DNA from: Escherichia phage vB_EcoM_SYGD1
Reading direction: 5' to 3' (one strand)
Length of the DNA stretch: 64,000 bases
Sequence record: MW883059
Part shown: positions 1-64,000 of the stretch, in pieces
Layout of the letters: every line of letters starts with the position of its first letter
Numbering within the stretch: position 1 is the first letter of the stretch
The notes under the pieces: model-generated
Told to the model about the DNA's origin: nothing
Database searches by the model: none
What the model saw: only the letters and a program-made list of their open reading frames with translations
Made by a program: the position numbers and the translations under genes

Positions 1-452
1 GGAATTAAATTATCAAATCCATATTTGATAGATACTTTATGATCGAGTTGGTAAGCACCTTCTACACCGCACACTCCTATTTTATCAGCATTCGGCCATT
101 TTGACCAAATTTTTCTTATTTTAGCTGACTTAGTTATAGAATGAACTCTACTAGCATATAATGCAAACTCTTTTCTTTTACCAGTCCATCGAGGATGTTT
201 ATCGCCTCTTTGCCATGGTCTGCTTATTCCGGATTGAACTTCCGAATTTTTAATAGCAACTTGTTTAATGCTGCATTTTCTACACGCATGTGTGGGTGTT
301 CTATTTAAAAGCTGAATGCTTCTACTAAATTTAATACCGCACAAATCACATTTAGCGTCAACTATTTTATTACTATTCTTTGGCATTAATTCTATTGGAA
401 CAGATACTGTATCATGATATGATACTTCATATCCTAGAATTGCCGACCACAT
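1..452 (-). CDS. HNH-type homing endonuclease (partial; start at 452, runs off window start)
   Basis: Own translation of minus strand: MWSAILGYEVS...CDLCGIKF...CRKC...GAYQLDHKVSIKYGFDNLI; Cys pairs plus DH...N motif typical of HNH nucleases; lies downstream of gene 18 where T4 has gene 19. Confidence 0.5.
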   Translation of the reverse strand, partial: MWSAILGYEVSYHDTVSVPIELMPKNSNKIVDAKCDLCGIKFSRSIQLLNRTPTHACRKCSIKQVAIKNSEVQSGISRPWQRGDKHPRWTGKRKEFALYASRVHSITKSAKIRKIWSKWPNADKIGVCGVEGAYQLDHKVSIKYGFDNLI

Positions 453-517
453 TTTTGAATGATTTCTTGGTTTTATTGTAACAAACTTAGAAATAATCAC
501 TTGTTTCCTCGAGAATA

Positions 518-531
518 GGGGCCGAAGCCCC
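518..531 (-). terminator. GC-rich hairpin (ggggccgaagcccc) just downstream of gene 18 stop
   Basis: Perfect 5-bp stem with cgaa loop seen in sequence; no strong T-run, so may be an RNA stability element rather than a terminator. Confidence 0.35.
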
Positions 532-539
532 ACAATCAA

Positions 540-2519
540 TTAACCTGCAAGACCAGTTAACTCATCGAAATCTGCACCAGTAGCAGTTGCGACGAAATTA
601 AGTTGGATATAATTTATACTACGAGCCGGTTGGATGTAGAATGTTGCAACAAACTCATTTCTATCAATTACTGACGGAGTGTTATTTGTTGTATCGCAAA
701 CTACACGATATTCATAAATTCCACCGAGAGCTTTAATTCCCTGTAAGTATTGGGCAGTTTCTGTGCGGAATGATGAACGAGTAAACGCGTTGTTTAATTC
801 GAACAAACGATATTTTGAACTACGTCCGATATTCGTTTTCAACATATTAAACAGACGACGAACGTTAATACGATCAAATGGAGAAGGAACAGAAGTAGCT
901 GTTTTATCACCATACAATACGTAACCATCACCACCTGTACCAGTTACTGGGTTGATAGCTTCTTGATATAAACGGTCGCGCTGAGCTTGGCGAGTTTCAA
1001 TAGCAAGTTTAATAACGTTAAGAATCTGGCCGCGATTATAACCAGCTGGAGACATCCAAGTCTGAGAAACGTTATCGGTTCTTGCACATAAACCGGCAAT
1101 ATCAGCTGCTAATGGAACCCAGCGATTGACATCATTATATTTGTCATACTGATATTTGTAGTTACCATCAATTGCTGCGTAGGTTGAACTGATATTAAAG
1201 TTATTATCAGTGTATGAACCTGTTGCGGTTCTCCAATTGACTAAGTTATCAACAGCGCGAGTTACAGGAATTCCAACTACAGTTTCGCGCGGTGGTGAGC
1301 ACAATACTAAGCAATCCTGGCGAGCATCCCCAATTGAAACGACGTGTTTTTGGACAGTAGATGCTGTTTCTAAAGATTCGCCGGCACAAGAACCCGCAAT
1401 AAACAACTGAACGTCAACAGATTCGCGGTCAGCAAAGAAGTCCCAAGCTTCCATCAAATCTCCTGCTGTTACTTCAGCATTTGATGATAATCCACCAGAC
1501 AGAGTTAAAATTCCAGAGAATCCTTCTGGCCAATTTTGTGCAGTTGCAAAAATATATTCTGAACCGCCTTTTGCGAAAAAGTCATCAATATAGATGTTAC
1601 TGTCATAAATGTCTTTTTCACCATGCTTTGTTGAAAGAACAATACTTTGAACAATAGCATCATTACGGCGAACTATAATAGCGTATTGTGAATCAGTTTG
1701 TGGTCCATATCCAAACACTGCCTTAGCAGTAGATGCGCGTGTTCCGCCACCTGGATAAATTGGGAGTAATGCAGAAGCACCTTTTGCGTAGTCAGCTTTA
1801 GATACGATTTCAATTTCGATTTTATCGCCCAACTCGCCTGGATAAAGAGCTACTACTCCTGGAATTCCATATTTTTCGAGATTTGCTTGAAATTCAACCG
1901 CTGTCATAGCAGCTTCGGCATTTTCAATCTCAGCTAATAAAATACCGGAATCAGTAATGATTTTTCCAAGAGTTATTACTGCAGCTAAACCAGATGAAGA
2001 CGAAGAAATTTCCGCGGTCCAATTAGAACCTAACGCTGGATACTCACCGACTTCTTTCGCTTTAGCGATAATTTTTGCAGTAGGAATATTAATTTTCTTA
2101 ATTTTTCCATCAGCATCTACTTCGGTAATTTTACCTTCCGTTTCAATGTCTTCTGAAACATACTTAACTGTGATTTTATCTCCAACCGCGTAGTTACTAC
2201 CTGGGGTAGAAATAGTGTATTCAATATTACCAGCAATCGGAGATGAGTTTTTAGCGGTATCTCTATCGACAGCACGCACAACTCGCAAATCATTTCCGTA
2301 TTGTAAGAAATTCATTGCAGACATAAAATAGTCAGCAGTTTCAGCTGTAGGTTGACCAAAAGTATTAACTAAATCTACTTCATTTGTAACCTGTTTGATC
2401 TGAAAAGCAGGACCCCACTGGAATTTACCGGCCAAAGCTGCTGTACCAGTAGAGTTATTAACCACGGTGCTTTGAACCGTAGTTTCTTTGAGCTCAATGC
2501 CCGGAGATAATAAAGTCAT
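540..2519 (-). CDS. 18: Tail sheath protein gp18
   Basis: 659 aa, same length as T4 gp18; position upstream of terminase genes in T4 order; late promoter TATAAATA upstream. Confidence 0.9.
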   Translation of the reverse strand: MTLLSPGIELKETTVQSTVVNNSTGTAALAGKFQWGPAFQIKQVTNEVDLVNTFGQPTAETADYFMSAMNFLQYGNDLRVVRAVDRDTAKNSSPIAGNIEYTISTPGSNYAVGDKITVKYVSEDIETEGKITEVDADGKIKKINIPTAKIIAKAKEVGEYPALGSNWTAEISSSSSGLAAVITLGKIITDSGILLAEIENAEAAMTAVEFQANLEKYGIPGVVALYPGELGDKIEIEIVSKADYAKGASALLPIYPGGGTRASTAKAVFGYGPQTDSQYAIIVRRNDAIVQSIVLSTKHGEKDIYDSNIYIDDFFAKGGSEYIFATAQNWPEGFSGILTLSGGLSSNAEVTAGDLMEAWDFFADRESVDVQLFIAGSCAGESLETASTVQKHVVSIGDARQDCLVLCSPPRETVVGIPVTRAVDNLVNWRTATGSYTDNNFNISSTYAAIDGNYKYQYDKYNDVNRWVPLAADIAGLCARTDNVSQTWMSPAGYNRGQILNVIKLAIETRQAQRDRLYQEAINPVTGTGGDGYVLYGDKTATSVPSPFDRINVRRLFNMLKTNIGRSSKYRLFELNNAFTRSSFRTETAQYLQGIKALGGIYEYRVVCDTTNNTPSVIDRNEFVATFYIQPARSINYIQLNFVATATGADFDELTGLAG

Positions 2520-2547
2520 TTTTAATCCTCTTTAATATGCTTTAATA

Positions 2548-5688
<3,141 letters not shown>

Positions 5689-5729
5689 GATTTCTCCTAA
5701 TCTGGGCTTTAATTAGTTTATAATATTTA

Positions 5730-7431
<1,702 letters not shown>

Positions 7432-7443
7432 TTAAAATCCTTT

Positions 7444-7459
7444 GGGGCCTTGCGGCCCC
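7444..7459 (-). terminator. Hairpin (ggggccttgcggcccc) between wac and gene 13
   Basis: Perfect 6-bp GC stem seen in the 31-nt intergenic gap. Confidence 0.4.
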
Positions 7460-7462
7460 ATG

Positions 7463-8920
7463 TTATGCTGGTGATAAAAAGGTAGAAAGTAGTACCCATT
7501 CGCCGTCTTTACGAACGTAAGCTTGGCCATCTTTTGGAGCTTCAGGGATATAACCTGCTTCTTGTAGAGCTTGAACATCCCCCTGTAATGAAGATACATT
7601 ACTTTTAATACTACGCATTTCTTGATTAATAGAAGAAATGTTAGTTTCATTAGCTTTTATTGAATTAGTTAATCCGCGCTCTTCTACTGTTGAACCATTT
7701 GGATTTGTGCCGCTTACTAGTTTATTTAGTGCAACAACTTGGCCTTTAATTCCAGTAGTGTTATTACCAATTTCAACTTGTAAGTTTTGAACATCATTGT
7801 TCAGTCTATTAACTGAAGTTTCAACAGTTGAAACCCTATTTAAAAGAGACCCAGGAGGAGAAGGCTGACCTCCACTAGAATCAGTTCCAACGATTTGGTT
7901 TAGCCATGAAACGTTTGCTCGTAGTCCAGATGAAGTGTTTTCACCAACAATTCCATTTAAAAACTCAATTGATGTGGTATTATCTTTAATTTGACCTTTA
8001 ATACTAGAAGGAATATCATCTGAGCCAATTGACGTTTCAATGACAGTCAATCGTTGTTTAATACCTCCGCTTTTATTTAGTTCATCATTTAAAGCTGAAA
8101 TTTCTTGTGTATTAGTGTTAACATCTGTGATTATTGAAGTATTTCCTGGATATCCAATAGAAGTTTTGATAGATTTAATTTCGGAACTAAGATTAATCTG
8201 CGATTGATCTAAATTATGAACACGTGAATATATGCTTTCACTGAATGAAGATGGTCTTTGTCCAAGTTCTTGTCTAAGATTTCCGACTTCAATTGTCAGT
8301 GAACCTACATCAGATTCAATAAATTTTTCTTCCAAATCACTTAGACGTATTCCTTGGGAAGTTATAGCATCTGTATTATTAATGATGCGGTGCTTCATAC
8401 CCGTGCTGCTATTTCCTACAACAGGAAGACCATTAATGTCTTGCCCAGCATATTGTCCTAATTCCCTTTTAATCCATAACAAATCATTTCTAATCGTTCT
8501 ATAAACTGAATTTGCTTGCGAATTAAATGGACCAATATCAGAAAGAATATTATCAACCGTAGTATTTGTACCATTTAATATATCAGTATGTTCATTCGTG
8601 AGTGTCTTTAAATTTGATATATCATTTTTATTAACACTGATCTGTGATAGCGCTTCTATATCTCCTGATACATCTAAAATGCCTTGAATGGTTTTAATAT
8701 CTTCCTGAGATGTTTCAATGGCAGTTTTAAGAATTCCTACATTTTCGTCGAGAACCTCGACATTTTTAAACACAGAAACAGTTGGTCTATTCATTGACCC
8801 ATCGTTTCCATACTTAGTACTAGCTCCTAATATTTCTTCACCATTTTTAATCCATGAAATACGTTCCTGACCTTCGCCAGGAACGCTATCAACAAAAGGT
8901 AACTCTTTTAATTCAATCAT
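7463..8920 (-). CDS. wac: Fibritin (whisker) Wac
   Basis: 485 aa; C-terminal [27 protein letters not shown] matches the T4 fibritin foldon; coiled-coil rich. Confidence 0.95.
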
Positions 8921-8929
8921 TTGTAATCC

Positions 8930-10486
8930 TTAGTAATGAATTTTAATAATATAGTTTAATGATATATTCCATGGTCTAGTTTCATATCCGATAAGTCCTT
9001 CACGGTTTAACGTGCCAAACGAGTCACGAGCACCACCCATTTCAAATCCGTCGTTAGTAAAGAACAAATGGTTGTCCCAGTCGGCGCTTTTACCATTGCC
9101 TAAATATCCATTGCCATTAGATGCGCCAAACGGTGCATAACCTCTGTTATTTCCATTTTCCCCCCAGGCACCAGCATGTTTATGGTATGACATTTGTTGT
9201 GCCTGAACACCGCCAACATGCATTCCGTCACATCCTACACCAAGTCTATCCTTCCCGTAGCCATCTTGTCCTCGTTGATTTAAAATATGACTGCCGGTAC
9301 CAGCTCCTCTAACAAAAAGACCTCGCATATCAGGAATACCAGGATTATTCCAATCACCGCCAAATCTTGTTCCAACCACATTTCGATAGTCCGGAAATTG
9401 GTCTCCAGAAATGGTCCCACCATGACATAAAACCCAACCTGGAGGAGCGCTATCACCTGCGAACATTTGAATTGTTCCAACAGGAACACGTTCAGATGCA
9501 TATCTCTCTGTTGCAACTGGCTGGTCACCGTTTTTCCACATTCCGCCGCGCGACCAAATTCCGTTTGCTGTAAGATGGTCTAAATTTAAAGAACCATTAA
9601 TAGTTTGTCCACCACGAGTATTAATTACATCTGCGTTCCATGCTAATGCACCAGAGCTATCACCTTCAGGGGCAATACCGGCTTGCGTCGTTAATTTTAC
9701 CACCCCACGCATAGAACCAGTAGCTCCTCGACCATTTAGTGTTTCACCTGTTACTGCAACATCTCCTAAATTACTGTTAATTTCCGATTGTGTCCCTAAA
9801 CGTATAACACCCTTATATTCTTGTGTTGCAACAGAATTCATAAAGGTATACGGAGAAATTGCATATCCTTCGCGGAGAGTTCCTTGACGAATTTGTGCAA
9901 CAGTAGATAATTGAACTACTCCTCTCACCGATTCTGTTGCAGTGTCTTCTGAAGGAGCTATTTGCGAAATTAATTTTATTGCAAGTTTTTGGGTTTTTAG
10001 CGGAGTCATCGCAGTAGTATCATCAACTCCAGCCAAAGCTGCAGGTGTAGATGATATTTTAATAACCCCGTTTGATGACTCAGACGAATATCTATTTTTG
10101 AACACATCGTCAGTGTGGTATTTCAGTTTTTGTGGTGTTATTGATGAATTATTATCTGAGCCTTTTAATGTTTCTTCATTTGTTGAATAACGCGTTAAAC
10201 CATATTTAGTTTCAGTAGCATTTGGATACAATAATCTTGTTGCTAATGTAGCTGGTGTAACGATTTTAGAATTATTAGTTCCATCTAAAACCTCTTGCTC
10301 TGACGCAATCATTGCTATTCCTTTAACTTCCATAGTTGCGTCAGGAATACCATTTACGCCGATATTACTTATTTTTGATAATGCAGACTGTACTGTCGTA
10401 ACAGTGCCAGGAAAATTCGATCCAGTAGGATCGAATTTAACATATTTTGATTCATTTGATACGTGCTGATATGTATTGTTACTCAT
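8930..10486 (-). CDS. 12: Short tail fiber gp12
   Basis: 518 aa (T4 about 527); synteny between wac and 11. Confidence 0.85.
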
Positions 10487-11160
10487 GCTACTCTCTCAAA
10501 ATAATAAAATACTGTAGGTTGTGTGTGACTATCTAGCGTAACAGTTTGCGCACCTAATAATTGCCAAGTTCCATACCCAGGTTTAGAAGGAGAAATTATT
10601 TCCTGTTTGAAAGTAATTCCTTTATCAGAGTATTGTTCTAAGATATGTTCTTGGTTATCTAAATACTTAACTTGTATTTTATTTCCTATGGTAGGATGGT
10701 CTTCAAATGAATCAATTGCAATAAATTTTACAACCATTTCCTGTAGAGCTATTCTAACGGCACTAGTAAATTCAATTGAAGTCATTCCATTAGTAGCTTT
10801 AACTGGAATGCCAAACATGTTAACAATAACTGGGTCACCCGGTTTAGCTGAAGTATCAGTAACAGTTCCGTCAAATGACCAATAGTCTGTTTGCTGCACG
10901 CCAGTAGGAGATACGCCGCTTATATTAACTAATACAGCTCCAACTTGTTGCTCTGCCATATTTCTAACATCATTGATAGCAGATTCTACATTTGGGTCAT
11001 AAAAACCTTTTGCTATTTGTGAAATTGTTACAGCGCCTACTGGCTGATTATTCATAACCGAAATATCATTTTTCTTAGTTCTAAAACCAAGAAAATCTGC
11101 TAAGCGGGAAATAACTCCCGCTTTATTATTAAGTAAACTCATTATGCAATCCTTATCCAA
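10483..11160 (-). CDS. 11: Baseplate wedge gp11
   Basis: 225 aa; synteny. Confidence 0.8.
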
Positions 11161-12947
11161 CGGTATACAGTAATAGACGGTTGAATATTACTAATATTAG
11201 CAGGAGGAGTATGTGAAGAGTTTGTTGTTGCGTAATCTTCACGATATTTTGTATATATAGGACCAGTTTCATCTGGGTCATATTGGCAACCTCCAATAAT
11301 AACCGATCCATTTTCGTCTTCAATTAAAACTCTTTCGTCGGTTTTAGTTGCAGGAAGATTTGCGTTTTCAAGCGTTACTGATGTTGTTCCAACTGTTCCA
11401 CCGGCAGTATGTGAAGGATTTCCGCTAGAATCTAAATCATTGTTGTTTAAAGCAAAGTTTGGATCTGTAACATCATCATTCCATCCTACTAAAACTTGTC
11501 CTTTACCAAATAATTTCCACGAACCAAACCCCATATAAGTCACCGGATTATTTGGGTTTATAGCATTTTCATAAATTGAACCTACGGGATAAATGCTATC
11601 GAAAATAGATGATATTGAATTATACGTTCTAGTATAAGAATCAACTTTTTCAACATTTGGCCAACCGATTTTATCAAAATCTGTTAAGGCTACATCCCCA
11701 GTAACTTCAGTAGATGATCCTTTACTAACATAACGGTCATCAGTTAATTCAATAATGTCATCTTTTTCTAAAAGAGTTCCTAAATCATTATTAAACCATG
11801 TTATAACGATTATATCACCTGATTCAAATTTTCTATCAAATAAAAGACTGACAGGTTTTCCATCTTCATATTCTATAGAATAATCTGTGTTAGATTCTTT
11901 CCATTCACCACCAAGAGATATACATCCTGCTTGCGTATCTGAGTTAGCACCTTCACACAAAAACAGAGGATATCCTGCTGTTCCAGCCTGTTGTTGTAAA
12001 ATTCCATTAAAACGAACTTCAAGAGAATTAGGATTAATAGGTTCTCCAGGAATTAATCCAAATGCAGAGAATGGAATTGATTTCATTGTTGATAAATCAG
12101 TAACGTAAATACTTCCTTCTAAAGAAGTTTTTGACGTTAATTTTGAATCTAATACTTTTATTTGGCGTCTTGTATATGAACTTCTCCATTGTGATATACC
12201 ATCCATAAATGTTTCAATTTGAACAGTGTCACCAATATTACAAGGCTGTCTTAACCTAATATTAAATCCATCAAGAGGAATCAATTCTCCTTCATTTTCC
12301 CCAGGAGAGCCAAAGTCACTGTTTTCACTAAATACATCGCCGTAATATAATTCATTACCACGGTGTTTTACTCGGATGTTATTAACATTATAGCTAGTTC
12401 CGCGGAAAACATCTAAAAAGTCTGTTTGTCCTTGAACTTCGACTAAAAATTCTTTACGTGCTACATTACTAATATCTGAACTAATAATTTTGTCAATTTG
12501 TTTGTTTTTGACATATTCCCAACGTCCTGGAGCACAATAAACGAGCTCTAAATCACTAAATTGAATATTAATTTCAACTGACGATGACGACCCTTTAATT
12601 GTATCCCCAGAAGCAGCTACTAAAGTAACTGGATTAATGTTCCATGTTGCAAATACATCCCTAGCTCTAATTACTTTATTATAATCATTAACAGTTCCTT
12701 TAGGAAGTTGTAAAGTTACTCTTCCAGAAGAGGTATTAATAGCGTATGATTTTCCCCACTTAGCTTTTAATGTTTGACCGGATGAAGCATTATAAGTTTT
12801 CCAGGCACCGGCTGAATATGGAACATCTCCATCGCCAAGTTCATAATAAAGTTCATCAAAGTTTTCATTTATTTTTATACCACCTTTACGCAGGTAGTCA
12901 CCGGTACCATCATCAACAACATTACCGATATTAATATTTTGTTTCAT
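11142..12947 (-). CDS. 10: Baseplate wedge gp10
   Basis: 601 aa; synteny. Confidence 0.8.
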
Positions 12948-13813
12948 TATTGAGCCACCCCGATTTTCTGCGTAGCGATAACTTTAACTGCTGCTCTCAT
13001 ACCGACAGTTGAAGAACTTATAGTCGCCGTTACATAATTTTCTTTAATACTAAATGCAATATTAGCGATTTCGTCTTCTTCGGTTTCATTCCCAACCCGC
13101 ATGACAGCATATTCAGAAGAAATGACCGTTGAATTAACAGTATCTACAAGAATATTTATTTCTGCCGTTTTAATTTTTCTTCCATCTACCGATTGACACG
13201 TAACTAGTAATTTAGCCATATTGTATTCAGTACGATGAAATAATGGAATGTCAACTGATCCGGATGTAGAAATATTCCATGTACCTTCAGCCGGTGATTC
13301 CTTTTGGCCAAACATACTTTCAATAGAATAATTCCAAACTGACGTAGAATTATCAGATGAAATACAACGTAAAGTAACTTTACTATATGGGCTAGTTACT
13401 ACCAAATTACCTGAAACACCTTTAATTGAATCAATCGCTTGAATCGTTAAAGGATTGGTAACTGATATAGATCCATTTGAGTTAATAAATTCAACGCAAT
13501 CACCAAGTTCGCCTCTTTCAATGATAACTTTAACACCTACAGCAGAGGTATCAATATCGTGTCTAGTACCAACTTTCACCGGAGTTGCGTACTCTGTGAT
13601 AGAATGCTTTTGATAATATCCAGTAGCATGGATAATTTGGCCGTCAGCACCAGTACCATTTGCTACTGCCATTTTACGCTGATCGCCAAACGCGTTATAA
13701 ATTGCATTAAAATCACTATTAATTTTATTACCACCGTCGAATAAGATATCACCAGTAGAAGCGTTACCAATTTCGCCGGTATCAATCAATTTCTTTGGTT
13801 CTTGAATGAACAT
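12947..13813 (-). CDS. 9: Baseplate wedge / long tail fiber socket gp9
   Basis: 288 aa as T4 gp9; synteny. Confidence 0.8.
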   Translation of the reverse strand: MFIQEPKKLIDTGEIGNASTGDILFDGGNKINSDFNAIYNAFGDQRKMAVANGTGADGQIIHATGYYQKHSITEYATPVKVGTRHDIDTSAVGVKVIIERGELGDCVEFINSNGSISVTNPLTIQAIDSIKGVSGNLVVTSPYSKVTLRCISSDNSTSVWNYSIESMFGQKESPAEGTWNISTSGSVDIPLFHRTEYNMAKLLVTCQSVDGRKIKTAEINILVDTVNSTVISSEYAVMRVGNETEEDEIANIAFSIKENYVTATISSSTVGMRAAVKVIATQKIGVAQ

Positions 13814-13837
13814 AGCGGTTTCCTTATGAGTTTATAG

Positions 13838-13845
13838 TATTTATA
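13838..13845 (-). promoter_or_regulatory. Late promoter (TATAAATA) for gene 9
   Basis: Minus-strand TATAAATA about 25 nt upstream of gene 9 start, just after hairpin gggagcccatgggctccc (13854-13871). Confidence 0.55.
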
Positions 13846-13876
13846 AAGAAAAAGGGAGCCCATGGGCTCCCTTAAT

Positions 13877-14881
13877 TTAAAATGTAAACAGAATATTGAT
13901 TTCTTCTGTCTGATCCATTGCCATGATAATAGGTGGCCTATTTTCCATATAAATCATTTCGCCCGAATGCCTCATTAAATCTTCTGGATCATAATAATCC
14001 TTTTCAGCTTTAACATTTGGGTCATTTGGATGAGCTTTAGCTTCAAGAGGATTTGTGATTATTGATATTTGTCTAAATCCTTTATTTCCTGGCAATGCAG
14101 CATCAGGAAAGTAAACTGAATCTAAATATGCTTTAAAACGGATAGTATTTGCCTTAACCCGGTAAATTAATCCAAAATCATCTTGTTGCCAAGTGAGATT
14201 ATCTTCATACCCCCATCTAGTTGGATCTTCTTTTAATTCCTCAGGCCAAGGAACTACGATATATTCATTTGTGCATCTATTTATAGATACATCGGGCGGA
14301 ATCTCAAAAAGATATTCCCAAACATATCCGTCTCCAGGTTCGATTGTTCCTTCCACATCTCCTCGACCTTCAGGAGGAGTCATTGACCTAACAGAAGGAG
14401 TCCATTTTCCGCCTAATTTGAGGCATTCATCCTTATTAGTTAAAGATGCTATTGAACACATTCCGGTATCAGGAACATCTAAACAACGATATACTAACCA
14501 GCCTGCGCCTGATTCAGTAGCGTTGTAAGGAGCTGAGTTACACACTACAATATCGTTAATTCTAAATGTGTATGGATCCGGATATCTAGTATCTCCCCAA
14601 TCTCTGCGAGGAATAACAGCGTCAAGCATTGATGGAAGAACTTTTACTGTTCCCATCATATGCGTCCACATGTCAGTTACGCCTAATACAGAATCGGTTG
14701 GATAAGGTGGGGCAAAGCCCACCTCATTTTCATTTGATGACCACGGTTCTGATCTTCCAAATGTGATAAAGATAGTGTTTTTATCCGGACCACTCCCAAT
14801 TGAATTATAAAAATTCAACATTTTTTCTGTTCTAAATTTTGAAGTAACTATCGCACGATAGATAACACTTGAATCATTCAT
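13877..14881 (-). CDS. 8: Baseplate wedge gp8
   Basis: 334 aa as T4 gp8; synteny. Confidence 0.8.
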   Translation of the reverse strand: MNDSSVIYRAIVTSKFRTEKMLNFYNSIGSGPDKNTIFITFGRSEPWSSNENEVGFAPPYPTDSVLGVTDMWTHMMGTVKVLPSMLDAVIPRRDWGDTRYPDPYTFRINDIVVCNSAPYNATESGAGWLVYRCLDVPDTGMCSIASLTNKDECLKLGGKWTPSVRSMTPPEGRGDVEGTIEPGDGYVWEYLFEIPPDVSINRCTNEYIVVPWPEELKEDPTRWGYEDNLTWQQDDFGLIYRVKANTIRFKAYLDSVYFPDAALPGNKGFRQISIITNPLEAKAHPNDPNVKAEKDYYDPEDLMRHSGEMIYMENRPPIIMAMDQTEEINILFTF

Positions 14882-17800
14882 CTATTTTAACCTGTGTTGG
14901 ATTTTCAGGGTCTCTTGGATTTCCTATATTATCTTTTAGACGTTTATTAACTAAATCCCTAAACTGTGCAAATGTTGTTCCAGATGCGTCAAATAGAGGA
15001 CTCATTAACTTGCGTCGTTCAGAAGGCAATTGACCTTGAAATATTGAATTATTATTTTCAGCATTATAGTCATCAGGAAGAGGATATTCTACACCAGCCA
15101 TTGGGCCAGGTTCATAAATTGCTTCGCCTGTTACTGAGTCATGCTCAATTTCACCGGTTGGAGTTAATTTAGCTACTCTATCAGCATATTCAGTAGGCAA
15201 TCCAGAATCCCATTTATAGTTTTTGTATTTATTAATTATAGTCTCTGTATGTTTAAGAGTTAAACCAACATTAATAAACATTGTTAAAAGGGTAATTGCT
15301 ATAAATCCAAATCCTACTGGATGAACAAAACGAATAACGTCAGATTTCCAGCGGGAAGAAGGTAAATTGGATTTAATTTTCATTACATAATATGATCTAC
15401 TTCTATTAATATAGTCTATATTATTTTGAAGCAAATCCTTTCCTTTAACCCCGCGAATAATTTCGCCTTCGAAACTAGGGAGTCTTTCTGCTTTAACTTC
15501 TTGACCGGCAATTAATCTTCCCAAAAGATTATGAATAGTTACGGTCCATTGCAATTTGCCATTGGAATAGCTTCTTTCTATATAAGTAACATTACATCTT
15601 CCTGTAGCAGTATAAATCGTTTGTCCTACTAAATCTTCAGTCAAAGAATCAGATTGAACGATTATATCATATTCAGTACCAGCCCCAGATTCAATTTCAA
15701 TTTCAACTTCTTCATTATAAAGAACTTTAAAAAGAAATTTGTATGATGCTTCAATTCCTTTAGTAGAATAAAAATCATAGCTACGTGATTCAAAAAATCT
15801 TGCAACAGCATCACGTTTGTCAGCATTTAAATAAATGTTTCTTTTATATATCTCTGACCACAAATATTCCCACGCATGCTCTTCTCGCGGATATTGGTTA
15901 CGAATTAAATTTCGTAAATTATTATACTGAGTTCCATATCCATCAGAAAGATACTGAATATATGCTTCGCAGAATGCCTCAAAATTAGAATCCTGTAGCA
16001 AATAAGAATCAGGCATCATTGTGCCAATCAATGGTCTTAAATCAGGATCAGCTAATCCATGCTCTTCTTCCGGGGACCAAGGAGTTTCACGCTCTTGGTT
16101 TTGTAAAAATGCTTTTAAAAATATTCCAGTTGGCTTCCAAATTATTTCAACCGTGTCTCTCACTCGATAGTTAAAATCATAGTAAGAAATTATTTCACCA
16201 GAAGATTTATAAAAAAGCATCCCAGACGCGTATTTTTTAAATCCCGTGAATTTAACATTTGGCATTACTATCGTACAATCACCATCATCCCAATATTCAT
16301 GAACTAATCTATCTGGCGATGTTTCCGGAATATTTTCTATAACTTTAGTGTATTTTAAATCAGCATAAACTACTACAGCTCTATCAGAGTTGTTTATCCA
16401 ACAGCGTGTGTTAGATTTTTTAGACCAGTTAAAGAATGGTTCTGCATAGTATTTCATCGGCTGAGGTGTAAAAGTTTCCCAATCAGATTTTTCATCTGCT
16501 ATAAATGCCATCATATGATAATGCTTATCAGCTAGCCATTCACGAGGAAATTCATATTTAACAGCACCGATTAACTGATATTTCGCTGCAGTTTCAGGGT
16601 CATTAACAATGTTATCACTTAAAAATTTAAAATTACTCGAAGACAGAGAAACTAATTTACCATCAGTTGACATATTCGCATATCCAGGTTGAATACGTCT
16701 TCTTTCTTCTTCAGTGTTGCCAAAAACTCTTTTCCATGTTTTTTCGTCATGATTTAAAACATATATTCCTTTATCGGCAGAATCAATTATTTTTGATGTT
16801 CTAGGATTAGCATTTAATGTTTCAACTTCACCAATAATAAGAGCAAAAACTTTATCACCGACAGAATCCATTTTATAGCATACTGCTTTAGGATTTCCAG
16901 TTATAGTCATCGTATCAGGTTCAAATAGCCTTTCCGAATATGTTGGAGATAATGGGTCAGAATCTATAGGTGCATTACTCGTTTTTATGTATCTAACTTT
17001 GTCTCTGGCGACAACGTAAATGTAATCATCGGTGCAAGTAATAGCTTCTGCAATGCGGTATACATTAGCTGGCAAAGTCGCGTAAGTGGCAAAAATTTCT
17101 ACATCAAATCCTAGATGTAATTGGTCGCCAAGTTTAGCAAATGTTATATCCTGCGAACTAAATCTGACATCATCAGCTGACCATCTAACATCAGTAGATT
17201 TGCGGCCATAGAAAATCTTGTCGTATCCTAGAACGTATGTTGTGTTTGCAGATTGGTAATATACTGTCTTAGATAAAGGATATCCTACGCGGTCATTGAA
17301 GAGTTTTACAGCTTTCCAAGTTTGTCCTTTATCATTAGATACTTTAACTACAGGTTGATAACGCTCAAAAAGATATAGAATCCCTTCTGATTCCATCAAA
17401 TAAACTCGGTTAATATCCTTACATACTTGCTGAATAGAACCTTGTATTTCATGATACTCATTTTCACCAATAATAAAATTACTTATTGATGAAACATCAA
17501 CATATGATGGGCTGAATTGAAACGATTCGTTCATCAATGCAGCCATTATAGTGTCATTGTTAAAATTGACATAGTCAGAATTATTAAGAGTAAATTTTTC
17601 CTGAATGAATTTATTAGCTAATTGCATTTCAATCATGTTTTGAAATATATAAGCGTTTGTAGCAAAAGTTTCAAACTCTTCAGTATAAATCCAATCAGAC
17701 TGCTCAAAATCCTGCGCAGCTGTAGCTACTCTAATAATGTACGATGTCAATGGATTAGCGTTATCAAAAAAGAAGCTGTTATTTGCAGTATATCCTAAGT

Positions 17801-17972
17801 TAATCCATCTGTATTGATTACTCGGGAGATTTTCCCCCGAGTTTGTTTTTGTCTCAGCGATTTCTACAAAATAGTAGAAATTAGCACCAACGTCATCCCA
17901 GCGTACTTGCACCTGATTTGCGGATAACTTGGAAATTCTGAGACTAGTGACTGAAGGTGCTTTTACTGTCAT
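14874..17972 (-). CDS. 7: Baseplate wedge gp7
   Basis: 1032 aa as T4 gp7; synteny. Confidence 0.85.
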   Translation of the reverse strand: MTVKAPSVTSLRISKLSANQVQVRWDDVGANFYYFVEIAETKTNSGENLPSNQYRWINLGYTANNSFFFDNANPLTSYIIRVATAAQDFEQSDWIYTEEFETFATNAYIFQNMIEMQLANKFIQEKFTLNNSDYVNFNNDTIMAALMNESFQFSPSYVDVSSISNFIIGENEYHEIQGSIQQVCKDINRVYLMESEGILYLFERYQPVVKVSNDKGQTWKAVKLFNDRVGYPLSKTVYYQSANTTYVLGYDKIFYGRKSTDVRWSADDVRFSSQDITFAKLGDQLHLGFDVEIFATYATLPANVYRIAEAITCTDDYIYVVARDKVRYIKTSNAPIDSDPLSPTYSERLFEPDTMTITGNPKAVCYKMDSVGDKVFALIIGEVETLNANPRTSKIIDSADKGIYVLNHDEKTWKRVFGNTEEERRRIQPGYANMSTDGKLVSLSSSNFKFLSDNIVNDPETAAKYQLIGAVKYEFPREWLADKHYHMMAFIADEKSDWETFTPQPMKYYAEPFFNWSKKSNTRCWINNSDRAVVVYADLKYTKVIENIPETSPDRLVHEYWDDGDCTIVMPNVKFTGFKKYASGMLFYKSSGEIISYYDFNYRVRDTVEIIWKPTGIFLKAFLQNQERETPWSPEEEHGLADPDLRPLIGTMMPDSYLLQDSNFEAFCEAYIQYLSDGYGTQYNNLRNLIRNQYPREEHAWEYLWSEIYKRNIYLNADKRDAVARFFESRSYDFYSTKGIEASYKFLFKVLYNEEVEIEIESGAGTEYDIIVQSDSLTEDLVGQTIYTATGRCNVTYIERSYSNGKLQWTVTIHNLLGRLIAGQEVKAERLPSFEGEIIRGVKGKDLLQNNIDYINRSRSYYVMKIKSNLPSSRWKSDVIRFVHPVGFGFIAITLLTMFINVGLTLKHTETIINKYKNYKWDSGLPTEYADRVAKLTPTGEIEHDSVTGEAIYEPGPMAGVEYPLPDDYNAENNNSIFQGQLPSERRKLMSPLFDASGTTFAQFRDLVNKRLKDNIGNPRDPENPTQVKIDE

Positions 17973-19951
17973 TGTGATATAGGCTCCAAATCGATAGTTA
18001 AGTATTGTGGACGTAAATCATTTTCAAATACAATCAGTGAACCATCGCGTGTGAAAATAACATCGTCTATTGGATCAGAATATAGCTCAATAGTCTGAAC
18101 CTCAAATTTATCGGATGTTAAATTAATTTTAGCGATATTCCAATAAATCACATCAGCTGGATAATTTATTTCACCGATAACATAGTATTTGTCGCGTCCA
18201 TCAGAATTTGCTAATTTGTTAAAATCGTTGCCTGTATATGGCTGAATGTTTTCATTTTCTGTAACATCGCCAGAAGCAAATGGACCAATAATAACTTTAC
18301 CAATTCCTTTAGAATCTCGGTCTGTTGATACTATGCGAACGTCATATAATACATCTTCTTCTAAACCAGTATCAGGATTTACAACCTTTCGTCCAGAATT
18401 AAATGAAAACGTATTAGATTCCATAGAACGATCTTTTATTTGATTATTGTATTTAATACCTGCTTCAGGCGTTTTATAGAAGTTTTGTACTTCACGAACA
18501 ATTTGAATTGTCGCTGATGAGCCAATGATAGAATGATCTGCATCATCTACATATGTCAACATCTTAGATTTAGCGAAAGATGAATTAAAAATTTCTACAT
18601 CTTCGGTATAATAACGATCAATTTTATCAATTATTTGACCTTCAAGCCACTGTTCGGATTCTTGCAGCTTATTTAAAGCATATGTGACTTTTAAATTAGT
18701 CTTAATAAAAAGATAATTAGGAGAAATAATTGATGGCGTAATAGGAGCTAAATTATAGTCTTTGAGATAATTTTTAATATCTTCACGCTGTACAGTAGTT
18801 AAATACAGACCTGATTTAGGTTTAGCAGCAATAAATGCATAACCAGGTTTAGTAGAATCAGTGAAAGTCTGAACTGCTTGAATAATAGAACCAAATCTCT
18901 CTGAAACGAATGTATCATAGTCAGTCGCAGTTACGCAGCGTTGCTGGGTTTCGCGTTTAATAGTACCCAATTCGCGGATACGCTCAATATCTTCTGGATC
19001 ACCGCCGCCATCTGCCCCAACAAAATCTGGGTCATCGTTTGGATTTTCATTAATATTGATGACAGTTATATTTGTTAATGTATCTGCGTATGAAAATCCG
19101 ACTGCTCCGTTCGCGTCAGCACCATTAGTACTGATGTACTCAATAACAATCGTAGAGTTCTGAGTAGGTTTAAGACCTCCGATATAATTAGCGGTCAAAG
19201 CTCCTTCAGAAGCATTAACAGAAATTTCACCTTCACCAAAATAGAATTCAGTATTTCCATCAATAGTTTCACGCATGTAGTAAATTGTCGATGTAGAACC
19301 AGCATGAACCATTGACTTTCTTGTCCAGTTAATCCATTCTGCTCCATCAACGTATAATTTAACCTGGTTTCTATCAATATTTTTATCATAAATGATAATA
19401 GGTGTTAATTTATCATAAATGATTTCAGTTCTTACTATACGTCCCTGGGCCAATTTTAAACGCGGAAAATATTGGTTATTTTTATCACGAATAGCAATAA
19501 CGTCTTCGGTAGAAACGAAGTTATATGGATTAACAGAAGTATCTTTTGCATATGCTAAAAAGCGAGTTCCGCGAGGAATAGTAATGTAATTCCTATTCAA
19601 TGCGTCGGTGCATGTTAACATAATTTCGGTCTGCGCAGCGGATTTTGAAGTAGGTAAATATCCGTTATCTTGTGCAGCTTGAACAACTGAACTTCGTAAG
19701 TTAGCAGTACGCATAAAGCTTTCATACACAGCAGCATTACCAAACTGTTGAATGTACAATGTATTATAAGCTAAAAGGTCACACAGAACGTTTAATCTTG
19801 AGCCTTCAAAATCATAATCCAAAAATTCATTTTGGCCATTAAGCCGTTCAATGAGGTTTTGTTTTATTTCAGCAAACGTACCCCCGACGAATATCTCGGG
19901 AATAGCATTTGCTGTTCTTGTTAATTGATAATTTACAGGGGTATTTGCCAT
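17969..19951 (-). CDS. 6: Baseplate wedge gp6
   Basis: 660 aa as T4 gp6; synteny. Confidence 0.85.
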   Translation of the reverse strand: MANTPVNYQLTRTANAIPEIFVGGTFAEIKQNLIERLNGQNEFLDYDFEGSRLNVLCDLLAYNTLYIQQFGNAAVYESFMRTANLRSSVVQAAQDNGYLPTSKSAAQTEIMLTCTDALNRNYITIPRGTRFLAYAKDTSVNPYNFVSTEDVIAIRDKNNQYFPRLKLAQGRIVRTEIIYDKLTPIIIYDKNIDRNQVKLYVDGAEWINWTRKSMVHAGSTSTIYYMRETIDGNTEFYFGEGEISVNASEGALTANYIGGLKPTQNSTIVIEYISTNGADANGAVGFSYADTLTNITVININENPNDDPDFVGADGGGDPEDIERIRELGTIKRETQQRCVTATDYDTFVSERFGSIIQAVQTFTDSTKPGYAFIAAKPKSGLYLTTVQREDIKNYLKDYNLAPITPSIISPNYLFIKTNLKVTYALNKLQESEQWLEGQIIDKIDRYYTEDVEIFNSSFAKSKMLTYVDDADHSIIGSSATIQIVREVQNFYKTPEAGIKYNNQIKDRSMESNTFSFNSGRKVVNPDTGLEEDVLYDVRIVSTDRDSKGIGKVIIGPFASGDVTENENIQPYTGNDFNKLANSDGRDKYYVIGEINYPADVIYWNIAKINLTSDKFEVQTIELYSDPIDDVIFTRDGSLIVFENDLRPQYLTIDLEPISQ

Positions 19952-19959
19952 TTTAAATC

Positions 19960-20253
19960 CTATTTAATGAATACTTTAGATGATGCCTGAGCCACAGTAT
20001 CACCGCATGATATTGGATCAGCCATTTGAACAGCTTTCTTTCCAGTGACATATACCTTAGAAGTTCTGGGTTGTGTCACTCCGCCATGTGTTTCATATGG
20101 CTTTTTAATTTCTGTATGTTCTGTAATTGGATCACCTGCTACGAGAACAGCAATTCCTCCAGTGAATACTTTACTTTGTGTAGCATTCACAACTGTTGGA
20201 GGCCATGCTTCATGACCAGCAGTAACACATTTATCATAACTTAATCCTGACAT
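19960..20253 (-). CDS. 5.4: PAAR-type spike tip protein gp5.4
   Basis: 97 aa as T4 gp5.4; immediately upstream of gene 6. Confidence 0.7.
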
Positions 20254-20790
20254 CTATGACCTCTCATACACATAGCTTCTTAATTTATTAGCCCAACGAC
20301 TCCAATTTCCAACTATAGTTTTAGTATAATTTTTAACGAGAGTTTTTCTTACTGGAGCAGGAGGATCTGTCGGTTCAGTAGTATCAGAAGATGACCTAGA
20401 ATTACTGCCAGAACCTCCAGATTCACTTTGTTCTTGGTAGTCATATATTAATGTTACTTCGTAAGTGAATGTCTTCTGGAGGTTTTGAGGAGCTTTCCAT
20501 AAATACAACTGAGTATCAGAATCAGTAGGAAGTTCTTCCCATGAAGCAGCAGTTTTAAATTCATCGCCTAAACGATATTTCAACGCGTCATTTCCAAATC
20601 CAAACACAGATTCATATGTTCCGTATAAGCGATTTTCTTCTACTAAAACCCCAGGAGTTTCTTCGTAACTAGTTATATTTATAGATACTAACGTTTCACC
20701 TGTTTCTAATTGAGCGGTAAAGGTGACGTCGATAGAAGAACCTTCCATGGATTCTCCTAAATCAGCGCTCATTGGAAGTATATTAGCCAA
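20254..20790 (-). CDS. Hypothetical protein (gp5.1-position)
   Basis: 178 aa ORF between the endonuclease and 5.4; no motif recognised. Confidence 0.4.
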
Positions 20791-21649
20791 TTGTTGAATT
20801 CTCTAATGATGTAAATTTATAATCACATTTTTTCAAAGCTTTTAAAATTGCGTTATAACTTACATCCGGAAGGTCATGTTCAATTGCTTTTTCTCTAAAC
20901 CATTTGTATTTCTGCGGATGCGGTTTTCCCAAATCCTCCCAAAGTTTTTTGACTTTTTCTATACTAATCCAAGGTTCAACTGATCTTAGTTTTTTATTTC
21001 TAGCATCTAATCTCGATTTTCTTATCAAAGGATCATTCCATGATTGTTTCGTTCCTTCTATTTTTCCTGGATGATTGATTAATTTATTTCTGTATTCATC
21101 GGATTTCCATAAAGATTTAACAGTATTAGAAATACGAATTTTTAATGTTGGGTCATTTTCAAAAGCAGTTTTCATCGCATTACTCATTTTCTTTCGATAT
21201 TCTGGTGATGCGCATCTTTCTTTGTTTATTTTAGATATTTTCTCTGAAAATTCTTTAGTTGACGTTGATTTAGCTAATGCCTTCAATTGAGCTTTCCTAT
21301 ATTCAGGATTAGACCACATTCTCTTCAAATCTTCGGATGAAAAACCATCACCGCCGGATTTTATATTGGTACATAGAATGTCAGATGATTTATATTTCGA
21401 AATCCAATACCTTTCTCTTAAATTAAGAATTTCATAAGTAGAAACAAATTCAATTATTTCAAAATCTATTTTATAACCAGGTTTATTGCGTATCTTTTTA
21501 ATATAATCACCGGAACCTATATACTTGTCATTTTCTAAATCAAAATATCTAGATTCATGTTTACCAATATAAACACGTACTAATCCTTTCGGATTAGTAA
21601 CGGTTGTTTTATATATGTATCTAAATTGAACAGTGTTAGATTTTTTCAT
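20783..21649 (-). CDS. GIY-YIG homing endonuclease (seg-like)
   Basis: N-terminal FRYIYKTT...VRVYIGKHE...YIGSG GIY-YIG motif; repeated NPEYRK / SPEYRK / SDEYRN DNA-binding-type repeats; own late promoter. Confidence 0.7.
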   Translation of the reverse strand: MKKSNTVQFRYIYKTTVTNPKGLVRVYIGKHESRYFDLENDKYIGSGDYIKKIRNKPGYKIDFEIIEFVSTYEILNLRERYWISKYKSSDILCTNIKSGGDGFSSEDLKRMWSNPEYRKAQLKALAKSTSTKEFSEKISKINKERCASPEYRKKMSNAMKTAFENDPTLKIRISNTVKSLWKSDEYRNKLINHPGKIEGTKQSWNDPLIRKSRLDARNKKLRSVEPWISIEKVKKLWEDLGKPHPQKYKWFREKAIEHDLPDVSYNAILKALKKCDYKFTSLENSTIG

Positions 21650-21664
21650 AATTCACCTCTGAAT

Positions 21665-21672
21665 TATTTATA
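21665..21672 (-). promoter_or_regulatory. Late promoter (TATAAATA) for the seg-like endonuclease
   Basis: Minus-strand TATAAATA overlapping gene 5 stop codon, about 16 nt upstream of the endonuclease start. Confidence 0.5.
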
Positions 21673-23398
21673 AACCTACGTCTATACGGCTACCATCAAT
21701 TGTGTATTGACCAGATGAAATAGAACTCATAGATGCCATTTTTTCTGTCCAATCACCACCAACGTCCCAATCAACTGTCCCAGCAACTTTCCAAGAAAGA
21801 TTTCCATTTACTGTATTAGTTTGATTTCCTTCAACTAAAGTAGTAGCATCCCCTTTAACTGTAATGTCAGCATTACCTTCAACTACAATAGTAACATTAC
21901 CTTTGACTAGGATAGTTCCATTACCTTCAACCGTCTTAGTTTCATCGCCACGCACAAATATCGTATTGCTTCCATCTATTTGGTGAAGACGATTATCCAT
22001 GTTGTAATAAATTTCTGATCCACCGACGTTAGTCTTTTTATCACCGGCTACCAAAAAATTACCGTCAGCATTTGTTATATCATACAAATTATCAACAGTT
22101 TTTCTTGTTCTTCTTCCTGACGGTGATACTTCCTCATACGTTCCAGTCGGATGAACTAATCTGTATCGTTCTTGCCCAGGGGTATCATCAAATTCCTGAA
22201 TATGACCGCTTTCAGTTTCCATTGTGTGAACATACGGATATTCACCTTTATATGAAGAAACAGGTTCTTTGAATAAAATTCTCGAATCATTCGGAATAGG
22301 AGGGTCAGCCGGGTCAGAAGACTTTGCTACAGTAGCAGCCATTGCAGACAAAGACCTAGCTGGCGTTTTCACTTCAATACCGTATGATTCCAAATTGCCT
22401 GTAAGAATAATCATGGTAACACGGGATGCACGGCCTTTTGTTTGTTGATACCACAATGAATCACGACCGGCTTTATATGCTTTTTCCCAATCTCCGGCTA
22501 ACATAGCAGTTAACATTGTGTTAAATTTAGCTACACCGCCAACACCCATCTGAAATGCCATATTTTCTAATGCCATTTGACGAGAACGATTAACTGCTTT
22601 CCAAACTGGGCCAACTTTAGAATGTGATTTAATGTCACGTTGCATATCAGCTAAATCACGTTCAAATAAAGTTACCGCTTCTTCCATTGTAATAGAACCT
22701 GGATTTCCGGTAATTTCACGACCAACTTGTTTTGATAAAACTTTATTAATTTGGGCCATATCACGAACTGGCTGCTTCATGATAAGATGACCAATACCAA
22801 TTGTCGGATATCCTTCTGTATCCCAATAAACTTTTAGTCTTAATCCTTCATCACGGCGAAGCATTTCAGCCATTGACATATTTGGATTATCATCAGTTGG
22901 AATTTCTGATAATGGTCTATCATCAGGATTTATCGCAGTGTCTAGATTGCTATCTTGGATAATATTAGAAGACGAATCATATCCTACTTCTCCGCCTTGG
23001 TTTAATACGTTAGTATCATTTCCTAGACGTCTAGGATACTGCCCAGTTGGGTCAGAAAATCCTTCAAGTCTATTAGGTTTTTCGCGAACTATCCCACCAT
23101 ACGTGCCAAGGACAATTCCGTTAGTTTTCCATTTGTCTAAAAAATGACCATAAACTCTAGTTCCTTCTACTGGTCCTGTAACAGAACCTCCAATTCCAGA
23201 CATTGCTGCAGAAGTTATAGGTTGAATAACTGACATCCATGGCAATTTATCGGTTGGAATACCCATTACATCGCCTTGCGCTCTTTGGGGCGGATGCAGA
23301 CCAACCACACGAACACGAACGCGACCTAATTTTAATGGGTCCATTCTATCTTCAACAACACCAACAAACCAGTTGAGGTTATTACTTATCATTTCCAT
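21668..23398 (-). CDS. 5: Baseplate hub / tail lysozyme gp5
   Basis: 576 aa (T4 575); internal lysozyme motif EGLRLKVYWDTEGYPTIGIGHLI parallels the e lysozyme in this window. Confidence 0.9.
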   Translation of the reverse strand: MEMISNNLNWFVGVVEDRMDPLKLGRVRVRVVGLHPPQRAQGDVMGIPTDKLPWMSVIQPITSAAMSGIGGSVTGPVEGTRVYGHFLDKWKTNGIVLGTYGGIVREKPNRLEGFSDPTGQYPRRLGNDTNVLNQGGEVGYDSSSNIIQDSNLDTAINPDDRPLSEIPTDDNPNMSMAEMLRRDEGLRLKVYWDTEGYPTIGIGHLIMKQPVRDMAQINKVLSKQVGREITGNPGSITMEEAVTLFERDLADMQRDIKSHSKVGPVWKAVNRSRQMALENMAFQMGVGGVAKFNTMLTAMLAGDWEKAYKAGRDSLWYQQTKGRASRVTMIILTGNLESYGIEVKTPARSLSAMAATVAKSSDPADPPIPNDSRILFKEPVSSYKGEYPYVHTMETESGHIQEFDDTPGQERYRLVHPTGTYEEVSPSGRRTRKTVDNLYDITNADGNFLVAGDKKTNVGGSEIYYNMDNRLHQIDGSNTIFVRGDETKTVEGNGTILVKGNVTIVVEGNADITVKGDATTLVEGNQTNTVNGNLSWKVAGTVDWDVGGDWTEKMASMSSISSGQYTIDGSRIDVGL

Positions 23399-23972
23399 AA
23401 GATTTCTCCATTATACGTATAAGGTCGTTCATAAATGAATTGATGTCTGATTTTGCTATTATTTTTATTTGACGAAGTTTTTCATTTTCAAGAACAGCAG
23501 CTTCATACGTATCAACAGCAGCAAGTGCTCCTTCATATTGAGGATATTTTCTAGCTTTATCGCCTTTGTCATACCAAACATATGGATTATCATCGTATGA
23601 TATTAAATTATAAAATTTTTCACCATTCTCATTCACATGATATACTATTTGATCTCCACCTACGTTTTTGTATTTTTGTATAGATGCTTGATAAGCAGCT
23701 TCTTGCGAAGTAATCCATCCATAATACGGATCATAATTATCATTACACATCAATAAAACCCAATACAACTGCGGATTTCCATATATAGCATTTGCTAACT
23801 CTTCTGGACGTGGTGAACCTTTAATATAATAAGTACGTAAGCGGTATCCCGCAAGAGCGCGTTTAAAATAGTCTTTATAGTTTCTAAAAATATCTGTCAT
23901 AGGAATAGTCGGCGCGTTTTTATTCACCGTTTTGGCCGCATATTCAATCGGATCAAAAAATGTAAAGAGCAT
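23382..23972 (-). CDS. 53: Baseplate wedge gp53
   Basis: 196 aa as T4 gp53; synteny. Confidence 0.75.
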   Translation of the reverse strand: MLFTFFDPIEYAAKTVNKNAPTIPMTDIFRNYKDYFKRALAGYRLRTYYIKGSPRPEELANAIYGNPQLYWVLLMCNDNYDPYYGWITSQEAAYQASIQKYKNVGGDQIVYHVNENGEKFYNLISYDDNPYVWYDKGDKARKYPQYEGALAAVDTYEAAVLENEKLRQIKIIAKSDINSFMNDLIRIMEKSYGNDK

Positions 23973-23985
23973 GGGCCCTCCTGTT

Positions 23986-23993
23986 TATAAATA
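23986..23993 (+). promoter_or_regulatory. Late promoter (TATAAATA) for genes 4-2-3
   Basis: TATAAATA about 27 nt upstream of gene 4 ATG. Confidence 0.55.
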
Positions 23994-24000
23994 TATTATC

Positions 24001-24008
24001 TATTTATA
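24001..24008 (-). promoter_or_regulatory. Late promoter (TATAAATA) for gene 53, divergent from the gene 4 promoter
   Basis: Plus-strand tatttata = minus TATAAATA about 30 nt upstream of gene 53 start. Confidence 0.5.
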
Positions 24009-24019
24009 AGGAGAATCCA

Positions 24020-24472
24020 ATGTCATATTCTGGAAAATGGGTTCCTAAAAATATATCAAAGTATAGAGGTGACCCTAAAAAAATTACGTATAGATCAAAT
24101 TGGGAAAAATTCTTTTTTGAATGGTTAGATAAAAATCCAGAAATTATTGCATGGGGTAGTGAAACAGCAGTAATTCCTTATTTTTGTAATGCAGAAGGGA
24201 AAAAACGTAGATACTTCATGGATATTTGGATGAAAGATTCTTCTGGACAAGAATTTTTTATTGAAATAAAGCCTAAAAAAGAAACACAACCACCAGTTAA
24301 ACCAGCACATCTAACAACTGCAGCGAAGAAAAGATTTATGAATGAAATTTATACATATTCCGTTAATACTGATAAATGGAAAGCAGCTCAAGCTTTAGCT
24401 GAAAAGCGCGGAATAAAATTTAGAATTTTAACAGAAGATGGATTACGAGCTCTTGGCTTTAAGGGGGCATAA
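24020..24472 (+). CDS. 4: Head completion protein gp4
   Basis: 150 aa as T4 gp4; synteny 4-2-3-1-57A-57B. Confidence 0.75.
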
Positions 24473-25296
24473 TGGCTATTTTTCAAATAATTAATGAAAG
24501 CACTCCCCAAGTTCCAAAGGTTAAGCAATCATTAAACGAAAAGAAATGGATTCAGATAGGTCTTGAATACAAAAAGGCCAAAGCAAAAGGAATGACAGGA
24601 AAGCAATTTGCTGAAGAAAGAGGAATCAAATACTCTACGTTTACTTCGGCAATGTCAAAATATGCTTCAGGAATTAAAACAGCCGAAAAGATTCAAAAGC
24701 TTGAATCAAAACCAATGAATAAACTCAATAAGCAAGAAAGACAACTGCTTATGATAAATTCATTCAGGCAAACATTACGTGATAAAATTCGTAATGAAGG
24801 TGCAGCAATTAATAATAAAACCAGAAAGTGGTTTGCTGAAACTATTAAGCAAGTAAAAGGACATAAAGTTGTTCGCCCGCAGCCGGGACGAATATATGCT
24901 TTTGCTTATGATGCTAAACACAAGGAAACTCTTCCTTATTGGGATAAATTTCCTTTGATAATTTATCTTGGTTTAGGTAAACACAATTTAATGTACGGAT
25001 TGAACTTGCACTATATTCCACCTAAAGCTCGTCAACAGTTTCTAGAAGAGCTTTTAAAGCAATATTCAAATACACCTACTATTACTAGTAAAACGAAATT
25101 AAAAATTGATTGGAGTCAAGTGAAAGGATTTAGGGGTGCAGACCAAATGATTAAGGCATATATACCTGGTAATATTATGGGTAGCCTAGTTGAAATCGCC
25201 CCGAAAGACTGGGCGAACGTTGTGTTAATGCCACTTCAGCAGTTCGTTTCAAAAGGAAAACGTTTCTCTGCAAACAAAGTCTGGTCAAATATCTAA
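24472..25296 (+). CDS. 2: DNA end protector protein gp2
   Basis: 274 aa as T4 gp2; synteny. Confidence 0.75.
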
Positions 25297-25402
25297 TTCT
25301 ATTATCTTCCATTCTTTTCTATTGTTTGTTCTAATTGGAATTGAATGGAAGGGACTTAGACCCATTATACCACCAACATTTATAAAGCATTATGAGGAAT
25401 AT

Positions 25403-25933
25403 ATGTCACAAGCTCTGCAACAAATTTTTAACCAAGCAAATACAACTAACTTTGTAGTATCAATACCGCATAGTAATACTACATCTGCTTTTACTTTAAA
25501 TGCTCAGTCAGTTCCTATTCCAGGAATTAGAATACCTGTTACTGATACCGTGACTGGGCCGTTTGGACTAGGCCGAGCACAGCGTCCAGGAGTTACATTT
25601 GAGTACGATCCACTCATCGTGAGATTTATAGTTGATGAAGAGCTTAAGTCGTGGATAGGAATGTATGAATGGATGCTAGGAACTAGTAACTATCTTACAG
25701 GCGAAAATACTGCCCAAAAAACAGGTCCTGAATACATTACGCTTTACATTTTAGATAATAGTAAAACTGAAATCGTGATGTCAATAAATTTTTATAAGCC
25801 TTGGGTTTCTGACCTATCTGAAGTAGAATTTAGCTACACTGAAGATTCAGACCCAGCTTTAGTATGTACAGCAACGATTCCTTATACGTATTTTCAAGTA
25901 GAAAAAGATGGCAAAATTATAGCAGAAGTTTAA
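25403..25933 (+). CDS. 3: Tail completion protein gp3
   Basis: ORF 25322-25933; start at internal Met (MSQALQQ) gives 176 aa as T4 gp3. Confidence 0.7.
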   Translation: MSQALQQIFNQANTTNFVVSIPHSNTTSAFTLNAQSVPIPGIRIPVTDTVTGPFGLGRAQRPGVTFEYDPLIVRFIVDEELKSWIGMYEWMLGTSNYLTGENTAQKTGPEYITLYILDNSKTEIVMSINFYKPWVSDLSEVEFSYTEDSDPALVCTATIPYTYFQVEKDGKIIAEV

Positions 25934-25982
25934 TGCTTCAGTTTCATGTGTTATAATCTTAACTAAATTTGAGGAGAAACAT

Positions 25983-26707
25983 ATGAAACTAATCTTTTTA
26001 AGTGGTGTAAAGCGCAGTGGAAAAGATACTACTGCGGATTTTATCATGAATAATTATTCTGCAGTTAAATATCAACTTGCTGGTCCTATTAAAGATGCAT
26101 TAGCTTATGCGTGGGGCGTGTTTGCTGCAAACACTGACTATCCTTGCTTAACTCGCAAAGAGTTTGAAGGAATTGACTATGATCGTGAGACTAATTTAAA
26201 TCTGACTAAATCAGAAGTAATCACGATTATGGAACAAGCATTTTGTTATCTTAACGGTAAAAGCCCAATTAGGGGTGTGTGTGTTTTTGAGGACGAAGGA
26301 CAAGAATCAGTTGATTCCGTAGCATGTAACAAGATTATTGACGTTATAAATAATATTGAAGATCAATGGTCAGTCCGTCGTCTGATGCAAGCCCTAGGTA
26401 CGGATTTGATTGTTAATAACTTCGACCGCATGTATTGGGTAAAATTATTTGCTTTAGATTATCTTGATAAATTTAACTCAGGTTATGATTATTATATCGT
26501 TCCTGATACTCGTCAAGATCATGAAATGGATGCGGCTAGGGCGATGGGTGCTACAGTAATTTATGTAGTTCGTCCTGGTCAAAAATCCAATGATACTCAT
26601 ATTACAGAAGCTGGATTGCCAATTCGTGATGGCGATTTAGTAATTACAAACGATGGTTCTCTTGAAGAACTTTTTTCTAAAATTAAAAATACACTAAAGG
26701 TACTATA

Positions 26708-26708
<1 letters not shown>
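25983..26708 (+). CDS. 1: Deoxynucleoside monophosphate kinase gp1
   Basis: 241 aa; P-loop GVKRSGKDT near N-terminus. Confidence 0.9.
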
Positions 26709-27393
<685 letters not shown>

Positions 27394-27405
27394 TTTCACA
27401 AAGTT

Positions 27406-27435
27406 GTTTACACGGGGTTTTAGTTGTGATACTAT
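27406..27435 (+). promoter_or_regulatory. T4-type early promoter (GTTTAC -35, extended -10 TGnTACTAT)
   Basis: gtttac, 18-nt spacer, tgatactat; upstream of first internal-protein gene. Confidence 0.6.
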
Positions 27436-27471
27436 TACCCTATCAAAACAAATGAGTGATTGGAGAATAAA

Positions 27472-27744
27472 ATGAAAACATTTAAAGAATTTATCAATGA
27501 AGCTACTTTTAACGAAAAAGTAAAAATTAGCAAAGCTGTCAAGACTTTGATTGCTGACATCAATTACCTATATGATATTGATTTAACTGACTATGTAACA
27601 GTTGGTAACAAACGTAACTATTTCGTGTTTGACATCTCTGAACTTGACCAGAATCAAATTAACAACATTGAGCGTTTTGCTAATGATAGGGGTCTTCGAC
27701 ACGAGCCTGGTGGCTATAAAAAATACGCAATTTATTTAAAATGA
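27472..27744 (+). CDS. Internal protein with capsid targeting sequence (IPI-like)
   Basis: N-terminus MKTFKEFINEA resembles T4 internal-protein targeting sequence MKTYQEFIAEA with prohead protease site after INE. Confidence 0.65.
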   Translation: MKTFKEFINEATFNEKVKISKAVKTLIADINYLYDIDLTDYVTVGNKRNYFVFDISELDQNQINNIERFANDRGLRHEPGGYKKYAIYLK

Positions 27745-27774
27745 GTTTACTTTTAGATAGGGTAGTGATACTAT
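27745..27774 (+). promoter_or_regulatory. T4-type early promoter
   Basis: gtttac ... tgatactat. Confidence 0.6.
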
Positions 27775-27804
27775 TATCTCATCAAAATTAATTAGGAAAA
27801 TAAA

Positions 27805-28116
27805 ATGAAAACATTTAAAGAATTTATCAATGAAGCGGCTGCTGCACCAAAGACATTCGTTATTAATACTCAAGCGAGTCTTGATGATGAGTACGCGGAG
27901 GCAATTCTGAAGTCACTTGCTAAGAACGGCGTTGAAGTAATTGCTTCGGACTTTAAGAAAGGGGCTTCCGAGATGTTTATTTCTATAACTAAAGGATCTA
28001 AAGCTAAGATTAAATCATCATTCGGAGTTGCTCGTACCGATCAAATCGACAATCATGACTTTAAACAAACTGGTGCTAAACGGCAGAATACGATTGCATC
28101 ACGCGGAATAAAATAG
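27805..28116 (+). CDS. Internal protein with capsid targeting sequence
   Basis: N-terminus MKTFKEFINEA identical to the preceding ORF for 11 aa, body unrelated. Confidence 0.65.
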   Translation: MKTFKEFINEAAAAPKTFVINTQASLDDEYAEAILKSLAKNGVEVIASDFKKGASEMFISITKGSKAKIKSSFGVARTDQIDNHDFKQTGAKRQNTIASRGIK

Positions 28117-28127
28117 TTTATAAAACC

Positions 28128-28157
28128 GTTTACTTTTAGATGGGGTAGTGATACTAT
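28128..28157 (+). promoter_or_regulatory. T4-type early promoter
   Basis: gtttac ... tgatactat. Confidence 0.6.
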
Positions 28158-28185
28158 TACCCTATCAACTACTGAGGAGAATAAA

Positions 28186-28371
28186 ATGAAACGTTGTGAA
28201 TTAATTCGAAATGTTGCTATTGCAATTTCTGCTTCCGCTTTTAGTTTTTCAATGTTTGTTGGATTTATATGCGGATTATTAACTACAGCAGAAAATGTGT
28301 TTTCACTTGTAGTAGCATTTTTAATTGGTTTAATCGCTATCGTTATGGATAAAATTTCTAAAGGTGAATAG
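28186..28371 (+). CDS. Small membrane protein, hypothetical
   Basis: 61 aa with two hydrophobic stretches. Confidence 0.35.
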   Translation: MKRCELIRNVAIAISASAFSFSMFVGFICGLLTTAENVFSLVVAFLIGLIAIVMDKISKGE

Positions 28372-28753
28372 AATGTACAAAGTGTATGCGGATTATCAGG
28401 CTAATCCATCTGAAAAGCCAGGTTGTCAAATTGGATGGGCTCATGATACTTTGCTTGAAGCAGTAGATGCTGCTCAAAAATTGGGGTATAAATATGTAGA
28501 GATTGTTCAACCGTCAGGAAAAGTTATTACTCTTGAAGAGTTCAATAACATTAAACCAAACTTTTTACTTTTTGCAGGTGATAATTATTATCCTCGTGGT
28601 GGATATGCTGATTTAATCGCGAAAGCCGCTACTGAAGATGAACTTCGTGACATTATCAAAGAAAATGAAAACAAACCAGATTATGGTTCTAATCGCTTTG
28701 ATTGGTGGCAAATCGTAAATGCCAATACGCATACTATTGTTGATGAAGGCTGA
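28364..28753 (+). CDS. Hypothetical protein
   Basis: 129 aa ORF; no motif recognised. Confidence 0.4.
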   Translation: MNRMYKVYADYQANPSEKPGCQIGWAHDTLLEAVDAAQKLGYKYVEIVQPSGKVITLEEFNNIKPNFLLFAGDNYYPRGGYADLIAKAATEDELRDIIKENENKPDYGSNRFDWWQIVNANTHTIVDEG

Positions 28754-28755
28754 TA

Positions 28756-29046
28756 ATGATTCTTTATGCGAAAGTATCATCCATTGAAAATGGATATAAA
28801 TATGATCAAGACGCGGCTAAAGCCTTGATTGACGATTATGGCATTTTAACATGTTTTGAAGTTGAAAAGGTTTACATTGACCGTTCATCTTCTCAAGTTA
28901 AATTAGTGAAGGAAGACCGTAAATTTAATACAGTAAATTTTGATTTCTTTATTGAAACAGAAAAAGGTCCTCTTGAATATGATATTTTCAAGAATCCTTT
29001 GGGTCTTGAATGTATTAAATATACTTACATTAATGCAGCGTGGTGA
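28756..29046 (+). CDS. Hypothetical protein
   Basis: 96 aa ORF. Confidence 0.35.
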   Translation: MILYAKVSSIENGYKYDQDAAKALIDDYGILTCFEVEKVYIDRSSSQVKLVKEDRKFNTVNFDFFIETEKGPLEYDIFKNPLGLECIKYTYINAAW

Positions 29047-29564
29047 AAATGAATATTTGTTTAGGTACTACAATTCCGCAGGGCTACGTAATTGATGTCA
29101 CTACCTGGGAAAATGATGGTGACAACTATAAAACCAAAACATTGTTTGGCGTAGAAGAGCATGAAATCTTACAATTCCAATATCTTTTAAAGAAGTTTAA
29201 AAGCAGACATTCTAGTACTAAAGCTGAACGTTATTGTGGTAATGGCTTGTTCAGCGAGCAATCGCTTTTTATTTATGAATACTTGGTTGAAGGACTGTTC
29301 TCAGAACAACTTTATCCAGAATTCATTAAAAAGGTCTTTGACATAGAAATTGACCTTGGTAATAAATCTGAAGAAGATGAAGAACGTGTATTTGACTTAT
29401 TCTTTGTGAATGGTAATAAAGTGCTTGAAGGACTTATTAATATTTTAGGTAATGCTTCTGAGTATTATGATTATGATTTTTTGCGTGTAGTTGAGAGTGT
29501 TAAATACTCTTATATAGAAGAAGAAATTGTTTTGCCGACCGTTAAAATGTTTAATTTGCTTTAA
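29040..29564 (+). CDS. Hypothetical protein
   Basis: 174 aa ORF. Confidence 0.4.
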   Translation: MVKMNICLGTTIPQGYVIDVTTWENDGDNYKTKTLFGVEEHEILQFQYLLKKFKSRHSSTKAERYCGNGLFSEQSLFIYEYLVEGLFSEQLYPEFIKKVFDIEIDLGNKSEEDEERVFDLFFVNGNKVLEGLINILGNASEYYDYDFLRVVESVKYSYIEEEIVLPTVKMFNLL

Positions 29565-29650
29565 GAATTATTTGTTATTATTAACTCATATCGCACTGAT
29601 TAATACCCTCTATCATCAAGGGTTCTTGTTTGAGAGCCTTTGTTAATAAT

Positions 29651-29723
29651 TGGGAATTAGCCAAGTTGGTAAGGCATAGCACTTTGACTGCTAGATGCAA
29701 AGGTTCGAGTCCTTTATTCCCAG
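29651..29723 (+). tRNA. tRNA-Gln (UUG)
   Basis: Manual fold: acceptor tgggaat/attccca, anticodon loop cttTGac, T-arm ggttcgagtcc. Confidence 0.8.
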
Positions 29724-29724
29724 C

Positions 29725-29811
29725 GCGAGAATGGTCAAATTGGTAAAGGCACAGCACTTAAAATGCTGCGGAATGATTTCCTTGTGGGTTCGAGTCCCAC
29801 TTCTCGTACCA
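29725..29811 (+). tRNA. tRNA-Leu (UAA)
   Basis: Manual fold: long variable arm, anticodon loop ctTAAaa, T-arm ggttcgagtcc, encoded CCA. Confidence 0.8.
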
Positions 29812-29817
29812 AAGTTT

Positions 29818-29889
<72 letters not shown>

Positions 29890-29901
29890 AAATTTAATTT
29901 A

Positions 29902-29975
29902 CTCCGTGTAGCTCAGTTTGGTAGAGCGTCTGCTTTGGGAGCAGAATGTCACAGGTTCAAATCCTGCCGCGGAGA
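29902..29975 (+). tRNA. tRNA-Pro (UGG)
   Basis: Manual fold: anticodon loop ttTGGga, T-arm ggttcaaatcc. Confidence 0.8.
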
Positions 29976-29977
29976 CT

Positions 29978-30064
29978 GGAGGCGTGGCAGAGTGGTTTAA
30001 TGCACCGGTCTTGAAAACCGGCAGTCGCTCCGGTGACTCATAGGTTCAAATCCTATCGCCTCCG
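29978..30064 (+). tRNA. tRNA-Ser (UGA)
   Basis: Manual fold: long variable arm, anticodon loop ctTGAaa, acceptor ggaggcg/cgcctcc. Confidence 0.8.
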
Positions 30065-30071
30065 TAATTTC

Positions 30072-30144
30072 GCTGATTTAGCTCAGTAGGTAGAGCACCT
30101 CACTTGTAATGAGGATGTCGGCGGTTCGATTCCGTCAATCAGCA
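30072..30144 (+). tRNA. tRNA-Thr (UGU)
   Basis: Manual fold: anticodon loop ctTGTaa, acceptor gctgatt/aatcagc. Confidence 0.8.
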
Positions 30145-30150
30145 TATCAA

Positions 30151-30222
30151 GGCCCTGTAGCTGGAAGGTTCAAGCAAGCGACTCATAATCGCCAGATGGT
30201 GGTTCAATTCCACCCAGGGCCA
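30151..30222 (+). tRNA. tRNA-Ile (CAU, lysidine type) or Met
   Basis: Manual fold: acceptor ggccctg/cagggcc, anticodon loop ctCATaa; T4 carries a CAU tRNA read as Ile. Confidence 0.7.
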
Positions 30223-30263
30223 TATTTTGGGAACATAAATACTCTTAGAAATAGGAGATATTT

Positions 30264-30929
30264 ATGTTCCATTACACTTATAAAATAACAAATAAAATTA
30301 ATAATAAAATCTATATAGGCGCTCATTCTACCGAAAATTTAGATGATGGATATATGGGTTCTGGTAAATTATTAAAAAGAGCCCAAGACAAGTATGGTAT
30401 AGAAAATTTCTCTAAAGAAATATTAGAGTTCTTTGACGATAAAACCTCTATGTTTGAGTCAGAAAAGAATATTGTGACTGAAGAGTTTTTAAAGCGCCCT
30501 GATGTTTATAATTTGAAATTAGGTGGTGAAGGTGGTTGGGACCATTTAAACACTAAAGAATATTTGGATAAAAAGAAAGAAGCTTCCTTAAAAGGGGCTG
30601 CTGCTTTTAAAACCAGATTTGAGAACGACCCAGACCTTAAAGAAAAATATCGTAAAATGGGTTCAGAAAGGTTTAAACAGCTTTGGGATAATCCTAAGTA
30701 TAGAGAGAAATTTTTAAATATTAAATCTTTATTGGGTAAGACCCATACTCCTGAAACTATTAATAAAATGAAAGAATCTCACGCCAGAAATAAACACCAA
30801 CAGGGCGAAAAGAATTCCCAATTTGGTATGATGTGGATTCATTCATTAGATGAAAAAGTTTCTAAACGTATTAAGAAAACTGACCCAATTCCAGAAGGAT
30901 GGTTTAAAGGTCGAAAAATGAAATTTTAA
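30264..30929 (+). CDS. segB: GIY-YIG homing endonuclease inside the tRNA cluster (SegB-like)
   Basis: 221 aa; N-terminal YTYKITNKINNKIYIGAHS...YMGSG; sits between tRNA-Ile and tRNA-Arg as segB does in T4. Confidence 0.75.
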   Translation: MFHYTYKITNKINNKIYIGAHSTENLDDGYMGSGKLLKRAQDKYGIENFSKEILEFFDDKTSMFESEKNIVTEEFLKRPDVYNLKLGGEGGWDHLNTKEYLDKKKEASLKGAAAFKTRFENDPDLKEKYRKMGSERFKQLWDNPKYREKFLNIKSLLGKTHTPETINKMKESHARNKHQQGEKNSQFGMMWIHSLDEKVSKRIKKTDPIPEGWFKGRKMKF

Positions 30930-30932
30930 TTA

Positions 30933-31009
<77 letters not shown>

Positions 31010-31330
31010 GACAAGAAACCGGGTCGCTACCGGTAAGTCGTCGGACTGATGTTCCCTGGGTAAGGAATTGCGTTAATAAATCTTTATGATTTGTTGATGC
31101 CCTCTTACACCACAGCAGAAACGGCGCACCGAATTATCGATTCGAGGAAATATCTTTGCCGTAAGCCGAGTAGCGTTTTTGACGGAACGTTCGGATATGG
31201 TCGAGATATGGCCTTTTAAAAATATTAAGTAGCGTCAACTGCTTAATAACCGGGTTCGAATCCCGGCGTTTCGTACAAACACTTGCCTTAGCAGGTGGAA
31301 CCCCGACAAGGTTGCCGCAAGGCTTTAGCC
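31010..31330 (+). ncRNA. Putative small stable RNAs (T4 species 1/2, rnaC/rnaD-like)
   Basis: Non-coding stretch after tRNA-Arg; tRNA-like T-arm ccgggttcgaatcccgg at 31249-31265; ends at rho-independent terminator; boundaries uncertain. Confidence 0.35.
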
Positions 31331-31355
31331 CCGACCGAAAGGTTGGGGCTTTTTG
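31327..31355 (+). terminator. Rho-independent terminator
   Basis: agccccgaccgaaaggttggggc followed by ttttt; near-identical copy at 31870-31898. Confidence 0.7.
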
Positions 31356-31356
31356 G

Positions 31357-31364
31357 TATAAATA
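31357..31364 (+). promoter_or_regulatory. Late promoter (TATAAATA)
   Basis: TATAAATA about 40 nt upstream of ORF 31404. Confidence 0.5.
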
Positions 31365-31403
31365 TAGTAGTATATTAAATCACGAATTAAAACAGGAAAT
31401 AAG

Positions 31404-31862
31404 ATGAAATCATATGCTCAATTTTTAAATGAAGCATCCGCTTCAGATGTTCGCGCTGTAGCAACTGCTGCTATTAAAGCTGGTAAATATTCTTATAAAG
31501 ATGCTTCTGACGAATCTCGGTACAAGTTCTACGACGATATGAGAGCTGAAGGCTTTGTGGGTAACTATGTTACCACCGCCTGGAAAAGCCTGGTTGCTAC
31601 TGGTGCGGCTTTCGAAAAACCTTCTGGTAAACCTGCTCCTAAGGCTGACCCTAAAGCAGCACAAGAAAAAAATATTGCTAAAGGAATTATTTCTAGGTAT
31701 GAAGCAATTCTTAAAGAACTTTTGGTAATTAAGACCGAAGGCCAGAAACTTGCGCGAGCTCATAGTTTCAAAGATAACCCACATGCTCATGACCTAGAGT
31801 ATGTTGAAGATCTCCAAAAAATCATCAAAGACCGCATTTGGTCTGCTAAACAAATTAAATAA
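31404..31862 (+). CDS. Internal protein-like, with capsid targeting sequence
   Basis: N-terminus MKSYAQFLNEA matches targeting-sequence pattern; 152 aa. Confidence 0.55.
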   Translation: MKSYAQFLNEASASDVRAVATAAIKAGKYSYKDASDESRYKFYDDMRAEGFVGNYVTTAWKSLVATGAAFEKPSGKPAPKADPKAAQEKNIAKGIISRYEAILKELLVIKTEGQKLARAHSFKDNPHAHDLEYVEDLQKIIKDRIWSAKQIK

Positions 31863-31869
31863 CATTCTT

Positions 31870-31898
31870 AGCCCCAGCCGAAAGGTTGGGGCTTTTGG
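31870..31898 (+). terminator. Rho-independent terminator (repeat of 31327 element)
   Basis: agccccagccgaaaggttggggc + tttt. Confidence 0.65.
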
Positions 31899-32030
31899 TA
31901 TCTAGGCCTTTCTGGACCTCTCTAGGCATCATTTAGTTTATACCCTTTATAATATATTATCCTATCCTTTAATTGCCCATCCCTGCCCTAGAATTCCCTA
32001 AAACTTTTTAAAAATTTTTTTCACAAAACG

Positions 32031-32060
32031 GTTTACATCCCCGTTCTTCCATGGTACTAT
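32031..32060 (+). promoter_or_regulatory. T4-type early promoter
   Basis: gtttac ... tggtactat. Confidence 0.6.
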
Positions 32061-32104
32061 ACAACTATCAACTACTGATACAGAAAAACAACTTGGAGAA
32101 TGAA

Positions 32105-32368
32105 ATGGATAATTACGGCGAACTGTTCAACTTCTTTATGAAATGCGTTTCAGAAGATTTCGGTCGTACAGTGAATGATATTAAAGTTATCGGTCCTGAT
32201 CATCCGATGTTTGAAACTTACGCAGTAATGGGTAATGAAGATGGTCAGTGGTATACTGTAAAGGTTGTGATTAACATGTTCACTGCTGAAGGTTATGTTA
32301 AACTGTCTTCTAAAGTTTACCATGATAATGATGAAATTGCAGAAGAATATTTCAATAATATGAAATAA
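32105..32368 (+). CDS. Hypothetical protein
   Basis: ORF 32051-32368 begins inside the promoter; ATG at 32105 with SD-like ggagaa upstream is the likely start. Confidence 0.4.
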   Translation: MDNYGELFNFFMKCVSEDFGRTVNDIKVIGPDHPMFETYAVMGNEDGQWYTVKVVINMFTAEGYVKLSSKVYHDNDEIAEEYFNNMK

Positions 32369-32656
32369 ATGTGTACAAACGCCAAGGACGGTGTTATTAT
32401 AGATTTATCAAAACAATCACAGAAGCGGAGAAATAAATGACTACTTTAACTATTTGGTTTGACGAAAATGAAGAAACATACTGTGTGAACATTGATGAAA
32501 GTCCAATGCCTGACTTTGAATCTTCAGATAAGAAGTCGGTTATATCTTGGGCTGAAGGTTATAAAGCAGCAAAAGGCGACGTTAAAATAGTTTATAAACT
32601 CTTTGGAGTATAATACTCCCACGGATTTTAAATCTTAATCAACCTAAGGAAATACT

Positions 32657-33250
32657 ATGAACACACTGAAGAAAATTGTTGAGTTTATTCGCACTAAACT
32701 TGGTTCTGCTATGGCTAAAAATCTATCTGTTGAAGAACAGTATACTGCTGCAGCAGCAAAACTACTTGATAAAATTAAAGATCTAAAAACTGCTTCTGTT
32801 AAATCTATTAATGAAGAAAAACGTATTCGTGAACTTATTGTCGAAAAGAATCGACAAGCTGAATCAAAAGAGCGTGAAATTCGCAAACTTCTTTCCGAAG
32901 GTCAAGATGTAACAATGCACGCTAAACTCGGTTTGCTATATCGTCGAACAGCTGAGCAGTTGACTACTAAAGCTGATGGTTATGCTGAAATGCGAATTGA
33001 AATCGCCAAGAAAGTAGTTGAGTTAGATGATGCTCGCCAAGAACTTGCAGTTAAATTGGAATATATCCGTGAAACTCGTGCGGCAAATGCCCTTGGAATT
33101 AGTACTGCCGATGATGTAGTTGAAATTGCAGCACTGACTAAGGTTGATATTGAAGATACCCTTGCTCGAGTTGAAACTTTTAACGGCAATATTTCTGGGG
33201 TTGAAACTACCTCTGCCGATGTCCAGGAATATATTAATTCTCTGAAATAA
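32657..33250 (+). CDS. Hypothetical coiled-coil protein
   Basis: 197 aa, helical heptad-rich; followed by hairpin ggggcttcggcccc. Confidence 0.45.
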
Positions 33251-33291
33251 TGATAAGGGGCTTCGGCCCCTATTACTTGGAGTAAATAGGA

Positions 33292-33900
33292 ATGAAAATG
33301 CAAAGTGATTTCAATTCAATGTTTGAAGAGTTCCAAAGACAGGTTGATGTTCCAGACCAATTACTAAATGCTCTTAAACGTATGGCAGAAGGACGTAATT
33401 ACTATTGGGGGTCTTCATATGAAACTGATGAAAGTCTTTCTGGAAGATTTTCTAGAGGTAAAAAGTCTTTAATACGTCCTGGAATACTCATTAAAAGTAT
33501 TGAATCAATTCATTCATTGACGTGTGATTTTGATGTTGAATTTACTGATTTCATTTCTCCTGAATGGACGGTTTGTTATTTAAATGACGATTATGATTAT
33601 CTTGGCGTTTATAGTTTAAGTGACGCATGGTTTAAACGTAATTTACAAAAGTCAAATTTGTTCTATATTGATACTACGGTAAAATTTCAGGGAAAGAAAT
33701 ATTTCTTTACTCTTATAGTTGATTCTGAAACAAAGCATGAAAATAAACGTATTCTTAGTAAAAAGAATATCTTAACTATTGTTGATGATCTTTTTGATAA
33801 ATTCGTGGAAAATCCTAATTTTGAAAGCGATTTATTATTAGAAAAATTTGTTAAGGAATGTAGAGAATATGTCAAAGCCATCACTATACCTTCCAAGTAA
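33292..33900 (+). CDS. Hypothetical protein
   Basis: 202 aa ORF. Confidence 0.45.
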   Translation: MKMQSDFNSMFEEFQRQVDVPDQLLNALKRMAEGRNYYWGSSYETDESLSGRFSRGKKSLIRPGILIKSIESIHSLTCDFDVEFTDFISPEWTVCYLNDDYDYLGVYSLSDAWFKRNLQKSNLFYIDTTVKFQGKKYFFTLIVDSETKHENKRILSKKNILTIVDDLFDKFVENPNFESDLLLEKFVKECREYVKAITIPSK

Positions 33901-34264
33901 ACCTGTGAAGTATGAACCAAAGCGTCAGCTAATTTCTACTGATGTATTAATAGGTCCTGTTATACTCATATCATTTGTAATTCTATTGATTATTGGAGGT
34001 GTTTTAGATGTTATGACTGATATTGATTCTGGCGAAATACTTGTGTTAATGCTAATTCTTCCATTAATAGTTCCACTTTTATTAGTACCTGTAAATTGGG
34101 TAGGATACTGGTATCAAGGAAGACATTATCGTAAACGCGTACGCGAATGGAAAGCTCAGTGTAAAAAGATTAAAAAGGAACACCAGCTTAAACTTGATAT
34201 GCATGAATTTGACGAAATTATGAAATTTGTTAAGGAATCACGATGCAAAAGCCAAACTAAATAA
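33869..34264 (+). CDS. Hypothetical membrane protein
   Basis: Two predicted transmembrane helices; start at internal Met MSKPSLYL. Confidence 0.4.
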   Translation: MSKPSLYLPSKPVKYEPKRQLISTDVLIGPVILISFVILLIIGGVLDVMTDIDSGEILVLMLILPLIVPLLLVPVNWVGYWYQGRHYRKRVREWKAQCKKIKKEHQLKLDMHEFDEIMKFVKESRCKSQTK

Positions 34265-34604
34265 AGTCAAATATTCGCTTCCTGAGTCATTTTTAATTTT
34301 TGCTGTGGCGTTGGCTGCAGCTCTTGCGGGTAGTCTTTTTGGATTGTTAATTGACTGTCTTATTTTAAACATCGACGGCACAGTAAATATAATAGAAGTT
34401 TGGAGTGAACTTCGCTATACTAAAATTATTTCATTATTTTCATTCTTTTGTATCATTCTATATTTTCATTATGATAATTTTAAAATAAATTGGCAAAGAA
34501 AAAAGGATTACAAAATACAATTAAAAGAATATAATAGCTACATGTCTTATATTGAAAATGAATCAATGAAAGAGTTTGTGATTGATTGCAGGAAATTAAA
34601 ATGA
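34227..34604 (+). CDS. Hypothetical membrane protein
   Basis: 125 aa with hydrophobic segments. Confidence 0.35.
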   Translation: MLRNHDAKAKLNKVKYSLPESFLIFAVALAAALAGSLFGLLIDCLILNIDGTVNIIEVWSELRYTKIISLFSFFCIILYFHYDNFKINWQRKKDYKIQLKEYNSYMSYIENESMKEFVIDCRKLK

Positions 34605-35041
34605 AAACATTATCAGCTGGTATTATCTTTATGACAGAAGATAAAGATTTATTTATGGGACGAGTTACTGGTTCTCGTAAGCCTGGAATGATGGCACATC
34701 GCTGGGATATTCCAAAGGGGCGTGTAGAAAATTCTGATTTAAGCGCATTAGATGCAGCACGAAGAGAATGCTTAGAAGAGACCGGTTTTAGCAATTATAA
34801 TCCAGACCTTCTAGAAGACCTAGGTGTATTTAAATATTCTAGTAATAAAGACTTACAGTTATTTTATTATACGATTCCAGTAGAGCATGAGATGTTTAGA
34901 AATTGCCACTGCGAGTCTTATTTTGAAAATAAAGATGGCGTTATGATTCCAGAGATGGATGCTTTTGCTCTTATTCCTCGTACTCAGTGGCAATATGTGA
35001 TGGGTCCTTCACTTTACCGAATAATGAACAGCCTCTTTTAA
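34586..35041 (+). CDS. nudE: Nudix hydrolase NudE
   Basis: 151 aa; Nudix box GRVENSDLSALDAARRECLEETGF; directly upstream of e as in T4. Confidence 0.8.
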   Translation: MQEIKMKTLSAGIIFMTEDKDLFMGRVTGSRKPGMMAHRWDIPKGRVENSDLSALDAARRECLEETGFSNYNPDLLEDLGVFKYSSNKDLQLFYYTIPVEHEMFRNCHCESYFENKDGVMIPEMDAFALIPRTQWQYVMGPSLYRIMNSLF

Positions 35042-35572
<531 letters not shown>

Positions 35573-35575
35573 AGT

Positions 35576-35607
35576 TGTTTACTTTCTCCAAGTAACTGTG
35601 ATAGTAT
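35576..35607 (+). promoter_or_regulatory. T4-type early promoter
   Basis: gtttac ... tgtgatagtat. Confidence 0.55.
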
Positions 35608-35632
35608 ATTCACAGTTACTTGGAGGGATAAA

Positions 35633-36049
35633 ATGACTCGTATTAATTTGACTTTAGTATCTGAACTTGCTGATCAACATTTAATCGCAGAATACCGTGA
35701 ACTGCCGCGTGTTTTTGGTATAGTTCGTAAACATGTTGCAAATGGTAAGCGGGTTAAAGATTTTAAAATATCTTCCGAGTTTATTTTAGGTTCTGGTCAT
35801 GTCACGTTCTTTTACGATAAGTTAGAATTTTTGCGAAAGCGTCAATCAGACATTATAACGGAATGCTTAAAACGCGGATTCAGTATAAAAGATACTGAAG
35901 TTCCTGACATCAGTGATATTCCAGTAGAATGGAAAAATGATTATAATCCATGCAAATCAGCTATTAGGTTGAGTCAACAACGACTCGATGAAAAAATTTT
36001 AATGAAGCCACACTGGTACAAGTATTACGGCAAAAATATTTACATTTAA
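35633..36049 (+). CDS. denV: Endonuclease V (pyrimidine dimer DNA glycosylase)
   Basis: 138 aa; N-terminal [17 protein letters not shown] as in T4 DenV. Confidence 0.9.
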
Positions 36050-36194
36050 ATAACATGGGAATAACCTGGACCTCATGATTCTATGAGGGATTCCCGCCAA
36101 CCTGTAATAAGGTCGAGCCCAAGTGCGGTAATGGGTAAATACAGAAATGGACAATTCATGCGCCACGGAATGGCCCAAATTTAGAGATAACAAA

Positions 36195-36734
36195 ATGAGA
36201 ACATTTTTAACTGGTCCTTATCTATCCCTGATGAATGCTTTTACACACCATTCTGATGCTAGAGTAGAAGAAATTTGTAAAAACGAATATATCCTGCCAT
36301 TTGAAGACTTACTTAAGCAGTATTGCACACTTCGACTAGATGGTGGACGTCAATCCGGTAAATCAATTGCAGTAACTAATTTTGCCGCTAATTGGTTGTA
36401 TGACGGTGGAACAGTTATTGTTCTTTCTAATACTTCAGCTTATGCTAAAATTTCTGCAGATAACATCAAAAAGGAATTTTCGCGTTATTCTAATGATGAT
36501 ATACGTTTTCGTTTATTTACTGATTCTGTGCGTAGTTTTATTGGTAATAAAGGAAGCAAGTTCAGAGGTTTATCTCTTTCGCGAATTTTATATATAATTG
36601 ATGAGCCTGTCAAATCTCCTGATATGGATAAGATTTATGATGCTCATATTGACACTGTACAGTACTGCTGCAATAGTAAATGTTGCATTGGTGGTATTAC
36701 TCGTCCTCAATTTTTTGTGATTGGAATGCAATGA
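36195..36734 (+). CDS. Hypothetical P-loop protein
   Basis: Walker A-like GGRQSGKS and Walker B-like LYIIDEP; ORF 36147-36734, start at Met 36195 assumed. Confidence 0.4.
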   Translation: MRTFLTGPYLSLMNAFTHHSDARVEEICKNEYILPFEDLLKQYCTLRLDGGRQSGKSIAVTNFAANWLYDGGTVIVLSNTSAYAKISADNIKKEFSRYSNDDIRFRLFTDSVRSFIGNKGSKFRGLSLSRILYIIDEPVKSPDMDKIYDAHIDTVQYCCNSKCCIGGITRPQFFVIGMQ

Positions 36735-37060
36735 TGACAGACACGCAACTTTTCGAATATCTTTATTTTTCGCCAAAAACTATTAAAAATAAATTGGTGA
36801 ATCATTTTGAAATTTTGGCAAATAACAACGTCTTGAGCGAATTTTATCCTAAGCAATACAAATTACAAAAAGGCGTATTCAAAGGATGCAGAGTTTTGTG
36901 CACTGCTCCTAATGCAAGATTAATGAATAAAATTCCATATTTTACCATGGAATTTATTGATGGGCCTTTTAAAGGACTAATTACCCAAAGTTTAATGGCA
37001 TATGATTCTGAGCCATTTTTAATTAAAGAGCAATCTTGGATAAATTTATTTTCTAATTGA
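36731..37060 (+). CDS. Hypothetical protein
   Basis: ATGA overlap with preceding ORF; ORF 36680-37060. Confidence 0.35.
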
Positions 37061-37068
37061 GAGGTTAT

Positions 37069-37431
37069 ATGAAAGCATATCAAATTCTTGAAGGCACGCA
37101 TAAAGGTACTATTTATTTTGAAGACGGTATTCAAGCACGAATTATTGTCTCTAAAACCTTTAAAGAGGACTCTTTTGTAGACCCAGAAATTTTCTATGGT
37201 TTGCATGCCCGTGAAATTGAAATTGAAACACAACCTACAGTTAAAATTGAAGGTGGTCAACACCTGAACGTTAACGTTCTGCGTCGTGAAACTCTGGAAG
37301 ATGCAGTTAAGCATCCGGAAAAATATCCGCAGCTGACCATCCGTGTATCCGGTTATGCAGTTCGCTTTAACTCTCTGACTCCGGAACAGCAGCGCGACGT
37401 TATCGCTCGTACCTTTACCGAGAGTCTGTAA
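37069..37431 (+). CDS. Autonomous glycyl radical cofactor (GrcA/YfiD-like)
   Basis: C-terminal roughly 60 aa ([62 protein letters not shown]) match E. coli GrcA from memory, including glycyl radical motif RVSGYAV; host-like codon usage in this part. Confidence 0.8.
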
Positions 37432-37652
37432 TGGCAAAGATAATTATTGAAGGTTCTAAAGATGTGCTAAATGCTTTCGCCGAGTGGTTTAGTAATTCAG
37501 GCGAACAGCAATTTAATGAAGCGTGGAACATGGGTGATATTAGTGGAATTTATCCTACGACAGAAATTTCTGTTCAGGGATATGGCATTCATGAACCTAT
37601 TCGTTTAGTTGAATATGATTTATGTACTGGTGAGGAAGTAGAATATGATTGA
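37431..37652 (+). CDS. Hypothetical protein
   Basis: 73 aa ORF. Confidence 0.35.
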   Translation: MAKIIIEGSKDVLNAFAEWFSNSGEQQFNEAWNMGDISGIYPTTEISVQGYGIHEPIRLVEYDLCTGEEVEYD

Positions 37653-37911
37653 AGATATTAAGGGTTATAAGCCGCACACTGAAGAGAAAATCGGTAAAGT
37701 GAATGCTATCAAAGACGCTGAAGTTCGTTTAGGACTTATCTTTGATGCTTTATATGATGAATTCTGGGAAGCACTAGATAATTGTGAAGATTGTGAATTC
37801 GCGAAGAATTATGCCGAAAGCCTCGATCAGTTAACTATTGCTAAAACGAAACTCAAAGAAGCCAGTATGTGGGCTTGTCGTGCAGTGTTCCAACCAGAGG
37901 AAAAATACTAA
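37645..37911 (+). CDS. Hypothetical protein
   Basis: 88 aa ORF. Confidence 0.35.
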
Positions 37912-38189
37912 TGGCTCAATTAAGCGCAGGGTTTGGTTATGAGTATTATACTGCCCCTCGTCGTGTATCTGTTGCTCCTAAGAAAATTCAAAGTCTTGAT
38001 GACTTCCAGGAAGTAGTCCGTAACGCTTTCCAGGATTATGCACGTTATCTTAAAGAAGATTCGCAGGACTGTCTCGAAGAAGATGAAATTGCTTACTATA
38101 CGCAGCGTCTTGAACAGCTCAAAAATCTACATGAGGTTCGTGCAGAAGTTTCAAAGTCTATGAATAAATTGATTAGATTTAAAGAATAA
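37911..38189 (+). CDS. Hypothetical protein
   Basis: ORF 37869-38189; start at MAQLSAGF (TAATG overlap) assumed. Confidence 0.35.
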
Positions 38190-38190
38190 C

Positions 38191-38220
38191 TGTTTACTTT
38201 TCCTCTTGACTGTGGTATAA
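38191..38220 (+). promoter_or_regulatory. T4-type early promoter
   Basis: gtttac, 18 nt, TGgTATAAT. Confidence 0.65.
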
Positions 38221-38248
38221 TTTTTCTATCAGTTAAGAGGAGAACAAC

Positions 38249-38710
38249 ATGACTATCAATACAGAAGTTTTTATCCGTCGAAATAAGCTTCGTCGTCACT
38301 TTGAGTCAGAGTTTCGTCAAATTAACAATGAGATTCGTGAGGCATCAAAAGCAGCAGGGGTCTCATCGTTTCATCTAAAATATTCTCAGCATCTCCTTGA
38401 TCGTGCAATTCAACGGGAGATTGATGAGACATATGTTTTTGAATTATTCCACAAAATAAAAGACCATGTTTTAGAAGTTAATGAATTCCTGAGTATGCCT
38501 CCGCGTCCTGACATTGACGAGGATTTTATTGATGGGGTTGAATACCGTCCTGGACGTTTAGAAATCACAGATGGAAATCTTTGGCTTGGATTTACAGTTT
38601 GTAAACCTAATGAGAAGTTCAAAGACCCGTCACTTCAATGTAGGATGGCAATTATTAACAGTCGTCGTTTACCAGGAAAGGCTTCTAAAGCAGTAATTAA
38701 AACTCAATGA
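38249..38710 (+). CDS. regB: Endoribonuclease RegB
   Basis: 153 aa as T4 RegB; position between denV and tk; strong early promoter. Confidence 0.6.
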   Translation: MTINTEVFIRRNKLRRHFESEFRQINNEIREASKAAGVSSFHLKYSQHLLDRAIQREIDETYVFELFHKIKDHVLEVNEFLSMPPRPDIDEDFIDGVEYRPGRLEITDGNLWLGFTVCKPNEKFKDPSLQCRMAIINSRRLPGKASKAVIKTQ

Positions 38711-38717
38711 GGTAAGC

Positions 38718-39263
38718 ATGAGAAAAGCACTACTCGCTGGTCTATTGGCCATTTCAATGATGGCACATAGCTCCGAGCATACTTTCAGTAATGTCCAACT
38801 CGATAACATGCGTTACGCGTATCAATTCGGGGAACAATTTTCTAAGGATGGAAAATATAAAACACACAAAAATATCCATAAGAGCGGATTAGGTCATATA
38901 ATGGCTGCTATTTTATGGCAAGAAAGCTCTGCCGGAGTTAATTTAAAATCTAAACCAAAGCATCATGCCTACGGAATGTTCCAAAACTATTTGCCAACTA
39001 TGCGAGCAAGAGTTAAGGAACTTGGTTATAATATGACTGATGCTGAAATAAAAAGAATGTTGAATAAACGGTCCAATTCAGCTTCCTGGGCGTACATTGA
39101 ACTTTCTTATTGGTTAAATATACATAAGGGCGATATAAGAAAGGCGATATCCTCTTATAATTCGGGATGGAATGTTAAAGCAGGTTCTAAATATGCTTCT
39201 GAAGTCCTAGAAAAGGCTAACTACCTTAAAAATAATAAACTTTTGGAAATAGTAAATGACTAA
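38718..39263 (+). CDS. Periplasmic lytic transglycosylase-like protein
   Basis: N-terminal signal peptide; SLT-like motifs WQESSAG (catalytic Glu-Ser), YGMFQ, AISSYNSG. Confidence 0.5.
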   Translation: MRKALLAGLLAISMMAHSSEHTFSNVQLDNMRYAYQFGEQFSKDGKYKTHKNIHKSGLGHIMAAILWQESSAGVNLKSKPKHHAYGMFQNYLPTMRARVKELGYNMTDAEIKRMLNKRSNSASWAYIELSYWLNIHKGDIRKAISSYNSGWNVKAGSKYASEVLEKANYLKNNKLLEIVND

Positions 39264-39597
39264 AATTTTGGTTTTATGTATAGGATTAATTTCATTTTCT
39301 GCGTTAGCAAATACATCATATACTGAAATTAGAGAGTATGTAAACCGTACTGCCGCGGATTATTGCGGGAAAAATAAAGCATGCCAAGCTGAATTTGCGC
39401 AGAAATTAATATATGCATATAAAGACGGAGAAAGAGATAAATCAAGCAGATACAAGAACGATACTTTATTAAAACGATATGCTAAAAAGTGGAATACCTT
39501 AGAATGTTCAGTTGCGGAGGAGAAAGATAAAGCCGCTTGTCATTCAATGGTTGACCGTTTAGTAGATTCTTATAATCGAGGATTGAGTACTAAATGA
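39256..39597 (+). CDS. Small secreted Cys-containing protein, hypothetical
   Basis: Signal peptide MTKILVLCIGLISFSALA; four Cys; overlaps neighbours at both ends. Confidence 0.4.
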   Translation: MTKILVLCIGLISFSALANTSYTEIREYVNRTAADYCGKNKACQAEFAQKLIYAYKDGERDKSSRYKNDTLLKRYAKKWNTLECSVAEEKDKAACHSMVDRLVDSYNRGLSTK

Positions 39598-40061
39598 TTG
39601 TAAAATATATCAAGGGCGATATTGTCGCCCTTTTCACTGAAGGTAAAAATATTGCGCATGGATGCAATTGTTTTCATACGATGAAAGCTGGAGTCGCAGG
39701 TCAATTAACCAAAGCTTTCCCTAAAATTTTGGAAGCTGATAAATTACAGACTGAATGGGGTGATGTAACTAAACTCGGTTCTTACTCAGTCTATGAAAAA
39801 TACTTTAGGACTCATAAAGCGTATTGCTTCAACCTTTATACTCAATTTCAACCAGGGCCAAATTTTGAATATTCCGCTTTAATGAATTGTATGTTAGAAT
39901 TAAATGAGTTTGGTGAAAATAAACTGATTAAACCTACAATCTATATGCCTAGGATTGGTGCAGGCATAGGTAAAGGGAACTGGGATATTATTGAGGGGAT
40001 TTTAGATACATATTCCTCTAAATTAGAAATTGTGATTGTTGATTGGGAACCATTATTATGA
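39594..40061 (+). CDS. Macro-domain protein (putative ADP-ribose binding / hydrolase)
   Basis: Motif layout GDI...NIAHGCNCFHTMKAGVAGQ ... PRIGAGIGKGNWD resembles macro domain Gly-rich phosphate loops; 155 aa. Confidence 0.5.
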   Translation: MIVKYIKGDIVALFTEGKNIAHGCNCFHTMKAGVAGQLTKAFPKILEADKLQTEWGDVTKLGSYSVYEKYFRTHKAYCFNLYTQFQPGPNFEYSALMNCMLELNEFGENKLIKPTIYMPRIGAGIGKGNWDIIEGILDTYSSKLEIVIVDWEPLL

Positions 40062-40270
40062 ATATACATTATCCACATCCATATGACCCAAAGAATAAGG
40101 CAGTAATTATTCGTCAATGGGAACGCATTTGCCGTACTAAATGTCCAATTAATAGTCCACATGATGTAGATAAAGACTACATTGGAACATTCGTTGAATA
40201 TACCTTTATTGATAAGAAAGGTCGTAAACAGCATGTAGAAGAATACTGCTTAAAGGTTACATGGTTATGA
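40058..40270 (+). CDS. Hypothetical protein
   Basis: ORF 40043-40270; ATG at 40058 assumed. Confidence 0.3.
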   Translation: MNIHYPHPYDPKNKAVIIRQWERICRTKCPINSPHDVDKDYIGTFVEYTFIDKKGRKQHVEEYCLKVTWL

Positions 40271-40473
40271 GCCAAACTAGTATTCTTAAAAATGCCCATT
40301 GTGAAAAGTGTAAATGGCCAGTTGTTTTTGCTTTATGCAACGATGAAATGGCTTGTGATTTCGATTATTGGTGCTATTGTTCTAATAAAGGATGCATCAA
40401 TCATAAAGGTGAAGGATTTTATTCGGGATTTTATCCTTATCCAGATTTCGTTAAAGAAGGTAAACCGAAATGA
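40261..40473 (+). CDS. Hypothetical Cys-rich small protein
   Basis: 70 aa with nine Cys (CEKCKW..., C..C..C). Confidence 0.35.
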   Translation: MVMSQTSILKNAHCEKCKWPVVFALCNDEMACDFDYWCYCSNKGCINHKGEGFYSGFYPYPDFVKEGKPK

Positions 40474-40643
40474 ATAGTTCTGAGTTACAATATGAAGTGT
40501 CACGTGAACTTGATAATTTAATTGAACTCGCTGCTAATAAAGGTTTTGCCATTGGAATTGGCCAAAAAGATACTGATCATTTAACTATGGAAATATTTAA
40601 GCAAAAGCGAATTATTTTAAAACTTCTGGAAATTAATATATGA
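40470..40643 (+). CDS. Small helical protein (possible member of the paralog family)
   Basis: 57 aa, ATGA-coupled to neighbours; not in ORF track (under 60 aa). Confidence 0.3.
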   Translation: MNSSELQYEVSRELDNLIELAANKGFAIGIGQKDTDHLTMEIFKQKRIILKLLEINI

Positions 40644-40825
40644 GCCTAAGCAAAGAACAAAAAGACAGACTCTTTTCTCTTATCCACGAAGTTATGGATA
40701 AAAATAGTGAATTGGAAAAAGTTTGTAATGAATGCGGTCCTTTTAGCGCAAACGAGTACGAAGAACTTTCTAAAGAATTCGATAATAAAGAACAAGAACT
40801 CATTGATTATATAAATTCCTTATGA
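40640..40825 (+). CDS. Small helical protein, paralog family member
   Basis: 61 aa; shares M-x-x-x-EQ...L..L pattern with five other ORFs. Confidence 0.4.
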   Translation: MSLSKEQKDRLFSLIHEVMDKNSELEKVCNECGPFSANEYEELSKEFDNKEQELIDYINSL

Positions 40826-41010
40826 TTACTCGCGAACAAAAGAACGAAATATTATTTTTAGTTGGTGAAATTATTAGTTTAGAAAAGGATTTGTCTTTTG
40901 AAATATCTTCTGAATATGGAGATGCCGAAACATATTACGAATTAGTAAAATCTATCGATAAAGCTGAAAATGATTTAAAAACATATTTAGAAAATTTAAC
41001 TAAGGATTAA
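40822..41010 (+). CDS. Small helical protein, paralog family member
   Basis: 62 aa; family pattern. Confidence 0.4.
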   Translation: MITREQKNEILFLVGEIISLEKDLSFEISSEYGDAETYYELVKSIDKAENDLKTYLENLTKD

Positions 41011-41011
41011 A

Positions 41012-41593
41012 ATGGCGAGTTTAATTTTTACTTATGCAGCAATGAATGCTGGAAAATCTGCTTCTCTTTTGACTGCTGCACATAATTATAAAGAACGTGG
41101 AATGAGTGTATTAGTTCTTAAGCCTGCTATTGATACTCGCGATTCTGTCTGCGAAGTCGTTTCTCGCATTGGAATTAAGCAGGAAGCAAATATTATTACA
41201 GATGATATGGATATTTTCGAGTTCTATAAATGGGCTGAAGCACAAAAAGATATTCATTGCGTATTTGTAGATGAAGCCCAGTTTTTAAAAACTGAACAGG
41301 TGCATCAATTGAGCCGAATTGTTGATACATATAATGTTCCTGTTATGGCTTATGGATTAAGGACTGATTTCGCTGGAAAATTGTTTGAAGGTTCTAAAGA
41401 ACTTTTGGCGATTGCAGATAAACTTATTGAACTAAAGGCAGTTTGTCATTGTAGTAAAAAAGCTATTATGACAGCTCGATTAATGGAAGATGGAACACCC
41501 GTTAAAGAAGGTAATCAAATCTGTATTGGTGATGAAATTTATGTTTCTTTGTGTAGAAAACATTGGAATGAATTAACTAAAAAGCTTGGTTAG
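41012..41593 (+). CDS. tk: Thymidine kinase
   Basis: 193 aa; P-loop AAMNAGKSASLL; C-terminal Cys cluster. Confidence 0.9.
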   Translation: MASLIFTYAAMNAGKSASLLTAAHNYKERGMSVLVLKPAIDTRDSVCEVVSRIGIKQEANIITDDMDIFEFYKWAEAQKDIHCVFVDEAQFLKTEQVHQLSRIVDTYNVPVMAYGLRTDFAGKLFEGSKELLAIADKLIELKAVCHCSKKAIMTARLMEDGTPVKEGNQICIGDEIYVSLCRKHWNELTKKLG

Positions 41594-41635
41594 TGCAAAA
41601 GTTATAAATAGGTTTATCTAACTAAAGGGGTATAT

Positions 41636-41848
41636 ATGCTACAATTAACTGAAAAGCAACTTCGCAATCTTACCGTTCTTCAATTAGATGAAATTCGTAG
41701 GGAAGTTGGAAATATCATTTCAGCTTTGCGTCGAGAAGTATCACTCAACCAATCTCCGGCAGACTATACTAGATTGCGAAATTTTGAAAAATACCTTGAT
41801 AAAGTTAAGGCCGTGCATCGGCATAAAGTAAATACAGGGCAAAAATGA
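41636..41848 (+). CDS. Hypothetical protein (rI.1 position)
   Basis: 70 aa; position between tk and rI. Confidence 0.35.
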
Positions 41849-41860
41849 TAGGAGGCCTTT

Positions 41861-42154
41861 ATGGCCTTAAAAGCAACGGCACTATTTGCCATGCTAGGAT
41901 TGTCATTTGTTTTATCTCCATCGATTGAAGCGAATGTCGATCCTCATTTTGATAAATTTATGGAATCTGGTATTAGGCACGTTTATATGCTTTTTGAAAA
42001 TAAAAGCGTAGAATCGTCTGAACAATTCTATAGTTTTATGAGAACGACCTATAAAAATGACCCGTGCTCTTCTGATTTTGAATGTATAGAACGAGGCGCG
42101 GAGATGGCACAATCATACGCTAGAATTATGAACATTAAATTGGAGACTGAATGA
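41861..42154 (+). CDS. rI: Lysis inhibition regulator RI (antiholin)
   Basis: 97 aa as T4 RI; N-terminal signal-anchor hydrophobic segment; adjacent to tk. Confidence 0.6.
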   Translation: MALKATALFAMLGLSFVLSPSIEANVDPHFDKFMESGIRHVYMLFENKSVESSEQFYSFMRTTYKNDPCSSDFECIERGAEMAQSYARIMNIKLETE

Positions 42155-42537
42155 AATTCAGCGACTTTTCACAAAGTGGAAAACCTTCAAAGGCAGATGA
42201 ATACTTAGGTTTATTAATGGCTGCACAAGCTTATTTTCATTCTGCACATTTTGAAACTAAAAGTTATGCTAGACACAAAGCATACGATTTTATTTTCTCC
42301 GAGTTGCCAGATTTGATTGATAAATTTGGTGAGCAATATTTGGGGTATTCTGGTAGAAAATACACACCTTCAATTCCAGATGCTAGTAAACTTCCTACCG
42401 ACACAATTAAAATGATTGATCGCATACTAGACCAATCTAACAGCATTTATAAAGAAATGCCTCCAGCCATTCAAAGCACGATAGATGATATTACTGGGAT
42501 GTTTTACCAGAGTAAATATCTTCTTTCCCTCGAATAA
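42151..42537 (+). CDS. Hypothetical protein (rI.-1 position)
   Basis: 128 aa; followed by terminator 42542-42565. Confidence 0.4.
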
Positions 42538-42574
42538 CATTAGTCTCCTTCGGGAGACTTTTTTCATTTTACTG

Positions 42575-42604
42575 GTTTACTTTCCATTTGAGCTGTGATA
42601 CTAT
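42575..42604 (+). promoter_or_regulatory. T4-type early promoter
   Basis: gtttac ... tgtgatactat. Confidence 0.55.
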
Positions 42605-42633
42605 ACAACCATCGGATAAAGAGGAGAACATCA

Positions 42634-42809
42634 TGAAAATTGAAGCACTTAATCGATATGTCATCATTAATGGTGATTTTTTCGTCGACATGGATGAAGT
42701 CACTAGTGAAGAACTTGTAGAACTTCTTAAGGAACATTATGATATGTGTGATGAAGTTGCAACTCACATGGCGTGTGCAATATTCTCTCTTTCATATGTG
42801 GTGGAATAA
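42634..42809 (+). CDS. Hypothetical small protein
   Basis: ORF 42588-42809; ATG 42634 with SD aagaggag upstream. Confidence 0.4.
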
Positions 42810-43012
42810 TGATTAGTATCGAACAAGCGGATAAAATTAAGGAATTAGTAGCTTTAATTCGTAAAGCAGACGAGGAACTTAGTGACTTTGCTTGGTTTTC
42901 GTCAGGCATTGCAAATAAAGGTATTGAAGAATTTGAAGCTAAAGTTGATAATGCTGTAGAAGCTTTAGATATGTTTCTTGATGAAATTATCGATCATAAT
43001 ACGAGAGTTTAA
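42809..43012 (+). CDS. Small helical protein, paralog family member
   Basis: [16 protein letters not shown]...; TAATG overlap with previous ORF. Confidence 0.4.
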   Translation: MISIEQADKIKELVALIRKADEELSDFAWFSSGIANKGIEEFEAKVDNAVEALDMFLDEIIDHNTRV

Positions 43013-43014
43013 GT

Positions 43015-43209
43015 ATGCTGACACACGAACAGTTTGAAAAAATCATTAAATTAGTACGTGATGTTGAAATAGATTCATATCAATTAGCAGTTGAGCATTG
43101 TGAAGGATATTCATACGACGGTATAGAAGCAGCTAAAAGAGATTTGGATAAATCCAAAGCTAAGTTAGTTCAATATCTTGAAATGATTAGGTGGAATAAT
43201 GAAAACTGA
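43015..43209 (+). CDS. Small helical protein, paralog family member
   Basis: MLTHEQFEKIIKLV... Confidence 0.4.
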   Translation: MLTHEQFEKIIKLVRDVEIDSYQLAVEHCEGYSYDGIEAAKRDLDKSKAKLVQYLEMIRWNNEN

Positions 43210-43372
43210 AAAGCAGATGTTTTTAATGAAGCTAATTGAAGAATACGCTAATGCAGTTTCTGACTATGAGTATTCTTCTCGTGAAAGAGGTACAGCTTTC
43301 GCAAAGGAAGAAATGAAAATTATGGTTGATGCTCACACAAAGCTTCAGAATTTTATTGAAAACGTCATTTAA
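43199..43372 (+). CDS. Small helical protein, paralog family member
   Basis: MKTEKQMFLMKLIEEY...; 57 aa, not in ORF track. Confidence 0.35.
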   Translation: MKTEKQMFLMKLIEEYANAVSDYEYSSRERGTAFAKEEMKIMVDAHTKLQNFIENVI

Positions 43373-43374
43373 CA

Positions 43375-43404
43375 GTTTACAAGTTGGCAAGGTTATGGTA
43401 TAGT
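43375..43404 (+). promoter_or_regulatory. T4-type early promoter
   Basis: gtttac ... tggtatagt. Confidence 0.5.
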
Positions 43405-43536
43405 AATCTTGTCAACTGTCAAGGAGAAGAGAATGAAAATTTTGTTTGTTGTGTATGTGATGATTCAATATAATTACCCAATGTTTACTTATAATCTGGT
43501 GAACAACATTATTGATATTATTCAAAGGAGCATGTA

Positions 43537-43722
43537 ATGACAAGTGAGCAGGCTTTTAAATTAAGAGAATTAATTGAGATGTATAGTAAAGCTGTTCATA
43601 CATCAACAGTTATTGATGAATCAGCTTTCTCCGGATATGCTAACAAGATTAAATACAAAACTCTTATGGAAGAAGCTAAAGTAAATCTTGATTCTTATAT
43701 TGAAACTTTAATTGGTGAATAA
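43537..43722 (+). CDS. Small helical protein, paralog family member
   Basis: MTSEQAFKLRELIEMY... Confidence 0.4.
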   Translation: MTSEQAFKLRELIEMYSKAVHTSTVIDESAFSGYANKIKYKTLMEEAKVNLDSYIETLIGE

Positions 43723-43723
43723 C

Positions 43724-43990
43724 ATGGGCTTTCCTAAATTAGAAGTAGGCGATTTAGTCTTAACAAAATTGTGGAATGATGCTCAATCAGTAGAAATCTG
43801 TCAATATCGTGGAGCAACAGGTAATTTGATGTACACGATTTATAACCCAGAAATTTTGTTAGAGTGTCATTTGGAACGCTTTATAAAAGACACTGATAGT
43901 ATGCCTTATAGTGTATCGATTGTGCGTAAATCTGACACAAAGGAATACTCTAAAATTTTAGAAAAAATTCATGCCAATAAAAAGGATTAA
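43724..43990 (+). CDS. Hypothetical protein
   Basis: ORF 43712-43990; start at MGFPKLEV assumed. Confidence 0.35.
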   Translation: MGFPKLEVGDLVLTKLWNDAQSVEICQYRGATGNLMYTIYNPEILLECHLERFIKDTDSMPYSVSIVRKSDTKEYSKILEKIHANKKD

Positions 43991-43991
43991 T

Positions 43992-44522
43992 ATGAAACGA
44001 TTAGTATTAGAAGTTAGTTCACTTTTTGGTGAATTGGCTATAGAAAAAGTAAATAATATGTATCGTTTGACGCAAGAAGACGATATGCTATATTTTACGC
44101 CTAGCGAAATTATTCATTTAACCCAAATTGAAAAACCTTACACTGATAAAATTGTAAGCATTAATGATGAGCATAAAATTCATTTTTATTCTTTATGCCC
44201 AGGATTTAATATTGAAAGCGAGTCAATATGCTTATCAATTAATAATTGGGATAATTTTATAACTAAAATTAAATATTTTTATTATTCTAACGAAAGAAAA
44301 CATGGTTTAAAATGGTTTAAAAATTGCAATGCTATTATTACTAACGCTTGTAATCAAAATTATGAAACTGTTTTAAATGTATCAAAGTGTTACGAAGAAG
44401 GAGATGTCTTAACTATTCGTCAATCGGTAAATGATGTTAATGTTGTTGTATTAAACAAAGAAGAAGCTGTTTTATTAAAGACTTATCTTGATTCTGTCAT
44501 TCCAACTATGATTTCAAAGTGA
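43992..44522 (+). CDS. Hypothetical protein (paralog of 44529-45050)
   Basis: ORF 43971-44522; C-terminal EEAVLLKTYLDSVIPTMISK resembles SEAEAMIKYLTTVTPSMKG of next ORF. Confidence 0.4.
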   Translation: MKRLVLEVSSLFGELAIEKVNNMYRLTQEDDMLYFTPSEIIHLTQIEKPYTDKIVSINDEHKIHFYSLCPGFNIESESICLSINNWDNFITKIKYFYYSNERKHGLKWFKNCNAIITNACNQNYETVLNVSKCYEEGDVLTIRQSVNDVNVVVLNKEEAVLLKTYLDSVIPTMISK

Positions 44523-44528
44523 GGAAAT

Positions 44529-45050
44529 ATGTTTATTTCGAGTGAAAGTGGTTTAATTCGTGTTGAATTTAAAAATGACATCTTCCTTATTCAAGGAGAT
44601 GATATTATTAAAATGAGTTATGACGAAATCAAGAAAATTTGCCATGCTCTTGAAAGTCATGGAAAAGTGAACGCTGTTATTGATATTGGCGATTTATGGG
44701 TGACACTTTATGAAGTATCCGAAGGATTTAACATTGAAGATGAAAATAACATCTTAGCTATTGATAAAAGAAGTGATTTGTTTGATGTATTAAAAGTTTA
44801 TGAACATTCAAACGGTGGAAGAAAAGCTGTATTGATTTATCAAAAACCGCATTCATGCGGAACTGCTTCAATCATTTCAAATATTGAAGATGAAACTGAT
44901 ACTTATATGTGTGTTTTAAAAGCTGGTGGTGACCGTCATCCGGATTTTATTTCTATTCGTCAAAACAATGGAGAAATTTCATTATCAAAATCAGAAGCTG
45001 AAGCTATGATTAAGTATTTAACAACTGTTACACCTTCAATGAAAGGATAA
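44529..45050 (+). CDS. Hypothetical protein (paralog of 43992-44522)
   Basis: 173 aa; shared C-terminal motif. Confidence 0.4.
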   Translation: MFISSESGLIRVEFKNDIFLIQGDDIIKMSYDEIKKICHALESHGKVNAVIDIGDLWVTLYEVSEGFNIEDENNILAIDKRSDLFDVLKVYEHSNGGRKAVLIYQKPHSCGTASIISNIEDETDTYMCVLKAGGDRHPDFISIRQNNGEISLSKSEAEAMIKYLTTVTPSMKG

Positions 45051-45052
45051 TT

Positions 45053-45514
45053 ATGATTATTAATGAAAGCTCTTGGCACTATAAATTATTCAAAATGTTT
45101 AATGATGAATGGAAACGACCTAAGACACTGTGCGCGTATTTTTGGTCTATTGTTATTCCTACATTTTTCGTTTCTTTTTTCGGATGTACTATACTCGCAG
45201 GTCTAACTATCATCTGCGCAGAAATCATGCAGAAATGGCTTATTTTTGGTAGTTTATGGACTCTTATTCCATCAGCATTTATACTTGCCATTTTGCTTGT
45301 TTTACTTATTATTGGTTCATTTGTTATTCCTGCACAACTGCATGAAAAATATAAAGATTATAAATGGAAAAAGGATTATACTTTACATGTAGAAAATATT
45401 GATAGGGCGTATAAAGGTTTACCTCCTATTAAACCCAAGAAATCTATTATCGTCGAATTTTTAAAAGCTCGTAAAGCTAAAGTATGTCCTGTTATTGAAT
45501 ATAAGGCTGAATGA
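45053..45514 (+). CDS. Hypothetical membrane protein
   Basis: 153 aa with about three transmembrane helices; ATGA-coupled to downstream nucleotidyltransferase. Confidence 0.45.
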   Translation: MIINESSWHYKLFKMFNDEWKRPKTLCAYFWSIVIPTFFVSFFGCTILAGLTIICAEIMQKWLIFGSLWTLIPSAFILAILLVLLIIGSFVIPAQLHEKYKDYKWKKDYTLHVENIDRAYKGLPPIKPKKSIIVEFLKARKAKVCPVIEYKAE

Positions 45515-46524
45515 TGAAAACAGTAATGAAAAGCTATTTTGGTAGTCATCTTTATGGAACTTCTACCCCAGAATCTGATGTAGATTTTAAAGAAATTTTT
45601 GTTCCTCCTGCTCGTGATATTCTTATCGGAAACGTCAAAGAGCACATGAGTAAAAACACCAACAACACATCATCTAAAAACACTAAAGATGATATTGACC
45701 ACGAATTGTATAGTCTTAAGTATTTCTTTAAATTAGCAGCAGATGGTGAAACCGTAGCATTGGATATGCTTCACACTCCACCTGAACTAGTGGTTAAATC
45801 TGATTTGCCTGATGTGTGGAAGTTTATTCAAGACAACCGTTCTCGTTTTTATACGACTAACATGAAATCCTATTTAGGATATGTCCGTAAGCAAGCTTCT
45901 AAATACGGTGTCAAGGGTTCTCGTTTGGCTGCATTACGTGATGTATTGAAAGTAGTTAATCAAATCCCTGAGCAATGGGTTGATTACCAAGAAGACGGTT
46001 CCATTAAGCAGCGTCGTACTAAAGTTGAAGATATTAAGCATCGTCTTCCAAAAAACGAATTCTGTGAATGGGTGTTCCATGATCATGAGAAAACAGGCCC
46101 ACAAACGTTCTATACTGTATTGGGTCGTAAATATCAGACAACGCTTTCTCTTATTGAGCTTAAGCAGTCACTGAACAAATTAAATGCTGAATATGGTGAA
46201 CGCGCTCGTAAGGCCGAAGCCAATGAAGGCATCGACTGGAAAGCTCTGAGCCATGCTTGTCGTGGTGGACTTCAACTATTGGAAATTTACAAAACTGGTG
46301 ACTTGGTTTATCCACTTCAAGACGCTCCATTTATTCTCGACGTGAAGTTGGGTAAACATCCATTTAAAACAGTTCAAGAGTTTTTGGAAGATGTGGTCGA
46401 TCAAGTAGAAGCAGCATCTACTGAAGCTTCTAAGAACGGTATGCAGCAAAAAGTAGACATGAGTTTCTGGGATGACTTCCTTGAGAAGGTGTATCTCGAA
46501 AACCATCGAAGTTATTATAAATGA
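45511..46524 (+). CDS. Pol-beta superfamily nucleotidyltransferase-like protein
   Basis: N-terminal GSHLYGTSTPESDVDF fits the G[GS]x9-13 D-x-D nucleotidyltransferase signature; 337 aa. Confidence 0.5.
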   Translation: MMKTVMKSYFGSHLYGTSTPESDVDFKEIFVPPARDILIGNVKEHMSKNTNNTSSKNTKDDIDHELYSLKYFFKLAADGETVALDMLHTPPELVVKSDLPDVWKFIQDNRSRFYTTNMKSYLGYVRKQASKYGVKGSRLAALRDVLKVVNQIPEQWVDYQEDGSIKQRRTKVEDIKHRLPKNEFCEWVFHDHEKTGPQTFYTVLGRKYQTTLSLIELKQSLNKLNAEYGERARKAEANEGIDWKALSHACRGGLQLLEIYKTGDLVYPLQDAPFILDVKLGKHPFKTVQEFLEDVVDQVEAASTEASKNGMQQKVDMSFWDDFLEKVYLENHRSYYK

Positions 46525-46526
46525 TA

Positions 46527-46551
46527 GGGAGCCTTCGGGCTCCTTTTTTTT
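46527..46551 (+). terminator. Rho-independent terminator (part of stem-loop plus early promoter cassette)
   Basis: ggagccttcgggctcc + tttttttt. Confidence 0.7.
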
Positions 46552-46575
46552 ATTTCAAAAATTTTTCACAAAGTT

Positions 46576-46605
46576 GTTTACTTCTATCATAAAGCATATT
46601 ATAAT
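46576..46605 (+). promoter_or_regulatory. T4-type early promoter
   Basis: tttcacaaagttGTTTAC, 18 nt, TATAAT. Confidence 0.65.
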
Positions 46606-46637
46606 ATATTTGTAGTTAATTAATCGTTCTTTAAAAA

Positions 46638-47138
46638 ATGAAGAGAAACACAATGCATATTTTAATGAAATGCCTTGGCAACAAAATTAATGATTTTAAT
46701 CATAAGCGTGTTAATGATTACATTAAAGACACACTTGAGATTAAAGACGTACTTTTTAGAGGACTTACAATAGAGGAAGTACTATCTCATAAGTTTGAAG
46801 TTAATAGGAGAATCAAATTTAAAAGAATAACTTCCTTTAGTAGTGAATCTCATATAGCTGAAACATTTGCAGCAGAACGCTATATGACTAATGTTTTAAT
46901 AGTGTTAAAAAATGCAAACGTTTTTGACTATTCAACTGCTATGATTGAAATTTTAGAAAATTTAATCGCAATTGAAGAATCTGGCCAGATTGATGATGAT
47001 AAGCTTAATAAGCTTTATGATAATCTTTCTATGGTGGATTATGAAAGAGAGTTTTTATTGCCAATTAATTCGGAGTTAACAGTTAAAAACATATATTTTG
47101 ATAGCAAAAAGAGCATGCATATAATAGAAATGGAATAA
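46638..47138 (+). CDS. Putative mono-ADP-ribosyltransferase (R-S-E type), small
   Basis: VLFRGL (aromatic-Arg motif), TSFSSES (S-x-S), YEREFLLP (E-x-E followed by LLP) in the order expected for C3/Alt/Mod-type enzymes. Confidence 0.4.
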   Translation: MKRNTMHILMKCLGNKINDFNHKRVNDYIKDTLEIKDVLFRGLTIEEVLSHKFEVNRRIKFKRITSFSSESHIAETFAAERYMTNVLIVLKNANVFDYSTAMIEILENLIAIEESGQIDDDKLNKLYDNLSMVDYEREFLLPINSELTVKNIYFDSKKSMHIIEME

Positions 47139-47147
47139 AAGCATAAA

Positions 47148-47171
47148 GGGGCCCTAGAGGTCCCCTTTTTT
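47148..47171 (+). terminator. Rho-independent terminator (part of stem-loop plus early promoter cassette)
   Basis: ggggccctagaggtcccc + tttttt. Confidence 0.65.
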
Positions 47172-47195
47172 ATTTCAAAAATTTTTCACAAAGTG

Positions 47196-47225
47196 GTTTA
47201 CAAGCATAAAGCTTTATGGTACTAT
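47196..47225 (+). promoter_or_regulatory. T4-type early promoter
   Basis: tttcacaaagtgGTTTAC ... tggtactat. Confidence 0.6.
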
Positions 47226-47407
47226 ACAACTATCAAAACAAACACTTAAACGGAAAACAAAATGAAAATTACACCAATTGAAGTAAAAAAGTTGATTGAT
47301 ACAGAAGAAATTTCAGAGTGTTTTGAAAGTTTCTTAGAAGACGCAACTGAAGATAACGCGGTTTATCTCGCCCAGAAAATTATCGAAACTTATTTGGAGA
47401 AGAATCA

Positions 47408-47671
47408 ATGACAGTTTACGTAGATGTTTTAATGAATCATGGATGGAAACTTCGCGGTCATCCAACTAAAAATTGTCATATGTTCACTGATGGAGATATT
47501 GAAGAGCTTCATAAAATGGCAGAAGCAATAGGAATGAAACGTTCTTGGTTTCAAGATAAACGCATTAAACATTATGACTTACACGCGCGCCGCCGCCAAA
47601 AAGCTGTAGAACTTGGAGCTGTAGAAGTATCTCGTCGCGAAGCAGTAAAAATTTGGCAAACATTAAAATAA
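47408..47671 (+). CDS. Small conserved-domain protein, hypothetical
   Basis: 87 aa, basic, His/Cys-containing (HGWKLRGHPTKNCHMF). Confidence 0.4.
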   Translation: MTVYVDVLMNHGWKLRGHPTKNCHMFTDGDIEELHKMAEAIGMKRSWFQDKRIKHYDLHARRRQKAVELGAVEVSRREAVKIWQTLK

Positions 47672-47674
47672 ATT

Positions 47675-47704
47675 GTTTACAGTAGGGTAGTAGTGTGATA
47701 CTAT
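47675..47704 (+). promoter_or_regulatory. T4-type early promoter
   Basis: gtttac ... tgtgatactat. Confidence 0.6.
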
Positions 47705-47740
47705 TACCCTATCAAAACAAATGTGAAATTGGAGAATAAA

Positions 47741-48709
47741 ATGAAAACTGTAACTATCAATAAGGGTATCTACTTCGGTAAAGAAATCTCTGGAACTTTT
47801 GAGCTCTTAGGCGAATGGTTCCCAGATAATGCTCCGGTAGATGCACAAGGAGATGGTAAAGTTTTTGTTGAAATTGACGGTAAGCGTCGCGGTGTTTGGG
47901 TTTACAAATCAGACATTTCATATGATGGTGTAAAAGTTGAAGAAGTTAAAGAATCGTATGAAGATATGAAAACCCGCATTAATAAAAGATTTAATGTTAT
48001 GGGAATGATGACGAATGGTATTATTAACGGAAATATTCGTTCATTGATTATCTCTGGCGCAGCAGGTATTGGTAAAACGTATTCTTTAGATAAAGCTTTA
48101 AATAAAGCAAATGATATTGGATACATTGAATATAAAAGCATTAATGGTAAAATCTCTGGTATTGGTCTTTATGAACAGCTTTGGAATAATCGTGAAGAGA
48201 ATTCTGTCCTTTTGATTGATGATGTGGATGTTTTCTCTGATATGGACATTCTTAATCTTCTAAAAGCCGCTCTGGACACCGGAGAGACCCGTAAAGTCTG
48301 CTGGAGCACTGCATCTTCTTACTTAGAAGAAAAAGGCATTGAGCGTGAGTTTGAATTTAAAGGAACGATTGTTTTTATCACAAACGTTGACATTGACCGC
48401 GAATTAGACCGTGGTACTAAACTTGCTCCACATTTACAAGCATTAGTGTCCCGCTCAGTTTATTTGGATTTGGGTGTTCACACTAATGAAGAAATTATGG
48501 TCAGGGTTGAAGATGTTATTCTTTCAACCGACATGATGCAAAAGCGCGGTCTTTCTGATGAAGAAACTTATAAAGCATTATCATGGATGAAAGTCAATGT
48601 TAATCGTTTACGCAATGTTTCACTGCGTACTGCACTTTATCTTGCTGACTTTATTATGACCGACAAAAATCATTGGGAAGAAATTGCTGAAACGGTATTA
48701 TTAAAATGA
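47741..48709 (+). CDS. P-loop (AAA-like) ATPase
   Basis: Walker A GAAGIGKTYS, Walker B LLIDDVD; ORF 47723-48709, start at MKTVTINKG assumed. Confidence 0.55.
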   Translation: MKTVTINKGIYFGKEISGTFELLGEWFPDNAPVDAQGDGKVFVEIDGKRRGVWVYKSDISYDGVKVEEVKESYEDMKTRINKRFNVMGMMTNGIINGNIRSLIISGAAGIGKTYSLDKALNKANDIGYIEYKSINGKISGIGLYEQLWNNREENSVLLIDDVDVFSDMDILNLLKAALDTGETRKVCWSTASSYLEEKGIEREFEFKGTIVFITNVDIDRELDRGTKLAPHLQALVSRSVYLDLGVHTNEEIMVRVEDVILSTDMMQKRGLSDEETYKALSWMKVNVNRLRNVSLRTALYLADFIMTDKNHWEEIAETVLLK

Positions 48710-49425
48710 AAAAATATTTTACTATCTATAAAACTGAAATATTAAATTTAAAGACAGGTATTAAGAAATACTATTATGGTCGACATATAACTAATAACAT
48801 CAATGATTCGTATGTTGGTAGTGGAAATTATATAGAACGTGTAAAAGTGTCAAATGACCACATATTATCAAAAACGGTTTTAGAAGTTTTTGATAATTAT
48901 GATAAAATGGTACAAGCTGAAATATTATATATCATGGCAGGTAAATTGAAATATGGAAAAAACTGTGTTAACCTGTCATACGGGGGTGAAGGAGGAAAGG
49001 TTGCAGATGAAACTAGGATAAAATGCAAAAAGCATTCTATAAATTTATGGAAAAATCCTAATCATATACAGCATATGAAGAAAAAGATGAAAGAGGTTAC
49101 ATCCACGCCGGAAGCTAAATTAAACACTTCAATAAAAACTTCGCAACGATATAAGGACCCAGTTTTTGTTAGAAAAGTTAGTAATATTATTAAAAAGAAA
49201 CTAAGCAATCCTGTAGTAAAAGAAAAGCATATTAATGGAATTAAAGCTGCAAAGCGTTCTCATTTAACTATATGGCAGTATGAAGATGAATTATTCGAGC
49301 TTTGGAAAGAAACTAAATATGGATGGAGAAAATTTACAAAGGAAGCTATAAAACACGGATATCCAAATGAACCGTATCGTAGTATGGTATCAACTTTTCA
49401 GAAAAGACATTTAGAAGAATCCTAA
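48706..49425 (+). CDS. GIY-YIG homing endonuclease (seg-like)
   Basis: YFTIYKTEILNLKTGIKKYYYGRH...YVGSG; C-terminal basic repeats. Confidence 0.65.
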   Translation: MKKYFTIYKTEILNLKTGIKKYYYGRHITNNINDSYVGSGNYIERVKVSNDHILSKTVLEVFDNYDKMVQAEILYIMAGKLKYGKNCVNLSYGGEGGKVADETRIKCKKHSINLWKNPNHIQHMKKKMKEVTSTPEAKLNTSIKTSQRYKDPVFVRKVSNIIKKKLSNPVVKEKHINGIKAAKRSHLTIWQYEDELFELWKETKYGWRKFTKEAIKHGYPNEPYRSMVSTFQKRHLEES

Positions 49426-49508
49426 GACAAAAAAGGCAGTTCAGAAATAGATTATATGGACTGCCATTAAAAAGATGACTAGAATTAAACTTGTAAATGG
49501 AGGTAATG

Positions 49509-49811
49509 ATGTTATACTCAAAGGCTCGTGAAATTTACGAAACTAAAATTAAAGAAGCAGTACTTCAATTCGCAACAACGATGCGATGGACAAATGATTG
49601 GGAGTATTCAAAAAATCATAAGAAGCCCCTGGTGACAAGAAAGGCTCATATGTTAGTGTTAATAGACCGTGAGCAGATTAAAGCCCGAGAAGCCCTCCAG
49701 AATCATAAAAAGGCTGCCTTTGAATGGTTTATGGATAACACTGCTCCTGAGACTAAGAAAGCAGTGAGCGCTTGGTTCAGTGGAAAAAATTGTGAAAGAA
49801 GTTTCTTTTAG
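49509..49811 (+). CDS. Hypothetical protein
   Basis: ORF 49497-49811. Confidence 0.35.
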   Translation: MLYSKAREIYETKIKEAVLQFATTMRWTNDWEYSKNHKKPLVTRKAHMLVLIDREQIKAREALQNHKKAAFEWFMDNTAPETKKAVSAWFSGKNCERSFF

Positions 49812-49813
49812 TG

Positions 49814-49844
49814 GTTTACAAGACTGTTCCTCTGTGGTACTATA
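49814..49844 (+). promoter_or_regulatory. T4-type early promoter
   Basis: gtttac ... tggtactat. Confidence 0.6.
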
Positions 49845-49871
49845 CAACTATCAACTACGGAGGAACAGAAA

Positions 49872-50399
49872 ATGAACGCTAAAGATATTTTCAACCTGGT
49901 AAATTACAATGATGGTAAATTTAAATCTGAAGCACAAAGCAAGTTCTTTAATGACATCTCAATCGGAGGTGAAATCACTGTTGATGGAGGACAAATTTAC
50001 AAATCGCGTTGGAATTGGATCGTTATTATTGATGAGATCGGTATTGTAGAAATTTACAAGAATACGAATAAAAATCGTACATTACATTGGTCTCGTGATA
50101 CTAACGAACAGTACAAAAAGGATAAAGCATCTAAATTATCTCGTGTAACTCAAGAAGATATTGAGTTCATCAAGAAAGATATTTTAATGTATGATAACTT
50201 AATTGCTGAAGAGCAAGCTGTTATTGATAAATTTGACGAGATTAAAGCTTCTCGTGAAATTCCTGATTTTATGAAAGAATCAGTAAATGAACGATACACT
50301 CTCATTTCAGAGCGTATTGAAACTTACAAAAAGCAAAGAGCTGAACGCCAAAATACTCTTCGGAAGTTTGAAGAACGGTTAAAGACGGTACTCGCATAA
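49872..50399 (+). CDS. Hypothetical protein
   Basis: 175 aa. Confidence 0.4.
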   Translation: MNAKDIFNLVNYNDGKFKSEAQSKFFNDISIGGEITVDGGQIYKSRWNWIVIIDEIGIVEIYKNTNKNRTLHWSRDTNEQYKKDKASKLSRVTQEDIEFIKKDILMYDNLIAEEQAVIDKFDEIKASREIPDFMKESVNERYTLISERIETYKKQRAERQNTLRKFEERLKTVLA

Positions 50400-50454
50400 C
50401 TGCTTTATACCAAGGATGGTATAATGGTTCTAAGCCCTTTTAATTGAGATTATT

Positions 50455-50862
50455 ATGAAACAGTTGATAATTAAAAGATTGAATTTATTGATATGTTGTT
50501 TATGTATAGTAATTGCATATGGTTATTATGCTATTAATGATTATATGCATTATAAAGATTATGATGTTACTGTAGTTAATACCCTTACAGGAACTCAAGG
50601 AAAGGGGTCTAGTTTATCGTTTATTGCTGTATATGAACTAAATGACGGTTATAGATTTAGTGAATATATTTCCCCGGAGATGTATTCTTCAATAGAAAAA
50701 GGTGATAATATTACTGTAAGTTTACGTCCTTTCGACGTAAAACAGACACTGTTTGATAATATTGTTTGGTTCTTTGGAATGGTATTAGTTCAATCTGTGT
50801 GTGGTGCTTATATAGTCTGTTCCATCTTATTCTGTATATTTAGTAAAATTGAAATTGAGTGA
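50455..50862 (+). CDS. Hypothetical membrane protein
   Basis: 135 aa; hydrophobic N- and C-terminal segments. Confidence 0.4.
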   Translation: MKQLIIKRLNLLICCLCIVIAYGYYAINDYMHYKDYDVTVVNTLTGTQGKGSSLSFIAVYELNDGYRFSEYISPEMYSSIEKGDNITVSLRPFDVKQTLFDNIVWFFGMVLVQSVCGAYIVCSILFCIFSKIEIE

Positions 50863-50869
50863 GGAAAAT

Positions 50870-51760
50870 ATGTCAGTAGTAATTAATAATGTCAATGCAG
50901 TAATTAAATCTTTAGTTAATAAAAAAATGATGAATGAATGGACTGTATTTCGTCGTGGAGAGCCAGATAAATTTTTTCATAGATTTAACCCAACTTTGGA
51001 TTTGAATGTTATCGACAGAGATGTTCATGCTGAAATTTTAGATAAGTTTAAAGTTGATATTGGATTTGGATTAGAAAAACATTTGCAGCGAACAACCGGG
51101 TCTGGAATGAGTTTATCTAATCGCATTATGAAAGCCCTTAATAAAATTGGAGCGTTGTCTCGTATTAATGCAAGTGAAATTCTTCGTAATTACAATAAAG
51201 GATATGACCTTTATGGTCGACTGATGCCAAAATTATCATTCGATCAAATGATTGCGGATTTGTGGGAAAATCAACGCCGATTATTAGCATTGGGCGCTCG
51301 ATTAGCTAAAGGTCTAGATAAACAAATGATTTTTAAGACCAATAATACAGAAGACCTTAAATGCTTTAAATTTAGTATTCGTGGAGATGATTATTACATC
51401 AGAGCTCACTCTACAGATTATGTTAATATGGGGCATCATCTCTGTTTAGCTTTTGAAGTTTTAAAAGAAGCTGGAACATTAGAATATACGTCTGGTGCTA
51501 AATGCCCGATTGGTTCAAATTGCATTTTGATTTATCGCCCGAATGAATCCAGTTCAACTACATTGCCTACAAAACCTGTACCAGTTCGTAGTAACGAAAA
51601 ACATTCTGAACAAATTGATTATTTTAATAAGCAGATTGAAGAGCTGAATATTTCTATTCAACAGTATGATGATGAAATTTTCAGACTATCTGGATTGAGT
51701 AGTAAAGCTAAATCTGAGCGTGAAAAGTTAATTAAAATCGTTGATTTACTTAAATCTTAA
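50870..51760 (+). CDS. Hypothetical protein with C-terminal coiled coil
   Basis: ORF 50849-51760; ATG 50870 after SD gaggaaaa. Confidence 0.45.
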   Translation: MSVVINNVNAVIKSLVNKKMMNEWTVFRRGEPDKFFHRFNPTLDLNVIDRDVHAEILDKFKVDIGFGLEKHLQRTTGSGMSLSNRIMKALNKIGALSRINASEILRNYNKGYDLYGRLMPKLSFDQMIADLWENQRRLLALGARLAKGLDKQMIFKTNNTEDLKCFKFSIRGDDYYIRAHSTDYVNMGHHLCLAFEVLKEAGTLEYTSGAKCPIGSNCILIYRPNESSSTTLPTKPVPVRSNEKHSEQIDYFNKQIEELNISIQQYDDEIFRLSGLSSKAKSEREKLIKIVDLLKS

Positions 51761-51768
51761 GGAATACC

Positions 51769-52698
51769 ATGAAAACTCGTAAACAATATATTGATTATTT
51801 TGACAGTCTTATTACTAAACACCGTAATTATCAAATCGGGCACAGAGCAGTAATCAATAATATTCTTCGTGATTTCCTTCAATATGTTGGCCAGGAAAAT
51901 CATATCTGTAAAGATACACAGAACGCTTATTCTCATTCGTTAGGCAATTTGCTTCAATGGTTTAAACGTTCTCGTCTGTTATCTTCTACTGTAGCTAGTG
52001 ATAACATTAAAAACTTTATGAAGCCGAGCTTCATTAAATCTGCGACATCTATAACCGATTTGGTTGAATTTACTATTGTTAACGATGTTAAAAAGACCCA
52101 TTTGGCTGATTGGTTATCTACCATTCCTGAAACTAAATTTGCTGATAAATTTGCTTATCAATTCAATGACCAAGTGAATATGCTTTTTAAGCATGCTCGT
52201 AAACTATTTACCGCGGGCGATGACCGTACAAATACAGTTCATGTTAAGGATTGGGTTATTGCTGATGAAGTAACACACAAGCCGGGTGGTTCATCAGTAT
52301 TAATTAATATCCAGGTTCCTTATTACTACTCACGTAATCTCGGCACCATGACAGCTAGAGAAATTAATAAGCATAACAAAACTATTCGTTCGTTGTCTTA
52401 TAAACTCTGCACGATGGTGGAGATGATGGACGTAGTGGAAATGTATGATGAAACCGAAGATAATAGTTCAATGTTATACAGTTCACGTATTCTAATTAAA
52501 CTGAAGAACCCTAATACATATAAGCCAGCTGTAAAAGAACCTAAAGCAGAAAAGGTTGATAACCTGAACGAAGAACGTGAATATCTCAATGCTCGTTTGA
52601 TTGAAGTTGAAGCCCAGATTGCCGAACACACCAAATTGTTAAAAGCTCTTAATGCAAAAGCAAATGGTTTACGTAATGCTATTGAGGTATTGAAATGA
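51769..52698 (+). CDS. Hypothetical protein with C-terminal coiled coil
   Basis: 309 aa; same domain layout as preceding ORF. Confidence 0.45.
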
Positions 52699-53243
52699 AA
52701 AAGCGTCTATTAGAAGATATTGCAGCTTCAAGTAATTCCAGTCTAATTAAAATCATTATGGCTGGTGAAGAAGACGATTTAGAAATGCGTGGAAAGATTC
52801 ATGGTTGTGACGATTTAGATTTTAAACCTCCAGCGTGGGATGCCATTATGGTTATGGTTGAACGTCGCGAAAGGGCTTCTAAGATTGTTCCGAACTGCCC
52901 AAAATGTGGTACTGAACAGGTCCAATTGATTAACTGGCGTAAACCAGAGCTTGAATATAAATGTCGTCATTGCAAACACCGATTTGAGAGAGAGAAGAAA
53001 ATGGCCAAGCGTAAAGAATATATGGAGATTGCTGAAAAAGCAGTCCGTGAATTAGCAATAGCTTATTATAATGAACATGGTAAATTTCCTGATAGATACA
53101 GCGTGCTTAAATCTGCTTTAACTCGTTCATATAAAAATATGCTATCAGAAGTAAGTGATATTATATACAAACATAAAGAACAAACGGGCCAAAGTCTTGA
53201 TTATGACGAGACTTTTAAACAAGTACTAGGAATTAAGGAATAA
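52695..53243 (+). CDS. Hypothetical zinc-ribbon protein
   Basis: CPKCGTEQ...CRHCKH four-Cys ribbon. Confidence 0.4.
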
Positions 53244-53244
53244 T

Positions 53245-53508
53245 ATGTTTAAAGTATATGGTTATGATAGCAGCATCCATAAATGTGTGTATTGCGATAA
53301 TGCAAAACGTCTTTTGACTGTAAAGAAACAGCCGTTTGAATTTATCAACATTATGCCGGAAAAAGGTGTTTTTGATGATGAGAAAATCGCTGAGCTTCTG
53401 ACTAAACTAGGTCGTGATACTCAAATTGGTTTGACGATGCCACAAGTATTTGCTCCCGATGGAAGTCATATTGGTGGATTTGATCAATTGCGGGAATACT
53501 TTAAATGA
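53245..53508 (+). CDS. nrdC: Glutaredoxin (T4 thioredoxin) NrdC
   Basis: 87 aa; CVYC active site; matches T4 NrdC from memory. Confidence 0.85.
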   Translation: MFKVYGYDSSIHKCVYCDNAKRLLTVKKQPFEFINIMPEKGVFDDEKIAELLTKLGRDTQIGLTMPQVFAPDGSHIGGFDQLREYFK

Positions 53509-53720
53509 TGCTCGAAGGAACTGATTATATCCATGACTATCGCGGAAGCGCGGTATATGTAGGTGATGAGGTTGCAGTTTATTATGGGTATGGAACTTTG
53601 ATGACAGCAAAGGTTATTCAAATTAAAAATGGCCGCGCTAAACTCGAAGTTTATTATTCTAACGGCGAAAAGTCTATTTCTAAATGGAAATATGGCGATT
53701 GTATGGTCAAACTGGGGTAA
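53505..53720 (+). CDS. Hypothetical protein
   Basis: 71 aa. Confidence 0.35.
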   Translation: MMLEGTDYIHDYRGSAVYVGDEVAVYYGYGTLMTAKVIQIKNGRAKLEVYYSNGEKSISKWKYGDCMVKLG

Positions 53721-53722
53721 AT

Positions 53723-53893
53723 ATGATTTACGATATTAGTGTATCAAGAACTCCGTCAATGGTTACTATTCCAGCCGAAGAATTAGATCGTCTTCAGAAA
53801 ATTGAAGAGCTTCTTTGGGAAATTGAATCTGATTTGCCATCAGGACTAGAATCCTGGATTGATTATGAAGAACTTAATAAATTGCGAAATTAA
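53723..53893 (+). CDS. Hypothetical protein
   Basis: ORF 53684-53893; start at MIYDISV assumed. Confidence 0.3.
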   Translation: MIYDISVSRTPSMVTIPAEELDRLQKIEELLWEIESDLPSGLESWIDYEELNKLRN

Positions 53894-53903
53894 TTGGTGA
53901 CAA

Positions 53904-54224
53904 ATGACTATTGAAAATAAATTTGATGTTGATGCAGTTCTGAGTGAAATCATCGAAGACCATGATGCATTTTCAGAAAACTATGATTTCGATTTTTCCG
54001 ATTATCTTAAACCTATCGAAATAGAAGATTGGGTACAAGACGGTAAATGCCAATATCGCCAGTGTGTTTATTTTAGTCCAAAACATAACGTTCATGTGTC
54101 TGTAAATGAATCTCGCTCAGGTTCTTACCATTCTGACTGGTATTATGCAGTTCCGACTGTTGAACTAGTCGAGCCCCGTGAACGTGTAGTAACTCAGACA
54201 ATACGAGAATGGATTACGCTATAA
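53904..54224 (+). CDS. Hypothetical protein
   Basis: 106 aa. Confidence 0.35.
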   Translation: MTIENKFDVDAVLSEIIEDHDAFSENYDFDFSDYLKPIEIEDWVQDGKCQYRQCVYFSPKHNVHVSVNESRSGSYHSDWYYAVPTVELVEPRERVVTQTIREWITL

Positions 54225-54347
54225 AACCTTGGTGGGCGGCTAGATGGGAAACAGTAGAGCCAGAGCCGGAAGAACCGGTTTACACTGATGAAGAAACAGT
54301 ATATAATGAACCTACAATAAATGACATAATTGATATGGAGATGGGAC

Positions 54348-54833
54348 ATGATTACAGTAGATAAGTGGTTTAGAATTAATCGTGCTGATAAAGGGCTGTG
54401 TAATTACTGGCCGGAACTTAGTGCAGGTACTGTCTTTAAAGTTCGTGAACTTGCAAAAAAATGTGAAGATGATATAGAACCTGATACTGGAATTATTGAA
54501 ATTGAACTTTCTGACGGAAAGGTTATTAACATCTATGATAAGCCAATTACGTATTGGTGCTTATGGAATACTGAATCCGTTGAAAATGGCGAAATTGAAG
54601 AAGTTGTAGAGAGAACTAGTCAAGATGTTCAAATACCTAAAGCCGATTTTCAAGGTGAACGTATTTCATACGCATTAGCTAAATTAGCTGCACAAGAAAA
54701 TAACGATGGCTATGAAGGTAACCTGATGCAAGCTGCGGCAGAATATATTGAATGGCTTGAAACCCAAATTTCTTTTTCTGACCAAAAGATTCGGCAATAT
54801 AAGCGATTGAATCAAATGTTTTACAATACTTGA
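54348..54833 (+). CDS. Hypothetical protein (possibly Pin-like protease inhibitor by position)
   Basis: About 161 aa from Met 54348; located where T4 has pin next to gene 49; no motif support. Confidence 0.3.
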   Translation: MITVDKWFRINRADKGLCNYWPELSAGTVFKVRELAKKCEDDIEPDTGIIEIELSDGKVINIYDKPITYWCLWNTESVENGEIEEVVERTSQDVQIPKADFQGERISYALAKLAAQENNDGYEGNLMQAAAEYIEWLETQISFSDQKIRQYKRLNQMFYNT

Positions 54834-54875
54834 AAATAATAAATACCCTTATCTATTTAAGGTAAGGGTTTTATT

Positions 54876-55349
54876 ATGTTATTGACTGGCAAATTATACA
54901 AAGAAGAAAAACAGAAATTTTATGACGCACAAAACGGTAAATGCTTAATTTGCCAACGAGAACTAAATCCTGATGTTCAAGCTAATCACCTTGACCATGA
55001 CCATGAATTAAATGGACCAAAAGCAGGAAAGGTGCGTGGATTGCTCTGTAATCTCTGCAATGCAGCGGAAGGTCAAATGAAACACAAATTTAATCGTTCT
55101 GGCTTAAAAGGACAAGGCGTTGATTATCTTGAATGGTTAGAAAATTTACTTACTTATTTAAAATCCGATTACACCCAAAATAATATTCACCCTAACTTCG
55201 TTGGAGATAAATCAAAGGAATTTTCTCGTTTAGGAAAAGAGGAAATGATGGCTGAGATGCTTCAAAGAGGATTTGAATATAATGAATCTGACACTAAAAC
55301 ACAATTAATAGCTTCATTTAAGAAGCAGCTTAGAAAGAGTTTAAAATGA
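54876..55349 (+). CDS. 49: Endonuclease VII (Holliday junction resolvase)
   Basis: 157 aa; Cys pairs and HLDHDHELNG catalytic region. Confidence 0.85.
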   Translation: MLLTGKLYKEEKQKFYDAQNGKCLICQRELNPDVQANHLDHDHELNGPKAGKVRGLLCNLCNAAEGQMKHKFNRSGLKGQGVDYLEWLENLLTYLKSDYTQNNIHPNFVGDKSKEFSRLGKEEMMAEMLQRGFEYNESDTKTQLIASFKKQLRKSLK

Positions 55350-55864
55350 CAATTGAAAAAGAAATTGAAGGATTGATTCATAAAACTAATAAAGACCTTT
55401 TAAACGAGAATGCTAATAAAGATTCTCGTGTTTTTCCAACTCAACGGGACCTTATGGCTGGTATTGTGTCTAAACACATTGCCAAAAATATGGTCCCGTC
55501 TTTTATTATGAAAGCGCATGAAAGCGGAATTATTCATTTCCATGATATTGATTATTCCCCTGCTCTTCCATTTACTAATTGCTGTTTAGTAGATTTAAAA
55601 GGAATGCTTGAGAACGGGTTTAAGCTTGGTAATGCACAGATTGAAACCCCTAAATCAATTGGCGTTGCTACTGCAATTATGGCACAAATTACTGCACAGG
55701 TTGCTTCCCATCAATATGGCGGAACGACTTTTGCGAATGTAGATAAAGTACTTTCTCCTTATGTTAAACGCACCTATGCGAAACATATTGAGGACGCGGA
55801 AAAATGGCAAATCGCAGATGCATTGAATTATGCCCAATCTAAAACAGAAAAAGATGTCTATGAC
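55346..55864 (+). CDS. nrdD: Anaerobic ribonucleotide reductase NrdD, exon 1 (3' boundary approximate)
   Basis: Reading frame closes at 55891 inside the intron; exon end estimated, not determined. Confidence 0.6.
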
Positions 55865-56897
55865 GCGTTCCAGGCGTATGAGTTAATTTAATTCAGGCTC
55901 ATGTAAAACCGGTCTAAACGGGGAACCTCTCTAGTAGACAATCCCGTGCTAAATGTTCTTTTGAACTAAATGCCTAACGACTAACCGTGATGAATGTAGC
56001 GGTGTAGAATAGAAGCTAATGCTATTCGAAACGGCCGGCATCGAAAGATGAAGATATAGTCTAATCTGCATGGCGACATGCAGCAGTCATCTTGTATAAA
56101 TAAGATTATCTTATGAATACGAGGTGAAACAATGAAATGGATAAAAAGACGTTGTACTAAAATAAAAGATAAAGACGCATTTACATACTTAGTTAAGTTT
56201 TCTAATGGTGACATTTATATCGGTTATAAAAAATTTAGAACAATTAAAAACAAGCCCACAAACTGGAAAACTTACACAACGTCATCTAAGTATATAAATG
56301 AACGCTTAAAAACTGATACACCTACTAAATGGATAATTTTAAAAACATTTGATAGTTATAAAGATGCATTAAAACATGAAGAAGAGGTCATACGTAAATA
56401 TTTTTATAGCAAAAAATGTTTAAATAAATCCATAGGCGGTAAAAAGTTTTATAAGCATCCGGATACTGAAGAACATATTCAAAAATTAAGAGATGCTCAT
56501 AAGGGTAAAGTGTTATCCGAATCTCATAAAAACAATATAAAATCTTCTGTAGCTGAATATTATGCTAAAAACGGAAGATCTAAGGAACATGTGCAAAATA
56601 ATATCAATAGTCGAAAAAGTAAAAAACAAGTATCGATAAAGCTTAAAAATAAAACTTTTAGAAGTTTTAAAAAAGCAGCGGAATATTTAAATTGCACTGA
56701 AAGTGAAGTCGAAACTCATCCTCTTGTTTTGAGTATTAAGACTACTATTCATAAAGTTCCTGAATATGTGGTTGTTGACGGTATTAAGTATACGTCTTAT
56801 ATAGAAGCAGCTAAAGCGCTAAATTTTCATCCTAGCACTATAAAAGAACGTTGCATATCTATGGACTATCCAAATTTTGTTGTTTCATATAAACGGG
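55865..56897 (+). mobile_element. Group I self-splicing intron in nrdD carrying a homing endonuclease ORF (boundaries approximate)
   Basis: nrdD frame is interrupted by about 1 kb holding a free-standing GIY-YIG ORF, then resumes; T4 nrdD has a group I intron of similar size. Confidence 0.6.
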
Positions 56898-56902
56898 CAT
56901 GA
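56132..56902 (+). CDS. Intron-encoded GIY-YIG homing endonuclease (I-TevII-like)
   Basis: 256 aa; FTYLVKFSNGDIYIGYKK GIY-YIG motif; inside nrdD intron. Confidence 0.7.
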   Translation: MKWIKRRCTKIKDKDAFTYLVKFSNGDIYIGYKKFRTIKNKPTNWKTYTTSSKYINERLKTDTPTKWIILKTFDSYKDALKHEEEVIRKYFYSKKCLNKSIGGKKFYKHPDTEEHIQKLRDAHKGKVLSESHKNNIKSSVAEYYAKNGRSKEHVQNNINSRKSKKQVSIKLKNKTFRSFKKAAEYLNCTESEVETHPLVLSIKTTIHKVPEYVVVDGIKYTSYIEAAKALNFHPSTIKERCISMDYPNFVVSYKRA

Positions 56903-58208
56903 ATTTGCGACTCATGCTGAATATAATGATGAAGTAAATACACTTTTCAGCTCTAATGGACAAACGCCTTTTGTAACAATTACATTTGGTACGGGAACTG
57001 ACTGGACTGAACGAATGATTCAGAAAGCAATTCTGAAAAATCGTATTAAAGGTCTTGGTCGTGACGGGATAACTCCTATTTTCCCTAAACTTGTTATGTT
57101 CGTTGAAGAAGGTGTTAATCTTTATAAAGACGATCCGAACTATGATATTAAGCAGCTTGCTCTAGAGTGTGCAAGTAAAAGAATGTATCCTGACATCATT
57201 TCGGCTAAGAACAATAAAGCTATTACCGGTTCATCTATTCCTGTTTCTCCAATGGGTTGTCGTAGTTTCTTGAGTGTATGGAAAGATTCGACTGGTAATG
57301 AAATTCTTGATGGACGTAATAATCTTGGTGTTGTAACACTGAATCTTCCTCGTATTGCGTTAGATTCTTATATTGGAACACAGTTCAATGAACAGAAATT
57401 TGCCGAATTGTTCAATGAACGAATGGATTTATGTTTTGAAGCTTTGATGTGTAGAATCAGTTCCTTAAAAGGAGTTAAAGCGACTGTTGCTCCTATTCTT
57501 TATCAAGAAGGTGCATTCGGGGTTCGTCTTAAACCTGATGACGATATAATTGAGTTATTTAAAAACGGTAGAAGTTCAGTGTCCTTAGGATACATTGGTA
57601 TTCACGAATTGAATATTCTTGTCGGTCGTGATATTGGACAAGAAATTTTAACTAAAATGAATGCTCATCTTAAGCAGTGGACTGAAAGAACCGGTTTTGC
57701 TTTTAGCTTGTATTCTACTCCTGCGGAAAACCTGTGCTATCGCTTCTGTAAACTTGATACCGAAAAATATGGAAGTGTAAAGGATGTTACTGATAAAGGC
57801 TGGTACACTAATAGTTTCCATGTTTCAGTAGAAGAAAATATTACTCCGTTTGAAAAGATTTCTCGCGAAGCCCCATATCATTTCATTGCGACAGGTGGTC
57901 ACATTTCTTATGTTGAACTTCCTGATATGAAAAATAACCTAAAAGGTCTTGAGGCTGTATGGGATTATGCTGCACAACATTTAGATTATTTTGGTGTTAA
58001 TATGCCAGTAGATAAATGTTTTACGTGTGGAAGTACCCATGAAATGACTCCAACTGAAAACGGATTTGTTTGTTCTATTTGTGGAGAAACTGATCCTAAA
58101 AAGATGAACACAATAAGAAGAACATGCGGATATCTTGGAACTCCTAGCGTTGTTCCATGGAATTTAGGTAAAATGAAAGAAATGGTAAAACGAGTAAAAC
58201 ATGCATAG
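56898..58208 (+). CDS. nrdD: Anaerobic ribonucleotide reductase NrdD, exon 2 (5' boundary approximate)
   Basis: Zn ribbon CFTCGSTHEMTPTENGFVCSICGE and glycyl radical motif RRTCGYLG near C-terminus. Confidence 0.8.
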   Translation, partial: HEFATHAEYNDEVNTLFSSNGQTPFVTITFGTGTDWTERMIQKAILKNRIKGLGRDGITPIFPKLVMFVEEGVNLYKDDPNYDIKQLALECASKRMYPDIISAKNNKAITGSSIPVSPMGCRSFLSVWKDSTGNEILDGRNNLGVVTLNLPRIALDSYIGTQFNEQKFAELFNERMDLCFEALMCRISSLKGVKATVAPILYQEGAFGVRLKPDDDIIELFKNGRSSVSLGYIGIHELNILVGRDIGQEILTKMNAHLKQWTERTGFAFSLYSTPAENLCYRFCKLDTEKYGSVKDVTDKGWYTNSFHVSVEENITPFEKISREAPYHFIATGGHISYVELPDMKNNLKGLEAVWDYAAQHLDYFGVNMPVDKCFTCGSTHEMTPTENGFVCSICGETDPKKMNTIRRTCGYLGTPSVVPWNLGKMKEMVKRVKHA

Positions 58209-59031
58209 GTATTATATAATTTATAAAATAACAAATATAATTAATTCAAAGGAATATATCGGTGCGCATAGCACCGATAACATAAATGACGGTTATATGG
58301 GGTCAGGAACATTGATTCGTGCCGCTTTATTAAAATATGGTAGAAAAAATTTTAATAAAGAAATTTTACATGTTTTTGATAATGAAAAACAAATGTATGA
58401 TAAAGAAGCTGAACTTGTAACCGAAGAGTATTGTCTAAAAGAAAATACATATAATATTAAACCTGGTGGAAAAGGTGGAACTGCCTATGAACAGACACTT
58501 GAACATCGCCGCAAAAATAGTTTAGCAAATAAAGGTAAAAAGAGAACAGAAGAAACTAAAATAGCTATTTCACGTGCTTTAAAGAAATATAAACGTACGC
58601 CAGAGCATCAAGCAAATTTAAATAAAGCCGTAAGCATAGCTATGAAGCGAAAAGATGTTAGAAGTAAATTAGCTGGAGAGCGGTCTGAGAAAGATAAATT
58701 ATCTATATCAAACGGTGTTAAAAAATATTACAATTCTTTGAGTGAAGAAGAACGCGAACTTCATCGCAAGCGAATTATTGAAGGTAAAAAGAATTCTCCC
58801 ATGTCATTGGAATCTAGACAAAAGCTTTCAAAAGCTTTAAAAGGACTTCAAGTTGGTTCAAAAAATCCAATGTATGGAAAAATTTCTCCAACTAGCAAAA
58901 CCGTTTCAGTTGACGGTATTAAATATGATTCAATTAAAAAGTGCTCAAATGCCATAAAAGTTTCTAGACATCTTATACTAAAACGCTGTAATTCTACTGA
59001 TGAAGCTTGGAAAAATTGGATATTATTATGA
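58201..59031 (+). CDS. GIY-YIG homing endonuclease (seg-like) between nrdD and nrdG
   Basis: YYIIYKITNIINSKEYIGAHS...YMGSG; resembles the segB-like ORF at 30264. Confidence 0.7.
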   Translation: MHRYYIIYKITNIINSKEYIGAHSTDNINDGYMGSGTLIRAALLKYGRKNFNKEILHVFDNEKQMYDKEAELVTEEYCLKENTYNIKPGGKGGTAYEQTLEHRRKNSLANKGKKRTEETKIAISRALKKYKRTPEHQANLNKAVSIAMKRKDVRSKLAGERSEKDKLSISNGVKKYYNSLSEEERELHRKRIIEGKKNSPMSLESRQKLSKALKGLQVGSKNPMYGKISPTSKTVSVDGIKYDSIKKCSNAIKVSRHLILKRCNSTDEAWKNWILL

Positions 59032-59498
59032 ATTATGACAGAATATACCCGTGCTGCTTTGTTAATGGTCCTGGATGCAGGACAGTTCTTTTCGTTACAG
59101 GTTGTTTGCATAAATGCGAAGGGTGTTATAATAAATCAACATGGAATGCTAGAAATGGCGTTCCATTCACTGGTGAAACACTAGAACAATTAATTGAATG
59201 TTTGAATAATGATTATATAGAAGGATTAACTATAACTGGAGGAGACCCTCTTTATCCTGATAACCGAGATGATGTTCATTGCATTGTTCAAACGGTAAAA
59301 AATCTTTATCCAAATAAAAGCATTTGGTTGTGGACAGGGTACAAGTTTGAAGATATTAAACAACTAGAAATGCTTAAATATGTTGATGTTATTATTGATG
59401 GGAAGTATGAGAAAAATCTTCCGACCAAAAAGCTGTGGCGGGGTTCAGATAATCAGCGACTTTGGTCAAATACCGATGGGGTGTGGAAACATGATTAA
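59028..59498 (+). CDS. nrdG: Anaerobic RNR activating enzyme NrdG (radical SAM)
   Basis: CLHKCEGC radical-SAM cluster motif; 156 aa from MNYDRIY. Confidence 0.8.
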   Translation: MNYDRIYPCCFVNGPGCRTVLFVTGCLHKCEGCYNKSTWNARNGVPFTGETLEQLIECLNNDYIEGLTITGGDPLYPDNRDDVHCIVQTVKNLYPNKSIWLWTGYKFEDIKQLEMLKYVDVIIDGKYEKNLPTKKLWRGSDNQRLWSNTDGVWKHD

Positions 59499-59612
59499 AC
59501 TGAATTATATTATTGATACTATAAATGATATGATTTTTCATTTTGGTCCAGAATTTTATTCGCAGTATAGTTTAGTACTTATCAATGCTTGGTTAATCAA
59601 TTAAGGGTAAAT

Positions 59613-59828
59613 ATGTATAAATTTCGTAAAGGTTTAGCTGATTTTCTTACAACTGTAACGTTCTTTTTGTTTATGGCAGTTGGTGCTATTTTTCTTATTC
59701 CTTTTATTGCTATATTTTTCGTGATTAGCTTAATTTCTCCAGAAAAAGGACTGTCTTCTAGCGAGTTCAATGAACGCCTGGATAAAATTACTAACAAACT
59801 GAATTCTGTTCTTGACAAAAAGGCTTAA
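59613..59828 (+). CDS. Small membrane protein, hypothetical
   Basis: ORF 59589-59828; start at MYKFRKG assumed. Confidence 0.35.
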   Translation: MYKFRKGLADFLTTVTFFLFMAVGAIFLIPFIAIFFVISLISPEKGLSSSEFNERLDKITNKLNSVLDKKA

Positions 59829-59830
59829 TT

Positions 59831-60142
59831 ATGATTAGTTTTGAGCGGTATGTGGTAGAGAGTTGGAAGGGTTTTGATATGTTCGGTAATGACTATTATT
59901 TCTATGAATGTAGTCTAAATCCTAGTTTTTGGGCTGGACGAGAACGAGAACTCGAAGAAATTAATAACCGTGCTGAATTGTTAGGTGAATTACCTACGGT
60001 TTATTTTACCTTTGATGCATCTGGATTTGTTATCCAGGTTTATTTTCCTGAAGAAAATTCTGGCGATGATTCTGTTAACCCGCCATACTGGGCTTATCAA
60101 GGAATTATTTCTCGTGGAACAAAACTCGAACTTAAAGAATAA
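59831..60142 (+). CDS. Hypothetical protein
   Basis: 103 aa. Confidence 0.4.
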   Translation: MISFERYVVESWKGFDMFGNDYYFYECSLNPSFWAGRERELEEINNRAELLGELPTVYFTFDASGFVIQVYFPEENSGDDSVNPPYWAYQGIISRGTKLELKE

Positions 60143-60143
60143 G

Positions 60144-60437
60144 ATTGAAGTCTATGGAATTCCAGATGAAGTAGGTCGTTGTCCTGGATGTCAATCAGTT
60201 ACAAAACTTCTAAAGGAGCTCAATGCTCCTTTTACTTTCTATAAAGTTCTTACAAATAATGGTAAGATTGAGTATGATCGTCCACTGATTGTATCTCTTG
60301 CTAAACGCGCTGGATTCACATCTCTTAACATTCGTTATCCAGTCATTTTCATCAATGATTCTAGACAAAAGAACATTAAACACTTCAAAGAAACTCTCAT
60401 TTCACTTGGATATGATAGAGATATCATAGAAGACTAA
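60144..60437 (+). CDS. Glutaredoxin/thioredoxin-fold protein (NrdH-like); start codon uncertain
   Basis: KIEVYGIPDEVGRCPGCQSVTKLLKEL has the beta-strand, CxxC, helix layout of glutaredoxins; no in-frame ATG near the fold start (ATT at 60144). Confidence 0.45.
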   Translation: MEVYGIPDEVGRCPGCQSVTKLLKELNAPFTFYKVLTNNGKIEYDRPLIVSLAKRAGFTSLNIRYPVIFINDSRQKNIKHFKETLISLGYDRDIIED

Positions 60438-60439
60438 GA

Positions 60440-60465
60440 CAGGCCCTCTGGGCCTTTCTTTCTCG
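60440..60465 (+). terminator. Rho-independent terminator
   Basis: aggccctctgggcct followed by T-rich run. Confidence 0.6.
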
Positions 60466-60534
60466 CATTCTGTATATTACCATTCTAAGCTATCGTTCCC
60501 TTCTTATCGTTCACTAAAATAATTTCACAAAGTT

Positions 60535-60564
60535 GTTTACAAGAAGTTCAAACTGTGGTATTAT
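60535..60564 (+). promoter_or_regulatory. T4-type early promoter
   Basis: tttcacaaagttGTTTAC ... tggtattat. Confidence 0.55.
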
Positions 60565-60763
60565 TAACATATGAATTGCCTTTGAGGATTTGATATGGTT
60601 GATAAAGAGATTAAAAAGGATCAGTATTATCGTGTTAACGGACATATTGTTATTGTTACAGCAGTAGATGATCTAGATGTTCATTATACTGTACTTAAAT
60701 GGAATAAACAGATGATTTGTGATCGTGCTGTATTTAGTTCAGTTGCTAAGGAAATTAAACTCC

Positions 60764-61057
60764 ATGGGTAAAACGTATCGTCGTAAAGACTTGAAAGTTC
60801 GTGATTATGACTATTTCGGAAAGCGTAAAGCTCCTGATGGTGTAAGTCATAAAGATATGGTTGAAAACATTTTTCGCTCTGATAAATGGCGTAGAATGAA
60901 AGGTATTGATTCAGAAGTTAAAGATGAGTTAAATCGTCAATTACGCGGTGAAGTAAGAAAGTTGAAAAAATCAGTTTACATTGACGATGATTTTGATTAT
61001 AATACTTCTCAACGAGTTGCTAAACGTAAATCAAACGAGTGTTATCGTTACAGCTGA
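60764..61057 (+). CDS. Hypothetical basic protein
   Basis: ORF 60719-61057; start at MGKTYRRK assumed. Confidence 0.35.
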   Translation: MGKTYRRKDLKVRDYDYFGKRKAPDGVSHKDMVENIFRSDKWRRMKGIDSEVKDELNRQLRGEVRKLKKSVYIDDDFDYNTSQRVAKRKSNECYRYS

Positions 61058-61196
61058 GGAAAATATGAATATCAAACGAATGCTTTTTAAGCAGGGGTTA
61101 TACACTTTAAATGTTACTCCAAAAGGCGATACAACTAAGTGGTCAGTAAATGACTGGATTAAATTTATTGATGAAAATGGTAATTGGGAAATTTAA

Positions 61197-61397
61197 ATGA
61201 ATCCTGAATCTAAATTATCACAACGAATTGCCGAATCTCGTCGTCAGTTCTTTGAAAATATGATAGCCCAAGGTATTGATGATGAAGTTTTTCTAAACTG
61301 GTTTTGGAATCACAAATATTCAAGTTGCTCAGGAGCAATATTAATATCAGCCGCAATGATGTACGAAGGCTGGAAGGGTGCCAAAAAGTTTAGCTAA
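61197..61397 (+). CDS. Hypothetical protein
   Basis: 66 aa; followed by terminator gggcttcggccc + ttttt (61398-61414). Confidence 0.35.
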   Translation: MNPESKLSQRIAESRRQFFENMIAQGIDDEVFLNWFWNHKYSSCSGAILISAAMMYEGWKGAKKFS

Positions 61398-61449
61398 GGG
61401 CTTCGGCCCTTTTTGGATAATAAAATTTTAACGTAATTGAGGATAATGT

Positions 61450-61776
61450 ATGACTATTCAAATTAAAAACGTCATTAATTCTTACGCATATGATAAAGTA
61501 TTTTCTTTGCTAGAAAAAGGCGATATTGTAACTCCTCAAATTTTGGATAAATGGGAAAAAGAGCTTCATCAGATGATGAAACAGAATGATCAGAAGATTG
61601 GACGAAATACTATCCGTGAATTGTTGGTTCAATATATCTTGTCAGAATTTGATGTTAAAGCTTTTGGCGTAGAATCTAAAGCTTATCAAAAGCATGAAAT
61701 TTCTGATAAAACTATTCGTCATATGAAAAATCAACGCAAGAAAAAATTTGCTGACTTGAAAATTGCTAAGGTATGA
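61450..61776 (+). CDS. Hypothetical protein
   Basis: 108 aa. Confidence 0.4.
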   Translation: MTIQIKNVINSYAYDKVFSLLEKGDIVTPQILDKWEKELHQMMKQNDQKIGRNTIRELLVQYILSEFDVKAFGVESKAYQKHEISDKTIRHMKNQRKKKFADLKIAKV

Positions 61777-61994
61777 ATATGAATGAAGCTCTTATTAACG
61801 ATTTGCGTCTTGCCGGATATGAAGTAAATACAAATGGCATTGGTTTAACTCAAATTGAAGGAAACGGATTCATCCTTGAGTATGAATTTAGCCAATGGTG
61901 GTTATATGCTAACTATGGCGAATTAATTGAATATGTCGATCAATTTGATTCACTAGATGCAGCTCTTGAAGCGGCTAAGTTGATGAATGTATGA
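61773..61994 (+). CDS. Hypothetical protein
   Basis: 73 aa. Confidence 0.35.
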   Translation: MNMNEALINDLRLAGYEVNTNGIGLTQIEGNGFILEYEFSQWWLYANYGELIEYVDQFDSLDAALEAAKLMNV

Positions 61995-62260
61995 AATTTA
62001 TTAATATTTCTATTACTATTGAAAATTATGGCATTTTCTATGTTGACAAATACATGAAAATTTCATTTTTCCCAAATAAGACTGGTGTTGGATATTGGGA
62101 AAGCCATGTTTCTGAATTAAATGAAAGTGAATATGTTAGTACACATGAAAAGTTTTTAGACTTTTTATATCATGCTGATTTAACTAGTCATTACATAGAT
62201 ATTCATGAATTTAAAAAGATGATGGAAAAAGTGTTCCAAGCATACTGTTTACTTAGATAA
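61991..62260 (+). CDS. Hypothetical protein
   Basis: 89 aa. Confidence 0.35.
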   Translation: MKFINISITIENYGIFYVDKYMKISFFPNKTGVGYWESHVSELNESEYVSTHEKFLDFLYHADLTSHYIDIHEFKKMMEKVFQAYCLLR

Positions 62261-62338
62261 CTGATATCCTCTATGCTTTAAGATAGATCTTCAAATATTA
62301 TGATATAATAGATCTATGAATTGAGCTAAGAGGTGAAA

Positions 62339-62896
62339 ATGTCAGAAACTAAGCCTAAATATAATTACGTAAACAATAAAGAGCTTTTACAAGCTATTAT
62401 TGATTGGAAAACAGAATTAGCAAATAATAAAGACCCAAATAAAGTAGTTCGTCAGAATGATACTATCGGATTAGCCATTATGCTTATTGCAGAAGGCTTA
62501 TCTAAACGTTTCAACTTTTCAGGATACACCCAATCATGGAAACAAGAAATGATTGCAGATGGTATAGAAGCTTCTATTAAGGGGCTTCATAATTTTGATG
62601 AAACGAAATATAAAAACCCACATGCATATATAACTCAAGCTTGTTTTAATGCATTCGTCCAACGTATTAAAAAAGAACGTAAGGAAGTTGCAAAGAAATA
62701 TAGTTACTTCGTTCACAATGTCTATGACAGTCGTGACGACGATATGGTTGCGTTAGTAGATGAAACTTTTATTCAAGACATCTACGATAAAATGACGCAT
62801 TACGAAGAATCAACCTATAGAACACCGGGGGCTGAAAAGAAAAGTGTTGTAGACGATTCTCCTAGTTTGGATTTTTTATATGAGGCTAACGATTAA
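62339..62896 (+). CDS. 55: Late transcription sigma factor gp55
   Basis: 185 aa from [17 protein letters not shown]; matches T4 gp55 from memory. Confidence 0.85.
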
Positions 62897-63098
62897 CCTC
62901 TCCGGATTCTTGGAAGAAATACCTGAAGTTGAAGCTATTCCCTATTTACTTAAAATGTATCTCAGGGAAGTTTTAGCTCTTGACATTGATATTGATCCAG
63001 AAAATCCGTATGATACCGCTTTTAAATCTAATGGTGTAGAATTAAACTATCGGTATCATTTAACAGATGATGATTTTTATTTTATATTAGAGAAATAA
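62880..63098 (+). CDS. Hypothetical protein
   Basis: 72 aa. Confidence 0.35.
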
Positions 63099-63099
63099 T

Positions 63100-63417
63100 A
63101 TGACTGATAAACCCGAAATTAATGATGAAGTGGAAAAGCTTATTTCTTCTATTGAAGAAAAGAACCGTCTTGAAGCAGAAAGAAAAGCAAATAAGTTATT
63201 GTCTAAAAATAAACGCGAACTGAACCGTCTTTATAAGCACGCTCAGATTGCAGCTGAAAACAATAATTTTGCTCAATACGAATATGCTATCAAGAAAAGT
63301 CGGGATATTCTAAAACAGCCATATAACGATGAACTCATCAGTATTCTTTGGAAGACTACTAGATCGCAGATTGAGGATATGATTGATGCTTACACACGTA
63401 AAATTCAAGCGTCTTAA
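63100..63417 (+). CDS. Hypothetical protein
   Basis: 105 aa. Confidence 0.4.
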   Translation: MTDKPEINDEVEKLISSIEEKNRLEAERKANKLLSKNKRELNRLYKHAQIAAENNNFAQYEYAIKKSRDILKQPYNDELISILWKTTRSQIEDMIDAYTRKIQAS

Positions 63418-63589
63418 AATTAATGCAGGATTTACTGAATCTTTGAACGGTCATCTTTGTGTGAAAATTTCTGAAAAAGAATACCATGATAGTTCAATTA
63501 AAGAAGTTAATCCTCCTATTGTAAGAGCAGACCCTAATATGAAAGTGTGGGTTGATTCCTATCAAGTCAAAAAATGGTGGCAACTGTGA
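63383..63589 (+). CDS. Hypothetical protein
   Basis: 68 aa. Confidence 0.3.
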   Translation: MMLTHVKFKRLKINAGFTESLNGHLCVKISEKEYHDSSIKEVNPPIVRADPNMKVWVDSYQVKKWWQL

Positions 63590-63832
63590 AAGATGAACAC
63601 CCAGACTTCTGAAATAGATTATAATAAAATTCGTTCCTCTAAAGTAGAAATGATGAGACGCTTTAAAGAGGCTCACGATAAAGCTAAAGCAGAAGGAACT
63701 ATAACATATAAGCGCATAAAATTTAGAAGCTCTAATGAGCCTCTGTATGGCGTATTATGCGGATAGGAGCTTCGGCTCCTATATTGCTTTATAAATTTTT
63801 GGTAAAATAAACCAAAACAATGAGGATATTAA

Positions 63833-64000
63833 ATGAAAGTATGCATTTTTATGGCTCGAGGTCTTGAAGGTTGCGGTGTAACTAAATTTTCTCTTGAGCA
63901 GCGTGATTGGTTTATTAAAAATGGTCATGAAGTAACTTTGGTTTATGCTAAAGATAAATCATTTACCCGTAATTGCGCGCATGATTATAAATCATTTTCA
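63833..64000 (+). CDS. a-gt: DNA alpha-glucosyltransferase (partial, runs off window end)
   Basis: N-terminus MKVCIFMARGLEGCGVTKFSLEQRDWFIKNGHEVTLVYAKDKSF matches T4 alpha-glucosyltransferase from memory. Confidence 0.7.
   Translation, partial: MKVCIFMARGLEGCGVTKFSLEQRDWFIKNGHEVTLVYAKDKSFTRNCAHDYKSFS

Follow-up and report, generated by a model that had tools for sequence, protein, structure and literature searches.

The second of two overlapping open reading frames in the window (the whole 64,000-nt stretch of Escherichia phage vB_EcoM_SYGD1, record MW883059, that was analyzed) is, judged by its sequence, the orthologue of T4 nrdC.11 and therefore an already annotated gene. It likely encodes a phage RlaP that takes part in RNA repair, and the small membrane protein encoded directly upstream is likely separate from it; the activity and substrate proposed for NrdC.11 are carried over from preprint work on two Pseudomonas RlaPs. 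The nucleotidyltransferase (NTase) reading given in the initial annotation is correct but already known, since the gene is annotated in T4 and the family has been described biochemically.

Organization of the Locus and Identity of nrdC.11

The source stretch belongs to a T-even phage of the genus Tequatrovirus, and the DNA of the 2.7-kb locus is 97.3% identical to that of phage ACG-C40 and 95.6% identical to that of T2. Both ORFs were found where they had been placed initially (45053-45514 and 45511-46524). The features of the locus are as follows.

43376-43404, upstream of both ORFs: promoter-like site, from a consensus scan only
45053-45514, plus strand: membrane ORF, phrog_944, 153 aa
45511-45516, plus strand: stop/start junction ATGATG, read directly from the sequence
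45514-46524, plus strand: nrdC.11 orthologue, predicted RlaP-family (PF10127) Pol-beta nucleotidyltransferase, 336 aa (ATG 45514) or 337 aa (ATG 45511)
45541-45585, plus strand: NTase active-site motif G11-S12 ... D23-x-D25 (FGSHLYGTSTPESDVD), from the alignment (n = 145)
45691-45705, plus strand: D61-I-D63-H-E65, with D63 the probable third catalytic carboxylate, on predicted strand 62-68 (AF2)
46526-46545, plus strand: intrinsic-terminator-like hairpin followed by a T-run, directly 3' of nrdC.11, from a consensus scan only
46577-46605, downstream of the terminator-like hairpin: early-promoter-like site, from a consensus scan only

The membrane ORF is preceded by a good Shine-Dalgarno sequence, AAAGGA, 5 nt 5' of its ATG. 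Its TGA stop codon (45512-45514) overlaps either of the two candidate ATG codons of nrdC.11, at 45511 (4-nt overlap) and 45514 (1-nt overlap), and the junction between the two ORFs reads ...AAGGCTGAATGATGAAA.... The 337-aa ORF at 45511-46524 has the N-terminus MMKTVMKSYFGSHLYGTSTPESDVDF and contains YFGSHLYGTSTPESDVDF. The second ATG, which yields 336 aa, is the start used by RefSeq for T4, T2, and ACG-C40, and its spacing to an AAGG is better than that of the ATG at 45511. The ATGATG confirms the initial observation that the NTase start overlaps the stop of the membrane ORF. This overlap is real, but it carries little information by itself and is weak evidence of a functional connection. A crude gene call of the window gave 85 pairs of adjacent ORFs on the plus strand; 15 of them have the same ATGA overlap, and 34 show overlap of any kind. 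If the promoter-like site (43376-43404) and the terminator-like hairpin (46526-46545) from the consensus scans are taken as the limits of a multi-gene early transcription unit, the membrane ORF and nrdC.11 would be its last genes.

The order of the genes, tk - rI - rI.-1 - mobD.5...mobD.1 - [membrane gene] - nrdC.11 - ... - nrdC.10, is that of the T-even phages. The T4 record contains an orthologue of equal length with ~98% amino-acid identity (tblastn). This is T4 NrdC.11 (NP_049709), whose RefSeq product is "nucleotidyltransferase," and the matching CDSs in T2 and ACG-C40 are annotated as nrdC.11 or "nucleotidyltransferase." The initial annotation had recognized no ORF of this kind among the T4 genes, which is wrong because nrdC.11 is both present and annotated in T4. 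The T4 gene lies at the corresponding position of the early region tk - rI - mobD.x - nrdC.11 - nrdC.10. T4 lacks only the membrane gene, whose place is taken by the homing endonuclease gene mobD, directly upstream of nrdC.11 and overlapping it by 17 nt. In contrast, ACG-C40, T6, RB32, and others resemble SYGD1 in having the 153-aa membrane protein directly upstream. Downstream, the window also differs from T4 by genes for a Mod-like ADP-ribosyltransferase and a DUF4031 protein, which have no T4 counterpart at this locus. A match of nrdC.11 to the nucleotidyltransferases of COG3541 was published in 2006 (PMC1524935), and the gene is dispensable for growth of T4 in the laboratory (PMC9825161).

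Family, Active Site, and Fold of NrdC.11

NrdC.11 matches a single Pfam family, PF10127 (RlaP, "RNA repair pathway DNA polymerase beta family"), with a score of 44.7 bits (E = 1.8e-11) against a gathering cut-off of 23 bits. The HMMER alignment extends over residues 7-135 only, corresponding to profile positions 23-142 of 249. PHROGs assigns the ORF to phrog_388, "nucleotidyltransferase," and among the matches listed, a precomputed PF10127 assignment was present on 120 of 120 homologues. NCBIfam and PADLOC returned no match to the NTase or to the membrane protein. The NrdC.11 family is very large, with 2,900 matches in a 90%-clustered database. When representatives of 50%-identity clusters were searched, 3,451 matched at E<=1e-3 and 830 at E<=1e-30, mostly over their full length.

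To examine the active site, the window protein was aligned with 144 representatives sharing 33-54% identity (n = 145). G11 and S12 are invariant (145/145). According to the initial annotation, the assignment to the Pol-beta superfamily would fall if the D-x-D residues were not conserved in homologues. This objection fails because D23 and D25 are kept in 144 of the 145 sequences, the sole exception being a gap. The search for a third acidic residue, also suggested there, led to D63. This position is D or E in every sequence, while D61 is found in 138, and from the pattern of Pol-beta NTases D63 is the probable third catalytic carboxylate. A further group of near-invariant residues, toward the C-terminus, comprises Y124, Q128, K131, Y132, R138, R231, D242-W-K-A, H248, R251, P268, K279, and G281.

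Structure prediction places NrdC.11 among the Pol-beta NTases. The AF2 model (pLDDT 94.9, pTM 0.85) comprises a predicted N-terminal alpha/beta NTase domain (~1-135), a beta-rich insert (~155-209), and a C-terminal helical bundle (~214-336), so the unrelated fold that would have spoken against the initial assignment was not obtained. In Foldseek searches of the PDB, the model matched kanamycin nucleotidyltransferase (KNTase), the NTase-like protein 3c18, and Hailong HalB with probabilities of 0.99-1.0, E ~3e-3, and TM ~0.3. Sequence searches of the PDB found nothing significant, with no match at E<=1 for the protein or by the profile of 145 sequences. The top Foldseek matches, KNTase / ANT(4') and 3c18 (E ~3e-3, probability 0.99), resemble the NrdC.11 model in having a helical HEPN-related domain after the Pol-beta NTase domain, but they are only 7-10% identical to NrdC.11, with TM ~0.3. 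The substrates of KNTase are small-molecule aminoglycosides. The R-x4-6-H motif of HEPN nucleases is absent from the NrdC.11 sequence, as judged by eye, and the protein does not show the combination of a minimal NTase and a HEPN domain with this motif that defines MNT-HEPN systems. Overall, the Pfam score, the conserved G-S, D-x-D, and D63 residues, and the predicted fold all bear out the initial reading of NrdC.11 as a Pol-beta-superfamily nucleotidyltransferase.

NrdC.11 and the RlaP Family

The RlaP family was named by Burroughs and Aravind after PF10127 genes were seen in RNA-ligase operons (cited in PMC12776372, PMC7824862), and phage RlaPs had earlier been predicted to restore the lost nucleotides of cleaved RNAs before ligation (2021 review, PMC7824862). 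A preprint of December 2025 characterized two RlaPs from Pseudomonas, PfRlaP and PaRlaP (PMC12776372). These enzymes add one or two NMPs onto an RNA 3'-OH, show no activity on DNA or protein, and work best with Mn2+. When offered a mimic of a nicked tRNA, they favor the 3' end of the 5' half, and they partially rescue aminoacylation when one nucleotide of the anticodon loop is missing from the tRNA (PMC12776372). RlaPs show little specificity for the NTP, and with total E. coli RNA as substrate they label rRNA as well as both full-length tRNA and fragments of tRNA (PMC12776372). The authors flag unresolved chemistry for the RtcB-linked systems. The same study named T4 NrdC.11 as an RlaP and placed it in cluster 5 of a sequence similarity network, the assayed enzymes being members of cluster 1a (PMC12776372).

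NrdC.11 resembles PfRlaP and PaRlaP in passing the Pfam gathering score and in possessing three conserved acidic residues. In the crystal structure of PfRlaP, an NTase domain is joined to a C-terminal helical domain whose last helix packs back onto the NTase domain (PMC12776372). The NrdC.11 model likewise has an N-terminal NTase domain and then a C-terminal helical domain, a likeness of described architectures rather than of superposed structures. The PfRlaP structure was not recovered by the sequence and profile searches of the PDB copy. In contrast to the Pseudomonas enzymes, NrdC.11 belongs to cluster 5 instead of 1a and possesses conserved C-terminal motifs of its own as well as the beta-rich insert at ~155-209, and the RlaP Pfam model aligns only with its residues 7-135. 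The C-terminal two-thirds of NrdC.11, including this insert, may give the protein another substrate, which is a point against transferring the activity directly.

Genomic Context and RNA Repair

Like the RlaP family in general, the clade to which NrdC.11 belongs is linked to RNA ligase and other RNA-repair genes. Scanning one genome per bacterial or archaeal species for the clade motif DWKAx[SH]HAxR yielded 156 relatives. Eighty of their loci, whose matches were full-length and 33-53% identical, were retrieved; the neighboring ORFs were clustered, and the cluster representatives were scanned against Pfam. The recurrent neighbors were Pnkp (kinase, phosphatase, and PF16542 ligase), Hen1 (PF12623), RtcB (PF01139), and Ro60/TROVE. 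At least one of Pnkp, Hen1, RtcB, or Ro60 lies within 6 kb of the NTase in 11 of the 43 bacterial loci with full 6-kb flanks, and none of the four does so in the remaining 32. The repair genes are often directly upstream and co-oriented. In several Hen1-Pnkp-NTase operons, the end of Pnkp coincides with the start of the NTase, as in locus L178, where Pnkp spans 3338-6004 and the NTase match starts at 6001 (4-nt overlap). Among viruses, two contigs encode RtcB within 4 kb of an NrdC.11 homologue, and in RB43-like phages the gene overlapping the nrdC.11 start has a ProQ-C-like RNA-binding domain. In the window, no RNA ligase, Pnkp, or other repair gene adjoins nrdC.11. The T-even healing and sealing enzymes PseT/Pnkp, Rnl1, and Rnl2 are encoded elsewhere in the genome. 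Because of the repair-gene neighbors and the ProQ-C-like gene of the RB43-like phages, the context supports a role in RNA-end repair for the NrdC.11 clade itself, beyond the association of Pfam RlaP in general.

By analogy with the Pseudomonas enzymes, NrdC.11 would replace the nucleotides lost from the 3' ends of cleaved RNAs, after which T4 Pnkp/PseT, Rnl1, and Rnl2 would restore a functional tRNA. The suggestion in the initial annotation that the protein might modify host RNA is close to this reading, and its other suggestion, that the protein makes or caps a nucleotide signal, found no support. It seems extremely improbable that NrdC.11 synthesizes a nucleotide second messenger as enzymes of the cGAS/DncV (CD-NTase) type do, or that it caps or depletes an immune nucleotide signal. 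The G-S / D-x-D signature of the Pol-beta superfamily is all that speaks for such a function. The Pfam match is to RlaP only, PADLOC gave no match, and CD-NTase, cGAS, and OAS structures are absent among the listed Foldseek PDB matches of the AF2 model. Moreover, the neighbors are RNA healing and sealing enzymes rather than effector or sensor genes, and the characterized members of the family work on RNA 3' ends (PMC12776372). The CD-NTase/Mab21-type fold with a matching family assignment and an adjacent effector gene, by which such systems would be recognized, was thus not found.

A second alternative stays within RNA biochemistry and is given a low probability, namely that NrdC.11 modifies RNA 3' ends outside the repair of anticodon loops, for example by rebuilding trimmed tRNA CCA ends or by tailing host or phage transcripts and so altering their stability. 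The broad labeling of rRNA, full-length tRNA, and tRNA fragments by RlaPs and their slight NTP specificity (PMC12776372) would be consistent with such a role, as would the conservation of the large clade-specific C-terminal region and the 32 of 43 full-flank loci at which none of the four repair genes is nearby. On the other hand, the operon partners that do recur, Pnkp, Hen1, RtcB, and Ro60, repair internal breaks, and on a nicked-tRNA mimic the characterized RlaPs act preferentially at the 3' end of the 5' half (PMC12776372).

The Upstream Membrane Protein

The 153-aa product of the upstream ORF is assigned by PHROGs to phrog_944, "membrane protein" (E = 2.6e-49), and tblastn finds it in 911 phage records at identities down to ~27%. 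Word-indexed searches gave few homologues (12 and 26 sequences), and its distribution was taken from tblastn and BFVD. Hydropathy and charge indicate a hydrophobic core at aa 27-96 with basic termini. Divergent members retain an N-terminal S-W-H-Y...P-x-S-L-C-x-Y-F-W and a C-terminal K-A-x-K-x-K-x-C-P, with S7, H9, C27, Y29, K143, and C145 invariant in alignment A2, and the transmembrane region between these motifs is variable.

An AF2 model built from database homologues (pLDDT 79.8) contains two long helices, 26-66 and 71-121, that form a hairpin. The termini are paired through strands 2-4/149-151 and helices 8-16/132-142, which puts both basic ends on the same side. Taken with the basic residues at each end, the hairpin points to a protein that crosses the membrane twice and has its N- and C-termini in the cytoplasm. 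The protein had been described initially as having three membrane helices; based on the model and on hydropathy and charge, a two-helix hairpin is more likely. The BFVD matches are all uncharacterized phage membrane proteins, some of them from non-T4-like phages, and the ORF is predicted to encode a separate, widespread small phage inner-membrane protein. A connection of this family with RNA ligases was considered and set aside as too thin; it consisted of one distant member (locus L200) ~2 kb from a PF09414 RNA ligase with no NrdC.11 homologue nearby.

Relationship of the Two Genes

The initial annotation had presented the two ORFs as a coupled membrane-NTase pair, which raises the possibility of a dedicated two-component module. 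The role of the membrane protein would then be to anchor or gate the NTase or its product, or to respond to it, as in Hailong; alternatively, the pair would be a phage countermeasure supplying an oligonucleotide of the Hailong kind. The Hailong operon has two genes, one for a transmembrane channel (HalA) and one for an NTase (HalB) that makes oligo-dA (review, PMC13434031). The arrangement in the window also recurs to some extent. In Tequatro-, Mosig-, and Gaprivervirus, as well as in related uncultured contigs with an NrdC.11 of at least 75% identity, the membrane gene immediately precedes nrdC.11 and overlaps it by 4 nt; in many other T4-like phages it lies within ~2 kb upstream of nrdC.11.

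The wider distribution, which the initial annotation had proposed to examine among T4-like phages, argues against a dedicated module. While the overlap is kept in the three genera named, T4 and some relatives have NrdC.11 without the membrane gene, its place being taken by mobD in T4 and by a DUF7438 gene at locus L042. Other T4-like phages, including those of Klebsiella and Enterobacter, have one or two soluble ORFs in between, and it is these that overlap the nrdC.11 start. The upstream gene that overlaps nrdC.11 comes, across lineages, from at least four families unrelated to one another. NrdC.11 occurs in 1,564 phage records, compared with 911 for the membrane protein, relatives of which are found in non-T4-like phages. 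The clustering of bacterial neighbors recovered RNA-repair partners and no recurrent membrane partner, small membrane ORFs falling outside its specific screening. ATGA overlaps are, in addition, common in the window (15 of the 85 pairs).

The comparison with Hailong itself points the same way. No sequence similarity between HalB and NrdC.11 was found in the PDB sequence and profile searches, and PADLOC matched neither protein. HalB, with ~217 aa, is without the large C-terminal region of NrdC.11. In contrast to HalA, which is an obligatory partner of HalB, the membrane neighbor of nrdC.11 is dispensable and replaceable, and the combination of a HalB-type NTase with an obligatory HalA-like partner was not found here. 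A dedicated module therefore appears very unlikely, as the overlap is common and the upstream gene is replaceable across lineages. We conclude that the coupling, that is, the co-transcription and stop/start overlap with nrdC.11, reflects only the compact layout of T-even early genes and that the resemblance to Hailong is superficial.

A narrower form of cooperation, limited to those phages in which the stop and start codons of the phrog_944 gene and nrdC.11 overlap, is likewise highly improbable. The two termini of the membrane protein would form a small cytoplasmic domain, in which His9, Cys27, and Cys145 are invariant. If the two proteins did cooperate, RNA-end repair might, for example, be located at the inner membrane, the site of action of membrane-linked defense nucleases or of imported tRNase/rRNase colicins. 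Alternatively, the membrane protein might gate a membrane response to a product of NrdC.11 in a Hailong-like manner.

Implications for Phage RNA Repair

The preferred reading remains that of NrdC.11 as a phage RlaP in RNA repair, with the membrane protein separate from it. The replacement of nucleotides by such enzymes has already been published as a prediction and is supported by the biochemistry of bacterial relatives, so that the window adds no new concept. What it contributes is confirmatory or negative: the gene is one already known from T4, a very large family shares the conserved active site, the NrdC.11 clade itself occurs in Hen1-Pnkp and RtcB operons, and the membrane neighbor is no fixed partner. 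If the RlaP reading is true, NrdC.11 would provide a third step, the replacement of nucleotides, in the T4 tRNA-repair pathway of Pnkp and Rnl1. This would enable the phage to defeat host anticodon nucleases that excise a base in addition to cutting the tRNA.

Variability upstream of nrdC.11

Insertion or replacement appears to have recurred at the junction that precedes nrdC.11. In the window, the gene of the adjoining membrane protein (45053-45514) is directly preceded by two tandem y05I/MobD.1-type paralogues, whose pair of Pfam domains is described as a 'putative transcription factor'.

Genes preceding the membrane gene in the window
43971-44522, +, y05I/MobD.1-type paralogue 1 (PF24449 plus PF24448)
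44529-45050, +, y05I/MobD.1-type paralogue 2 (PF24449 plus PF24448)

In contrast, T4 possesses one copy of mobD.1, and the place of the membrane gene is taken by the homing endonuclease gene mobD (locus L004, NC_000866 56429-57208). In another locus, L046, the membrane gene and nrdC.11 are separated by a 267-aa ORF that is unrelated and matches nothing in Pfam. In the RB43-like phages (loci L078, L082, L083, L087 and L089), whose NrdC.11 is ~50% identical, the start of nrdC.11 is overlapped by ORFs of one family, which end at ~5004-5007. The tested member of this family, from L078, possesses a phage ProQ C-terminal-like RNA-binding domain (PF24203, E=2.4e-13).

In some T4-like phages, the membrane-protein gene is present in two tandem copies (L088, 3712-4206 and 4203-4592), while in others the protein carries a soluble N-terminal extension of ~90 aa (L068, 2430-3167; L074, 2607-3335). 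Because His9, Cys27 and Cys145 are conserved in all variants of the family, these residues hint that the protein has a metal site or some other cytoplasmic mini-domain that is conserved.

Many GenBank phage records label NrdC.11 homologues 'thioredoxin', presumably inherited from the gene name nrdC.11, and one uses 'putative HNH homing endonuclease'. In one record of T2, the membrane protein is called 'prohead core protein'. All three labels look like annotation errors.

Variability downstream of nrdC.11

Gene content also differs among T-even phages on the downstream side.

Features downstream of nrdC.11 in the window
46577-46605, promoter-like site of the Mod-like ORF
46638-47138, +, Mod-like ORF, 166 aa (phrog_832)
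47148-47164, terminator-like hairpin of the Mod-like ORF
47262-47411, +, 49-aa ORF (phrog_6888)
47408-47671, +, DUF4031 protein, 87 aa (PF13223, E=1.6e-21)
48706-49425, +, homing-endonuclease-like ORF, 239 aa (phrog_314, E=1.8e-30)

The homing-endonuclease-like ORF overlaps the nrdC.10 stop by 4 nt. Because nrdC.9 takes that place in ACG-C40, T2 and T4, the ORF appears to be a mobile insertion confined to the SYGD1 lineage. The phrog_6888 and DUF4031 ORFs, which overlap each other by 4 nt, are both found in ACG-C40 but are absent from the same locus in T4 and T2.

The 166-aa ORF is bracketed by its own promoter-like site and terminator-like hairpin. In T4, the corresponding position between nrdC.11 and nrdC.10 is not occupied by any gene. 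Pfam returned no matches for this ORF, but PHROGs assigned it to phrog_832, 'RNA polymerase ADP-ribosylase' (E=4e-24), and the annotations of T2 and ACG-C40 describe it as ModA/ModB-like. It may encode an extra Mod-type ADP-ribosyltransferase adjoining the predicted RNA-end-modifying enzyme, NrdC.11.

Follow-up and report, generated by a model that had tools for sequence, protein, structure and literature searches.

Terminator/early-promoter units flanking a Mod-like ADP-ribosyltransferase cassette in the nrdC region of Escherichia phage vB_EcoM_SYGD1

In Escherichia phage vB_EcoM_SYGD1 (sequence record MW883059), two nearly identical units, each a predicted stem-loop followed by an early promoter, lie on either side of a single small gene. 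This locus raises the question of whether such units resemble one another only as regulatory signals, or whether they also mark the edges of a gene that can be exchanged between phages, as an earlier note on this DNA had suggested. The window analyzed here is the whole 64,000-nucleotide stretch. We consider it likely that the units are composite terminator/early-promoter units of the promoter-early stem-loop (PeSL) type, with both regulatory and recombination roles, in the nrdC hyperplastic region of a Tequatrovirus. The regulatory role is suggested by sequence together with the T4 literature. For recombination, the outcome is seen by genome comparison and the mechanism is one that we infer.

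The repeat units and the gene between them

The locus corresponds to the Tequatrovirus nrdC.11-nrdC.10 interval, in a region whose content is variable among the relatives compared. Its predicted features are as follows.

46526..46551, plus strand: nrdC.11 intrinsic terminator (hairpin 1), stem AGGGAGCC/GGCTCCTT, loop TTCG, then 8 T
46544..46581, plus strand: repeat copy 1, with T-run, A/T-rich UP-like element and GTTTAC -35; putative homology patch with copy 2
46577..46605, plus strand: promoter 1 core, TTTACT-N17-TATAAT, cassette-specific
46653..47138, plus strand: Mod-like mono-ADP-ribosyltransferase (ART) ORF, 161 aa, ATG at 46653
47145..47171, plus strand: terminator hairpin 2, GGGGCC-CTAGA-GGTCCCC with one bulge, then T6
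47164..47201, plus strand: repeat copy 2, with T-run, UP-like element and GTTTAC -35; putative homology patch with copy 1
47197..47225 (to 47236 including the -10/+1 module), plus strand: promoter 2 core, TTTACA-N17-TACTAT, with TGG before the -10

Direct reading and repeat finding confirmed the near-identical pair that had been described; copy 2 (47148-47201) lies 620 nt from copy 1 (46528-46581). The copies are 85% identical over 54 nt and share one layout, in which a GC hairpin and its T-run precede an A/T-rich upstream element and then a GTTTAC -35. An exact 29-nt match (46546-46574 and 47166-47194) is followed by one T/G mismatch and then by GTTTAC, so that the near-identical stretch of the two units is 36 nt with one mismatch. 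The 30-mer ATTTCAAAAATTTTTCACAAAGTKGTTTAC was found only at 46552 and 47172 in the window, even with three mismatches allowed, and had no matches across 100 shuffles (0 expected). Both copies contain TTTTTTATTTCAAAAATTTTTCACAAAGT, in keeping with the PeSL description. The similarity thus extends beyond the promoter hexamers to the T-run and the A/T-rich upstream element as well as the -35; the units differ in their spacers and -10 hexamers.

Hairpin 1 (GGAGCC-TTCG-GGCTCC; folding energy -13.5 kcal/mol, z -3.5) is listed as the nrdC.11 terminator in PMC5931544. It also occurs in T4 and RB32, where the site is empty, and a different hairpin occupies its position in Moonvirus carriers; it is part of the resident genome, outside the cassette. 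Hairpin 2 (-12.0 kcal/mol) has a weak z-score (-1.2) because the segment is GC-rich. It forms a perfect palindrome, GGGGACCTCTAGAGGTCCCC, in Moon, KM16 and CF1, is annotated as a terminator in G2133, and moves along with the cassette. Across 12 carrier genomes from three genera the promoter 1 core hardly varies, with 0-3 substitutions in the spacer. The promoter 2 core is the nrdC.10 promoter in T4, RB32, T2 and W143, and its -10/+1 module, TGGTACTATACAACTATCAA, has three exact copies in the window (32052, 47217 and 49835; 0.01 expected).

Several properties place the repeats among PeSLs, as had been proposed. Both promoters fit the sigma70-type T-even form TTTACW-N17-TAYWAT, which has already been reported for PeSL promoters of the T4/PST pair (PMC4122927), and both units have an adjacent stem-loop by structure prediction, with a T-run; these terminator-like hairpins were placed at 46526-46545 and 47148-47164. 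Both are intergenic, running from the nrdC.11 stop (46524) to the ART ATG (46653) and from the ART stop (47138) to the ATG at 47262, and both lie in a hyperplastic region and end in a downstream Shine-Dalgarno/ATG. Promoter and terminator function is suggested by the consensus and by T4 annotation.

The repeats do bracket an ART-like ORF, best described as a short ModA/ModB-like ADP-ribosyltransferase with predicted activity. The mechanical ORF starts at 46638; annotated starts in relatives are the ATG equivalent to 46653, which is preceded there by a GAGGAG Shine-Dalgarno sequence. Searches of Pfam, NCBIfam and PDB sequences gave nothing significant; only PHROGs (phrog_832, RNA polymerase ADP-ribosylase, E 4e-24) and direct BLASTP comparison with T4 ModA (28% identity, E 8e-11) and ModB (28% identity, E 6e-14) were informative. 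Residues R36, S61, E131 and E133, which make up the R-S-ExE catalytic motif, do not vary when the ORF is aligned with ModA and ModB. ModA and ModB are also early proteins, and early expression is predicted for the cassette ART. It differs from them in lacking their N-terminal extension of ~37 residues and in being encoded in the nrdC region rather than at the mod locus.

In the proposed arrangement, hairpin 1 would end the nrdC.11 transcript and promoter 1 (UP element, GTTTAC -35, N17, TATAAT) would start a monocistronic early mRNA for the ART. Hairpin 2 would end this mRNA and promoter 2 would restart transcription for the next genes. The predicted start points are near 46612 and 47232. With a hairpin and promoter on both sides, the ART gene would form a transcriptionally insulated module.

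Empty sites, carriers and exchange between genera

T4 and RB32 have no ART ORF. At the empty site they carry one unit, directly upstream of nrdC.10, that joins hairpin 1 and the shared element to promoter core 2. It is characteristic of PeSLs that a flanked ORF is present in one phage and missing from a close relative, whose empty site has one chimeric unit, and such a composition is as expected on the two sides of a crossover inside the repeat. The T4/RB32 unit, with AAAACGG, represents an allele and not a literal recombinant of the two copies in the window.

The cassette was found in 43 phage records, including Moonvirus and Gelderlandvirus genomes. ART identities fall into two groups, with these 43 copies at 90% or more and the remaining tblastn matches below 60% (25-32% among the examples listed), the latter at ~12-kb mod-locus coordinates where record numbering is comparable. 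None of the 43 copies at or above 90% identity was at another locus; all are in the nrdC.11-nrdC.10 interval, and relocation of the cassette to a different locus is not supported.

Between the window and the Moonvirus/Gelderlandvirus genomes the cassette is 94-97% identical, against 67-75% for the flanking genes, which supports the earlier suggestion that the ART ORF may be mobile. Relative to Moon, KM16 and STML-198, identity is 67% in nrdC.11, 94-95% in the cassette (97% in its core) and 73-75% in nrdC.10. Fine alignment shows identity rising at GTTTAC (46576, the -35 of promoter 1) and dropping near 47186, in the upstream element of promoter 2, which leaves a high-identity island of 611 nt. 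In all 12 carriers compared, the ORF comes with promoter core 1 and hairpin 2, while hairpin 1 and promoter core 2 are those of the host genome. The carriers show a mosaic of UP/-35-proximal bases (AAAGTTG, AAAGTGG, AAAATTG and AAAACGG), the pattern that crossovers at different points of the patch should produce. At this unit Merlin carries an alternative cassette, in which the Moon-type hairpin is followed by a different small ORF and the change of sequence falls within the A/T element. It was used as the Moonvirus comparison in place of Citrobacter phage NM4.3, which was dropped as an empty site because its junction is rearranged.

Gene content does differ among relatives exactly at the cassette boundaries, the comparison that the earlier note had proposed as a check, both at the empty site of T4 and RB32 and in the identity switches inside the units. 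In this comparison the ART gene is acquired, lost and transferred from one phage genus to another precisely at the units. Two junctions are of another kind. In ZN18 an arm of hairpin 1 is joined to spacer 2 (CGGGCT/TATGG), and in STML-198 an arm of hairpin 2 is joined to the -10 of promoter 2; both are interpreted as hairpin-associated or microhomology deletions, not repeat crossovers.

We propose that the ~36-nt near-identical T-run/UP/-35 stretch flanking the ART gene acts as a homology patch. Through it, the general recombination machinery of the phage could delete the 620-bp module, insert it by crossover in a resident unit, with a circular or co-infecting donor as one possible source, or swap it among phages that have little else in common. 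The mobile module would comprise promoter core 1, the 5' UTR, the ART ORF and hairpin 2 up to the T-run/UP element, and hairpin 1 and promoter core 2 would be those of the recipient. The -10/+1 and Shine-Dalgarno/ATG blocks may serve as further crossover points, as seen in the neighboring 49-aa/DUF4031 cassette, CF1 and STML-198. As a stretch of homology the patch is short, with 29 nt exact.

A different source of mobility would be the seg-like GIY-YIG gene at 48706-49425, if its product cut naive genomes and repair dragged the cassettes along. This gene, 1.5 kb downstream, is found in some relatives and not in others, and several other homing endonuclease genes in the window adjoin indels. 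Such co-conversion, however, predicts tracts graded from the cut site rather than a 611-nt island between flanks of 67-75% identity. The ART occurs without seg in T2 and ACG-C40, seg occurs without the ART in RB32 and ZN18, and Moonvirus carriers have no seg at the locus. Nearly all combinations of the ART cassette, the DUF4031 cassette and the seg gene are represented among W143, C40, ZN18, RB32, T2 and the window. We regard co-conversion as very improbable and rejected it on account of this independent assortment of the seg gene and the ART cassette.

Returning to transfer by crossover within the units, longer segments have been transferred in CF1 and STML-198. A more tentative reading, for which we would put the chances at a little under even, is that the 611-620-bp unit is a self-expressing third Mod-type ART that has recently spread across three Tevenvirinae genera via promoter sub-module crossovers. 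On this reading the direction of spread would probably be from a Tequatrovirus donor, since CF1 and STML-198 also carry T-even-type nrdC.10 promoter/5'-UTR sequence. If so, the UP/-35, -10/+1 and Shine-Dalgarno blocks would act as universal linkers across ~70% identical genomes, and the ART may be under recent positive selection, for example in host takeover or counter-defence.

Partial copies, a second cassette and window-wide breakpoints

Related modules are found elsewhere in the window, as listed below.

27394..27446, plus strand: partial copy, UP/-35 module TTTCACAAAGTTGTTTAC joined to -10/+1 module GTGATACTATTACCCTATCAA
32019..32071, plus strand: partial copy, TTTCACAAAACGGTTTAC joined to TGGTACTATACAACTATCAA
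42542..42604, plus strand: third full hairpin and promoter unit, with rI.-1 terminator AGTCTCCTTCGGGAGACT, T-run, then TTTACT-N17-TACTAT
47237..47728, plus strand: second cassette, with 5' UTR, 49-aa ORF, DUF4031 ORF and promoter 3
47262-47411, plus strand: 49-aa ORF of the second cassette
47408-47671, plus strand: DUF4031 ORF (Pfam DUF4031, E 1.6e-21)
47676-47704, plus strand: promoter 3, with -10/+1 module GTGATACTATTACCCTATCAA at 47695-47715 and no hairpin upstream
60523..60575, plus strand: partial copy, TTTCACAAAGTTGTTTAC and a TATTAT -10

The three further partial copies that had been noted, near 27394, 32019 and 60523, are real. TTTCACAAAGTTGTTTAC is exact at 27394-27411 and 60523-60540 and has three mismatches at 32019-32036, with 5 matches in the window against 0.2 expected. 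The copy at 27394..27446 is the promoter of an internal-protein gene, and neither it nor the copy at 60523..60575 has a hairpin; in the copy at 32019..32071, TTTCACAAAACGGTTTAC is the variant found in the T4/RB32 empty site. The idea of stem-loop plus promoter as the repeated unit needs one correction, for only 3 of the 13 good early promoters in the window (42576, 46577 and 47197) have a hairpin directly upstream. Full stem-loop and promoter units are a minority of the early promoters in the window.

The second cassette, at least 80% of which is covered in 158 records, is absent in W143, RB32, T2 and T4. Its junctions, after CTATCAA and before TGGAGAATAAAATG, fall in promoter -10/+1 and Shine-Dalgarno modules. 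Across the window, indel breakpoints relative to T4 and T2, which are approximate and BLAST-derived, lie inside promoter units in 6 of 40 cases, against 1.9 expected (binomial P 0.012). This is a modest enrichment, in line with the indel association of PeSLs. The other 34 are outside promoter units, and many of these adjoin homing endonuclease genes.

These window-wide data bear on whether the units are alike merely through the constraint of early-promoter and terminator consensus, with indels arising by illegitimate recombination and selection keeping those in intergenic regulatory DNA. In favor of this view, GTTTAC and a loosely conserved A/T-rich upstream region are common to all 13 early promoters, and additional conserved regions are known from T4 early promoters. 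The junctions in ZN18 and STML-198 are deletions at microhomology or hairpins, and only 15% of breakpoints are in promoter units. Yet the bracketing units share 29 nt exactly and 36 nt near-exactly, more than the 18-26 nt at most that other promoters have in common. A flanking direct repeat with a single composite unit at the empty site is the signature of homologous crossover, not of random joining. Moreover, inter-genus identity boundaries match conserved sub-modules on both sides, and the second cassette is bounded by the same sub-modules. Regulatory constraint as the whole explanation is therefore unlikely in our judgment. Selection for viable, intergenic, self-expressed insertions could nevertheless bias junctions to the units without targeted recombination.

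Comparison with known systems and meaning of the locus

PeSLs were described in RB49/phi1 (Arbiol et al. 2010, PMC2839356) and in PST/T4 and nt-1/KVP40 (Comeau et al. 2014, PMC4122927). Like them, the present units combine an intergenic stem-loop, an AT-rich region, a sigma70-type early promoter and a Shine-Dalgarno/ATG, are repeated in hyperplastic regions and flank single small ORFs. The chimeric single PeSL at empty sites and the crossovers in AT-rich, -10/SD and stem-loop zones that were reported along with mini-circles (PMC2839356) also have counterparts at this locus, where the empty site of a close relative has one chimeric unit and crossovers fall in the same zones. Published PeSL cases are very close pairs, whereas the present exchange is across genera (Tequatrovirus, Moonvirus and Gelderlandvirus) with breakpoints placed to ~10 nt. 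Mini-circles and promoter and terminator activity are experimental in published PeSLs, with frequencies of ~1e-5 reported for RB49; at the present locus they are predictions from sequence, and the expected circle is 620 bp. A description of a Mod-like ART between nrdC.11 and nrdC.10 as a PeSL cassette was not found in the literature searched.

As regulatory signals the units are familiar. T4 early promoters are UP/-35/TGn/-10 promoters with GTTTAC (Hinton 2010, PMC2988021; Nolan et al. 2006, PMC1524935), and the present promoters share with them GTTTAC at -36 to -31, an A-rich UP-like region, TGn and the -10. In T4-like genome annotation the nrdC.11 and rI.-1 terminator hairpins, the latter also listed in PMC5931544, are the same as in the window. 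The two promoter papers treat regulatory signals only, and the recurrence of exact 20-21-nt -10/+1 and 18-36-nt UP/-35 modules in mosaic combinations is not addressed in them.

The cassette resembles a moron in that one accessory gene, equipped with a promoter and a terminator, sits between two conserved backbone genes. The usual view of morons is that illegitimate recombination brings them in and that they have no conserved flanks. Unlike morons, the cassette has conserved repeats as flanks, and these contain the junctions; morons and PeSLs were also contrasted by Arbiol et al. (2010, PMC2839356). Internal-protein (IP) units of T-even phages, whose locus polymorphism was described by Repoila et al. 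(1994, as cited in PMC4122927), also consist of single genes, each preceded by an early promoter of its own and conserved at the 5' end, and vary from one close relative to the next. The window contains such units at 27.4-28.2 kb and 31.4 kb, but the 3' homology of IP units is the SD and capsid-targeting codons, and at 31.4 kb the repeat on both sides of the IP-like gene is a terminator hairpin, not a promoter.

An analogy between PeSLs and integrons was also drawn by Arbiol et al. (2010, PMC2839356), and the present cassette is, like integron cassettes, small, promoter-associated, possibly with circular intermediates and swapped at a recurring sequence. A dedicated protein could then recognize the GC hairpin and exchange cassettes at a fixed point. 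GGGG...CCCC or GGGC hairpin motifs do recur at the ZN18 and STML-198 junctions, and Arbiol et al. speculated on such a factor, citing T4 deletions at GGGC motifs (PMC2839356). Against this, crossover positions vary (-35, UP element, -10/+1, Shine-Dalgarno and hairpin arm), the two hairpins differ in sequence, and promoter 3, a boundary of the second cassette, has no hairpin. In contrast to integrons, the locus has no integrase and no fixed attC-like crossover point, and no recombinase-like ORF was found among the six proteins scanned there. Fixed-site exchange, which we consider the least probable of the explanations, was rejected on the basis of the variable crossover positions and the lack of a hairpin at promoter 3. 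Variable junctions fit general homologous recombination.

The locus is clearly a well-resolved further example of known PeSL gene-shuffling cassettes and reveals no new mechanism. It offers a clean natural demonstration that T-even terminator/early-promoter units mark the edges of exchangeable single-gene modules, including exchange between phage genera with junctions resolved to ~10 nt. The compact ModA/ModB-like ART, carried by T2 among others, is an accessory early gene worth testing, and the 620-bp cassette with its 36-nt patch would be a simple system for measuring the homology need of T4-type recombination.

The ART locus and its terminator/promoter units

A 4.1-kb stretch around the ART locus matched 723 phage records at 92-98% identity in a sequence search, almost all of them Tequatrovirus (T4, T2, T6, RB32 and relatives). 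Early transcription runs along the + strand of the window, with the following gene order.

Genes around the ART locus
45511-46524, nrdC.11 nucleotidyltransferase
46638/46653-47138, ART-like ORF
47262-47411, 49-aa ORF
47408-47671, DUF4031 ORF
47723-48709, nrdC.10 AAA-like ATPase
48706-49425, seg-like endonuclease
49497 onward, nrdC.9

The ART-like (ADP-ribosyltransferase) ORF matches PHROG 832, RNA polymerase ADP-ribosylase (E 4e-24), and has 28% identity to T4 ModA (E 8e-11) and likewise to ModB (E 6e-14); searches of Pfam, NCBIfam and PDB sequences returned nothing significant. The catalytic Arg, Ser and Glu-x-Glu are invariant in an alignment of the three proteins. About 37 residues at the N-terminus of ModA and ModB have no counterpart in the ART-like ORF. 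Annotations in relatives start at the ATG corresponding to 46653, for a protein of 161 aa. In Escherichia phage BW-1 (422-906 of its record), the ORF is split into two successive CDS annotations (422-712 and 709-906), an apparent frameshift, which suggests that the gene is dispensable in some backgrounds.

Two repeated stem-loop and early promoter units had been proposed around this ORF in an earlier note, and both are present (copy 1, 46528-46581; copy 2, 47148-47201), 620 nt apart and each beginning 2-10 nt past a stop codon. Each unit proceeds from a GC hairpin through a T-run to ATTTCAAAAATTTTTCACAAAGT(T/G)GTTTAC. The hairpin sequences are unlike and the spacer and -10 are specific to each unit (TATAAT, 46600-46605; TGG-TACTAT, 47217-47225), whereas the stretch from T-run to -35 is common to both, 29 nt being exact and 36 nt matching with one mismatch. 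A 30-mer of this stretch had no further site in the window at <=3 mismatches and none in shuffled sequences. The 18-mer TTTCACAAAGTTGTTTAC had five matches in the window at <=3 mismatches (0.2 expected), confirming three partial copies also listed in that note. The repeat thus extends beyond the promoter hexamers; limitation to these is what would have refuted the note's proposal.

On the + strand, 13 early promoters of T4 type are convincing (GTTTAC, N17, TAnnAT, with TGn in most). A terminator hairpin lies immediately upstream of just three of them: 42576 (the hairpin being the rI.-1 terminator), 46577 and 47197. Two blocks of 20-21 nt, reaching from the extended -10 to ~+8, recur in the window, the first (TGGTACTATACAACTATCAA) in three copies and the second (GTGATACTATTACCCTATCAA) in three exact copies and one with mismatches, with ~0 expected for each.

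Exact copies of the -10/+1 blocks
32052-32071, 47217-47236 and 49835-49854, first block
27426-27446, 28148-28168 and 47695-47715, second block

Every combination of UP/-35 and -10/+1 modules is represented, a reticulate pattern. Conservation of the -10/+1 blocks is well above sigma70 recognition needs; candidate roles are start-site context, the 5' mRNA end or a recombination linker.

Empty sites and exchange of the ART cassette

In RB32 and T4, the nrdC.11-nrdC.10 gap is ~114 nt and holds one single unit, consisting of hairpin 1, the shared A/T element and the promoter 2 spacer and -10; the nrdC.10 Shine-Dalgarno comes directly after it. This is the single composite promoter-early stem-loop (PeSL) reported at empty sites by Arbiol et al. 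2010 (PMC2839356). The cassette core (46582-47147) was found in 43 records at 93-99.5% identity, carriers including T2, several other coliphages, Salmonella phages, the Moonvirus members Moon, CF1 and KM16, and the Gelderlandvirus STML-198. Relative to the window, Moon, KM16 and STML-198 are 67% identical in nrdC.11 and 73-75% in nrdC.10, but 94-95% in the cassette over 628-666 nt. A fine-scale alignment places the rise in identity exactly at the promoter 1 GTTTAC (46576) and its fall near 47186, in the promoter 2 upstream element. Across 12 carrier genomes, promoter core 1, 5' UTR, ORF and hairpin 2 always occur together, and hairpin 1 and promoter core 2 are the recipient lineage's own. The expectation that gene content of relatives would differ exactly at cassette boundaries is thus borne out by the T4/RB32 empty site and the Moonvirus/Gelderlandvirus identity switches. 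At the sequence level, the ART module is shown to have crossed genus boundaries, and module boundaries are shown to coincide with conserved sub-modules of the terminator/promoter units.

T-even-type nrdC.10 promoter/5'-UTR sequence also occurs in CF1 and partly in STML-198. CF1 has a near-identical promoter 2 core including the -10/+1 block, and STML-198 a -10/+1 block and 5' UTR of T-even type, each before an unrelated small ORF. These sequences point to a donor in Tequatrovirus, with crossing over farther downstream, close to the Shine-Dalgarno. In Merlin (Moonvirus), another small ORF follows the same Moon-type hairpin, with the sequence switch in the A/T element.

A second cassette (47237-47728; 49-aa ORF, DUF4031 and promoter 3) is carried by ~158 records and is missing in W143, RB32, T2 and T4. 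On the left, its junction immediately follows CTATCAA, with which the -10/+1 module ends; on the right, it immediately precedes the Shine-Dalgarno/ATG module TGGAGAATAAAATG. The ART cassette, DUF4031 cassette and seg gene assort independently, nearly every combination of the three being represented across the window, W143, ACG-C40, ZN18, RB32, T2 and T4. The 49-aa/DUF4031 gene pair recurs in Citrobacter phage Moon (6252-6568 of its record, 74% identical to window 47344-47577), several genes downstream of nrdC.10 rather than upstream as in the window; the module thus sits at different positions within the hyperplastic region. The high-identity copies of the ART cassette all lie in the same syntenic interval, nrdC.11-nrdC.10. 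The suggestion that the ART ORF is a mobile cassette is borne out for exchange and for gain and loss between phages; movement to a new locus was not seen among these copies.

Deletions, indels and other cassettes

ZN18 lacks 46542-47213, the 3' arm of hairpin 1 being joined to spacer 2 (CGGGCT to TATGG; ~2630-2650 of its record), and in STML-198 the 5' arm of hairpin 2 is joined to the promoter 2 -10 (GGGACC to TATGATAC; ~3565-3580 of its record). The T-run, UP element and -35 are lost in both deletions; the -10 stays but is deprived of its -35, and the terminator is gone. Downstream ORFs would therefore depend on read-through. The junctions look like hairpin or microhomology deletions, not repeat crossovers, and are reminiscent of the GGGC-associated deletions in T4 mentioned by Arbiol et al. 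(PMC2839356).

Comparison of window 26-64 kb with T4 and T2 gave 40 distinct indel breakpoints, six of which lay within -60 to +80 of a promoter -35 (1.9 expected; binomial P 0.012), a real yet modest enrichment. Many of the remaining indels lie at homing endonuclease genes.

Free-standing homing-endonuclease-like ORFs
20783-21649, - strand, seg-like
30264-30929, + strand, seg-like
48706-49425, + strand, seg-like
56132-56902, + strand
58201-59031, + strand, seg-like

Each of the five coincides with an insertion relative to T4 and/or T2, and the four seg-like ORFs have GIY-YIG-type N-termini (e.g. YKITN.IN.K.YIGAHST...GYMGSG). The nrdD reading frame is interrupted by the ORF at 56132-56902, which leaves two ORFs, 55346-55891 and 56877-58208. 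At 51761-51781, the window lacks ~2.1 kb carried by T4 and T2; the flanking alignments overlap by 19 nt, indicating a short direct repeat at the junction.

An internal-protein-like gene (31404-31862; N-terminus MKSYAQFLNEA) lies between 34-nt direct repeats of a terminator hairpin, TTAGCCCC(GA/AG)CCGAAAGGTTGGGGCTTTT(T)GGTAT, at 31325-31358 and 31866-31899. T4 and T2 lack 31360-31867 and keep one repeat copy (flanking alignments overlap by 35 nt). Window 31325-31899 is a second example of a single-gene cassette, one whose borders are a repeated stem-loop and not a promoter. An array at 27386-28220 comprises internal-protein genes 27472-27744 and 27805-28116, both beginning MKTFKEFINEA, and a third small ORF, each with its own GTTTAC early promoter (27407, 27746 and 28129). 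The first two genes share a 42-nt repeat, 98% identical, that takes in the Shine-Dalgarno and the capsid-targeting codons. This array differs in T4 and T2, the breakpoints falling in -10 regions.

Proposed mechanism and relation to known PeSLs

The exchanges would be homologous crossovers made by the phage general recombination system on 30-40-nt patches; Arbiol et al. (PMC2839356), citing Singer 1982, state that this system works on short homologies. Excision would yield a 620-bp circle. A fixed-site recombinase is argued against by the variable junction positions. The hairpins are predicted to terminate and the promoters to initiate transcription, so that early ART expression would come from an insulated monocistronic unit; the nrdC.11 terminator and T4-type early promoters are the same elements annotated in relatives and in the literature (PMC5931544, PMC2988021, PMC1524935).

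All sequence-level defining features of a PeSL were tested and found at this locus, in support of the PeSL-like interpretation first put forward in the earlier note. Comeau et al. 2014 (PMC4122927) had earlier described PeSLs sharing this promoter consensus in the T-even subgroup (PST vs T4), and the ART locus is therefore a further case of a kind already known. No description of the ART cassette between nrdC.11 and nrdC.10 was found in the literature searched. What the locus adds to known PeSLs is resolution and range, namely exchange across genera and breakpoints mapped to promoter sub-modules. It also highlights a compact third Mod-type ART, with T2 among its carriers.

Follow-up and report, generated by a model that had tools for sequence, protein, structure and literature searches.

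We found that nrdD, the class III anaerobic ribonucleotide reductase gene of the T4-like (Tequatrovirus-type) Escherichia phage vB_EcoM_SYGD1, is very probably split by a mobile group I intron of 1045 nt that lies exactly at the insertion site of the T4 nrdD (sunY) intron; homology suggests that the intron splices and that the endonuclease it encodes cleaves DNA. The window, which here means the whole stretch of DNA that was analysed, comprises 64,000 nucleotides of sequence record MW883059.

From its start at 55346, the nrdD frame is open up to a stop codon at 55889-55891 (ORF 55346..55891, with the end ...QAYELI), and a second ORF in the nrdD frame, which bears CFTCGS...CSICG and RRTCGYLG, can be found at 56877-58208. 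The two frames are offset by 1 mod 3, as is an intron length of 1045 nt. The original prediction, made from the letters alone, had described an NrdD frame that stops at 55891 and resumes with a 1 mod 3 offset, a second exon with a Zn ribbon and RRTCGYLG, and a group I intron of about 1 kb carrying a 256-aa, I-TevII-like GIY-YIG ORF whose stop lies at 56900-56902, all of which our analysis bears out. For the splice sites, the window was compared with nrdD of T4 and with the RB51 and PD112 alleles, which lack the intron (TATGAAT followed directly by ATGAAGT); the sites are located between 55883 and 55884 (5′) and, after G56928, between 56928 and 56929 (3′). This placement is unambiguous because the flanking bases at each boundary differ. 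The gene is thus divided as follows.

55346..55883, plus strand: nrdD exon 1, 538 nt, with the 3′ end ...GCG UAU GAG U, in which U55883 is the 5′ splice-site base
55884..56928, plus strand: group I intron, 1045 nt, of IA2-type architecture, with the terminal (omega) G at 56928
56929..58208, plus strand: nrdD exon 2, 1280 nt including the stop codon, with the Zn-ribbon cysteines and the RRTCGYLG glycyl-radical motif

The predicted spliced junction reads ...GCGTATGAGT joined to ATGAAGTAAAT..., and an uninterrupted nrdD junction occurs in at least 619 phage records, with those of RB51 and PD112 read directly. Boundaries at 55864/56898 had been put forward earlier, with the remark that the exact sites could not be fixed; they miss the true positions (55883 and 56929) by 19 and 31 nt and were rejected, as they yield a 609-aa product and mismatch the intronless junctions. 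A product a few residues longer than the 605 aa of T4 NrdD had also been expected. Correct splicing gives precisely the T4 length (a CDS of 1818 nt, 605 aa). The spliced protein is identical to T4 NrdD at 590 of 605 residues, and its residues 1-604 align without gaps to PDB 1H78, the T4 crystal-structure sequence. Pfam matches to NRDD (572 bits, profile positions 1-562 of 562) and Gly_radical (88 bits) were obtained, so that the NRDD domain, C-terminal Zn-ribbon cysteines and glycyl-radical motif of a class III NrdD are found on one polypeptide. Removal of the intron restores an NrdD frame that is colinear with T4 and with intronless phages. The appropriate annotation is a single joined nrdD CDS, join(55346..55883, 56929..58208), together with the intron and its endonuclease gene. 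In many public records the same element is annotated as two “reductase” fragments.

The intron sequence matches the Rfam family RF00028 (Intron_gpI) at 55852-56083 with 74 bits (E 1.4e-18, model positions 1-253; gathering score 50 bits), and this match is no chance pattern. When the whole window was scanned with Rfam at the gathering threshold and default filters, only tRNAs were returned, and the intron match appeared on a 1.4-kb scan; the initial miss is a filter effect and not a sign of absence. It had been proposed that failure to fold a group I core would refute the intron reading. Such a core does fold, and every helix among P1, P3-P9, P9.0, P9.2 and P10 can be written in standard pairs; the paired strands are given below, and P1 can also be read directly from the sequence.

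55877..55903, plus strand: P1, exon UAUGAGU (55877-55883) with internal guide GCUCAUG (55897-55903)
55909..56061, plus strand: catalytic core, standard pairs throughout, also covered by the Rfam alignment
55909-14 / 56033-38, plus strand: P3
55918-23 / 55942-47, plus strand: P4
55928-30 / 55936-38, plus strand: P5
55948-49 / 55972-73, plus strand: P6
55955-58 / 55963-66, plus strand: P6a
55979-83 / 56057-61, plus strand: P7
55984-87 / 56000-03, plus strand: P7.1
56007-12 / 56022-27, plus strand: P7.2
56039-42 / 56047-50, plus strand: P8
56052-61, plus strand: J8/7 and the 3′ strand of P7, AGAUAUAGUC
56064-65 / 56926-27, plus strand: P9.0
56066-72 / 56077-83, plus strand: P9 hairpin, CUGCAUG-GCGA-CAUGCAG
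56897..56928, plus strand: 3′ terminal domain, with P9.2, then UGAAUAUAAUG, the 3′ strand of P9.0 (56926-27) and the terminal G (56928)
56897-902 / 56912-17, plus strand: P9.2 hairpin, GCAUGA / UCAUGC, with the ORF stop UGA within the 5′ strand

As is typical of group I introns, the 5′ splice site is marked by a wobble pair (U55883-G55897) and the last base of the intron is a G (G56928). A P10 guide, UUCA (55892-55895), sits inside the P1 loop, and exon 2 UGAA (56930-33) could be its partner. Helices P3-P8, the P3/P7 pseudoknot and the J8/7 consensus make up the conserved core. In the classification of Michel and Westhof, the IA2 subgroup has two additional helices, P7.1 and P7.2, located between P7 and the 3′ strand of P3; both are present here and both covary. 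In a five-intron alignment (the window intron and four related ones from phages), paired cells made up 88.9%, compared with 35-43% when the 3′ partners were slid, and both sides had changed in 30 pairs versus 6-8 after sliding; in 500 shuffles the observed values were never reached. Across the related introns, changes on both sides of pairs can be seen in P3, P4, P6a, P7.1, P7.2 and P8, and pairing was 100% in P3, P4, P5, P6, P7 and P7.1 (alignment A1). The RF00028 score of 74 bits is below the 105.3 bits of the T4 nrdD intron, which served as positive control, and P10 and P9.0 comprise just 4 bp and 2 bp. The motifs AGATATAGTC and AAATGCCTAACGACTA each occur once in the window, and a core-motif search found no second group I intron there.

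Between P9 and P9.2, 3′ of and outside the catalytic core, the intron contains an ORF.

56132..56902, plus strand: homing endonuclease gene, I-TevII homologue, 256 aa, stop codon 56900-56902, with an N-terminal GIY-YIG domain and a C-terminal NUMOD1-type DNA-binding module

Its product matches Pfam PF19835 (SegE_GIY-YIG) over residues 9-86 with 26.6 bits, a narrow margin over the cutoff of 25; the NUMOD1 module was also detected with Pfam, and PHROG 314 (“homing endonuclease”) matches with E 3.6e-29. Alignment with T4 I-TevII extends over the full length, with 144 identities in 257 aligned positions (56%, E 1e-101). We infer from this homology that the product is a GIY-YIG homing endonuclease of I-TevII type with cleavage activity. 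A tblastn search of 50,697 phage records recovered two discrete classes, namely 44 records of the window lineage, with identities of at least 95%, and 25 T4-type records, with about 56%; no match lay between the two. All matches with E < 1e-8 for which annotated features were listed lie at the nrdD locus.

Two further RNA structures are associated with the ORF.

56087..56127, plus strand: hairpin sequestering the ribosome-binding site, which hides the ORF Shine-Dalgarno sequence GAGG (56121-24)
56124..56888, plus strand: predicted long-range ORF-looping helix (P9.1-like), 56124-56143 / 56867-56888, 20 bp with a 2-nt bulge

The hairpin, which contains a T4 late-promoter-type box (TATAAATA, 56095-56102), folds with -17.3 kcal/mol (z -5.15), and without the 5′ arm (fragment from 56099 onwards) the folding energy is only -3.7 kcal/mol, no better than shuffles. 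Folding comparison showed an equivalent hairpin in T4, and the combination of hairpin and late promoter has been described for I-TevII (reviewed in PMC2988022). Since the ribosome-binding site is sequestered in a hairpin that contains the late-promoter box, the endonuclease would be translated mainly from late transcripts lacking the 5′ arm, as has been described for T4 I-TevII. A scan of 55300-59600 for sigma-70 promoters and terminators found nothing relevant, with fewer promoter-like sites than in shuffles. The 22-mer at 56107-56128 matches the intronless homing site at 17 of 22 positions, which 6 of 2000 shuffles equalled. The 5′ arm of the long-range helix begins shortly before the AUG and extends over codons 1-4, and the 3′ arm covers the end of the ORF; RNAduplex predicts -20.5 kcal/mol, compared with -16.3 kcal/mol for the 17 bp of the T4 equivalent. 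This ORF-closing helix is a prediction only, for which sequence conservation alone is no proof because both arms are coding.

The distribution of the intron indicates recent homing. The window intron is 100% identical to that of phage LH2, and it is 99.7-100% identical in LH2, F2 and Mosigvirus KAW3E185, whose nrdD exons are 4-6% diverged from those of the window; it is this combination that points to a recent transfer. Exon mismatches to T4 and RB51 are most numerous in the two 60-nt segments around the insertion site (8 + 10 and 8 + 7), and carriers of the same intron type show fewer mismatches near it (1-6 per segment). It is unlikely, in our assessment, that the intron splices with an inactive endonuclease and has been inherited vertically or mobilized in trans, for example by the neighbouring SegH-like enzyme. 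Decay does occur in the lineage, with frameshifted copies of the endonuclease gene in phages F1 and 236Ecol005PP and a remnant in 215Ecol030PP; a free-standing GIY-YIG gene is located 1.3 kb downstream; and a precedent has been documented in the T4 nrdB intron, where MobE drives trans-homing of a defunct intron endonuclease gene (PMC2790892). The ORF of the window is nevertheless intact and shows no truncation against T4 I-TevII (256 vs 258 aa), 40 records contain it with an identity of 99% or more, and the near-identical introns are spread over three carriers from two genera with diverged exons. Mobilization in trans is further opposed by the divergent exon tract, which is centred on the intron site and not on the downstream gene, and by the occurrence of window-type and T4-type introns both with and without that gene.

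Within the preferred reading of a mobile intron with its own endonuclease, alignment with the T4 nrdD intron, a check that had been suggested earlier, revealed the same insertion site and a core that is 72.5% identical. The T4 element (NC_000866 43535..46385) is inserted between ...TATGAGT and ATGAAGT..., with synonymous differences from the window in the flanking exon codons, and its spliced product likewise comprises 605 aa. Both introns have a compact core without P2 and with P7.1/P7.2, followed by an ORF 3′ of P9, closure by a long-range helix, and then P9.2 and the terminal G; the T4 hairpin that hides the ribosome-binding site also contains TATAAATA, and that of the window is extended relative to it by a 9-nt insertion. 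Compensated differences can be found in stems P3, P4, P6a, P7.1, P8 and P9.2, where the T4 stem of the last (GUAGAG/CUCUAC) has another sequence with pairing kept. P7.2 is longer in the window and differs in stem sequence, and P8 is shorter. The outer P9.1 helix of T4, CUGUUUAU/AUAAACGG, has no counterpart in the window intron, so that only the inner ORF-closing helix is common to both and the peripheral 3′ domain would be arranged somewhat differently; a literature search on the sunY P9.1 structure and on intron “domain shuffling” found nothing useful.

The site, architecture and exon product length shared with T4 could suggest nothing more than ordinary strain-level variation of the T4 nrdD intron and its I-TevII. 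We regard this as highly improbable, because near-identity to the T4 intron sequence is lacking: the introns differ in length (1045 vs 1033 nt), core identity is at the 72.5% given above, the endonucleases (256 vs 258 aa) are homologous throughout but only 56% identical, the stem sequences of P6a, P8, P7.2 and P9.2 differ, and the database contains two discrete classes. Judged by these sequence comparisons, the window intron and the T4 nrdD intron are two distinct sister lineages. The chance that nrdD is truly split by a free-standing endonuclease gene, with no splicing and with the two NrdD fragments made separately or the gene dead, is next to nil: many GenBank records do list two separate “anaerobic ribonucleotide reductase” CDSs and a homing endonuclease with the intron unannotated, and the mobE-split NrdA of Aeromonas phage Aeh1, whose fragments are reportedly made separately, provides a precedent, but a complete, covarying group I core sits exactly between the two NrdD fragments, the interruption excises cleanly to the nucleotide, exon 2 has neither a start codon nor a ribosome-binding site at the true boundary, and for the T4 homologue the annotation gives a joined CDS with a group IA intron (NC_000866) and mobility has been reported (PMC2988022).

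For the mobile intron, we propose the following course. The RNA can form the core drawn above, with P1, P3-P9, the P3/P7 pseudoknot, the U-G pair at the 5′ splice site and the terminal G. By established group I chemistry, exogenous guanosine would attack after U55883, and the freed exon 1 would then attack after G56928 to give ...GAG U joined to AU GAA... and an mRNA for the 605-aa NrdD. The long-range helix could loop out the endonuclease ORF and return the 3′ splice site to the core. During mixed infection, the endonuclease would be expected to cut intronless nrdD near the insertion site, and repair from the intron-carrying genome would copy the intron together with about 100 nt of flanking exon. 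Aerobic growth does not require nrdD, so that under laboratory conditions selection against an intron that splices poorly might not be strong.

The element is of an ordinary, known kind, and represents a previously sequenced, apparently uncharacterised sister lineage. Since the 1980s, nrdD of T-even phages has been known to contain mobile group I introns, and the biological novelty is therefore small. The presence of two discrete lineages of intron and endonuclease at one site, with compensated stem differences, provides a natural covariation experiment on the sunY ribozyme, and of the two, it is the apparently uncharacterised lineage, in biochemical terms, that is represented in more sequenced phages. 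A P4-P6 module identical to that of the td intron suggests natural exchange of core modules between introns. We speculate, with considerable doubt, that the second nrdD-intron lineage originated when phage introns residing together exchanged modules and that its endonuclease has shifted its target preference towards TATGAAT followed by ATGAAGTAAATACTCTC. This is a homing-site variant common in natural intronless phages. If true, the shifted preference could explain the 44 records of the window lineage versus 25 of the T4 type, and the locus would illustrate how intron domains are shuffled in nature and how two homing endonucleases compete for a single site.

The module in question consists of 42 nt (55913-55954: J3/4, P4, P5 and the 5′ part of P6) that are 100% identical to the T4 td intron, which encodes I-TevI; the td introns of T4, T6, RB3 and U5 are identical over this stretch, with a segment score of 40/40. 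The td and window introns also share the 3′ end UGAAYAUAAUG, the IA2 type and a GIY-YIG endonuclease gene. They differ in host gene and P1, in the P2 that td possesses, in P7.1, P7.2 and P8, and in the position of the ORF, which is looped out of P6a in td and lies 3′ of P9 in the window; I-TevI was absent among the tblastn matches to the window intron ORF. The core consensus, P9, P9.2 and the 3′ tail are also conserved in ORF-less phage IA2 introns, namely those in nrdD of phi92 and Serratia phage KKP_3264 and in the terminase gene of Aeromonas phage 2L372X, which have other insertion sites (after ...VTSMG of NrdD in phi92) or host genes and contain no endonuclease ORF. The Aeromonas phage intron is the closest to the window intron in P7.1-P7.2 (22/23 and 16/21 identical positions). 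By sequence similarity, the core is thus a mosaic, in which P1 and its guide resemble those of T4 nrdD, P4-P6 is identical to td, and P7.1-P7.2 is nearest to the Aeromonas phage terminase intron.

The window derives from a T4-like phage, and a 4.6-kb region at the nrdD locus is up to 98.4% identical to Tequatrovirus genomes. Downstream of gene 49 come nrdD, a GIY-YIG gene and nrdG. The corresponding T4 locus runs 49, nrdD (a joined coding sequence with I-TevII within it), mobC and nrdG. The following features were located:

54876-55349, gene 49 (endonuclease VII)
55346 to 55889-55891, start and stop of the first nrdD frame
56132-56902, intron ORF of 256 aa with a GIY-YIG domain and a NUMOD1 module
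56877-58208, second open nrdD frame, encoding the zinc-ribbon cysteines and RRTCGYLG
58201-59031, free-standing GIY-YIG gene of 276 aa with NUMOD3 and an I-TevI-type DNA-binding domain

The nrdD stop at 55891, the 256-aa ORF ending at 56900-56902 and the resumed downstream frame described in the original prediction are all present in the sequence, and the zinc ribbon and glycyl radical motif lie in the downstream exon, as it had proposed. Splice sites were placed by alignment to T4 nrdD and to the intronless nrdD alleles of phages RB51 and PD112, in which ...TATGAAT runs directly into ATGAAGT.... With U55883 as the last base of exon 1 (...GCGTATGAGT) and A56929 as the first of exon 2 (ATGAAGTAAAT...), the intron spans 55884-56928, or 1045 nt, which agrees with the predicted length of 1 mod 3. 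Neither boundary can be shifted, since the intron and exon 2 start with different bases, and the intron and exon 1 end with different ones (G56928 in the intron). The only error in the original prediction was its pair of candidate boundaries (55864/56898), with a product a few residues longer than 605 aa; the alignment-based junction gives a spliced coding sequence of 1818 nt and a predicted product of exactly 605 aa. This product is identical to T4 NrdD at 590 of 605 residues, hits the Pfam NRDD profile along its full length (572 bits) as well as Gly_radical, and aligns gap-free over residues 1-604 with the T4 NrdD crystal sequence (1H78). The uninterrupted junction occurs in one piece in at least 619 phage records. 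Intron-bearing alleles have GAGU at their 5' splice site, where intronless alleles have GAAU; the G completes P1, and either codon specifies Glu.

The I-TevII-like GIY-YIG assignment of the intron ORF was borne out by a Pfam SegE_GIY-YIG match (26.6 bits, cutoff 25) and by an end-to-end alignment with T4 I-TevII (56% identity, E 1e-101); the ORF also matches PHROG 314, "homing endonuclease". A tblastn search of 50,697 phage records returned only two classes with nothing intermediate, namely 44 records at ≥95% identity, including 40 at ≥99%, and a T4-type class of 25 records at about 56%; every match with annotated features listed was at the nrdD locus. As is usual for homing endonuclease genes, a few copies have decayed by frameshift or truncation. 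Such window-type copies were seen in MT682712 (phage F1), PP434423 (236Ecol005PP) and PP328843 (215Ecol030PP); two match in two pieces, probably through frameshifts, and in the third only residues 202-256 remain.

The T4 nrdD intron has been reported to be mobile (PMC2988022). The window intron is 100% identical in phage LH2, 99.9% in F2 and 99.7% in Mosigvirus KAW3E185, while their nrdD exons differ from those of the window by 4.0, 5.1 and 6.2%, respectively. Mismatches against T4 and intronless RB51 are highest in the pair of 60-nt windows that surround the insertion site, where carriers of the same intron type show fewer, as expected of a co-conversion tract. An inactive endonuclease, with the intron inherited only vertically or moved in trans by another nuclease, is an unlikely reading; decayed copies do occur, but it is argued against by an ORF that is intact and widely identical and by a conversion tract centred on the insertion site.

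Further observations concern other parts of nrdD and its surroundings. The free-standing GIY-YIG gene, labelled SegH in the F2 record, occupies the T4 mobC position. It begins with an ATG (58201) that overlaps the stop codon of nrdD; in some GenBank records its start is set 96 nt further on, which loses the GIY...YIG motif. The final ~78 nt of nrdD (from 58131) have 32 mismatches and are sharply unlike T4 and intronless RB51, with 11 of the last 22 NrdD residues differing from T4. This stretch is near-identical in all five relatives compared, each with the downstream GIY-YIG gene, and resembles a co-conversion tract linked to it. In Yersinia phage fPS-2 (347-1168 of the retrieved stretch), gene 49 and nrdD are separated by an additional homing endonuclease gene, and the opening ~240 nt of nrdD show strong divergence (14-27 mismatches per 60 nt), in what looks like another such tract. 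In phage phi92 and Serratia phage KKP_3264, nrdD contains a group I intron of IA2 type that has no ORF (~190-468 of the retrieved stretches). It is inserted elsewhere in the gene, between ...VTSMG and CRSFLS, and related introns therefore interrupt nrdD at more than one position. Elsewhere in the window, a plus-strand cluster of eight tRNA genes (29651-31006) looks like the T4-type tRNA region.

An Rfam scan of 55700-57100 matched Intron_gpI over 55852-56083 at 74 bits (E 1.4e-18; gathering score 50), and the T4 nrdD intron scored 105 bits in the same test. When the whole window was scanned at the gathering threshold, the intron that this 1.4-kb scan detected went unreported; the miss is a filter effect, through which ORF-bearing introns may also escape Rfam scans of other windows. 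The secondary structure, drawn by hand with 100% standard pairs, comprises:

U55883-G55897, P1 wobble pair at the 5' splice site
core helices P3, P4, P5, P6, P6a, P7, P7.1, P7.2 and P8
3' region with P9.0, P9, P9.2 and a 4-bp P10
56897-917, P9.2, which includes the ORF stop codon

Covariation was assessed in an alignment, with ORFs deleted, of the window intron and the T4 nrdD, T4 td, phi92 nrdD and Aeromonas phage terminase introns. Standard pairs filled 88.9% of cells as drawn and 35-43% with 3' partners slid by 1-3 columns, a measure favoured by deriving the structure from one aligned sequence. Pairs changed on both sides numbered 30 as drawn and 6-8 with slid partners, those in P3, P4, P6a, P7.1, P7.2, P8 and P9.2 being free of that bias, and none of 500 shuffles attained the observed values of both measures. 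A group I core with covarying helices can thus be folded, and the predicted group I interpretation stands. That nrdD is truly split and unspliced, as its usual annotation in fragments might imply, is very unlikely given an intact ribozyme and exact colinearity.

In the window and T4 nrdD introns alike, the ORF is placed 3' of the catalytic core, whereas I-TevI is looped out of P6a in the td intron. The Shine-Dalgarno GAGG of the window ORF (56121-24) is buried in a predicted hairpin at 56087-56127 (-17.3 kcal/mol, z -5.15) with an equivalent in T4. This hairpin contains TATAAATA (56095-56102), a T4 late-promoter-type box, and RNA beginning right after that box folds no better than shuffled sequence. 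Such an arrangement has been described for I-TevII (PMC2988022). A predicted 20-bp helix (17 bp in T4) pairs the AUG region (56124-43) with the ORF end (56867-88) at -20.5 kcal/mol; it would loop out the ORF and place P9.2 and the 3' splice site near the core. A 22-mer overlapping the ribosome-binding site just upstream of the ORF (56107-56128) shares 17/22 positions with the homing site of intronless nrdD (-12 to +10), a match equalled by 6 of 2000 shuffles, and may be an autorepression operator like that proposed for I-TevII (PMC2988022).

Sequence distances ruled out that the element is simply T4's own intron. The cores of the two introns are 72.5% identical, and seven carriers (the window, T4 and five relatives) fall into exactly two length classes, 1045 nt for the window type and 1033 nt for T4. 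By segment, P1 with the guide sequence is closest to the T4 nrdD intron (17/21), and P7.1 and P7.2 to the Aeromonas phage intron (22/23 and 16/21). J3/4-P4-P5-P6 is identical to the td intron at 40/40 positions, 9 of which differ in the T4 nrdD intron; this identity spans 42 nt (55913-55954) and is common to the td introns of T4, T6, RB3 and U5. Such a mosaic suggests that phage introns, possibly co-resident ones, have exchanged parts of their cores in nature. Bryk and Belfort (1990) reportedly shuffled such modules between T4 introns in the laboratory.

The intron finding is correct but ordinary. This lineage has been sequenced many times and is usually annotated as two reductase fragments and a "homing endonuclease", and our literature search found no published characterization of it. 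We infer from its sequence that the intron works like that of T4, in both splicing and cleavage. It represents a distinct sister lineage of the same kind as the T4 nrdD/sunY intron with I-TevII; the two share insertion site and architecture, and their ribozymes and endonucleases are homologous.

Follow-up and report, generated by a model that had tools for sequence, protein, structure and literature searches.

The closest described gene is segH of T-even-type phages, known from phages RB3, LZ2 and T6 (Sandegren, Nord and Sjöberg, Nucleic Acids Res 2005;33:6203). Its product reportedly cuts close to its own gene, cleaves both segH+ and segH- DNA and homes in mixed infections. As the 2005 work is cited, segH, a GIY-YIG gene, replaces the gene for T4 MobC between nrdD and nrdG in related genomes (Sandegren et al. 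2005). The site of mobC in T4 is given as nrdG/nrdD (Table 1, PMC2988022).

The window, the whole stretch of 64,000 nucleotides analysed here, is a Tequatrovirus (T4-like) segment that is collinear with the opposite strand of T4, from coordinate ~100 kb to 38.7 kb. The ORF listing contains, exactly as an earlier note on this DNA had claimed, an ATG-initiated open reading frame of 276 aa plus stop on the + strand between nrdD and nrdG (58201..59031). The earlier note had described its product as a seg-like, free-standing GIY-YIG endonuclease. A tblastn search of GenBank phages identified it as SegH itself, with 100% amino acid identity over 276 aa to SegH of RB3 (ABI48949.1, AY262138.2) and 98.2% to that of T6. 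The RB3 record is 2.7 kb long and annotated nrdD-segH-nrdG, with the entry 'segH: homing endonuclease'; the SegH label is also used in the records of phage F2 and Salmonella phage KM16, and the protein matched PHROG 314 'homing endonuclease' at 2e-60. We are highly confident of this identification as segH, a gene of T-even-type phages that codes for a free-standing GIY-YIG homing endonuclease. The gene is already known, having been described in 2005 and annotated in RB3, T6, KM16 and F2. SegH of RB3, LZ2 and T6 is encoded at the same locus, nrdD-segH-nrdG, where its start and stop overlap the neighbours in the same way, and no difference of substance was found. Relative to the RB3 record, the DNA flanking segH in the window differs by ~2.4% and the window additionally has a group I intron in nrdD.

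Both neighbours overlap the endonuclease gene. The ATG of segH (58201-58203) begins 5 nt 5' of the nrdD stop TAG (58206-58208), giving an overlap of 8 nt (ATGCATAG) and bearing out the proposed start at the nrdD stop. The nrdD gene is split into exon 1 (55346..55883, + strand; Pfam NRDD 1e-40; collinear with T4 nrdD) and exon 2 (56929..58208, + strand; NRDD 1e-122, Gly_radical 6e-25). The splice junction was placed between AYE and YEVNTLF, by reference to the T4 NrdD protein sequence and to the DNA on either side, and is putative. The group I intron of nrdD was visible only under permissive Rfam filters (74 bits), and Rfam at the gathering threshold returned no match in 55000-60000. An intron around segH is absent; nrdD and nrdG abut the gene directly, and no Rfam match was obtained at the locus. 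On the other side, the overlap with the start of nrdG proposed in the earlier note is real, but the start codon on which it was based, TTG 59007 (MEKLDII..., MEKLDIIMNYDRIY), is an artefact of the longest open reading frame. The annotated starts in RB3, T6, T2 and T4 all lie at the conserved MNYDRIY..., which corresponds to ATG 59028, and the 156-aa product read from there (59028..59498, + strand), the anaerobic RNR activase, retains a full Fer4_12/radical-SAM match (Pfam Fer4_12 4e-48, Radical_SAM). With nrdG starting at ATG 59028, segH, which ends in the stop TGA (59029-59031), therefore shares 4 nt, ATGA, with it. Phages whose site is empty join nrdD and nrdG through the same ATGA arrangement.

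The predicted architecture of SegH is the bipartite design of I-TevI, extended by a long helical linker of NUMOD3 type, because Foldseek matched both I-TevI domains to the model of the protein. A GIY-YIG catalytic domain (aa 1-95, 58201..58485, + strand) carries Y8 (GIY), Y19-I20-G21 (YIG), E69 and N85. It is followed by the helical linker, which carries repeats of NUMOD3 type (aa 100-228, 58498..58884, + strand; Pfam NUMOD3 and predicted helices) and by a C-terminal helix-turn-helix DNA-binding domain of I-TevI type (aa 229-276, 58885..59028, + strand; Pfam, Foldseek and BLASTP). In an alignment of 58 sequences Y8, Y19, G21, E69, Y84 and N85 were invariant, and among the 58 homologues the GIY-YIG set Y8 (IIY in SegH), Y19-I20-G21, E69 and N85 was likewise invariant. 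After YIG, the residues H23 and D30 and a GSG motif were conserved. Profile alignment placed the SegH motifs on Y6, Y17-V-G and the GYN motif of I-TevI. Searched against PDB sequences, the 58-sequence profile picked solely the I-TevI catalytic domain (1MK0/1LN0), with a weak E of 0.069 and an alignment over the full domain; phmmer with SegH alone returned only noise from the PDB sequences.

As the sequence profile reached I-TevI only weakly, a comparison of structures was needed for a clear link. The AlphaFold2 model of SegH had a mean pLDDT of 86.5, with values of 95-98 over aa 1-90, and showed seven predicted helices at aa 100-213. Its top Foldseek matches in the PDB were 1MK0/1LN0 and 1I3J, i.e. 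the I-TevI catalytic domain (probability 1.00; TM(target) 0.63 for 1MK0, 0.59-0.63 for 1MK0/1LN0) and the I-TevI DNA-binding domain (probability 0.93). Among the Pfam models, NUMOD3 matched aa 200-228 with an E of 3.1e-8, I-TevI_DNA-bd matched aa 226-273 with an E of 3e-4, which is under the curated cut-off, and the GIY-YIG models all stayed below threshold, SegE_GIY-YIG reaching 18.6 bits against a curated cut-off of 25. By BLASTP the C-terminus was weakly similar to I-TevI, I-TevII and SegD (E 1e-5 to 4e-4, with 4e-4 for SegD), and against the T4 I-TevI C-terminus E was 0.002-0.005. SegH thus has in common with I-TevI, the endonuclease of the T4 td intron, the N-terminal GIY-YIG domain, the extended linker and the C-terminal helix-turn-helix. 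The two differ in that I-TevI is intron-encoded whereas SegH is free-standing, in that their catalytic domains are only ~25% identical, and in the SegH linker, which is much longer, helical and composed of NUMOD3-type repeats. No equivalent of the I-TevI zinc finger or of its Arg27 was found in SegH; the 58-sequence alignment contained no invariant Arg, and the I-TevI segment with Arg27 is inserted with respect to the Seg profile. A 9-bp hairpin inside segH (58257-58279) was not conserved in SegB, T4 SegD or the Slopekvirus homologue.

The earlier note had pointed out that the first 40 residues resemble a segB-like open reading frame elsewhere in the window and had suggested that one endonuclease lineage had duplicated and spread to two loci. 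The second gene (30264..30929, + strand) is an orthologue of segB, with 83% identity to T4 SegB along its entire 221 aa (Pfam GIY-YIG 1.4e-5), and lies at the position of T4 segB between tRNA-Met(CAT), annotated as tRNA-Ile in T4, and tRNA-Arg. The resemblance is genuine and extends further than claimed: aa 4-102 of SegH and aa 2-100 of the SegB-like protein are identical at 51/99 positions (52%, BLASTP E = 2e-33), so that the whole catalytic domain of ~95 residues is covered. It ends there, with no similarity past residue ~102, and the C-terminal, DNA-binding halves proved unrelated in the pairwise alignment (best BLASTP E = 3.1). A lack of significant similarity outside the GIY-YIG core is the outcome that the earlier note had named as refuting its reading. 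Over 92 aligned columns the catalytic domain of SegH is 53.3% identical to that of SegB, 53.3% to that of T4 SegD, 52.2% to those of SegA and SegC, 48.9% to that of SegE and 66.3% to that of the Slopekvirus protein. SegA, SegC and SegD are as close to SegH as SegB is, and the pattern YKITN..YIGAHST..DGYMGSG, quoted in the earlier note, is therefore characteristic of the SegA-E/H subfamily as a whole. The best full-length match in T4 is SegD (31.6% over 263 aa, E 2e-34), which is encoded between genes 23 and 24, at another locus and in another orientation, is 53 aa shorter than SegH and resembles it weakly in the C-terminal part.

SegH and SegB appear to share an old catalytic module by distant common ancestry, joined to different DNA-binding modules. 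SegB combines its Seg-subfamily catalytic domain with an unrelated C-terminal half and differs from SegH in its target, which is the tRNA gene region, and in its locus. We consider it fairly probable that segH arose by modular shuffling, in which a catalytic module of the Seg family became joined to a DNA-binding module that recognises the nrdD/nrdG junction, and only the nuclease module would be shared with SegB, by ancient descent. This reading describes the origin of the gene and is compatible with its identity as segH. It agrees with the confinement of the similarity to SegA-E to aa 4-95, with a C-terminus that instead resembles I-TevI, I-TevII and SegD weakly in sequence and 1I3J in structure, and with a Slopekvirus homologue that has both modules and is 38% identical in the C-terminal part (E 5e-29). 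Against it, no source was found for the C-terminal module and all the domains are too diverged for a fusion to be dated. A recent duplication of one lineage within this phage lineage, giving rise to segH and the segB-like gene, is very unlikely. The catalytic domains are 52-54% identical and both proteins match PHROG 314, but among 120 database homologues 118 have a catalytic domain nearer to SegH than that of SegB and 104 have one nearer to SegB than that of SegH. The equal distance of SegA, SegC and SegD (52-53% each) and the loss of similarity in the C-terminal half likewise speak against it, as does the presence of full-length SegH relatives beside nrdD, at the same site, in Moonvirus (91%) and Slopekvirus (48%). 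A duplication with segB has no support beyond family membership.

The comparison of the nrdD-nrdG junction in relatives that the earlier note had proposed revealed a polymorphic site, which may be empty, carry segH, carry an HNH gene of mobC type or contain a decayed segH. Carriage of segH, defined as a record covering at least 80% of 57700-59500 among the 842 phage records that match this interval, was found in 69 of the 842. SegH with at least 90% amino acid identity occurred in 72 records. The site is empty in most Tequatroviruses (e.g. T2 and IME537), where the TGA of nrdD overlaps the ATG of nrdG. In T4 and Paracelsus the junction holds HNH genes of mobC type (mobC of T4, 211 codons including stop; Paracelsus, 280 codons including stop), and in both T4 mobC and its longer Paracelsus homologue the first 7-13 codons are a duplicate of nrdG codons (MNYDRIY and MNYDRFYPCDFVN). 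These genes share the junction with SegH and retain the ATGA overlap with nrdG, but they belong to the HNH family and, unlike segH, leave the T2-type nrdD tail in place. SegH has no HNH Pfam match and no detectable similarity to the MobC-type HNH proteins (BLASTP E 0.37-2.0); a DNA-binding module common to the two gene types, considered as a candidate, was rejected on these values (E 0.37-2). In phage PD112 segH has decayed through a frameshifting deletion of 589 bp between microhomologies of 12 nt.

Outside Tequatrovirus, the Moonvirus KM16 encodes a SegH with 91% amino acid identity at the same junction. A full-length homologue with 48% identity and both domains lies directly 3' of nrdD in the Slopekvirus KLB27 and in an IMG/VR contig (L015). 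In other genera, then, the close relatives of SegH are found at the same site next to nrdD. When IMG/VR was scanned with the SegH alignment, 46 Seg-family loci were retrieved, of which only the Slopekvirus-like L015 has nrdD upstream.

The comparison with KM16 also delimits a cassette that is larger than the gene. While nrdD and nrdG of the window and KM16 are 60-80% identical, the interval 58121-59080 is ~90-96% identical; at ~58121 the identity jumps from 65-80% to 95%, and after ~59080 it drops from ~90% to 60-80%. We take this as direct evidence for the movement of a unit of ~960 bp (~58121-59080) between genera. The left end (58121..58208, + strand) is the segH-linked 3' allele of nrdD, with the codons of the glycyl-radical loop and a 22-codon tail TPSVVPWNLGKMKEMVKRVKHA. 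The right end (59028..59080, + strand) is the segH-linked 5' allele of nrdG, which reads MNYDRIYPCCFV... as opposed to MNYDRFYPCDFV in empty sites. The cassette brings along the last ~28 codons of nrdD, from the glycyl-radical loop RTCGYLG onwards, and the first ~12-17 codons of nrdG, and disrupts neither of the two essential genes nor their translational coupling through ATGA.

In all segH+ phages, the decayed copy included, the residues C-G-Y-L-G are encoded by TGC GGA TAT CTT GGA and followed by the tail TPSVVPWNLGKMKEMVKRVKHA, whereas all empty-site and mobC phages have TGT GGT TAT TTG GGA and the tail NPNERGFNLGKNKEIMHRVKHQ. The changes in the glycyl loop are synonymous and the two tails are equal in length (22 residues). 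The segH-linked tail allele was present in 80 phage records. Set against the 72 records that have SegH at 90% amino acid identity or more, this count suggests linkage between segH and the diverged tail of nrdD. A Slopekvirus-like donor of the tail was rejected, as the tails differ (TPSVVPWNLGKMKEMVKRVKHA vs AAERPMNKGKQNEIIHRVKHN). The dN/dS of segH against the KM16 copy is 0.17, so that the gene is under purifying selection, and this value and the invariant catalytic residues indicate that its function is maintained. That segH is instead a fixed, inactive and decaying remnant, kept only by its position between two coupled essential genes, is hardly plausible, for although PD112 documents decay at this site and most relatives are without segH, the open reading frame of the window is intact and equal to the RB3 protein, its catalytic residues are invariant, the dN/dS is low across genera and the sharply bounded cassette of high identity in another genus indicates recent mobility.

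Most probably, the target of SegH is within the ~120 bp that the cassette replaces at an empty site, either in the glycyl loop and tail of nrdD or in the 5' end of nrdG. Sandegren et al. (2005) may already have mapped where SegH cuts. Similarity between genomes with and without the endonuclease gene breaks exactly at the glycyl loop in both the Tequatrovirus and the Slopekvirus comparisons; in Slopekviruses lacking an endonuclease, similarity to the endonuclease-carrying genome stops right after the loop. The alleles with endonuclease in Tequatrovirus, Moonvirus and Slopekvirus encode G-Y-L as GGA TAT CTN, and those without it in Tequatrovirus, Slopekvirus and Pseudotevenvirus as GGY TAT TTG; within Slopekvirus the contrast is GGA TAT CTG vs GGC/GGT TAT TTG. 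This codon pattern comes from two or three lineages, which may share one ancestral cassette, and the 46 IMG/VR loci added no independent lineage to the comparison of target sites. One could speculate from these alignments that the SegH family targets the DNA for the NrdD glycyl-radical loop (RTCGYLG) and the C-terminal tail, and that the recoded copy in the cassette protects its carrier, at least partly; we regard this as a tentative proposal that is rather doubtful at present. The cleavage of segH+ DNA that is reported for SegH argues against full immunity from the recoded flanks.

Neither a T4 late promoter (TATAAATA) nor a MotA box was found on the + strand in 57600-59100, and no sigma-70-like promoter site was detected upstream of segH. 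The gene would thus be without a promoter of its own and is probably co-transcribed with nrdD. Because its ATG overlaps the nrdD stop, translation of segH is probably low and would depend on re-initiation at this codon. Overlapping stop and start codons with weak re-initiation are known for other free-standing endonuclease genes of T4 (review, PMC2988022). In a mixed infection, to judge from the family and from published work on SegH, the enzyme would introduce a double-strand break in the nrdD/nrdG junction of a segH- phage, and recombinational repair off the segH+ genome would then copy segH together with short flanks into the cut phage. The cassette of high identity and sharp boundaries that is shared with another genus lends such homing indirect support.

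For segH as such the analysis adds little that is new, as the gene is already described and active according to the 2005 work. It corrects the view of segH and segB as a recent pair, and it corrects the start of nrdG. It also lets all the stages in the life cycle of a homing endonuclease gene be read at one site from current genomes, which include the empty site, sites invaded by segH or by HNH genes of mobC type, a cassette shared across genera, and decay. The boundary of the cassette at the glycyl-radical loop of NrdD provides a concrete hypothesis for the recognition site of SegH; if true, a selfish nuclease would recognise the codons under the strongest constraint in an essential radical enzyme.

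The segH cassette, about 960 bp comprising the free-standing GIY-YIG endonuclease gene segH, the linked nrdD tail and the first nrdG codons, was also found in Salmonella phage KM16, a Moonvirus. Its sequence there was ~90-96% identical to window 58121-59080, whereas the flanking nrdD and nrdG shared just 60-80% identity. This difference between cassette and flanks indicates that the cassette moved between genera. In phage PD112, segH had suffered a 589-bp internal deletion (equivalent to window 58328-58928) flanked by 12-nt microhomologies, which causes a frameshift; this copy is therefore decaying, and the segH-type nrdD tail is still present beside it.

The gene is annotated inconsistently. 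An identical copy in phage RB9 (KM606998.1) was named 'segD', and several records list segH as 'hypothetical protein'. In phage F2 (4498-5232 of the extracted locus) the protein was annotated from an internal Met, and the resulting start of this 244-aa version removes the GIY and YIG motifs. The YIG-motif codons (YIGAHSTD) coincide exactly with an inverted repeat inside segH whose 9-bp arms pair perfectly around a 5-nt loop (TATCGGTGC GCATA GCACCGATA, 58257-58279; approximately -15 kcal/mol as RNA). The repeat was also present in the F2 gene, the sole other segH copy compared, and was absent from segB, T4 segD and the Slopekvirus homologue when sought in these three.

Further GIY-YIG genes occupy other sites in the window. 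Eight tRNA genes (Gln, Leu, Gly, Pro, Ser, Thr, Met(CAT)/Ile and Arg) form a T4-type cluster at 29651-31009, and the segB orthologue is inserted between the last two of them, as it is in T4. A third free-standing GIY-YIG ORF (48706-49425, + strand, 239 aa) was assigned to PHROG 314, with a match covering the N-terminal 103 aa (5e-17), and shares 37% identity with the SegH catalytic domain. This ORF begins with an ATG that shares bases with the preceding stop codon (ATGA). Homologues of T4 nrdC.10 and nrdC.9 flank the insertion, a position left empty in T4 itself. Within nrdD, a group I intron spans 55884-56928 (+ strand); an RF00028 match at 55852-56083 (74 bits) was obtained with permissive filters only, and joining the exons at 55883|56929 yields an NrdD of 605 aa. 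The intron holds an I-TevII-like GIY-YIG ORF of 256 aa (56132..56902, + strand), directly preceded by the T4 late-promoter motif TATAAATA at 56095. This ORF is just 56% identical to T4 I-TevII, while the surrounding gene reaches ~84% at the DNA level.

The nrdG gene contains a GC-rich hairpin with a T-run after it (59068-59083, + strand), upstream of a strong predicted sigma-70/T4-early-like promoter (59105-59132, + strand; TTTGCA, 16 nt, TG-TATAAT; 10/12 matches). The predicted promoter is underlain by the CxxxCxxC codons and was kept in all eight aligned phages including T4, with 1-2 substitutions in some; the 55.8/nrdH genes, which lie downstream, may be transcribed from it.

The 5' ends of T4 mobC (806-830 of the T4 locus) and of the HNH gene of phage Paracelsus (806-845 of its locus) consist of duplicated nrdG codons 1 to 7-13, and in both genes these represent the empty-site allele, the junction version of phages without an endonuclease gene. 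Downstream of its HNH gene, Paracelsus nrdG carries an 'IYPCCFV' 5' allele identical to that of segH-positive phages. Together, the duplicated starts and the Paracelsus allele suggest that the same few nrdG codons were reshaped by endonuclease genes arriving in succession.

Follow-up and report, generated by a model that had tools for sequence, protein, structure and literature searches.

A gene whose conserved protein fold begins directly behind the stop codon of the preceding open reading frame (ORF), at a point where there is no ATG, raises the question of where its translation starts. Such a gene lies at positions 60114–60437 (+ strand) of the window, that is, of the whole 64,000-nucleotide stretch of Escherichia phage vB_EcoM_SYGD1 DNA (sequence record MW883059) that was analysed. 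The first-pass annotation had described it as a glutaredoxin-fold ORF without an ATG start, and the sequence bears out its account of the junction: the upstream ORF ends with TAA at 60140–60142, KIEVYG is read from 60141 in the +1 frame, and both an ATT at 60144–60146 and an in-frame GTG at 60114–60116 are present. Its list of start candidates was right in finding no ATG nearby and in naming GTG 60114 as one possibility, but it left unmentioned two further in-frame codons, ATG 60015 and GTG 59985. Non-canonical initiation, a recent start-codon loss and a sequence error had been offered as explanations. The reading favored here, with a probability of about 0.9, is that the gene starts at GTG 60114 and yields a protein of 107 residues.

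The window is a Tequatrovirus (T4-like) genome, and an 801-nt query around this locus matched 635 phage records, 12 of them at an identity of at least 99%. The features around the gene are as follows.

ending at 58208, + strand: nrdD (ORF list, profile searches)
58201–59031, + strand: free-standing GIY-YIG homing-endonuclease ORF between nrdD and nrdG (phrog_314)
about 59028–59498, + strand: nrdG
59613–59828, + strand: homologue of gp55.8, a small predicted membrane protein (phrog_1930; in T4, 55.8 is directly upstream of nrdH)
59831–60142, + strand: ORF of 103 aa, function unassigned (phrog_2749, E 1e-48), whose last 29 nt overlap the nrdH start
60114–60437, + strand: nrdH glutaredoxin-like gene, 107 codons plus TAA with a putative GTG start (ORF reading, Pfam, identity to T4 NrdH)
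60441–60465, + strand: intrinsic-terminator-like hairpin and T-run (AGGCCCTCTGGGCCT, then TTCTTTCT) just past the nrdH stop
downstream of nrdH, + strand: homologues of 55.6, 55.5 and others, then gp55 from about 62333

The GIY-YIG ORF overlaps the nrdD stop by 8 nt and is called 'segC-like' in phage Lv5cm; its place is taken in T4 by the HNH endonuclease mobC and is empty in P922 and Pu-Krd-SF4. A site resembling a T4 early-type promoter (TTTACA-17-TATTAT, 60536–60564) is found after the terminator-like hairpin, ahead of the 55.6 homologue.

Judged by its sequence, the 60114–60437 ORF is an orthologue of T4 nrdH, an ordinary glutaredoxin gene of a T4-like phage. Its frame is open to the TAA at 60435–60437, and its product, which includes the stretch KIEVYGIPDEVGRCPGCQ, is 98% identical to T4 NrdH over the 102 residues that the two share (alignment A1). 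Synteny with T4 nrdH holds as well, the gene being placed between nrdG/55.8 and 55.6-55 when the ORF order is compared with T4 and with the annotation of relatives, and P922, Lv5cm, Pu-Krd-SF4 and RB51 each annotate a 324-nt CDS from the GTG equivalent to 60114. Identity, synteny and start architecture together assign the window gene to the T4 nrdH group. The earlier recognition of a CxxC glutaredoxin/thioredoxin fold was sound: the protein matches the Pfam family PF00462 (Glutaredoxin) with 23.8 bits against a cut-off of 22.9 (E 5.3e-5) and phrog_22 'thioredoxin domain' at 5e-16, and the nearest solved structure is T4 glutaredoxin (1ABA/1AAZ), to which EVYG is aligned from residue 3 onward. 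These matches identify the protein as a member of the glutaredoxin/thioredoxin fold family. The CxxC motif is placed where beta-strand 1 ends and helix 1 starts, and neither of its cysteines varies among 14 homologues (alignment A1). The landmarks of the start region and of the beginning of the fold are:

60099–60103, + strand: Shine-Dalgarno (SD)-like AAGGA with a 10-nt spacer to the GTG; duplex with the anti-SD at -5.4 kcal/mol
60114–60116, + strand: putative GTG initiation codon, aligned with the annotated GTG start of T4 nrdH
60141–60158, + strand: KIEVYG, beta-strand 1, the conserved fold start (protein alignment A1; 1ABA/1AAZ alignment)
60144–60146, + strand: ATT, the Ile codon 11 and no start; nearly all homologues have Ile or Val at this residue
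60180–60191, + strand: CPGC redox motif (CxxC), residues 23–26, aligned with CVYC of T4 glutaredoxin 1AAZ

Translation from GTG 60114 would give (f)Met-EQNSNLKN followed by KIEVYG, so that the first nine residues would form a short, variable tail ahead of beta-strand 1 of the thioredoxin fold. Starts at GTG are commonplace in bacterial and phage genes. The statement that this codon has no good ribosome-binding site does not hold, since the AAGGA at 60099–60103, which would serve it as SD, lies at the same 10-nt spacing as the AAGGAA of two ATG-started ORFs in the window, at 60764 and 33869 (-6.0 and -6.1 kcal/mol), the former being the match of T4 55.5 in size and position. A 33-mer spanning the GTG was found by megablast in 410 phage records, its ATG variant in 0. 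The RNA fold of 60080–60160 is unremarkable, with a z-score of -0.38. Against the GTG count the rather long spacer of 10 nt and the fact that AAGGA and the surroundings of the GTG also lie in the coding frame of the upstream ORF, which confounds their conservation. A full-text search of the literature found no N-terminal sequencing, proteomics or initiation-site ribosome-profiling data on T4 NrdH. The GTG and the AAGGA are both situated within the last part of the 103-aa ORF ahead of nrdH, and hence translation of nrdH would probably also be coupled to that ORF. Such coupling appears likely beyond the window too, because the nrdH start overlaps the end of the preceding gene in every genus examined and, in T4, stands 2 nt after the preceding stop.

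The start regions of 17 GenBank phages of different genera and of 53 IMG/VR loci were compared, with all in-frame start candidates tabulated, while the DNA-level alignment of the start region covers a subset of the collected loci. In this alignment, GTG 60114 and the GTG of T4 nrdH share one column, which holds GTG in Tequatrovirus (RB51 and T4 types), Mosigvirus, Dhakavirus, Gaprivervirus and Kanagawavirus-like phages. The same column holds ATG in the Karamvirus phages Pet-CM3-4 and CC31 (MENSQLRAKIYG), and also in one contig, L061, which reads KELFP-M-DQKLT where its close relatives with GTG read KELFP-V-DQKLT. Such an interchange of GTG and ATG at a single column marks an initiation codon. 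In L061 (IMGVR_UViG_2974741249_000001, Dhakavirus-like, about 1180–1200), the ATG changes Cys to Tyr in the overlapping upstream frame. The base preceding the GTG varies among C, T and A, which gives Arg, Cys or Ser in the frame of the upstream ORF, and the GTG itself is unchanged; thus, the constraint acts on the GTG rather than on the overlapping frame. An SD-like element is retained at equal distance, as AAGGA(A/G) or AAGGTGG in Mosig-, Dhaka-, Gapriver- and Kanagawavirus and as GAGG in Karamvirus. The extension peptides of the different lineages, MEQNSNLKN, MKQN, MDQKLT, MENQSL and MENSQLRA, are recognisably similar even in Karamvirus, where nrdH overlaps another upstream gene, which is 55.8-like. 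In the Mosigvirus SSE1, a T-to-C change at the equivalent of 60140 is synonymous in nrdH (AAT to AAC) and abolishes the stop of the upstream ORF. Taken together, the conservation indicates that the short N-terminal extension peptide is translated.

More distant phages begin the protein otherwise. In Jiaoda-, Slopek-, Pseudoteven-, Gelderland-, Roskilde- and Biquartavirus and in Acinetobacter phages, an ATG stands 0 to 3 codons before (K)IEIYG, and in Winklervirus the nrdH start is TTG. Distant homologues that begin with ATG right at the fold start suggest that the N-terminal extension is dispensable for the fold, a point that weighs against the GTG reading. The annotated nrdH of phage JS98 (EF469154; L081 529–795) begins at an internal ATG (MRCPGC...) and would thereby lack beta-strand 1; as the conserved GTG with AAGGAG is found 17 codons upstream of this ATG, the annotated start is probably a misannotation.

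Initiation at the ATT itself, for instance by ribosomes that end at the TAA at 60140–60142 and restart one base downstream, would yield a protein of 97 residues with the N-terminal peptide MEVYGIPDEVGR. The position of this codon at the start of the fold and one base past the upstream stop speaks for such an AUU start, as does the ATG that distant homologues carry 0 to 1 codon ahead of the equivalent position. Nevertheless, we regard it as very improbable. The codon encodes the conserved Ile of beta-strand 1, which is aligned even in homologues that begin M-I-E-I-Y-G or M-K-I-E and thus possess an ATG of their own one or two codons before it, and the SD strength ahead of it, at -0.9 kcal/mol, is essentially nil, while the conserved GTG/ATG column with its SD lies 10 codons upstream. 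A restart is further opposed by the T4-type genomes, which lack the upstream ORF, and therefore a ribosome terminating there, and yet keep the GTG and its SD. It is likewise opposed by the variable position of the upstream stop, which falls two codons further downstream in Mosigvirus. In the 33-mer search, no relative carries ATG at the equivalent codon. The same search bears on the proposal that the genome has a sequencing error or a recent loss of ATG at 60144, which is suggested by the single substitution that separates ATT from ATG. By megablast, the 33-mer spanning the ATT occurs identically in 413 independent phage records, as against 0 for the ATG version; all seven IMG/VR contigs that match AAGATNGAAGTCTATGGAATTCC have ATT (7/7), and T4 nrdH likewise uses ATT for the Ile of KIEVYG. 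As the GTG start and the tail are common to Tequatro-, Mosig-, Dhaka-, Gapriver- and Kanagawavirus, they represent an old, clade-wide state, and an error or recent loss is about as improbable as any reading considered here. Equally remote is a start far upstream, at ATG 60015 or GTG 59985, which would give a protein of 140–150 aa (MHLDLLSRF... frame). The nrdH frame is indeed open back to about 59985 and offers the ATG at 60015, but the SD there is weak (-2.4 kcal/mol), the stretch lies entirely within the conserved upstream ORF in another frame, and no annotation uses such a start. In T4-type, Gaprivervirus and some Dhaka- and Kanagawavirus genomes, in-frame stops occur 3 to 17 codons before the fold. 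Both codons were rejected as starts, the frame being closed there in relatives.

The remaining question concerns the 103-aa ORF, which is annotated in RB51 as 'RB51ncORF079c, similar to RB69ORF082c'. In Mosig-, Dhaka-, Mosuguk-, Kanagawa- and Winklervirus, a homologue of it stands ahead of nrdH and overlaps with it. T4-, T2- and T6-type genomes are without it, and their similarity to the window starts at 60138. The T4 state is most simply explained by a deletion of this ORF, which apparently spared AAGGAAT and the GTG. An AlphaFold single-sequence model of its product has a mean pLDDT of 64, too poor for a fold search. It is of mild interest that nrdH always has a translational overlap with its upstream gene, which in six Tevenvirinae genera is this conserved ORF without assigned function.

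The overlap of the two ORFs in every genus that carries both could be taken to mean that a +1 ribosomal frameshift near the end of the upstream ORF joins the phrog_2749 protein to NrdH in a single fused product. In Pectobacterium phage PM2 (NC_028940; L046 907–1506 / L079 358–957), the upstream ORF and nrdH in fact form one ORF of 199 aa, annotated 'glutaredoxin'. According to the DNA alignment, the two frames are joined there by a single-base difference within an A7 run that directly follows the conserved GTG, as is typical of a homopolymer error, and of the 56 distinct records listed (543 in all cover both parts), PM2 alone has both parts in a single frame. As this case stands alone among the records listed, a homopolymer error is likely; the PM2 fusion is probably such an error or else a private mutation. 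Moreover, no recognisable slippery or stop-stimulated site is conserved, since the junction sequence varies and the upstream stop shifts between genera, the structure z-score of -0.38 reveals nothing unusual, and T4-type phages manage without the upstream ORF. A frameshift fusion is thus more doubtful still than the ATT start, though less so than an error or a far-upstream start. That any second product, be it the 97-residue protein from an AUU-60144 restart or a +1 fusion of phrog_2749 and NrdH, exists besides the GTG-started NrdH is judged to be very unlikely; if one did, it would tie the upstream phrog_2749 protein functionally to the glutaredoxin.

The GTG-initiated nrdH gene is already known from the T4 reference annotation, and the lack of an ATG reflects no error and no unusual biology. 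The biological weight of the result is accordingly small, and its practical value lies in annotation, for which the correct CDS would be 60114–60437. Calls from an internal ATG, as in JS98, or fused with the upstream ORF, as in PM2, are probably wrong.

Among known systems, genes initiated at AUU, such as E. coli infC, resemble the window gene only in that an ATT is found close to where the fold begins; in contrast to them, the ATT here has no SD and is an internal, conserved Ile codon. Bacterial NrdH-redoxins, such as E. coli NrdH, the reductant of class Ib ribonucleotide reductase, are similar in being small proteins with a glutaredoxin fold and a CxxC motif, in adjoining ribonucleotide reductase genes, and in gene name. 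Bacterial NrdH carries a CVQC motif, whereas the window protein has CPGC. In a scan of the window protein against NCBIfam, no NrdH model was matched, only the YruB-family model TIGR02196 at 16.1 bits against a cut-off of 88.55, and the window gene is not associated with nrdIEF, its neighbours being nrdD and nrdG, of class III. With no match to an NrdH model, a CPGC motif and class III neighbours, 'NrdH' is a historical gene name here. T4 glutaredoxin ('T4 thioredoxin', nrdC; 1AAZ, 1ABA) aligns over the beta1-CxxC-alpha1 region with an E of 5e-4, and the T4 record note calls NrdH 'related to T4 thioredoxin'. It is a distant paralogue, which has CVYC instead of CPGC and starts at a Met two residues before the strand, without an N-terminal tail.

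The closest counterparts are the nrdH genes of T4 and its relatives. T4 nrdH (NC_000866; NP_049686.1) is annotated as a 309-nt CDS from the GTG in AAGGAATAGTTGTGAAACAAAATAAGATTGAAGTC, giving (M)KQNKIEVYG, with AAGGA 6 nt before the GTG and an in-frame TAA three codons upstream of it, so that there is no other canonical nrdH start in T4. The computed mass of the 102-aa protein, 11.75 kDa, matches its Swiss-Prot name, taken here as quoted in the annotation of a relative, '11.8 kDa protein in Gp55-nrdG intergenic region', and the record note states that it 'has glutaredoxin activity'. With this gene the window gene shares the CPGC motif, the neighbours (nrdG and 55.8 upstream, 55.6 downstream), the terminator-like sequence, which is identical after T4 nrdH, and a GTG with AAGGA upstream. 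It differs in that its protein has five extra N-terminal codons (MEQNSNLKN vs MKQN), its start overlaps the 103-aa ORF absent from T4, T2 and T6, and its SD spacer measures 10 nt, against 6 nt in T4. At the nucleotide level, when window positions 60114–60143 are set beside T4 (L004 4586–4614), the RB51-type nrdH has 15 extra nt (CTCGAACTTAAAGAA) after GTGGAACAAAA and an SD spacer that is 4 nt longer. The RB51/RB69-type nrdH (RB51ORF078 with RB51ncORF079c) has the same arrangement as the window, with an identical start region and identical first 20 codons in a 324-nt CDS from the same GTG, and differs in that its upstream ORF departs from that of the window at several residues.
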